21,298 nt of DNA, from assembly GCA_000388065.2 (NCBI GenBank), contig KB932202.1, one strand, 5' to 3'. Numbering within the stretch: position 1 is the first letter of the stretch; every line of letters starts with the position of its first letter. Position numbers and translations under genes: made by a program. This stretch comes from Fonticula alba ATCC 38817. Taxonomy: Eukaryota > Protista > Nucleariida. Below are positions 1 through 21,298 of the stretch, piece by piece. The notes under the pieces are model-generated. The model had not been told where the DNA came from. It saw nothing but the letters and a program-made list of their open reading frames with translations, and did not search any database.

Positions 1-132
1 GGGGGGGGGGGGGGGCGGGCCATGCCGACCGAAGGGCGGGAAAGAGGGAGAGGGGCTGGGTGGGGGTGAAGAAGGCTCGTCTCTGACTTTCACGCGCACG
101 CACGCATGCACGCATGCACAACTGCCGCCTGC

Positions 133-3100
133 TCAGAGGGCGCTGTGCTCCGGCGGGACGTACGAGGGGTTCTTCTTCAGAAGGATGATGCCCTCCAGCA
201 GGGAGGACACCGGGATGTACTCCTCGGAGGCCAGCTCGGCCCGCTCGCCGGACGCCACCAGGACCGGGGTCTTGTGAGTCTGGAAGCCGGCGATGGCCTT
301 CGGCCGGCCGGCCTGAGCCACGGTGTCCACGGCCTGGCCGACGCGCACCGGGACCTCCAGCGGTGAAAGCGACTCCGCATCGAGGGTGATGAGCATGCGC
401 GGGCGCATGGCCAGCGACAGCATCATCAGCAGGTGGGGGTACTTGCCGAAAATAGCTGGCGAGGGGGACAAGTGCGCACACAGACAGACACACACACCCA
501 GGGGCAGGAGGGAAGCGACAGGGAGAAGAGGAGGGTCAGGAGACGGGAAGAAGGACACCCAGATCCGGGATTGCATAAACCAGGGCATGTGTGGGTGTGG
601 GCGGGAGAGGGACAAGCGAAGGAGGGCACGACCAAAAAAAAAAGAGGAGCAACGAGGGAAGGAGGTTCTCCCCTTCGCCGCCGGCTCTTCCGCAGAAAAA
701 AGAAGAAAAAAACACGCACTGTTATCGGGCTGGTTGACGGCCAGCAGCGCGGTCATCAGACCACCGACCGCCGCCGGGGAGAGGATCGACCCACCGCCGC
801 TGCCACCACCATGACGCATCATCACCGGGCAGATGGTGATCAGGCCCTTGCCCATGTGCAGGAGACCCTGGGCAATGCGTACGCACTGGACCCCGGTGCT
901 CGGGCTCTGGTAGTACCCCACCAGCTGGCGGAGGATCTGCGCAATACGGGCATTGTTGGTCCCGGCGCCGATCATCCCCAGGGAGAAGGTGGCCGCATAC
1001 CCGACGGACAGGTCATCATCGTGCGAGTAGCGCGACAGCGACTCGATGACGGCGATGTCCCGCGGGTCCGACGCGTGGATGAGCGAAATGGCCAGCGGCA
1101 CGGCACGACGCGCATCCGGCGACCCGTACTGCATGATGTGCCCGAACATGCGCAGGGACATCTCCACGCCGATGCGCTCGCCCATGGCAATCAGACCGAT
1201 GGCCAAAGTGGCGAAGGCCTGGTGCGGGTGCGACGGGGCCTCGGCATCATCATCGCCATCGCCATCGCTGCCCTGGGCATCGGCCGCGGCGGCCGCCGGG
1301 TCGATCCCCCGGGTCAGCGACTGGAAGTCCAGCAGGAACTTGCGTGTCGAGTCGCCGGCAGGCGCCTCGTCATTGAGCTCCAGCTCCTCATCCAGCAGCT
1401 CGCCAAACAGCTTGCGCTCCCGGGGCTGGACATTCCGGCTGTTGGAGACGGCCTGCTGCAAGCGGGCCGTGATGGAGGCCGGCTCCTCCGAGCCGGCATC
1501 CTCCTCATCGGAGTCCGGCACATCGGTCACCTGGGCACCGGCAGCGGTGCTCTTGGCCGGAGTGGTGGACTCGGCACCGGCGGCAGCCTCGGTGGCCGCG
1601 GCCATGGCCGCCTCCTCGGCCTCCTCGGCCTCCTCGGCCTCGGCGGTGGCCGCAGCAGCGGCCCCCTCCTTGGGAGCCGGGGTCAGAGGCTCGGTCAGCA
1701 TGTGCAGAAGCTGCTGGATTTGCAAGACATTGCCCGTGCCGGCGTACGCGCATCCCGGCACCAGGGCCTGGATCATGCGCATGAGCTCCTTATCGCTGAG
1801 GGCCTTGGCCACCTCGATGATGCTACGGGCCTTCTCCTGCTGGCCAAGCAGCAGCAACGCCAGACCCAGCACCAGGAAGTGCGAGCACGGGTCCGAGGAG
1901 AGGGCAGCACCGCCGGGGGCCGCGGCCGTCGGGCCGGTGCACGCGGAAGCCTGCTGGTCGCGGCAGATCAGCGCATCCAGGAAGGCAGCGATGGACTCGC
2001 CATCGGCCGTGCCGGCCTGCACGAGACCCAGAGCCAGGCCGGCGAAGCAGCACAAATCGAAGGGCTGCGACGGGTCGGCCAGGATGTTGCACAGGAGGTC
2101 GGCCACATCCGGCCGCCCGGAGCCGGAATACGCCATGCCCAGGGCCAGGACCGCCGACCGGACCACCTGCGGGTCATCGCTCTCCAGATAGCCACTCAGC
2201 ATCAGGAAAAGGATGTCCATCTGGTGGCGGACATTGGAGCTAACCAGCCCCAGGCCAAAGACCGCGCCCTCGGACATGTCACCGGTCAGCAGCGGATCCA
2301 GCAGGGCCACACCGGCATCGATGTCCCACATGGACAGCATGCCGAGCGCCGCGGCGACAATGGTCCGCGCGGCCGGCTGGTTGCCCAGGTGCAGGTTGTT
2401 GTAGGGCAGGGTGCGGGCCCCGCGCGGGGTGACCCCCAGCGACAGGTCGCTCAGGTCCTGGCCGACCAGATACCGGTCGCTCTGGAAGCCGGCATTGACG
2501 AAGGCCGACACAAAGGCATTCACCACGGTCGGGACATTGGCCGTGGAGGAGGCCCGCTGCTGCGTCTCCAGGTGGACCTTGAAAATGTCCTCCGGGCTCT
2601 TGGCCTCCAGGACCTCGAGCTCCTGGGCCAACTTCAGGAAGTGCTTGGTCTGGTGGCTGTTGTTCAGGCTGTCGGTGAGCTCCTGCAGCTCGGCCTCATC
2701 GACCATGGCAGCCAGGCCGGCCTCCACGCCGGCCGTGCCGCACGGCAGCTCCGACAGGACGTCCACCTGCATGCTGCCCAGCATGAGGGCCATCTGCCGG
2801 CGAGTGGACTGGTCGGCGGACGCATCGAGGAAGGTCTTGCGCACGAGCAGCGGGTCCTGCAGGCGCACCGCCACCACCAGCGCATCGCACAGGCGCCCCT
2901 GCGACATGAAGATGGTGTAGACCGAGCGAAGGACCATGCTGTCCTCGGGGTCGGGGAGGTAGTCGACGCAGCTATTCCAAACGGACGGCGAGGAGGACGG
3001 GGGGGAGGGGGAGGGCGGGGAGGGCGGGGAGGCCGGGGAGGGTGGGGAGGGCGGGGAGGGTGAGGAGGGCGGGGAGGGTGAGGAGGGCGAGGAGAGAAGT

Positions 3101-4674
3101 CGAGATGGAGCCAATTGCTGGCGAGTCAGCCAAGCTGAGGGAAGTGGTAGGAGAACACTGGCAGGGAGGGAGGGGGAGGGGAAGGGGGGGGGGGGGGCAG
3201 CCGAGTGGAAGCCCGCAACCAGGCACCCACACACGGGACAGGGCGTCTGTATGGGCATCAGAGCACCCGAACCAGACTGGCAAGTGCATGCGAACGCACC
3301 TGATCAGGTAGTTGCAGACCCGGTCGCAGTTGATCCGGTCCACGAAGGGCTCGAGCAGCTCCAGCGACTCGAGCTCCATCAGCAGGTCACAGGCGTCCAC
3401 CTCGGCATTGTGCGACATGCAGTAGGGAACAATGTCGCGTGCCAACTTCAGCAGGTCCTCGGCCTCGACCTTGAGGTTGCCCTCGACGTCCATCTGGTCG
3501 AAGCCATCGTCCTCCGTGGCCTCACCGTGGAGCTGGTCGAAGCGATGGGTGTACTCGTCGATGATCTCGTTCATCAGGAAGCTGGAGCGGTGGTGGCGGT
3601 AGCGGTGGCGGTGGCGGTGGTGGAGGGCAAAGGAACGGGCGAAGGGAGCAGGGAGAAGGTCAGGGTGGCAGAAGGTAGGGGAGAGAGGCGTGAGTGGTCT
3701 TGGGGCTTTGGCACGCACCGAATGTACTCGTGACCCCACTCGGCCAGGGCCTTGCCGGTGGCATCACCGACGGTGCCCTCCAGGCGATAGTGCAGCACCA
3801 GACGCGCCTCCGGCTCGCCGGAGATCATGGACACGAAGGACAGGATATCGGCAAAGTCCACCTGATGCCATGAGCAAGGACGGGTTAGTGAGGGGGGGGA
3901 GGGAGGGAGGGAGGGGGGGGGGGAGGGAACGAGCGGCCATGGACGAGGGCAAAGGCGGCACCCAGAGGGTGGGAGCGAGGGCGGAGAGGAACGGAGAGGA
4001 GGGCGGGGGGGGCAGGTGAAACGACGCACGCCGAGGCCGACAGCCCAGCACGACTTGGTCAGGCTGGAGCTCCCGAGCGCGTCGGCCGACTTCCAGGTCT
4101 TGTAGACCTGGGTCAGGCCAGTGTAGAACTTGAGGAGAAACTTGAGGGGGTTCGAGCCGGCACTGACGGAGGACCCGCTGGTCGCCGAAGACCCGGCCGC
4201 CGTGGTGGGCGCATCAGACTTCTTGCCGGCCTTGCCGGAGCCGGCCTTGGTGGAGGAGGTGAGCTCCGTGTGGGAGGACCGCGAGCAGAGCAACTCACGC
4301 AGGCGCTTCACGGCCACGGTGACCGCCTGGAGATCAACCGACTCCGGGGCCGGCTCCTCGGGCTCAAAGTCCTCGACTGCCTCGAGGGCACCGTCGACGG
4401 ACTTCAGCAGGACCATAACCTGCCGCTCGACGTCAAGGCGCAGAAGGCGATCCTCCTCGGCAGGGGACTGTGTGCGTGTGAGATGGCGGCAAGGTGATGT
4501 CAGTCGGGCTCTGGGGGGGGGGGGGCGGGGGCGGGGGCGGGGGCGGGGGGCGGGGGCGTGGGGACGCGGCTGCCGAGAACGCACCAGCTTGGAGGAGGTA
4601 GGCCCCTTGAGGATGGAGGAGCGGGAGGGAGCGACACCCTTGGACGGGGCGGGGGCGGGCTTCGCAGTAGCCAT
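133..4674 (-). CDS. RPN1: 26S proteasome regulatory subunit RPN1/PSMD2, 6 exons, about 1175 aa
   Basis: Exons (minus): 4674-4585, 4467-4030, 3861-3719, 3581-3300, 2971-720, 455-133. Total 3528 nt, in frame, ending in TGA. All five donors are GTGCGT; acceptors are CAG/TAG with CTRAC-type branch sites visible in introns 1-3. The spliced protein has Rpn1 motifs: PLKFL, DFADILS, EWGHEYIR, HNAEVDACDLLMELE, SCVDYLPDPED, PC-repeat helices, YAGTGNVLQIQQLL, IGLIAMGERIGVEMSLRMFGH, GTNNARIAQILRQL, VRIAQGLLHMGKG, PVRVGQAVDTVAQAGRPKAIAGFQTHKTPVL, GERAELA. The exon 2 donor (4029) is the least certain boundary. Confidence 0.96.
2997..3091. repeat. Degenerate 9-bp G-rich minisatellite (GAGGGCGGG variants, about 9 copies) in RPN1 intron 4
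   Basis: Read directly at 3011-3091: gagggcggg gagggcggg gaggccggg gagggtggg gagggcggg gagggtgag gagggcggg gagggtgag gagggcgag, preceded by a G-rich run. Confidence 0.85.
4513..4557. repeat. G13 run plus (GGGGGC)n in RPN1 intron 1
   Basis: Read directly: a G run followed by five GGGGG(G)C units. Confidence 0.9.
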
Positions 4675-4685
4675 GATTGGACTCG

Positions 4686-4899
4686 CTTAGATGGAGGGCA
4701 AAAAAAAAGCGAGAGGGCGGGTGAGGGGGGAGGGGGGGGGAGGGATGGAGGAGGCTGTTCGCTTCCGCCAGTGCGACCGGGGCCGAAGAGTGGGAGAGAA
4801 GGGGGAAGGGGGATCTGGCAGGGGGAAAGGAGGGAGCCGGGGGGGGGAGAAGGGAGGAGGAGGTGGGGAGGGGGAGGTCGATGGGCGATGGCATCTCAC
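4686..4899 (-). other. Probable 5'-UTR intron of RPN1
   Basis: Minus strand has donor GTGAGA at 4899, a C/T-rich body, a CTCAC branch-like site, a T-run and acceptor CTAAG ending at 4686, 11 nt before the ATG at 4674. Confidence 0.5.
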
Positions 4900-5337
4900 G
4901 GTCGCCGGCGCCCTCCGGCCAGTGGCCTGCCGCCACTTGAATGTTCCCAGGGGCGGCTGCCCCTCCCCCCTCCCCCGGATGGGTGACAGGACTCTCTACA
5001 TATGTCCCCGGACGGCCCCCTCGGCGCTCGTTATCGCCGGTCGAGGGCGCCCGGAAAGGGCCCAGCGGCCGGGGGCCCAATGATGGAGACACACGCCTCT
5101 CCGGCTCGGGATGCCAACGAGAGACCGGCAGCTGGGTGGACACTGACCTTCCCCAGACAGGCAGCCTGTTGTGCCCCCCTGCTGCCTTGCGGCTCGTTTC
5201 TCCGTCCAGGGATGTGTATGGGCTACTCTCTCAGTGAGTCCAGTCGCGCGCACGCACGCACACACACACACACCGGGGCCGGAGCCCGACGGGACTTCCA
5301 GAAAGCCCTGATCCGGGTGGGCGGCACGGAAGGCGGG

Positions 5338-5364
5338 GGCAGGCAGGCAGGCAGGCAGGCAGGC
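5338..5364. repeat. (GGCA)6 microsatellite
   Basis: Six tandem GGCA units, read directly. Confidence 0.9.
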
Positions 5365-5508
5365 GGCCTGGCATGCAAACGGGTGGGGCCGGGAGACATG
5401 TCCTTCGGCCCAGGCCGACAAATATGGACCCCGGCGTGATCGCCGAGCCAGCCCGCAAAAAGGGTGGGCCCCTCTGCCCCCGTCCCCGTCCTGCCCCGCC
5501 TGGCCGCT

Positions 5509-5583
5509 CACACGCACACGCACACGCACACGCACACGCACACGCACACGCACACACACACACACACACACACAGACACACAC
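5509..5583. repeat. Compound (CACACG)7-(CA)n microsatellite
   Basis: Seven CACACG units at 5509-5550, followed by a CA repeat to about 5583. Confidence 0.9.
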
Positions 5584-6343
5584 TCCCCGGGAGGGTCAGC
5601 CGGCGGGGAACTGTCATCCACCGCGAATCGGGGTTAAGGACCTGGTCGACTTGCAGCCTCGCGCCCGGGCAAAGTCCCCTCATATCAAGTCTCCCCTGAG
5701 GGCGGGCAAAGGAACACAGCCCCGAGACCGGCAGCTAGACTCTAGGTGCACCCTTGAAGAGCCAACGGGGCGGGCCTCTTGCCCCCGGCTGGAACAGCTG
5801 CAGGCATGCACACCAAGCACATGTCAAAGAGAACGTCCCCGCCGGCTGGCGCCGCGGAAACGGCGAGGCTCGCGAAAGCCCCCGGCGCCCGAGAGAGTCG
5901 CGCCCCCCCCCCCCCCCCCCAAGCGCCCTGGCGCACACACGAGTGTGGGACATCCTGTAGCCCCCCGGGGGAGGGGGGGTGAGGGGCTTTAATTCGCCGT
6001 ATTACATCGGCAACCGCGCCCCCCCCGCCCCCTCCCCAGCGCGGGGTCCAGTTTAATAGTTACGCCATCATGCCTGGGCCTCGCTCCCGGGCCGGGGAAA
6101 CACGGGCGGCGTGTTGCGTCGGCGCCGATGGTCCCACCATTGCCCCTCGGCCAAGGACACATTCGCATGCACACGCCGAACCATCCAGAAAGCGTGCATT
6201 TCCCTCTCTTTGTCTCGAGCCTCGCTTCGGGCCCTGCCTCCCGTGGAACATCACTTCATGCTCCGTCCTCCGGTCTTGGTCACTCGCCCCTCCCGCCCCC
6301 CCCCGCCCCTCCCCTGCTCTCCCCTCCCCTGAAAGAGGGAGAG

Positions 6344-6683
6344 NNNNNNNNNNNNNNNNNNNNNNNNNNNNNNNNNNNNNNNNNNNNNNNNNNNNNNNNN
6401 NNNNNNNNNNNNNNNNNNNNNNNNNNNNNNNNNNNNNNNNNNNNNNNNNNNNNNNNNNNNNNNNNNNNNNNNNNNNNNNNNNNNNNNNNNNNNNNNNNNN
6501 NNNNNNNNNNNNNNNNNNNNNNNNNNNNNNNNNNNNNNNNNNNNNNNNNNNNNNNNNNNNNNNNNNNNNNNNNNNNNNNNNNNNNNNNNNNNNNNNNNNN
6601 NNNNNNNNNNNNNNNNNNNNNNNNNNNNNNNNNNNNNNNNNNNNNNNNNNNNNNNNNNNNNNNNNNNNNNNNNNNNNNNNNNN
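6344..6683. other. Assembly gap (340 N)
   Basis: Run of N immediately upstream of the TatD gene. Confidence 1.
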
Positions 6684-6761
6684 CCCACATCCACGAGCAC
6701 CCCCGCCCCCCCCCCCCCCTCCTCCTGTCTTACCTTGCCCTGGCTACCCGGCACAGGATCA

Positions 6762-9176
6762 ATGTTTGGTGCCCTCCTGCGCTCCCCCCTCGCCGCTCTT
6801 CCCCTGCAGCACACTCCTGCTCCCGTCCGCCTGGCCGCCACCGCCGCCGCCGTCTCCGCCGTTCGCCAGAAGAGCACCCAGGTCCCGGAGCCCGCAACCA
6901 AGAAGCGTCGCTCCAAGAAGTCTCTCCTTCCGGAGGCGGTCTCCACCACCCCCATCACCTACCTCTTCAGCAGCAACCAGGGATCCTCGTCGCTGGTCTC
7001 GTCTGGACGCGTGGCTACTACCTCGAAGACCCGCAAGGAGCGCCAGCCGATTTTCCCTGCGCCCCTCGCCGCCGGCCAACAGCAGCAGCCCACCAATACC
7101 GCCCCTGGCTCGGTCCCCTGGTTCATTAATCCCGCAGCCTCAATGACCACCCCCCGCGGCGCGAACAACAATCCCGCCAAGCCCAGCGACAAGGGCCATC
7201 CCGCTGGTGCCGAGGTGCCCTTCCCCCCGGCCAAGCCGGGGGTGGATTTTGTCGGTATGACCCCTGTACACAACTATTCCCCCCCCCCCCCCCCTTTCTT
7301 TTCCAAGCTGACACGCGCGCACGTCAACACGCCCAGACATCGGTGTCAACCTCTGTGACCCGATGTTCCGCGGCCTCTATCGCGATCGGCCCTATCACCA
7401 GGACGATTTGGCCCAGGTGCTGGAACGAGGCTGGGCGTCTGGTGTCCGACGCATGATCTCCACCTCAGGTCGGTGGTCCGAGCTGATTGAGTCCCTGCGT
7501 CTCTGCCAGGATGACGGTATGTCTCCTTCCTTTCCGCCCTCCACATCTAGAGGAACGCCAGGCTGGCGGGGGCGGGGGGGGGGGGGGGGGAGGGGGGATG
7601 TGACATCCCGCGCGAGGCGCTGTGGAGTCATCTAGTCAGGCCGCGATCCGTGGAAATCCTCTGCGACTAATGGACAATGCAATTCCCAAAAGCCCGACTT
7701 GTCACGACGGCTGGTGTGCATCCTACCCGCACGTCCGAGATGCTGGAGCCAGCCCTGGACCGCTTGGCCGCGGAGCCGCTGAATATGCATGGCATCTTCC
7801 CTGGCCCCTATCAGCCCGAGGCGCTGGAGGCATTCGCCAATCTGGACACGTACAGCGAAGCCGATCGGGTGGATCAATACATCAAGGCCCTCAGGGCCAT
7901 CCTCAAGGAGGACGCCCGTCAGGCGGCTGTCCGGCCGAATGGCTCGCGCAAGATCGTCGCGATTGGCGAGTGTGGTCTCGGTACATCTTCTCGCCCGTGC
8001 ACATTCATCTGCCCGCCCCCTCCGCCACATCCGCCCCGGTGCCTGCGACAGTTGGCTTACGCTGCCCTAACTGCTGCCCTCTCTCTGTTCATCTGCTGCT
8101 TTGGCAGACTATGATCGCCTGGAGTTCACCCCGAAGGATGTCCAGATCAAGTGCGTGTGCCAGTCCCCGGGGGCGGNNNNNNNNNNNNNNNNNNNNNNNN
8201 NNNNNNNNNNNNNNNNNNNNNNNNNNNNNNNNNNNNNNNNNNNNNNNNNNNNNNNNNNNNNNNNNNNNNNNNNNNNNNNNNNNNNNNNNNNNNNNNNNNN
8301 NNNNNNGGGGGGGGGATCGGACCTTTCATTGAAATGGGCTCAGATACAGATGCTGACAGCTGGCTGCTCTGCCCTGCGCGAGTGTAGGATGTTCAAACGC
8401 CACTTCCAGCTGGCCGACAGCACCGGGCTGCCGATGTTCCTGCACAACCGCAACACCGGCTCGGACTTTTACGACCTCGTGCGCAAGTATCGGAAGCAGA
8501 TTCGCGGCGGCGCTGTGGTGCACTCCTTCACCGGGACCCACGAAGAGCTGCAGATGGCTCTGGAGCTGGACCTCTTCGTGGGCATCAATGGCTGGTACGT
8601 GTGTGGCCTTGCCTTGCGCGATTTGTGTGCCTCTCCTCTTTTTCTTTTTCTTTTTTTTTTTGCATCCCTCTCCCCTCGCCTGCCCATGTCTTACCTGATG
8701 TTGGGGAAACACGCGCACACGCACACATCCACAGCTCCCTCAAGACTCAGGAGAACCTGGATGTGGTGAAGGCCATCCCGGTGGAGCGACTTCTCCTGGA
8801 AACCGATGGTCCCTGGTGCACCATTCGGCCATCGCATGCCGGGCATGGCTTCCTGCGGACCAAGTACCCGGAGTCTCGGCGCGACCGGCACAAGTCGCAC
8901 ACCCTGGTCAAGGATCGCGCCGAGCCGTGCCACATGAACTCGGTGCTGGAAGTAGTGACGGCGGTCCGGTATCCGGGCGGCCCGGCTGCCTTCGCCGCGC
9001 TGTCGGATGCCGAGAAGGATCTGGCCGAGCGCCGCCTGGCTGAGCGGGTGTACCGGAACTCGCTGCAGCTCTTCTTCCCGGAGGAGTATGCCCGGCTGCG
9101 GGCCGAGGAGGAGAAGCTGTCCACCGAGGGCATCGAGGGCCAGGTGACCGTGATCTCCATCGAGGACAGTGCCTGA
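6762..9176 (+). CDS. TATDN1: TatD-family nuclease, eukaryotic TATDN1 type, with an N-terminal extension of about 160 aa; 6 exons, about 550 aa
   Basis: Exons: 6762-7254, 7337-7516, 7693-7980, 8108-8150, 8388-8594, 8735-9176. Total 1653 nt, in frame. Donors GTATGA, GTATGT, GTACAT, GTGCGT, GTACGT. Spliced motifs: DIGVNLCDPMFRGLY, TTAGVHPTR, VAIGECGLDYDRLEF, LPMFLHNRN, VVHSFTG, VGINGCSLKT, LLLETDGPWC, RAEPCHM. The E, H, H and ETD catalytic positions of TATDN1 are present. The start is uncertain because a CAG acceptor-like site lies 5 nt before the ATG and a gap is just upstream. Confidence 0.93.
8177..8306. other. Assembly gap (130 N) inside TatD intron 4
   Basis: N run flanked by G-rich sequence. 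The flanking exons join in frame (AA|G, giving IK-MFKRHF), so no coding exon needs to lie in the gap. Confidence 1.
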
Positions 9177-9928
9177 GACGCGCGCGAGCGCGCGTGTGCT
9201 CCGCCGCCCAGGCTGCTGGGCGGAGGGGGGGGGGGGCGAGGCACCAACGCATGGGAGCCGCATGTGCGTCCCCCTCCCACTCGATGGCCTGGGTGGTGTC
9301 CGGCGTGTATATCCGTCGGCACCCTAAGAATAGACCCTAGACTCCGGTAGCAGATACCCCTGCTTGCACCCGCCAGGCCGCCGGAAAGTCAAACTTGAGT
9401 ATGGGCCCGTGCGTGAAATCCCGACAAATTGGAGGATAAATAAAGATGAAAAACATGTTGGTGGCAGCAAAGCAGGCCAAGCGAAAGCGCCGGCACTTCC
9501 TCGCTCGAGCCTGATGGCGCGAAGACACCCGCGTTGGATTTTCCGCAGCAAACGTTGCACCCACCTTCAGGGTGGGCAGGGGGAAGGGGGGTGGGGGGGG
9601 GGGCGGAGGGACCGTGGATATTCGTGATGTCATGGGCTCTCCACCCATGGGCGGCCGCTTGTCATGGGAATCTCTTTCCCCCTCCCGCAACTTTGGTTGG
9701 AGCTCGTAACGTCCCGAGTGCGGGCACCGGGGGGGGGGGGGGCGTGTGTCTTCCGTCGGTGGTGTGCCCTTTGCCTGCTGTCCGCGTTCGCACTGTATCC
9801 CTGTGTGGACGTTGGCGCACAGCTTTTCGGCTCGGCGGGCTCCGCTCGCGCTGCGGTATGGGGGTCTCTGCCGCGAGTGCCGTGGGTGGTGCGAGAGGCC
9901 ACGGTGCGGCAGAGGGCATGTATGGGTT

Positions 9929-9950
9929 TGTGTGTGTGTGTGTGTGTGTG
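9929..9950. repeat. (TG)11 microsatellite
   Basis: Read directly. Confidence 0.9.
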
Positions 9951-10294
9951 CGGCCGAGCTGGCGGGTGCGTCCGGGTGCGGAGAGGATGCGATGACTGTT
10001 GGCATGTGCTTGGCCCTTTGGAGGGGTGGCAGCCCGGCCCATGCATGCTGGCCTCCACACGGCCGGCTGCCTCGGCCCCGCGCGCCCCCTGCATCGGGCT
10101 GGAGCCGGCAAGGGGGGGGGGGGGGGGGTAGGGAGTCTCTTACTCGGGGCGGGGAGCGAGGGGGGGGGGTAGTGCCGTTCGCTCCACCATTCGCCCGGTC
10201 CCCGCACAGAGGGCGAGGGCCGTTTCCCCGGAGGGGGGGCGAGGGGTGGGCAAGTAGTGCCCAACTCCCCCTGCCCCCCTCGCCCGCCACCCGC

Positions 10295-10322
<28 letters not shown>
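10295..10322. repeat. (TG)14 microsatellite upstream of RPL37
   Basis: Read directly. Confidence 0.9.
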
Positions 10323-10327
<5 letters not shown>

Positions 10328-10475
10328 CGTGCGTGTGTGGGACGGAGCATGTGCACAACATGCAGCGGCCTATTTTTCGGACTCCCCCCACTCACACTAC
10401 CCCAACTCCCCGTCCTACTCCCTCCGTTTAGATTGTTTTTTTTGCATCTTTTCGCATCCGGAGAATTAAGTCAAG

Positions 10476-12105
10476 ATGGTTCGTCTTGCATACTCTCCGC
10501 GCGCGCACACCCGACACGCCCTCCCCGCCTTCCCCCCCCCATCCCGCGTCTCCCTCTCTCTCTCTCTCTCGGTTGCTTTCCCCCCGGTTTCCCCTCTCCC
10601 GACCCCGGACAGCGCTCTCTCTCCTTCTCTCTCTCTCTCTCTTGCTTGCTGCATGGCGCATCGGCGTATGCACATGGACGCTCCCGGACTGCGCCTGCCC
10701 CTCCCCTCCTGCCCGTCTACACGCCCTCGGAGCGGCCTCATGTCTCCGGGGGCGCCGCGCTGGGCTGCTCTCCCGGGATAGTGTGCTATCTCTTTCTTCC
10801 GGATTTGGTGTTTTCCCGGGGAGAGCATGTGGCAGGTGGCCGTGTCGCGCTTCGGCCGGGCAAGATGTAGATTGCCCCTGGGACTGAGGGGGACAGCGCT
10901 CCCCCCCACCTTCCGACGACCGAGAGGAGATTTCCCTTTGGCGGGGAGCAACACAGAGAGATGGAGAGACCCCCCGGGGAGGGGAAGGGAGACGCCGTTG
11001 GCCTTCGCGCTTTTCCCCCCCAGTCGTGTCGTTGCTAATTCCGATTCACCTTTTTTTTCCCACATCCGACGACTCCCCATCACCCTTTTCCCCTTTCTCT
11101 TGCGCGCCCCCCCGCTCGCGCCGGAAAAAATGATGTGAACTCCCCTTGGTCCTGATGCTTGGCTCGACGACAGACCAAGGGTACCACTTCTATGGGTAAG
11201 CGCAACTCGAAGACTCACACCCAGTGTCTTCGTTGCAACAAGAGCTCCTTCCACATCCAGAAGAAGGTTTGCGCTTCCTGCGGCTACCCTGCTGCCCGCA
11301 TTCGCTCTTGTGCGTCGTGCTATCTTTTTCCCCGCGCGCCCGCCTTGCCAGCGAGAGAGAGAGGGCCATCCATGTCTCTCTCTCTCTCTCTCTGGTGGCC
11401 TTTCTTTTGCGTGCCCCGCGGGCAGAGACACCCCTAACGCGCGATGCGCTCTTTGCCTCTGCCCTCTTCCTCCTCTCCTTTTCCCCTCTTTCACTCACCC
11501 TCTGTTGGCTTCCCTCTCCTCTCCCTCCCTCACACTCCCCAGTCAACTGGTCTGAGCGCGCCATCCGCCGCCGCACCACCGGTACCGGCCGCATGCGCCA
11601 CCTGAAGCACCTCCCCCGCCGCTTCAAGAACGGTTTCCGCACTGGTGCGTTTGCTTCTCCCTGCTCTTTGTTTGGGCAAATGCCCCCCCCCTTCTCGGCG
11701 TCTTTTCCACCATCGTCCCCCTTTCTCCGGGTTTGGGCGCGCAGAGAGAGAGACCCCACCACACCACCGCGCTCTCCTGAGAGAGGTTGAGCCTCTGTGC
11801 GCGCGCCGCCTGTTGTGTGTGGGGATGCTGGTGGTGGGCATCCATGTGCTGCGTGTGTGTTTACGCGAGGGGGGGGAGCGCGCGCGCTGGTGATGATGGT
11901 GATGCTGCGCCCCCGCGACATGCCCATGCGCGCCCCGGTTCTCTCTCTCTCTCTGGTGGTCTTGCTCCTTCTCCCCCCCCCATCTCGTCGCCTTCTTCAT
12001 GCCGTTTTCCTGACATTTCCTTGCCTCCTCTTGCCGCTGCGCTCCTCCTCCCTTTCCCTCTCTCCAGGCCACTCCCTCTTCGGCAAGAAGGTCGCCTCTG
12101 CCTAA
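10476..12105 (+). CDS. RPL37: 60S ribosomal protein L37 (eL37), 4 exons, 92 aa
   Basis: Exons: 10476-10478 (ATG only, donor GTTCGT), 11174-11309, 11543-11644, 12068-12105. Total 279 nt. Protein: [92 protein letters not shown], with the C4 zinc finger (CLRC...CASC) and the [13 protein letters not shown] signature. Placement of the ATG exon at 10476 is inferred (about 0.7). Confidence 0.97.
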
Positions 12106-13637
12106 GCAGCACATGCTTTTACAGAGTAGCAAAGCAGATATCGCCTTGTCGGCATACTTTTCCGATCCAAAATAATAACCAACTGTTCTGGTTTAGGGAA
12201 TATACATTCCGACTGGCCATCTCATGCGCAGAGCCATTCCCCTCCCATACTCACATGTCTCCCGATATATGGATTCCTTGTTCATGATTGTTTGCTATAC
12301 CCGCCCTCGCGGGGGGAGGCGAGGTCCCCTCTTCCGCGCGCGCGCGCGCGCGCACCCCCCCCTGTCTTGCTATTGCCTTTGCTTCCCCCTTCTCTCCTTT
12401 TTTCTGTCTCCCGCGCACCTGGAGGGTGTGTGTGTGGTGCGCACGCATCCTTTTCTGTGAGGGAGAGAGGTGCGGGAGGAGGAAGGAGCAGAGAAGGGTC
12501 TGCGGCGGCCACCTCGCGCGCTGTCCGTAAAAGCGCGAGGGCGCGGCGTCCAAGCCCAGCCCCTCCGGTGAAGGAGAGAAAACACGCGCGTGCGAGGAGG
12601 GGGGGGGTGAACACGAAAAAGGGAACGGAGGTGTGGTCCGATGGGTAGAGTGTGCGTATGCACCTCGTGTGAAACCGCGCGCGGCGCAGCCTGTATTTCC
12701 GCTCGCTGCTTGCCTCTCGAGCAACGGGAGCGGGCCATTGTGCCCCCTGGGACGCTCCTCGCGGCTGTCTTGGCCCAGCTCGGGGCGGCGGGGGGGGGGG
12801 GGGAAATCCGCCCCTGCGAAGCAAGAACGCGCCTCTCCCCCAATGCAGACGAGGAGGCCTCACTCGGCTGAGTGCTTCGTCACGTCGATGGGGGGGGCGA
12901 GAGGGGCGCGGGAGGCCGGACAGCCGCCTCCTCCTGGAAACCCTTGGGACATCAGCGCGCCCTCTCTGCCGGCTCCAGAGCCACCGCCTTGGGGGCTCTC
13001 CTCCAGTTTCCGCCTCAGTTGTTTGATTTCTAGGGCGCTGACGCTACAGCAAGTACCTTCCGATATATCAGCACACAGATGAGTCTAAATGAGCACGGAT
13101 CCAATATACACGATCTAAGATGTTCCAGCATCGGGGCTGTACTGGCAGAAACCATCAAGTTGATTCCGAATCATTCACGATGAACTGGCAGAGGGCTCAC
13201 CTGGTGGCGACAGCAACCACCGGCGCCTCCCCCTGCGTACGGAACAAGACGTCGGAACCGCCCAGAACGGAGATCGGCGAACCCGTTCGCCCAACATCCA
13301 ACAGAGATGGCTCCGTCACCGGGTCAGGGGGCAGCCCGGTGGTTAACCGACAGGAGGACCGCCAACGTATGTGTTATCCGAGGGCGCTTTCTCGCCACTG
13401 CGCTGGCAGTTCAGCGCTGGCTTTCCATTCTTTTTCGTGTGGTGGTGGCCAGCCCTGGGAGTTCCGCCTTGCGGAGGCGACCTCACGCTCCCTTCTCCTG
13501 TTGGCTGCGCTCTGTCCATGTCCAGTGCATCCCCTCTGGGATTGAGGGGGGGGGGGTCGATTGAGAGGTCTAGGTGGTTCATCGGAAGCCGCTCTCCGCG
13601 CATCGATTCTCGGTGGGCCAAACCCCTCCTCGCCTCC

Positions 13638-13642
<5 letters not shown>

Positions 13643-13682
<40 letters not shown>
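13643..13682. repeat. (TC)20 microsatellite
   Basis: Read directly, upstream of SF3A2. Confidence 0.9.
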
Positions 13683-13684
<2 letters not shown>

Positions 13685-13872
13685 CCTCTCTGTTCCTCTC
13701 CCCTGTCAAATTCTTCTCCTTTCCATTTCTTCGCGTCTCCGCCACGTACACGCACACAAGCTCTCCAGGACGGACCCCCTAGCTTTCCGCTCTTTTCGAC
13801 ACCCAGGCGGGACCTGAGCTCCGTATCGCACTCTCCTAGCCCCCCTTCCCCCCCCGGCACAAAAGCGCAAGG

Positions 13873-14374
13873 ATGGACTTCCAAAACCGTGTCGGCTCCC
13901 GCACTGGCGGCGGAGGCATGGCCTCCGAGTCTGAGTCCAACCTGCAGAGGCGCCTCCGTCTGCAGAAGCTTGCCTCGGAGTTTGTTGAGCTCAAGAAGGA
14001 TCCCTACTTCATGAAGGTGTGTCTCCATGGGGCTGCAGCCACACCGCCACCACCTTCATCGCCCGTTGCAACTTCCTCACACTCCACTGGGCTCTCTTCG
14101 CCCCATCCCCCCATCCCCGCCCTCCCACGAGGTAGAACCATCTTGGCTCGTACGAGTGCCGCCTGTGCCTGACCCTGCACACCAGCGAGGGCAGCTACCT
14201 GGCACACACCCAGGGCAAGAAGCATCAGACCAACCTGGCCCGGCGTAAGGCCCGCGACACCAAGTGCGTGTGCTTCCCTCGGGCCCGGGCTCCCACACAC
14301 GCGCGCATCGGGGCCATGTCTGCCCGTCTGGCCTCCCCCACCGTCGCTGACCCTGCGTAACACCCGCGCCTCCG

Positions 14375-14422
<48 letters not shown>

Positions 14423-15501
14423 TCCCCCCTCCCCCCACCCGCTTCTTCCTTTCGGCCTGTGCCCAAAGGTACAATGATGAGCATGTCCCCTTGCCGAACG
14501 CCACAACTGAGCGCCCTCGCCGGTCGACTGTTTACCGCATCGGGCGCCCCGGCTTCCAGGTGACCAAGGTCCGCGACTACAGTCGCAACCAGCTGGGGCT
14601 CCTGTTCGAGATCGACTACCCAAACATCACCGAGAACGAGGTCCCGCGGCACCGGTTCATGTCTACCTACGAGCAGCAGGTGGAGGTGCGTTTTCTATCC
14701 ATAGTCTCACTTGCCTGCAAAACGACGCCGCCCGGGGGCTAACCATCTCGCTCGGTCGCTCGGTCACCACCACCACCACCACCACCTCCTCCTCCTCCTC
14801 CTTCTTCCTATTCTCCCCCGCTGGACCTCCCACAGCCTCAGGACAAGAACTACCAGTTCCTGGTCTTTGCGGCCGAGCCATACACCAACATCGCCTTCAA
14901 GCTGCCTGCGCGCGAGGTTGACCGCCAGAGTGAGCGGTACTTCACCAACTTCAACCCCGAGACCAAGCGCTATACCATGCAGTTTATGTACCGGAATGCC
15001 CTGCAACCACATGGGGCTGGGCATTTGGGCCCGTTCGTCGGCGGGCCTTCTGTGCCGATGCCGATCCCGCGACCGGACGCGGGGAGCCTCGGCGAGGGGG
15101 CCAGCTCGGTCCCCGCTGGCGGCGACGATGCCCCAGCTCGCCCGGCCACCGGTGGCTCTTCCAATGAGGGAGACACCGAGGCCAAGCCCGCCCCCGCGGC
15201 ATCTGCCCCTGGTCCTGGGGCTGGGGACGCTCCGCCGCCGATTCGCATGCCTCCGCCCCCGGGTGGTATGGTGCATGGTGGTGGCCACCACATGCCCGGG
15301 ATGCCGGGCTTCCCGCCTCCTCACCCGGGCATGCCGGGCTTCCCGCCCCCCCATCATCCGGGCATGGCGGCGGCGCCGCCACACCCTGGCATGGCGCCCT
15401 TCCACCCTCAGGGGCCACCGCCGCACGGCAACATGGCCCCCTACTACCGGCCAGGGCCTCCCTATGGTGGCATGCCCCCTCCGCCGCCGCCGCACAACTG
15501 A
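13873..15501 (+). CDS. SF3A2: Splicing factor 3A subunit 2 (SF3a66/Prp11), 4 exons, 384 aa
   Basis: Exons: 13873-14016, 14136-14263, 14469-14685, 14836-15501. Total 1155 nt, in frame. Motifs: MDFQNRVGSRTGGGG, DPYFMKNHLGSYECRLCLTLHTSEGSYLAHTQGKKHQTNLARR (U1-type C2H2 zinc finger), IGRPGFQVTK, LLFEIDYP, PRHRFMSTYEQQVEP, YQFLVFAAEPY, IAFKLP, and a Pro/His/Gly-rich tail. Confidence 0.97.
14375..14422. repeat. (ACCGCCC)6 heptamer repeat in SF3A2 intron 2
   Basis: Six perfect units at 14381-14422 plus a partial unit before them. Confidence 0.92.
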
Positions 15502-15655
15502 GAGACCAACCAAGCAGGGAGGCGGCTGGACAATCGCGCCCTTTCTTCCCCTCCCCTCGCGCCTACATCCCCTCCCCGGTCCCTGTCTTTTGTTCTCCTC
15601 AGCTTGGTGGAGATGCCCTAATGAACGCAAGCAAGACACTCTGCTCTGTTTTCTC

Positions 15656-15737
15656 CTCTCTCTCTCTCTCTCCCTCCCTCTCTCTCTCTCTCTCTCTCTC
15701 CCTCCCTCCCTCTCTCTCTCTCCCTCTCTCTCTCCCT

Positions 15738-15772
<35 letters not shown>
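15656..15772. repeat. Compound (CT)n/(CCCT)n polypyrimidine microsatellite downstream of SF3A2
   Basis: About 115 nt of uninterrupted C/T sequence. Confidence 0.9.
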
Positions 15773-15774
<2 letters not shown>

Positions 15775-16752
15775 CCTATGCCTGCCTCCCCCACGCTCAA
15801 TACACGCCACATATACATGTCTCTCCTCTCCCCTGGCAAGACTGTCGATGTGAGCGCGCCCCTCTCCTGGGTGGCGCAGAAAAGGGGGCGCCCTCGGGGG
15901 GGACGTGCGCATGCGCAGGCCGGTGTCTCGCGCCGTCCTTTGCTGATCCTTCCCACCGGCTGGGGCCTGCGCTCCTCCTCCTCCCCTGGGCAGCCGACCG
16001 GGAGGCGCCTTTCGGCGTCTGCCTTTTTCACAAGCGGGCGTCGGCGGCACAAGCACATCCGTTGGCATGTCCCAGGGGAAGGCCATGGGCCATGTTGACC
16101 CGAGACCAGGGCCGCCCAGCATCGGGGGACCTGCCAGGCCGGCGGCCGGGGGAGATTAGAGCCGCGGCCGGGGCGTGGGCCAGAAGGCCAGGCTCTGGCT
16201 TCCGGTGCCAGGCGGTCTTTTTTTTGGCGGCGGCGGCGGCGGTGGCAGCGGCGGCGGCGTAGTCGCCACTCTGAGCACCAAGCTGGCGTGCGGAATGATA
16301 GTCTGCCTGCTGGGGGGGGGGGGCGCACGTGCGGGATCTCCGGCCCGCAAGGCTTACCTGTGCTGGGATCCGCACCACGCGCGATCCCGCGCACGCAATC
16401 TCCTCCGCAGGACAAGACCCAACTCCCCCGCCCCTCCCTCTCAGGACACGCAAGCCTTTTTTCAGATGGCCAGCCACGCTGGAGCTCCCGTCCCCGCCTC
16501 GATATTCCCCTCCCTCTCCCCTTTGCGGCCCTTTCACAGCCCCCGCCAGCCCCTCCATCGTCTCCCTGCCTTTCCGCGAACATACGCACGCATCCCTCCT
16601 CCGCCCCCCTCCACACATACATACATCACCCTCCTCCCTTGCCCACCCCTCTCCCTCCCCTCGTCGCCTTGGGTGCGTGCGTGCACGACAACTTGCGCGT
16701 GTCAACGGTCCCGCTCTCCCTGCGATCGGCAGTTCAGCGCCTTTCCTCCAAT

Positions 16753-19583
16753 ATGGTGACCTTGCCGGCCGAGGGTGCCTGGCCCCATGGGTGGTTTCCC
16801 GGATTGTGGCGCGCAACCTCTGCCGATGCCGAGATCCCGGCTCAGCAGCCGGACTACACCCCGGCCGTGGTCCGGCACTTTAGGGGCCAGCCTATGATGG
16901 CGCCAGGCGATCCTATCCAGGAGAACGCCCAGGCCGACAAGACCGCGGCCATGGTGCATGGGTTCCTGGCTGGCCAGCCGGGGCTGGTTTCGCCTGCTTC
17001 GATTGAGACCCTGTCCTCTGCGCTGACTGGGCCCCAGAGAGCGCCGTTTATTCTGCATGCCGGCCCCTGTGCTGAGATGTTTGCCGATCAAGATGGCCAG
17101 GGCCCCAGCAGTGCCAGCGGCCTCGTCGAGTGCCGGGCCACCCCGGAGTCCGGGTGTGGAAGCTGCCGCACTGGCGAGTGCCCTGTGGCATATGCACAGC
17201 ACCTCAACCGGGTGTCAGATGCTTTTGTTGCCATGTCCCCCGGTCACTCTGATGCCGGGGTTGTTCGGATCTGGCGCGGCGCTGGCCAGGTACGTACCAA
17301 CAGGTGCCCTGCCTGTGGTCCTATGCTGTCCCCTCCCTGTGCACCAGCTCCTCTGACCCGTAAGACCCACACACACACACACATGTATACATATATGCGC
17401 ATGCATGTTTGCATGTATACATATATGCGCATGCATGTTTGCATGTGCACATTCATGCATGGCTTGGATTGGTGTTGGCGTCGCAGTACGGCAAGCCACG
17501 CTCCTCTTGCTTCGAGCAGTCTCCCTTGACCGGTGAGCGGATACTTTCCTATCGGTAAGTGCATGCACACACACACACACATGACAATGTCACAGTCACA
17601 CCTCCTGCAACATCCCTCCCCCTCCCCCCTCAGACTGACTCTCTTTCCCTTGCGACGTCCGCAGGGGCGATATGATCAACTCCGATGCTCCATGCGGTGC
17701 GGCGCGGTCGCACGATCCTCGGCGCCTGGTCCGGTGCGTGCCCCTCCGTACGCACGCCTTGGGGACATTGATTAGCTAGGGGACTGACATTCTGCCGGGC
17801 ACCCTAAGTGCGCACGAGGCAGCCCGCGGAGCCTTGGATCGCCTCGGTGCCCATGGATACCTTTGGAGCCCGAATGACGCTGACAGCCACCAGGCCATCT
17901 TCACCTCGCACGAGGCGCTGGTCCTTTCGTATGAGGAGTCCCAGACGCGCGTGGAGCAATGGGCCTCGGGTGGCCAGCTGGCCGCGGCCTACGCCACCAG
18001 CGGACACCTGGTGTGGGTGGGCGACCGGACTCGAGACCACCCTGGCACGGGGCCACGGCAGCCTAGTGGCCATCTCCTCTGGGCCCAGGGGGTCCGTAAT
18101 CCCCTGGGGATCAAGCTGTCGGCCAGGGTGTCGCCGGAGGCGCTGGTTTTCGCCATCCGATCGGGGCTCGGCTGCGAGCAGCTCTTTCGCCCGGCGCCCG
18201 GGGTGGCGGCCTCATCCCAAGCAAATGACCCCCTACCTGGGCGCGCGGTGCTGATCATCGCACGATATGGGGCCCGCGCGGCCCCGCGAGCCGTGGGGCA
18301 GCACATTCGGATCCTCCGTGCGGCCGGGCTTATGCCGGGCGACTCCGGCCCGATGGATGGGGATGGTCGCATCTTTGCCCAGGCCCATGCAGCAGCGGCA
18401 GCGGTCCTGGGCGCCGGCCCGCGGACCAACCTCCTGGGGGACGCCCCGTCGGGGGCATTTGGCGAGCTGCTCGGTGGGGCCTTCCGTGGGTGGGCCCCTT
18501 CGGGCCGGGAGGTGGCGGACATTGCACGCGTGGCAGCCCACCGGGCGGGGGAGCTGTGTGCCGTTCCCGACGCAGCCCTGGAGGTGGATGCCCTTTTGGG
18601 GCGGGCCCTGCCTCGGGGGACCTCCCTCGCCGCCTGGCCGGCACCCCTCCTTAGGGCTCTTGGCCAGCATGTGGATGAGGTGGCCCGGGCGGCGGTGGCC
18701 GCCGCACGCGAGAACCTGGCTGACAGTGCTGAGGAAGCGCCCCTCGAAAGTCCGGACCCCTGGCTGCTGCCTTGTCGTTGTCGTTCCTGCGCTCGGGCCC
18801 GGGTCCACTGGCTGGCGGACCCGATGCACGGGAACACGGTGTCCATTTCTCCCCGAGTGGACCCGGGGGTTTTGGCCCCGATGAGCGACCCGGCCACAGC
18901 TGGGGAGGCCGTTCGGTGGGCCGTCGGCCCTGGGTCTCCGAGCGCCCCCTCCAGCCCGATGGAACTCCCGCTGGCGGAGGAGCCGGCTCCGCAGGCGGGG
19001 GTGCCAACAGCGGCATGCCGGGGGTGTGCCCCGCCGCCGGATACCTTCCGGCCGAAAACCCGACACCTGCGCGCGCTGGCGGCCGAAGTGTGTGCGCAGC
19101 ACATCGGCCTGGGGCCCGGGGCCTCCCTCGGGGGACTACACATGGAGGTGGCCCCGCGCCAAGTCAGCGGTATGTGTCTCCCTCCCCATCATCGGCCTCT
19201 GGTGGCCATGCCTCTTTCTCCCTCTGCCCCTGTTTGTCTGTCTGGCCTCTTTCGCTGCCCGATCCTCCCCTTGCGCATTGCTGACATGGCGCCGTCTGCC
19301 CTGTGCTTTCGACCATCCATGCGCTCCCCACCTCCCCCTCCCCCTCATGTCCCGCTCGGGCGCAGAGTGTGTGGACGACACGAACGAGCAGAACACCGCG
19401 GCGGCGGTATTTTCACAGGCCTGGCGGGCAGCCGCCCGGCATGGCTCACAGTCGTGTGTCGCCTGCAATGGACAGGCCTCGCCCTACCTGACGGCGTGCG
19501 ATCCGCGACTGTCCGCCGGGCAGTCTGTCTTCCTGGCGGAGATGACCGCCCGGCTACTGAGTCTCGGGCCGCTGGCCCGGTGA
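16753..19583 (+). CDS. Type II (AroAII) 3-deoxy-D-arabino-heptulosonate 7-phosphate synthase with large insertions; 5 exons, about 750 aa
   Basis: Exons: 16753-17289, 17487-17554, 17665-17733, 17809-19169, 19366-19583. Total 2253 nt, in frame, ending in TGA. Donors GTACGT, GTAAGT, GTGCGT, GTATGT. Type II motifs appear in order after splicing: W-x-P-x-x-W-R...AQQPDY, FILHAGPCAEMF, VVRIWRGAGQ|YGKPRSS, LSYR|GDMIN, DPRR, FTSHEALVLSYE, LVWVGDRTR, NPLGIKL, IIARYG, WLADPMHGNT, KTR, GGLHMEV, S|ECV, YLTACDPRL. The start codon is provisional and an upstream exon cannot be excluded. Confidence 0.92.
17369..17460. repeat. (CA)n followed by a 30-bp tandem repeat (2 perfect copies and 1 degenerate) in DAHP synthase intron 1
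   Basis: CATGTATACATATATGCGCATGCATGTTTG at 17382-17411 and 17412-17441, then the degenerate CATGTGCACATTCATGCAT at 17442-17460. Confidence 0.9.
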
Positions 19584-19774
19584 GCCCGCCTGTGGCGGGG
19601 TACGTCGCGTGCAAAATAAACACCCAGGCGTACAAACATGTATCTGCGCATGGCTACTGCAGTACAGGGAGATAACAGCATCTGGCTCTGGGGCGTGTCT
19701 TTTCTTTTTCTATTTTCCCCCGCCTCCGGGCCGGGGCGGTGGTGGCGGTGGTAGTCATGGTCACACAGATGTAC

Positions 19775-19948
19775 CTAATTACCGACGAAGTCGTGAAGAT
19801 GACAGGACTCCCGCATGACGGTCAGCATGACGGAGGGGCGAGTCGCGGGCGGTTTCGCCGAGTCGGTGCTCTCCTCCTCCGGCTTCTGAGACGGGCGAGC
19901 CGAGGTGCCGAACAGAGTGAATGCAATGTGCACGCTGGGCTTGTCGCT

Positions 19949-19982
<34 letters not shown>

Positions 19983-20944
19983 AAAAAAACCCGGCAGAAC
20001 TTGCCGAGGAGGCGCACCGGCACGCCACAAGTATTTCCTTCGTCGGACGACTGAATTTCAACCTGCCCTCCGCAGATCCGAACCGCCTGCTGCTCCTTGG
20101 TGAAGGTGTGGCCGGTGAGCGGGGTGNNNNNNNNNNNNNNNNNNNNNNNNNNNNNNNNNNNNNNNNNNNNNNNNNNNNNNNNNNNNNNNNNNNNNNNNNN
20201 NNNNNNNNNNNNNNNNNNNNNNNNNNNNNNNNNNNNNNNNNNNNNNNNNNNNNNNNNNNNNNNNNNNNNNNNNNNNNNNNNNNNNNNNNNNNNNNNNNNN
20301 NNNNNNNNNNNNNNNNNNNNNNNNNNNNNNNNNNNNNNNNNNNNNNNNNNNNNNNNNNNNNNNNNNNNNNNNNNNNNNNNNNNNNNNNNNNNNNNNNNNN
20401 NNNNNNNNNNNNNNNNNNNNNNNNNNNNNNNNNNNNNNNNNNNNNNNNNNNNNNNNNNNNNNNNNNNNNNNNNNNNNNNNNNNNNNNNNNNNNNNNNNNN
20501 NNNNNNNNNNNNNNNNNNNNNNNNNNNNNNNNNNNNNNNNNNNNNNNNNNNNNNNNNNNNNNNNNNNNNNNNNNNNNNNNNNNNNNNNNNNNNNNNNNNN
20601 NNNNNNNNNNNNNNNNNNNNNNNNNNNNNNNNNNNNNNNNNNNNNNNNNNNNNNNNNNNNNNNNNNNNNNNNNGGGGAGGGGACATACACATTCCGAGCG
20701 CCACAAGTGTGTGATATCGGGGCCGTTCAAATGGCCTCTCCGTTGCGTCGGCGACGAGACACACTCGGCCTGGGCTCCACGCATGATCGTCCTGCGGCCA
20801 CATCTCTCGAGCCCAGCCAGAGGCGGAGCCCGGGGCGAGCCACGCAGGTGCACATCCGTCGGCACTTGACGAGATAAGTACCCACCGATGGATCCAATTA
20901 AAGCCCTCAATTGGCTTGCACTCGAGAACAGCCTCCAAGGTCAT
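19775..20944 (-). CDS. Possible unknown multi-exon gene, interrupted by a gap
   Basis: ATG at 20944 with an in-frame stop just upstream. Complex, non-repetitive peptides on both sides of the gap are in the same frame, although the gap length is only an estimate. A phase-matched GT(20000)...CAG(19947) intron removes the poly-C tract and gives LLGN-DKPSVHIAFTLFG. An AAG acceptor at 20096 is preceded by CTCAC. No family was recognised. Confidence 0.35.
20127..20673. other. Assembly gap (547 N)
   Basis: N run flanked by G-rich sequence on both sides. Confidence 1.
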
Positions 20945-21298
20945 GTTGTGTTGAATAGATAATCACAATATCCCTCTGCGAACTACCCACGGGACCAGGT
21001 CCAACCGATCCGGTGCCTGGATTGCCGTCCCTGAAGGGTGTGCTAAACACAGAGCAGACCCCACTCGCCGGGAGGGGGGGTATATGCGGCCGGCGGTGGG
21101 CGTACGCGCGCGAGGGGGAGGGGGCTGGGAGAATGTTCCCGCCGCCCCACTCCACTGGTCCCCCAGGTCAACCGAGTTCCTAGGGGGGGGGGGGGGGGGG
21201 GGTGAGGTCACTTGGGGTTCGAGGCACTGGCCGAATTTGGTCCAGCCTTGCGGGCGCGTACGTCTGCCGGCCGGAGCTATACGCGGGTGCTCTCCGGC

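Follow-up and report, generated by a model that had tools for sequence, protein, structure and literature searches.

A highly divergent, spliced gene of Fonticula alba probably encodes a class II DAHP synthase without helices alpha2a and alpha2b

The flow of carbon into aromatic compounds is set by DAHP synthase, and how this flow is regulated depends on the enzyme's add-on elements. Other eukaryotic versions of the enzyme sense tryptophan via helices alpha2a and alpha2b. To our knowledge, characterised examples of the short form without these helices come solely from bacterial secondary-metabolite clusters. Fonticula alba is a slime-mould-like organism and the closest amoeboid relative of fungi. 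Does its gene H696_01550, found in the window analysed here (the whole stretch of 21,298 nucleotides), encode a short-form enzyme, and if so, where did the short form come from? We consider it highly probable that H696_01550 is an expressed, spliced, highly divergent class II (PF01474) DAHP synthase of 750 residues that lacks alpha2a and alpha2b.

The protein recorded for this gene (database protein P0001, 750 aa) is identical to the translation of five exons on the + strand, with a CDS of 2253 nt (Table 1). An earlier note, made from the DNA letters, had pieced together the same class II enzyme from five exons and called for RNA evidence on the junctions. All four introns are GT..AG, and the splice joints of all four were found in spliced cDNA-type contigs from four 2012 runs. 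Joints 17733/17809 and 19169/19366 are present in these contigs, and X4 record 10 links 17553 to 17664, with intron 2 removed. Exons 2, 3 and 4 are joined in one cDNA contig, and the 9 letters left over in it agree with the last letters of exon 1; in an X4 contig this leftover, GGCGCTGGC, sits at 17484. Intron 1 holds a (CA)8 run, along with a tandem duplication of 30 nt (17383 and 17413).

Table 1. Features of H696_01550; coordinates are those of the window and residues those of the 750-aa protein.
Feature	Coordinates	Strand	Extent	Contents and evidence
Exon 1	16753..17289	+	aa 1-179	First in-frame ATG; RNA contig 16722-16886; N-terminal extension with W14-x-P-x-x-W-R20; GPCAE (metal ligand C106); RIWRGAGQ
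Insert in exon 1			aa 122-151, 30 aa	Carries C135-G-S-C138
Intron 1	17290..17486	+	197 nt	GT..AG
Exon 2	17487..17554	+	aa 180-202, partial codon	YGKPRS erythrose-4-phosphate motif; RNA: X4 record 10
Intron 2	17555..17664	+	110 nt	GT..AG; (CA)8 run; joint in X4 record 10
Exon 3	17665..17733	+	aa 202-225	GDMIN...HDPRRLVR
Intron 3	17734..17808	+	75 nt	GT..AG; stops in all frames; joint in X2 and X4
Exon 4	17809..19169	+	aa 225-679	Continuous in RNA contigs; alpha2, short loop, TSHE, WVGDRTR, GIK (K327), IARYG (R377); 156-aa insert, DPMHGN (H565), 65-aa insert region, LHME (E671)
Short alpha2-beta3 loop	17852..17896	+	aa 240-254	Long forms have alpha2a/alpha2b here, about 42 residues more
Insert aa 398-553	18326..18793	+	156 aa	Lineage-specific; Ala/Pro/Gly/Arg-rich
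Inserts aa 573-588 and 592-640	18851..19054	+		Lineage-specific; C628-R-G-C631
Intron 4	19170..19365	+	196 nt	GT..AG; joint in X1, X2 and X4
Exon 5	19366..19583	+	aa 679-750 and stop	ECV; CDPRL (metal ligand D724)
Insert in exon 5			aa 694-715	Contains C709-V-A-C712

Long open reading frames arise by chance at 72% GC, so hidden introns in the long exon 4 were considered. They were ruled out by continuous RNA, unbroken over 17808-19168 with 17905-17911 as the sole unbridged stretch, and by the coding-like GC of the insert regions at the three codon positions (0.78/0.64/0.75, with introns at 0.51-0.64). An antisense open reading frame of 384 aa overlaps this exon. Bacterial contamination was likewise dismissed, given four confirmed spliceosomal introns and a location on a 3.9-Mb scaffold. 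The gene does sit among housekeeping genes, as had been suggested: its neighbours are RPN1, TatD, RPL37e, SF3A2, a Myb protein and a cysteine-synthase-like gene. The last of these is the downstream PALP gene, which was considered as a possible tryptophan synthase but proved to be cysteine-synthase-like. The secondary-metabolism gene cluster associated with type IIB is not found among these neighbours.

Membership in the class II family is clear from Pfam PF01474, which matches in 6 stretches with 178.9 bits (E 1.6e-52, cut-off 27). The NCBIfam equivalog TIGR01358 gives 150.5 bits, below its cut-off of 614.7; divergence and inserts account for this shortfall, not missing motifs. In family HMMs built here, the protein scores about 215 bits and every other member at least 340. 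Among 97 homologues, 75 columns are conserved in at least 85% of sequences, and H696_01550 keeps 68 of them, including all catalytic residues; bona fide members deviate in up to 12 columns, so its 7 deviations fall inside their range. The metal ligands C106, H565, E671 and D724 are kept, as are the PEP and erythrose-4-phosphate residues R175, K182-S185, E260, R298-R300, K327 and R377. The D105 position of GGDCAE is Pro in this protein. Every motif listed in the earlier note was found: GPCAE (104-108), TSHE (257-260), DPMHGN (562-567), LHME (668-671) and CDPRL (723-727), together with RGAGQYGKPRS, YRGDMIN, DPRRLVR, WVGDRTR, GIK and IARYG.

Type IIA DAH7PS enzymes carry alpha2a and alpha2b inserted in the loop between alpha2 and beta3, and type IIB enzymes keep the N-terminal extension and omit the two helices, assemble as dimers and are not inhibited by aromatic amino acids (Sterritt et al. 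2018, PMC6435475). That the helices are absent from H696_01550 is seen in its alignment to solved structures, in an alignment of 186 sequences and in an AlphaFold model, and the protein is therefore not type IIA in architecture. Against Mycobacterium tuberculosis (Mtb) AroG, query residue 237 aligns with residue 185 and query residue 254 with residue 244, leaving about 42 residues missing. Against PhzC (6BMC), query 199-300 aligns to chain 128-220 in a single stretch with no large gap. In the 186-sequence alignment, the loop is 31 aa in Fonticula, 15-45 aa in short forms and about 75 aa in long forms. The AlphaFold model (pTM 0.76) has helix 221-239 passing almost directly into strand 255-260. 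The distance from D219 of DPRR to T257 of TSHE is 38 residues, exactly as counted before, and the intron in between has stops in all three frames and lies about 12-15 codons upstream of the expected alpha2a/alpha2b site. The N-terminal extension is retained, with W14-x-P-x-x-W-R20, QQP-x-Y and model helices 54-74 and 81-92. H696_01550 thus has the type IIB, PhzC-like architecture that had been proposed, because alpha2a and alpha2b are absent.

Lineage-specific inserts totalling roughly 335 residues, 45% of the length, bring the protein to 750 aa instead of about 400. The insert regions have pLDDT below 50 in the AlphaFold model, and helices predicted in the insert at aa 398-553 are of low confidence. 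No known domain was found in the inserts by Pfam (E up to 5) or by ESM Atlas searched by features and by structure. Four inserts each hold one CxxC pair; the 156-aa insert ends in C547-R-C549-R-S-C552. It seems improbable, but could be envisaged, that these four pairs (eight cysteines) form a metal-binding or redox-switch site that replaces the allosteric helices and controls primary shikimate entry via the short form.

Two histories could explain the short loop: inheritance from a short-form donor, or a separate deletion within a eukaryotic gene that was evolving fast. A careful tree replaced FastTree and quick IQ-TREE trees, because the quick search had missed a better tree. In the ML tree, which has no fungal, oomycete or plant class II sequences since a homology search gave stramenopiles only and two cluster look-ups yielded no named fungi, Fonticula remains unplaced, its branch being 2.5-2.9 substitutions per site long. 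The short forms do not make up a single clade, and none that unites them with Fonticula has support. Over the starred (well-supported) branches, the loop state switches at least 7 times, which points to recurrent loss.

One explanation, to which we give not quite an even chance, is that this class II gene came down vertically within eukaryotes (Holomycota), evolved very fast in the GC-rich genome of Fonticula, lost alpha2a/alpha2b independently and gained inserts elsewhere. Class II enzymes are known in fungi (Neurospora P80576, a Basidiomycota cluster) and oomycetes, and the recurrence of loop loss and the many further indels in H696_01550 are in line with such a history. Grouping Fonticula with stramenopile long forms costs 1.4 lnL and is not rejected by the AU test (p 0.445), and in a larger quick tree this grouping scored better than the free search. 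The highest core identity (39%) also belongs to a long form. However, no eukaryotic sequence is specifically near H696_01550, and the stramenopile enzymes are plastid-type, not the fungal comparison that matters.

The other explanation is a bacterial short-form (IIB) gene taken up by an ancestor of Fonticula, a bacterivore, with four introns and GC-rich inserts added later; this we hold only tentatively. In an exhaustive phmmer search, short forms (358-420 aa) account for the majority of the top hits; their alignments cover query 167-340 with no large gap, and E 1e-27 is not bettered by any eukaryotic orthologue. The best hit, P0241 (112 bits, E 2.6e-27), is on a bacterial contig with AMP-binding, carrier-protein, prenyltransferase and ATP-grasp genes nearby, a secondary-metabolism-like context. 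The gap to the best long form (99 bits) is small, however. With the loop masked, the short-form HMM leads the long-form HMM by about 10 bits, but divergent long and intermediate forms share this margin; it loses its force for divergent sequences, and we rejected the score as a classifier. The AU test does not reject Fonticula with a bacterial short-form clade (p 0.398), but the eukaryotic long-form sister grouping passes as well, in a tree that lacks the fungal, oomycete and plant sequences. With Fonticula unplaced, the old bacterial transfer inferred in the earlier note is not supported. The motifs that the note cited occur in short and long forms alike. The wording flanking the loop, YRGDMIN..AP.AAR.HDP.RLVRA, had been likened to PhzC and is nearest to long-form Mtb AroG, with which it is near-identical. 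W-x-P-x-x-W-R, taken as a possible sign of a mosaic protein, occurs in 30 of 92 short forms and 48 of 81 long forms and therefore says nothing about mosaicism.

Whatever its origin, H696_01550 retains the metal ligands and substrate residues of the family, on a (beta/alpha)8 core with the N-terminal extension. Judging from its sequence, it most likely condenses PEP and erythrose 4-phosphate and so starts the shikimate route. Transcripts for folB/folK/folP are known from Fonticula (PMC4224340), consistent with a requirement for pABA made from chorismate. A published survey found Fonticula to be without biosynthetic gene clusters (PMC13322982), which argues against carrying over the secondary-metabolism analogy. 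It is highly improbable that the protein has ceased to be a DAHP synthase and is kept for another role as a pseudo-enzyme, or as an enzyme with a changed substrate (aminoDAHP-synthase-like). Extreme divergence, with low family-HMM and TIGR01358 scores, leaves room for a changed activity, inserts fill nearly half the protein, and aminoDAHP synthase is the annotation given to some short-form relatives (P0146). Against this, the four metal ligands are intact, as are the motifs for PEP and erythrose 4-phosphate, the deviating columns are within the range of bona fide members, the gene is transcribed and correctly spliced, and the same survey speaks against it.

For a DAHP synthase of this kind, the missing helices have a direct consequence: the Trp site and the tetramer interface of long-form (IIA) enzymes cannot form. 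By analogy with PhzC, control by aromatic amino acids, if any, would act by another route, and feedback insensitivity is something we only infer. No N-terminal targeting extension precedes the conserved W-x-P-x-x-W-R, at which the protein starts, and a cytosolic location is therefore likely.

If these conclusions are true, a eukaryotic short form among housekeeping genes would mean that this architecture can serve, or was re-used for, primary metabolism. In this sample, alpha2a/alpha2b seems to have been acquired or lost several times, in which case IIA and IIB are architectures, not clean lineages, and gene transfer should not be inferred from this indel alone. H696_01550 is a single, very divergent orphan, and an evolutionary claim built on it has little weight for now.

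Among known systems, PhzC (PaeDAH7PS-PA1901, PDB 6BMC) is the founding type IIB DAH7PS (Sterritt et al. 2018, PMC6435475). It resembles the Fonticula protein in its one-stretch alignment over the loop and in overall fold, with PhzC structures giving the highest TM normalised by hit (0.81-0.82; IIA structures 0.70-0.76). PhzC is a bacterial protein of 405 aa from the phzA-G operon of secondary metabolism, whereas the Fonticula gene has introns and housekeeping neighbours and its product carries the inserts with their four CxxC pairs. The presumed PhzC likeness does not extend to whole-protein phmmer scores against solved structures, which favour Mtb AroG (2B7O, 93 bits) over PA2843 (5UXM, 84 bits) and PhzC (83 bits). 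Mtb AroG has the same catalytic residues and is near-identical to the Fonticula protein over SYRGDMIN..AP.AAR.HDP.RLVRA. The type IIA enzymes Mtb AroG and P. aeruginosa PA2843 differ from the Fonticula protein in having alpha2a/alpha2b (5UXM residues 179-225), the helices that build their Trp site and minor tetramer interface.

The highest phmmer scores belong to bacterial fused short forms (P0241, P0273, P0307 and P0354), with 40-44% identity over matched stretches. These share the short loop with Fonticula and do not have its inserts; they occur as fusions with AMP-binding, chorismate mutase or anthranilate-synthase-like domains, or in clusters of secondary-metabolism genes. Finally, the eukaryotic class II enzymes (plant DHS1/2, stramenopile plastid enzymes, Neurospora crassa P80576) are, like H696_01550, nuclear, intron-containing members of the same family, and its fold matches theirs with E 1e-25. 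Plant and algal enzymes carry the N-terminal targeting extensions that it does without, and the sampled stramenopile enzymes have a 75-residue loop, with one exception (P0458), compared with 31 residues in Fonticula.

H696_01550 adds a new eukaryotic form to an already known enzyme family, the class II DAHP synthases. The main points of note are its short loop, in a plausible primary-metabolism setting, and its cysteine-bearing inserts.

The five exons proposed in the earlier note translate to the 750-residue Fonticula alba database protein with every residue identical (CDS 2253 nt). NCBI names it 'hypothetical protein', the UniRef auto-name is phospho-2-dehydro-3-deoxyheptonate aldolase, and the gene lies on a 3.9-Mb scaffold. 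Its introns of 197, 110, 75 and 196 nt are all GT..AG, and the 75-nt intron, in which an in-frame stop had been noticed, has stop codons in all three frames. In contigs of four small 2012 cDNA-type runs, placed on window 16400-19900, the splice joints of introns 3 and 4 can be read directly. Another joint set comes from a contig linking exons 2-3-4, whose nine loose letters before 17484 match the final bases of exon 1. All four introns are confirmed. Exon 4 needed an RNA check because the window is 61-72% GC, with long chance ORFs in many frames, one of them a 384-aa antisense ORF over exon 4. RNA coverage there is unbroken over 17808-19168 except for an unbridged 17905-17911, ruling out an extra intron hidden inside this long exon. 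Codons of the inserts are coding-like (GC1/2/3 of 0.78/0.64/0.75; introns, 0.51-0.64 GC). Intron 1 holds a (CA)8 run and then a perfect 30-nt tandem duplication at 17383 and 17413 (17368-17442 in all), and intron 2 also has a (CA)8 run (17566-17581).

Exons, CxxC motifs and low-occupancy inserts of H696_01550
Feature	Window position	Strand	Protein (aa)	Source
Exon 1	16753-17289	+		gene reading
Exon 2	17487-17554	+		gene reading
Exon 3	17665-17733	+		gene reading
Exon 4	17809-19169	+		gene reading
Exon 5	19366-19583	+		gene reading
CxxC 1	17155-17166		135-138	
CxxC 2	18779-18790		549-552	
CxxC 3	19016-19027		628-631	
CxxC 4	19455-19466		709-712	
Low-occupancy inserts			36-59, 122-151, 345-362, 398-553, 573-588, 592-640, 694-715	

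The Fonticula protein is the most divergent class II member seen. It scores 178.9 bits against Pfam PF01474, in six stretches, 150.5 bits against the NCBIfam equivalog TIGR01358 (below the cut-off of 614.7), and about 215 bits with a family HMM of our own; all other members scored against our family HMMs reach at least 340. When 1.84 billion representatives were searched exhaustively with phmmer, nothing but the protein itself fell below E 1e-30, and the match after it stood at 2.6e-27. The retention of metal ligands and substrate residues was nevertheless read correctly from the sequence: in a 98-sequence alignment, 68 of the 75 columns kept in at least 85% of other sequences are retained. 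The metal ligands C106, H565, E671 and D724 are present, as are R175, K182-P-R-S185, E260, R298, K327 and R377. On a comparable 73-column count there are five deviations, and ordinary members have a median of 3 and a maximum of 12. These columns, with deviations in the ordinary range, are the main argument that the product would still be an enzyme.

Type IIA enzymes are defined by helices alpha2a/alpha2b (residues 179-225 in PA2843, PDB 5UXM), which type IIB enzymes such as PhzC/PA1901 (PDB 6BMC) omit (Sterritt et al. 2018, PMC6435475). The short-loop architecture without these helices, proposed in the earlier note, is confirmed in Fonticula. Aligned by phmmer, query positions 237 and 254 match Mtb AroG 185 and 244, respectively, leaving about 42 residues missing, whereas PhzC aligns as a single stretch (query 199-300 to chain 128-220). 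A 186-sequence L-INS-i alignment puts 31 residues between DPRRLVR and TSHE in Fonticula; the spacing is 15-45 in short forms and about 75 in long ones, most stramenopile enzymes among them, and a few sequences fall in between. In an AlphaFold model built with an alignment (pTM 0.76, core pLDDT >90), a short coil joins helix 221-239 to strand 255-260. PhzC structures gave its top Foldseek hit-normalised TM (0.81-0.82) and lowest rmsd (3.6 A), compared with TM 0.70-0.76 for IIA structures. An Aureococcus anophagefferens enzyme (P0458) with a 40-residue loop is nested among stramenopile relatives with 75-residue loops, which may reflect a faulty gene model or a genuine second eukaryotic shortening.

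In every tree built without the loop columns, Fonticula sat on a terminal branch 2.4-2.9 substitutions per site long, outside any supported clade. Vertical descent with independent loss of alpha2a/alpha2b is quite possible, if short of probable. On the careful tree (LG+C20, 65 rows), the AU test did not reject a clade joining Fonticula to six long-form enzymes of stramenopiles (lnL difference 1.4, p 0.445), and a larger quick tree did better with the eukaryotic grouping enforced than when searched freely. Transfer of a short-form gene from bacteria, as the earlier note supposed, is possible but somewhat more doubtful; a grouping with the eight-member short-form clade containing the best match was likewise not rejected (lnL difference 3.0, p 0.398). 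Many top phmmer matches are short forms, some with a fused AMP-binding, chorismate mutase or anthranilate-synthase-like domain, but the best short form leads the best long form by a small margin (112 vs 99 bits). The best match, P0241, joins a partial AMP-binding domain to a short-form DAHP synthase. Its metagenome contig (L002:1-22211), with two AMP-binding genes, a carrier protein, prenyltransferase/cyclase, SDR, ATP-grasp enzyme, amidase and MFS transporter, is a probable uncharacterised bacterial biosynthetic cluster. Class II enzymes also occur in Neurospora, Basidiomycota and oomycetes; for a relative of fungi these would be the comparison that matters most, and the trees do not include them.

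The loop state needs 14 changes on the careful tree, at least seven of them forced by well-supported branches. Gain or loss of alpha2a/alpha2b thus looks recurrent, so the indel alone is no marker of descent, and the IIA/IIB split seems to reflect an architecture that recurs, not a pair of clean lineages. Short, intermediate and long loops are interleaved on well-supported branches among bacterial class II enzymes (P0331/P0262, P0244/P0378/P0278, P0380/P0379).

About 335 residues lie in segments occupied by <10% of homologues. These inserts matched no known domain and are mostly low-confidence in the AlphaFold model. They hold 13 of the 19 cysteines, and four separate inserts carry one CxxC each, an outcome reached in 1 of 20,000 trials when residues were shuffled among inserts. 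A metal or redox role for these motifs is conceivable.

The protein more plausibly supplies chorismate for primary metabolism than plays a secondary part like that of PhzC, because a published survey reported zero biosynthetic gene clusters in Fonticula (PMC13322982) and folate pterin-branch genes are among its transcripts (PMC4224340). No N-terminal extension precedes the conserved start motif, so the enzyme is probably cytosolic. By analogy with PhzC, it may be insensitive to aromatic amino acids. RPN1, TatD, RPL37e and SF3A2 lie upstream; a small gene of no assigned function, a Myb protein gene and a cysteine-synthase-like gene lie downstream. The RPN1 proteasome subunit gene (133-4674, minus strand) is split into two or more coding pieces (Pfam RPN1_N, PC_rep, RPN1_C). 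Three assembly gaps, seen as runs of N (6344-6683, 8177-8306, 20127-20673), all fall outside the DAHP synthase gene, and ORFs called across the last are artefacts.

Taken as a whole, the earlier interpretation is supported in part: the architecture holds, whereas bacterial origin, PhzC kinship and mosaicism are unsupported. With the loop masked, a short-form HMM scores about 10 bits above its long-form counterpart; this margin spans -20 to +27 in divergent long and intermediate forms, so it does not discriminate for so divergent a sequence. The motifs that the earlier note likened to PhzC occur in short and long forms alike, as does the N-terminal W-x-P-x-x-W-R that had suggested a mosaic. Of the solved structures, Mtb AroG (93 bits) comes ahead of PA2843 (84) and PhzC (83), and it is near-identical to the Fonticula protein over SYRGDMIN..AP.AAR.HDP.RLVRA, the segment adjoining the deletion.

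Follow-up and report, generated by a model that had tools for sequence, protein, structure and literature searches.

What does a eukaryotic DAHP synthase do with four CxxC motifs that none of its relatives carries? The question is raised by H696_01550, a gene of Fonticula alba whose product is interrupted by long insertions. A sequence-only reading of the locus proposed that four of these insertions, each with a CxxC motif, form a metal or redox regulatory module. We considered in turn whether the inserts are real, what kind of enzyme they interrupt, whether the motifs exceed chance, and which explanation of them is the most probable. Throughout, the window is the whole stretch of DNA that was analysed (21,298 nucleotides).

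Gene Structure and Expression

The gene lies on the plus strand and is divided into five exons.

16753..19583, + strand: H696_01550, predicted type II (short, IIB-like) DAHP synthase, 750 aa
16753-17289, 17487-17554, 17665-17733, 17809-19169 and 19366-19583, + strand: exons of H696_01550; introns all GT..AG

Joined, the exons give a 750-aa product identical to the translation P0001 (Fonticula alba H696_01550), with 19 cysteines in the whole protein. RNA-contig joints at 17553/17664, 17732/17808 and 19168/19365 confirmed three of the introns exactly, and the first intron was supported by a loose contig end that fits the join of exons 1 and 2. Contigs of the mRNA ran unbroken across 18234-19168, 18506-19168 and 19365-19498 and showed no differences from the window. 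The gene is expressed, and inserts 2, 3 and 4 (listed below) are kept in its mRNA; contig coverage excludes insert 1. The neighbours (TatD, ribosomal protein L37e, SF3A2, a Myb protein and a PALP enzyme) are ordinary eukaryotic genes, with no biosynthetic cluster among them, and Fonticula is reported to be without biosynthetic gene clusters (PMC13322982).

Fold, Conserved Core and Short Form

The Pfam family PF01474 matched the protein with E = 1.6e-52 in six stretches split by the inserts, scoring 178.9 bits where the cutoff is 27, and relatives in the PDB matched at 1e-10 to 1e-11. AlphaFold2 predicted the (beta/alpha)8 barrel with confidence (pLDDT >90). Foldseek matched the model to the type II DAH7PS structures of M. 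tuberculosis, C. glutamicum and P. aeruginosa (E ~1e-24), with a best target TM-score of 0.81, to PhzC 6BMC. Model and structural matches agree on a barrel with the N-terminal extension of type II enzymes.

The core is intact. All family columns that the alignments listed as invariant or nearly so are kept (C106, E108, R175, K182-S185, R298-T299, K327, R377, D562-N567, H669, E671 and D724-L727), and the protein holds the full family residue set: the Cys of GxCAE, KPRS, RTR, the Lys of xKxG, the Arg of xRxG, DPMHGN, HxE and CDPRL. Two cysteines common in the long-form set, those of KCGP and SCDPMHGN, are absent. We take Cys106 to be a metal ligand by homology, from the M. tuberculosis enzyme. 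Four of the core motifs lie in the window as follows.

17062..17076, + strand: GPCAE motif with Cys106; C106 and E108 nearly invariant in 143 sequences
18818..18835, + strand: DPMHGN motif (His565); D562-N567 nearly invariant columns
19139..19150, + strand: HMEV motif (Glu671); H669 and E671 nearly invariant
19497..19511, + strand: CDPRL motif (Cys723, Asp724); D724, P725, R726 and L727 nearly invariant

The enzyme is probably active. With the barrel intact and no conserved residue of catalysis or substrate binding lost, its expected reaction is that of its relatives, a divalent-metal-dependent condensation of PEP and erythrose 4-phosphate (or a near analogue). It may also have the specificity of an aminoDAHP synthase.

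One family element is missing, at the following position.

17852..17902, + strand: site of the missing alpha2a/alpha2b helices of type IIA enzymes (aa 240-256); a ~45-column gap against long forms, none against short forms

Type IIB enzymes are recognised by the absence of alpha2a and alpha2b together with a retained N-terminal extension (PMC6435475), and the Fonticula protein shows both features. A part in secondary metabolism, with the gene placed in a biosynthetic cluster, is a further type IIB trait, and it finds no counterpart among the neighbours of H696_01550. Judged by its alignment, it is a short-form (type IIB, PhzC-like) type II DAHP synthase. In a FastTree tree it fell within a clade of 27 rows (SH-like support 97) where it is accompanied by 26 short forms, Streptomyces and Pseudonocardia proteins among them; this placement carries a long-branch caveat, the Fonticula branch being very long (2.23 against a median of 0.92). 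Most likely the gene was acquired horizontally. Its product groups within bacterial enzymes of secondary metabolism, and the gene is now nuclear, with four spliceosomal introns. The proposed module was meant to replace a lost amino-acid allostery, and the element concerned, alpha2a/alpha2b, is indeed absent in the alignments. The loss of that allostery, however, probably goes back to the bacterial type IIB lineage and did not take place in Fonticula. Since type IIB enzymes are naturally unregulated (PMC6435475), its replacement is not required.

Position, Composition and Origin of the Inserts

Alignments with 29, 22 and 142 homologues revealed 12 extra segments of at least 4 aa, which together amount to 344 aa, or 46% of the protein. 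The segments that carry the CxxC motifs are these.

17116..17193, + strand: insert 1 (aa 122-147), beta1-alpha1 loop; motif 1, C127-x7-C135-G-S-C138-x4-C143, at 17131-17181 (CGSC at 17155-17166); absent in all homologues
18332..18799, + strand: insert 2 (aa 400-555, 156 aa), between alpha6 and beta7 on the non-catalytic face; ends in motif 2, C547-R-C549-R-S-C552 (CRCRSC), at 18773-18790; absent in all homologues
18851..19051, + strand: insert 3 (aa 573-639), beta7-alpha7 loop, Pro/Ala/Ser-rich; motif 3, C628-R-G-C631 (CRGC), at 19016-19027; homologues have ~8 residues there
19389..19466, + strand: insert 4 (aa 687-709) with its boundary, between ECV and CDPRL; motif 4, C709-V-A-C712 (CVAC), at 19455-19466; 23 residues longer than homologues

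The inserts were found in no relative. A phmmer search run exhaustively over 1.84 billion representatives returned no orthologue, only the query itself falling below E = 1e-30. Pfam gave no family match for any insert, zinc-finger families included, and no thioredoxin-like family or fold was detected in any of them by Pfam or, for insert 2, in the Atlas. Redox proteins of the thioredoxin fold have their CxxC where a helix begins. A known domain at the position of insert 2 was likewise ruled out, given the empty Pfam result and an Atlas search that yielded no usable match by features and a structural TM of at most 0.37. We also rejected an origin by tandem repeats or slippage: TRF and repeat searches placed repeats in introns only, the sole exception being a hexamer duplication (TGTCGT TGTCGT) that is the source of CRCR in motif 2 and hence of its CxC, not its CxxC, spacing.

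In composition the inserts are rich in small residues (A+G+P+S 48.5%) and have no Lys. Their GC3 of 0.74 is exon-like; the real introns have a GC content of 0.51-0.64. Cysteine makes up 3.5% of the inserts, double its frequency in the core and equal to its share of the six-frame translation of the window (3.54%).

The AlphaFold2 model is much less confident in the inserts. Insert 1 has pLDDT block means of 50-62, with a short predicted hairpin (129-135) just before a helix (144-161). The predicted helices of insert 2 lie mostly at pLDDT 34-56, while block means for its CRCRSC segment reach 79-90. Residues 578-631 of insert 3 fall below 50 and have no secondary structure, and insert 4 consists of a predicted helix (690-704, pLDDT ~66-75) followed by residues 704-715 below 50. 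The surroundings of motifs 1, 3 and 4 span pLDDT 30-62. The modelled inserts are probably for the most part flexible or weakly structured, with the proviso that low AlphaFold confidence is weak evidence of disorder where alignment depth is absent. We regard the inserts as most likely lineage-specific loop expansions of an acquired enzyme.

CxxC Motifs and the Expectation from Chance

All four motifs recur exactly in the spliced protein at the positions where they had been read from the DNA. Their assignment to non-core segments holds in that each lies in, or at the edge of, a segment that homologues lack (C712 is right at the border of insert 4), but there are 12 such segments and not four.

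When the whole protein was shuffled, at least four CxxC motifs arose with P = 7e-4; shuffling of the insert residues only gave P = 2e-4, and four well-separated motifs gave P = 1.8e-4. A chance expectation of four motifs had been named beforehand as a finding that would weaken the module claim, and the shuffles do not explain the four away. As a composition-matched stand-in for a proteome-wide CxxC background we used the six-frame translation of the window: 1 of 156 chunks of 344 aa with similar Cys content, drawn from the rest of the window, reached four CxxC. Random translation of the same DNA contained 65 CxxC where 50 were expected, a general excess of only ~1.3-fold. Four cysteines within 17 aa are, on their own, not unusual (P = 0.08). 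For this gene taken alone the CxxC excess is therefore nominally beyond chance, but it is weakened because one pattern was picked from a whole-genome scan, and it is lost under a genome-wide look-elsewhere correction. Among the points that we counted against coincidence were P values of 2e-4 to 7e-4, the doubled Cys frequency of the inserts, and the fair model confidence of CRCRSC (79-90).

Explanations of the Cysteine Pattern

The explanation that we hold to be the most probable, if some way from secure, is one of Fonticula-specific loop expansions on an intact type IIB barrel, without a dedicated module. On this account, some 46% of the length consists of GC-rich expansions, rich in Ala, Pro and Gly, that are particular to Fonticula. 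The insert cysteines would be a by-product of the translation of GC-rich DNA. The four CxxC spacings would be a nominally unlikely coincidence, singled out by a genome-wide scan.

A single local site is a distinctly less probable alternative. Here the four-Cys cluster of insert 1 (C127-x7-C135-x2-C138-x4-C143) would bind a structural Zn or act as a redox-sensitive lid on the active site, and the other CxxC motifs would be incidental. The cluster follows directly after the putative metal-ligand Cys106 and just precedes helix alpha1, on the catalytic-face beta1-alpha1 loop. Its four cysteines in 17 residues lie where the model predicts a short hairpin and, after it, the start of a helix, a geometry common in small Zn sites. 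With no N-terminal extension beyond the start of its homologues, we infer that the protein is cytosolic, which makes structural disulfides unlikely and Zn the more natural partner of clustered thiols. On the other hand, a cluster of this kind appeared in 8% of shuffles, and insert 1 has a pLDDT of just 50-62, matches no family, has no orthologue among the 1.84 billion representatives and lies outside RNA-contig coverage. If any site in this protein is real, this cluster is the likeliest to be it.

The joint arrangement suggested by the sequence-only reading is improbable in our judgement. It requires that CxxC pairs of different inserts meet, within a subunit or across the dimer interface, as Zn or Fe-S sites or as a thiol switch that replaces amino-acid allostery. 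The background of that reading, in which the metal-ligand Cys, His, Glu and Asp of type II enzymes lie at the C-terminal face of the barrel, holds. Inserts 1, 3 and 4, which had been expected to project from the catalytic face, do lie on adjacent loops of that face in the AlphaFold2 model, while insert 2 and its motif lie on the other side of the barrel. Helices alpha1 and alpha8 form the type IIB dimer interface (PMC6435475), and with inserts 1 and 4 flanking these helices, and insert 3 on a neighbouring loop, a joint site is geometrically conceivable. The nominal CxxC excess over four separate inserts (P ~2e-4) also favours it. So does the redox sensitivity attributed to plant type II enzymes, which is borne out by PMC11750804: there, citing Entus et al. 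(2002), these enzymes need DTT or thioredoxin f and are activated by either. Motifs 3 and 4, however, fall in segments with pLDDT below 50, the motifs have neither a family match nor an orthologue, and an enzyme of a naturally unregulated type has no need of a replacement. A zinc knuckle, zinc ribbon or Cys4 zinc site would gather four ligands, usually two CxxC pairs, in one compact element of confident fold; motifs 1, 3 and 4 lie at pLDDT of 62 or less. Canonical Fe-S spacings include CX3CX2C and CX2CX2CX3C, and none of those present in this protein (C-x7-C-x2-C-x4-C, C-x-C-x2-C and two isolated C-x2-C) fits a canonical one. Apart from the nominal excess, no positive evidence emerged for a step from CxxC to Zn, Fe-S or thiol-switch sites, and the balance leans against a dedicated module. 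We are doubtful, to much the same degree, of the evolutionary scenario in which a eukaryote acquired an unregulated bacterial type IIB enzyme and then gained Cys-rich inserts at the catalytic face and dimer interface, binding Zn or Fe-S or acting as a thiol switch, so that the entry enzyme of the shikimate pathway came under a form of redox or metal control new to the family.

Scarcely credible, finally, is an annotation or assembly artefact, in which the inserts would be unrecognised in-frame introns or misassembled DNA missing from the mature protein: insert 1 is without RNA coverage, contigs can hide rare isoforms, and GC-rich DNA is open in all frames, so that an open frame alone proves little, but the contigs from which the true introns have been spliced out continue without a break over 18234-19168 and 19365-19498 and are identical to the window, which refutes in-frame introns for inserts 2-4, and such an intron is unlikely for insert 1, where five in-frame GT..AG pairs are possible but all lack good splice signals and the insert GC3 is exon-like.

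Implications and Comparison with Known Systems

Functional Cys pairs would make this enzyme the first DAHP synthase whose regulatory metal or thiol sites derive from lineage-specific insertions, and a clear case of horizontal acquisition followed by a new mode of control in the eukaryotic recipient. What the present evidence more probably teaches is a point of method: GC-rich genomes such as that of Fonticula alba accumulate long loop expansions in their proteins. As the Cys content of these expansions matches that of random translation, scattered CxxC motifs need support from conservation or biochemistry before they can be taken for metal sites. In evolutionary terms the gene has a moderate interest of its own, as a bacterial-type short DAHP synthase with introns, nearly half of it inserts, in a relative of fungi.

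Paired CxxC motifs occur in the LID domain of the adenylate kinases of Gram-positive bacteria, metabolic enzymes in which CxxC...CxxC pairs of a loop or insert bind a purely structural Zn and have been gained and lost between lineages. That Cys4 site occupies one compact sub-domain and is conserved across many species, whereas the Fonticula pairs are scattered over four unrelated, unconserved segments. Plant type II (type IIA) enzymes share a Pfam family and a eukaryotic host with the Fonticula protein, and their thiol-redox activity is the precedent for the module idea. They are nevertheless long-form, plastid-targeted and highly conserved, with no counterpart of the Fonticula inserts. To our knowledge, their redox dependence has no mapping to CxxC-bearing inserts.

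The best sequence relatives are short type II DAHP or aminoDAHP synthases of Actinomycetes (for example Streptomyces WP_385084180 and a Pseudonocardia MAG protein), which match with E of 1e-24 to 1e-27 and 40-44% identity over the matched stretches. They belong to the same clade and share the ECVD motif variant, but the inserts and Cys pairs are found in the Fonticula protein only; several relatives instead carry fusions with AMP-binding, chorismate mutase or anthranilate-synthase domains. PMC13322982 mentions enzymes of the RifH type. PhzC of Pseudomonas aeruginosa (PA1901, type IIB, 6BMC; PMC6435475) has in common with the Fonticula protein the fold, the N-terminal extension, the absence of alpha2a and alpha2b, and the metal- and PEP-binding residues, and insensitivity to aromatic amino acids would be expected of the Fonticula protein as well. 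PhzC is a bacterial protein of ~400 aa from a phenazine cluster, while the Fonticula protein is nuclear-encoded by a gene with four introns outside any biosynthetic cluster, and reaches 750 aa. Relative to PhzC it adds the 12 segments (344 aa), and with them 12 of its 19 cysteines.

Gene structure and conserved core

The DNA around H696_01550 is eukaryotic, with a GC content of 0.6-0.72, and all reading frames are open across the window. A protein-collection search with translated 17810-19173 returned the 100% identical 750-aa product of this gene (P0001), which was reproduced exactly by splicing five exons with GT..AG at all borders:

16753-17289, + strand, exon 1 of H696_01550
17487-17554, + strand, exon 2
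17665-17733, + strand, exon 3
17809-19169, + strand, exon 4
19366-19583, + strand, exon 5

Since the gene is carried on a 3.9-Mb F. alba scaffold among ordinary eukaryotic neighbours (TatD, ribosomal protein L37e, SF3A2, a Myb protein and a PALP enzyme), it is a resident nuclear gene rather than contamination. Three genes downstream from H696_01550 comes the PALP-family (pyridoxal-phosphate-dependent) gene (L001, 19631-21728, past the window end). Assembly gaps (N runs) occupy 6344-6683, 8177-8306 and 20127-20673, the last of them some 550 nt past the stop codon of the DAHP synthase. H696_01550 is already public as a "hypothetical protein" (NCBI) and a phospho-2-dehydro-3-deoxyheptonate aldolase (UniRef); the description of its insert architecture is new.

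Pfam DAHP_synth_2 matched P0001 at E = 1.6e-52 in six stretches split by inserts. P0001 retains the family's invariant and nearly invariant columns throughout (C106, E108, R175, KPRS 182-185, R298-T299, K327, R377, DPMHGN 562-567, H669, E671 and CDPRL 723-727). An AlphaFold2 model based on 143 sequences reached a pTM of 0.77, with barrel pLDDT above 90, and Foldseek paired it with type II DAH7PS structures (E about 1e-24), the top target-normalised TM-score (0.81) belonging to PhzC (6BMC). In the alignment, P0001 is without the approximately 45-residue alpha2a/alpha2b element of long-form enzymes, whose absence defines the type IIB class (PMC6435475). Fonticula has Leu and Ala (KLSA, LADPMHGN; 18113-18118 and 18812-18817, aa 327-328 and 560-561) in place of two near-invariant cysteines of the long forms (KCGP, SCDPMHGN); the KCGP position also varies among short forms, most of which do keep Cys at the SCDPMHGN position.

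Relatives and origin

An exhaustive search of 1.84 billion representatives returned nothing below 1e-30 except the query, and thus no orthologue in which Cys conservation could be read. Short bacterial forms, Streptomyces and Pseudonocardia proteins among them, came next (1e-27 to 1e-17). In several of the nearest bacterial relatives (P0121, P0154, P0188, P0235), the short DAHP synthase is joined to domains of AMP-binding, chorismate mutase (CM_2) or anthranilate-synthase-like (Chorismate_bind + GATase) type, which fits roles in secondary metabolism. In a comparison with the relatives P0121-P0269, FastTree placed P0001 within a clade otherwise consisting entirely of short forms (SH-like support 97), with the Streptomyces/Pseudonocardia-like enzymes and not the alphaproteobacterial long forms tested, on a very long branch (2.23 vs a median of 0.92). 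The natural reading of this tree would be a bacterial origin by horizontal acquisition, the donor not being established; it looks like an old transfer with rapid evolution afterwards.

Insert architecture and transcripts

We defined insert segments by column occupancy in the 143-sequence alignment as runs of at least 4 aa absent from at least 70% of homologues. P0001 contains 12 such segments (344 aa in total), which hold 12 of its 19 cysteines, or 13 if C712, at the edge of insert 4, is counted. On the spliced protein, the four CxxC motifs noticed in the sequence-only reading fall exactly where it had put them.

Inserts of P0001 bearing CxxC motifs (+ strand), placed on the AlphaFold2 model
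Insert 1, aa 122-147 (17116-17193), C127/C135/C138/C143 (17131-17181): between strand 99-104 and helix 144-161; beta-to-alpha loop, active-site face
Insert 2, aa 400-555, C547-C552 (18773-18790): between helix 383-396 and strand 556-561; opposite barrel face
Insert 3, aa 573-639, C628/C631 (19016-19027): between strand 556-561 and helix 645-659; beta-to-alpha loop, active-site face
Insert 4, aa 687-709, C709/C712 (19455-19466): between strand 665-672 and helix 729-744; beta-to-alpha loop, active-site face

The proposed topology, in which inserts 1, 3 and 4 project from the catalytic face, was therefore right, as all three are beta-to-alpha loops on the active-site side (AlphaFold2 model; PMC6435475). 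Model confidence was about 62 at C135/C138, 79-90 at C547-C552 and below 50 at C628/C631 and C709/C712; without alignment depth in the inserts, these values are weak evidence.

RNA evidence came from contigs of four small 2012 runs containing the H696_01550 stretch. These skip 17733-17807 and 19169-19364, both with GT..AG ends, and in one of them 17553 runs straight into 17664, with a loose 5' tail that agrees with the exon 1 end. The contigs are therefore transcript assemblies. Because contigs run unbroken and without differences from the window from 18234 to 19168 and onward to 19365-19498, and also from 18506 to 19168, inserts 2, 3 and 4 are part of the mature mRNA, and an annotation artefact is excluded for them. 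Insert 1 lies outside RNA contig coverage; none of the five in-frame GT..AG pairs of at least 45 nt enumerated there has both a good donor and a good acceptor. GC3 is 0.74 in insert codons vs 0.77 in the core, and the true introns have a GC of 0.51-0.64. Tandem repeats of the gene are confined to introns: a (CA)8 microsatellite occurs in intron 1 together with a 30-nt unit duplicated perfectly in tandem (17368-17446), and intron 2 has a second (CA)8 (17566-17581).

Composition and chance

Ala, Gly, Pro and Ser make up 48.5% of the inserts and Lys is absent. Their Cys content (3.5%) matches that of a random six-frame translation of the window DNA (3.54%), so the composition fits young, weakly constrained sequence over selected Cys enrichment. 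Arg directly follows five insert cysteines, and the codons for the CRCR of motif 2 (18773-18784) are one hexamer repeated exactly, TGTCGT TGTCGT; together these suggest neutral exchange between CGY and TGY codons as a plausible origin of Cys. No insert matched a Pfam family even at E = 1, and an Atlas search with insert 2 returned no match.

At least four CxxC appeared in 0.07% of whole-protein shuffles of P0001 and in 0.02% of trials shuffling insert residues only; four well-separated motifs appeared in 0.018% of shuffles. The window DNA hardly favours this spacing: its six-frame translation holds 65 C-x2-C against 50 expected, while C-x-C is enriched about threefold, as expected from the TG/CA microsatellites. 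Among composition-matched 344-aa chunks translated in six frames from the rest of the window (n = 156, mean 11.4 Cys), 1 had at least four CxxC and 6 at least three. The excess is thus real for P0001 considered alone, at roughly 1e-3, but the pattern was chosen from a whole-genome scan. With a proteome that we take to be several thousand proteins, a few such cases are expected by chance.

Interpretation

The most likely account, which we think probable, is a predicted-active type IIB-like DAHP synthase whose loops would have expanded in the Fonticula lineage, the CxxC pattern within them being presumably coincidental. The best alternative, that insert 1 forms a genuine local site for Zn or redox chemistry, appears rather unlikely. 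This insert directly follows Cys106, the predicted metal ligand, and precedes helix alpha1, which together with a second helix makes up the type IIB dimer interface (PMC6435475). Its four-Cys cluster is by itself unremarkable (P = 0.08). Plant type II DAHP synthases are indeed thiol/redox sensitive, as the sequence-only reading had stated, needing reducing agents or thioredoxin f (PMC11750804). Its full model, in which CxxC pairs from separate inserts assemble into sites replacing lost amino-acid allostery, is very improbable. Bacterial type IIB enzymes already lack such regulation, the characterised member being a dimer that does not respond to aromatic amino acids (PMC6435475), so there is no allostery needing replacement.
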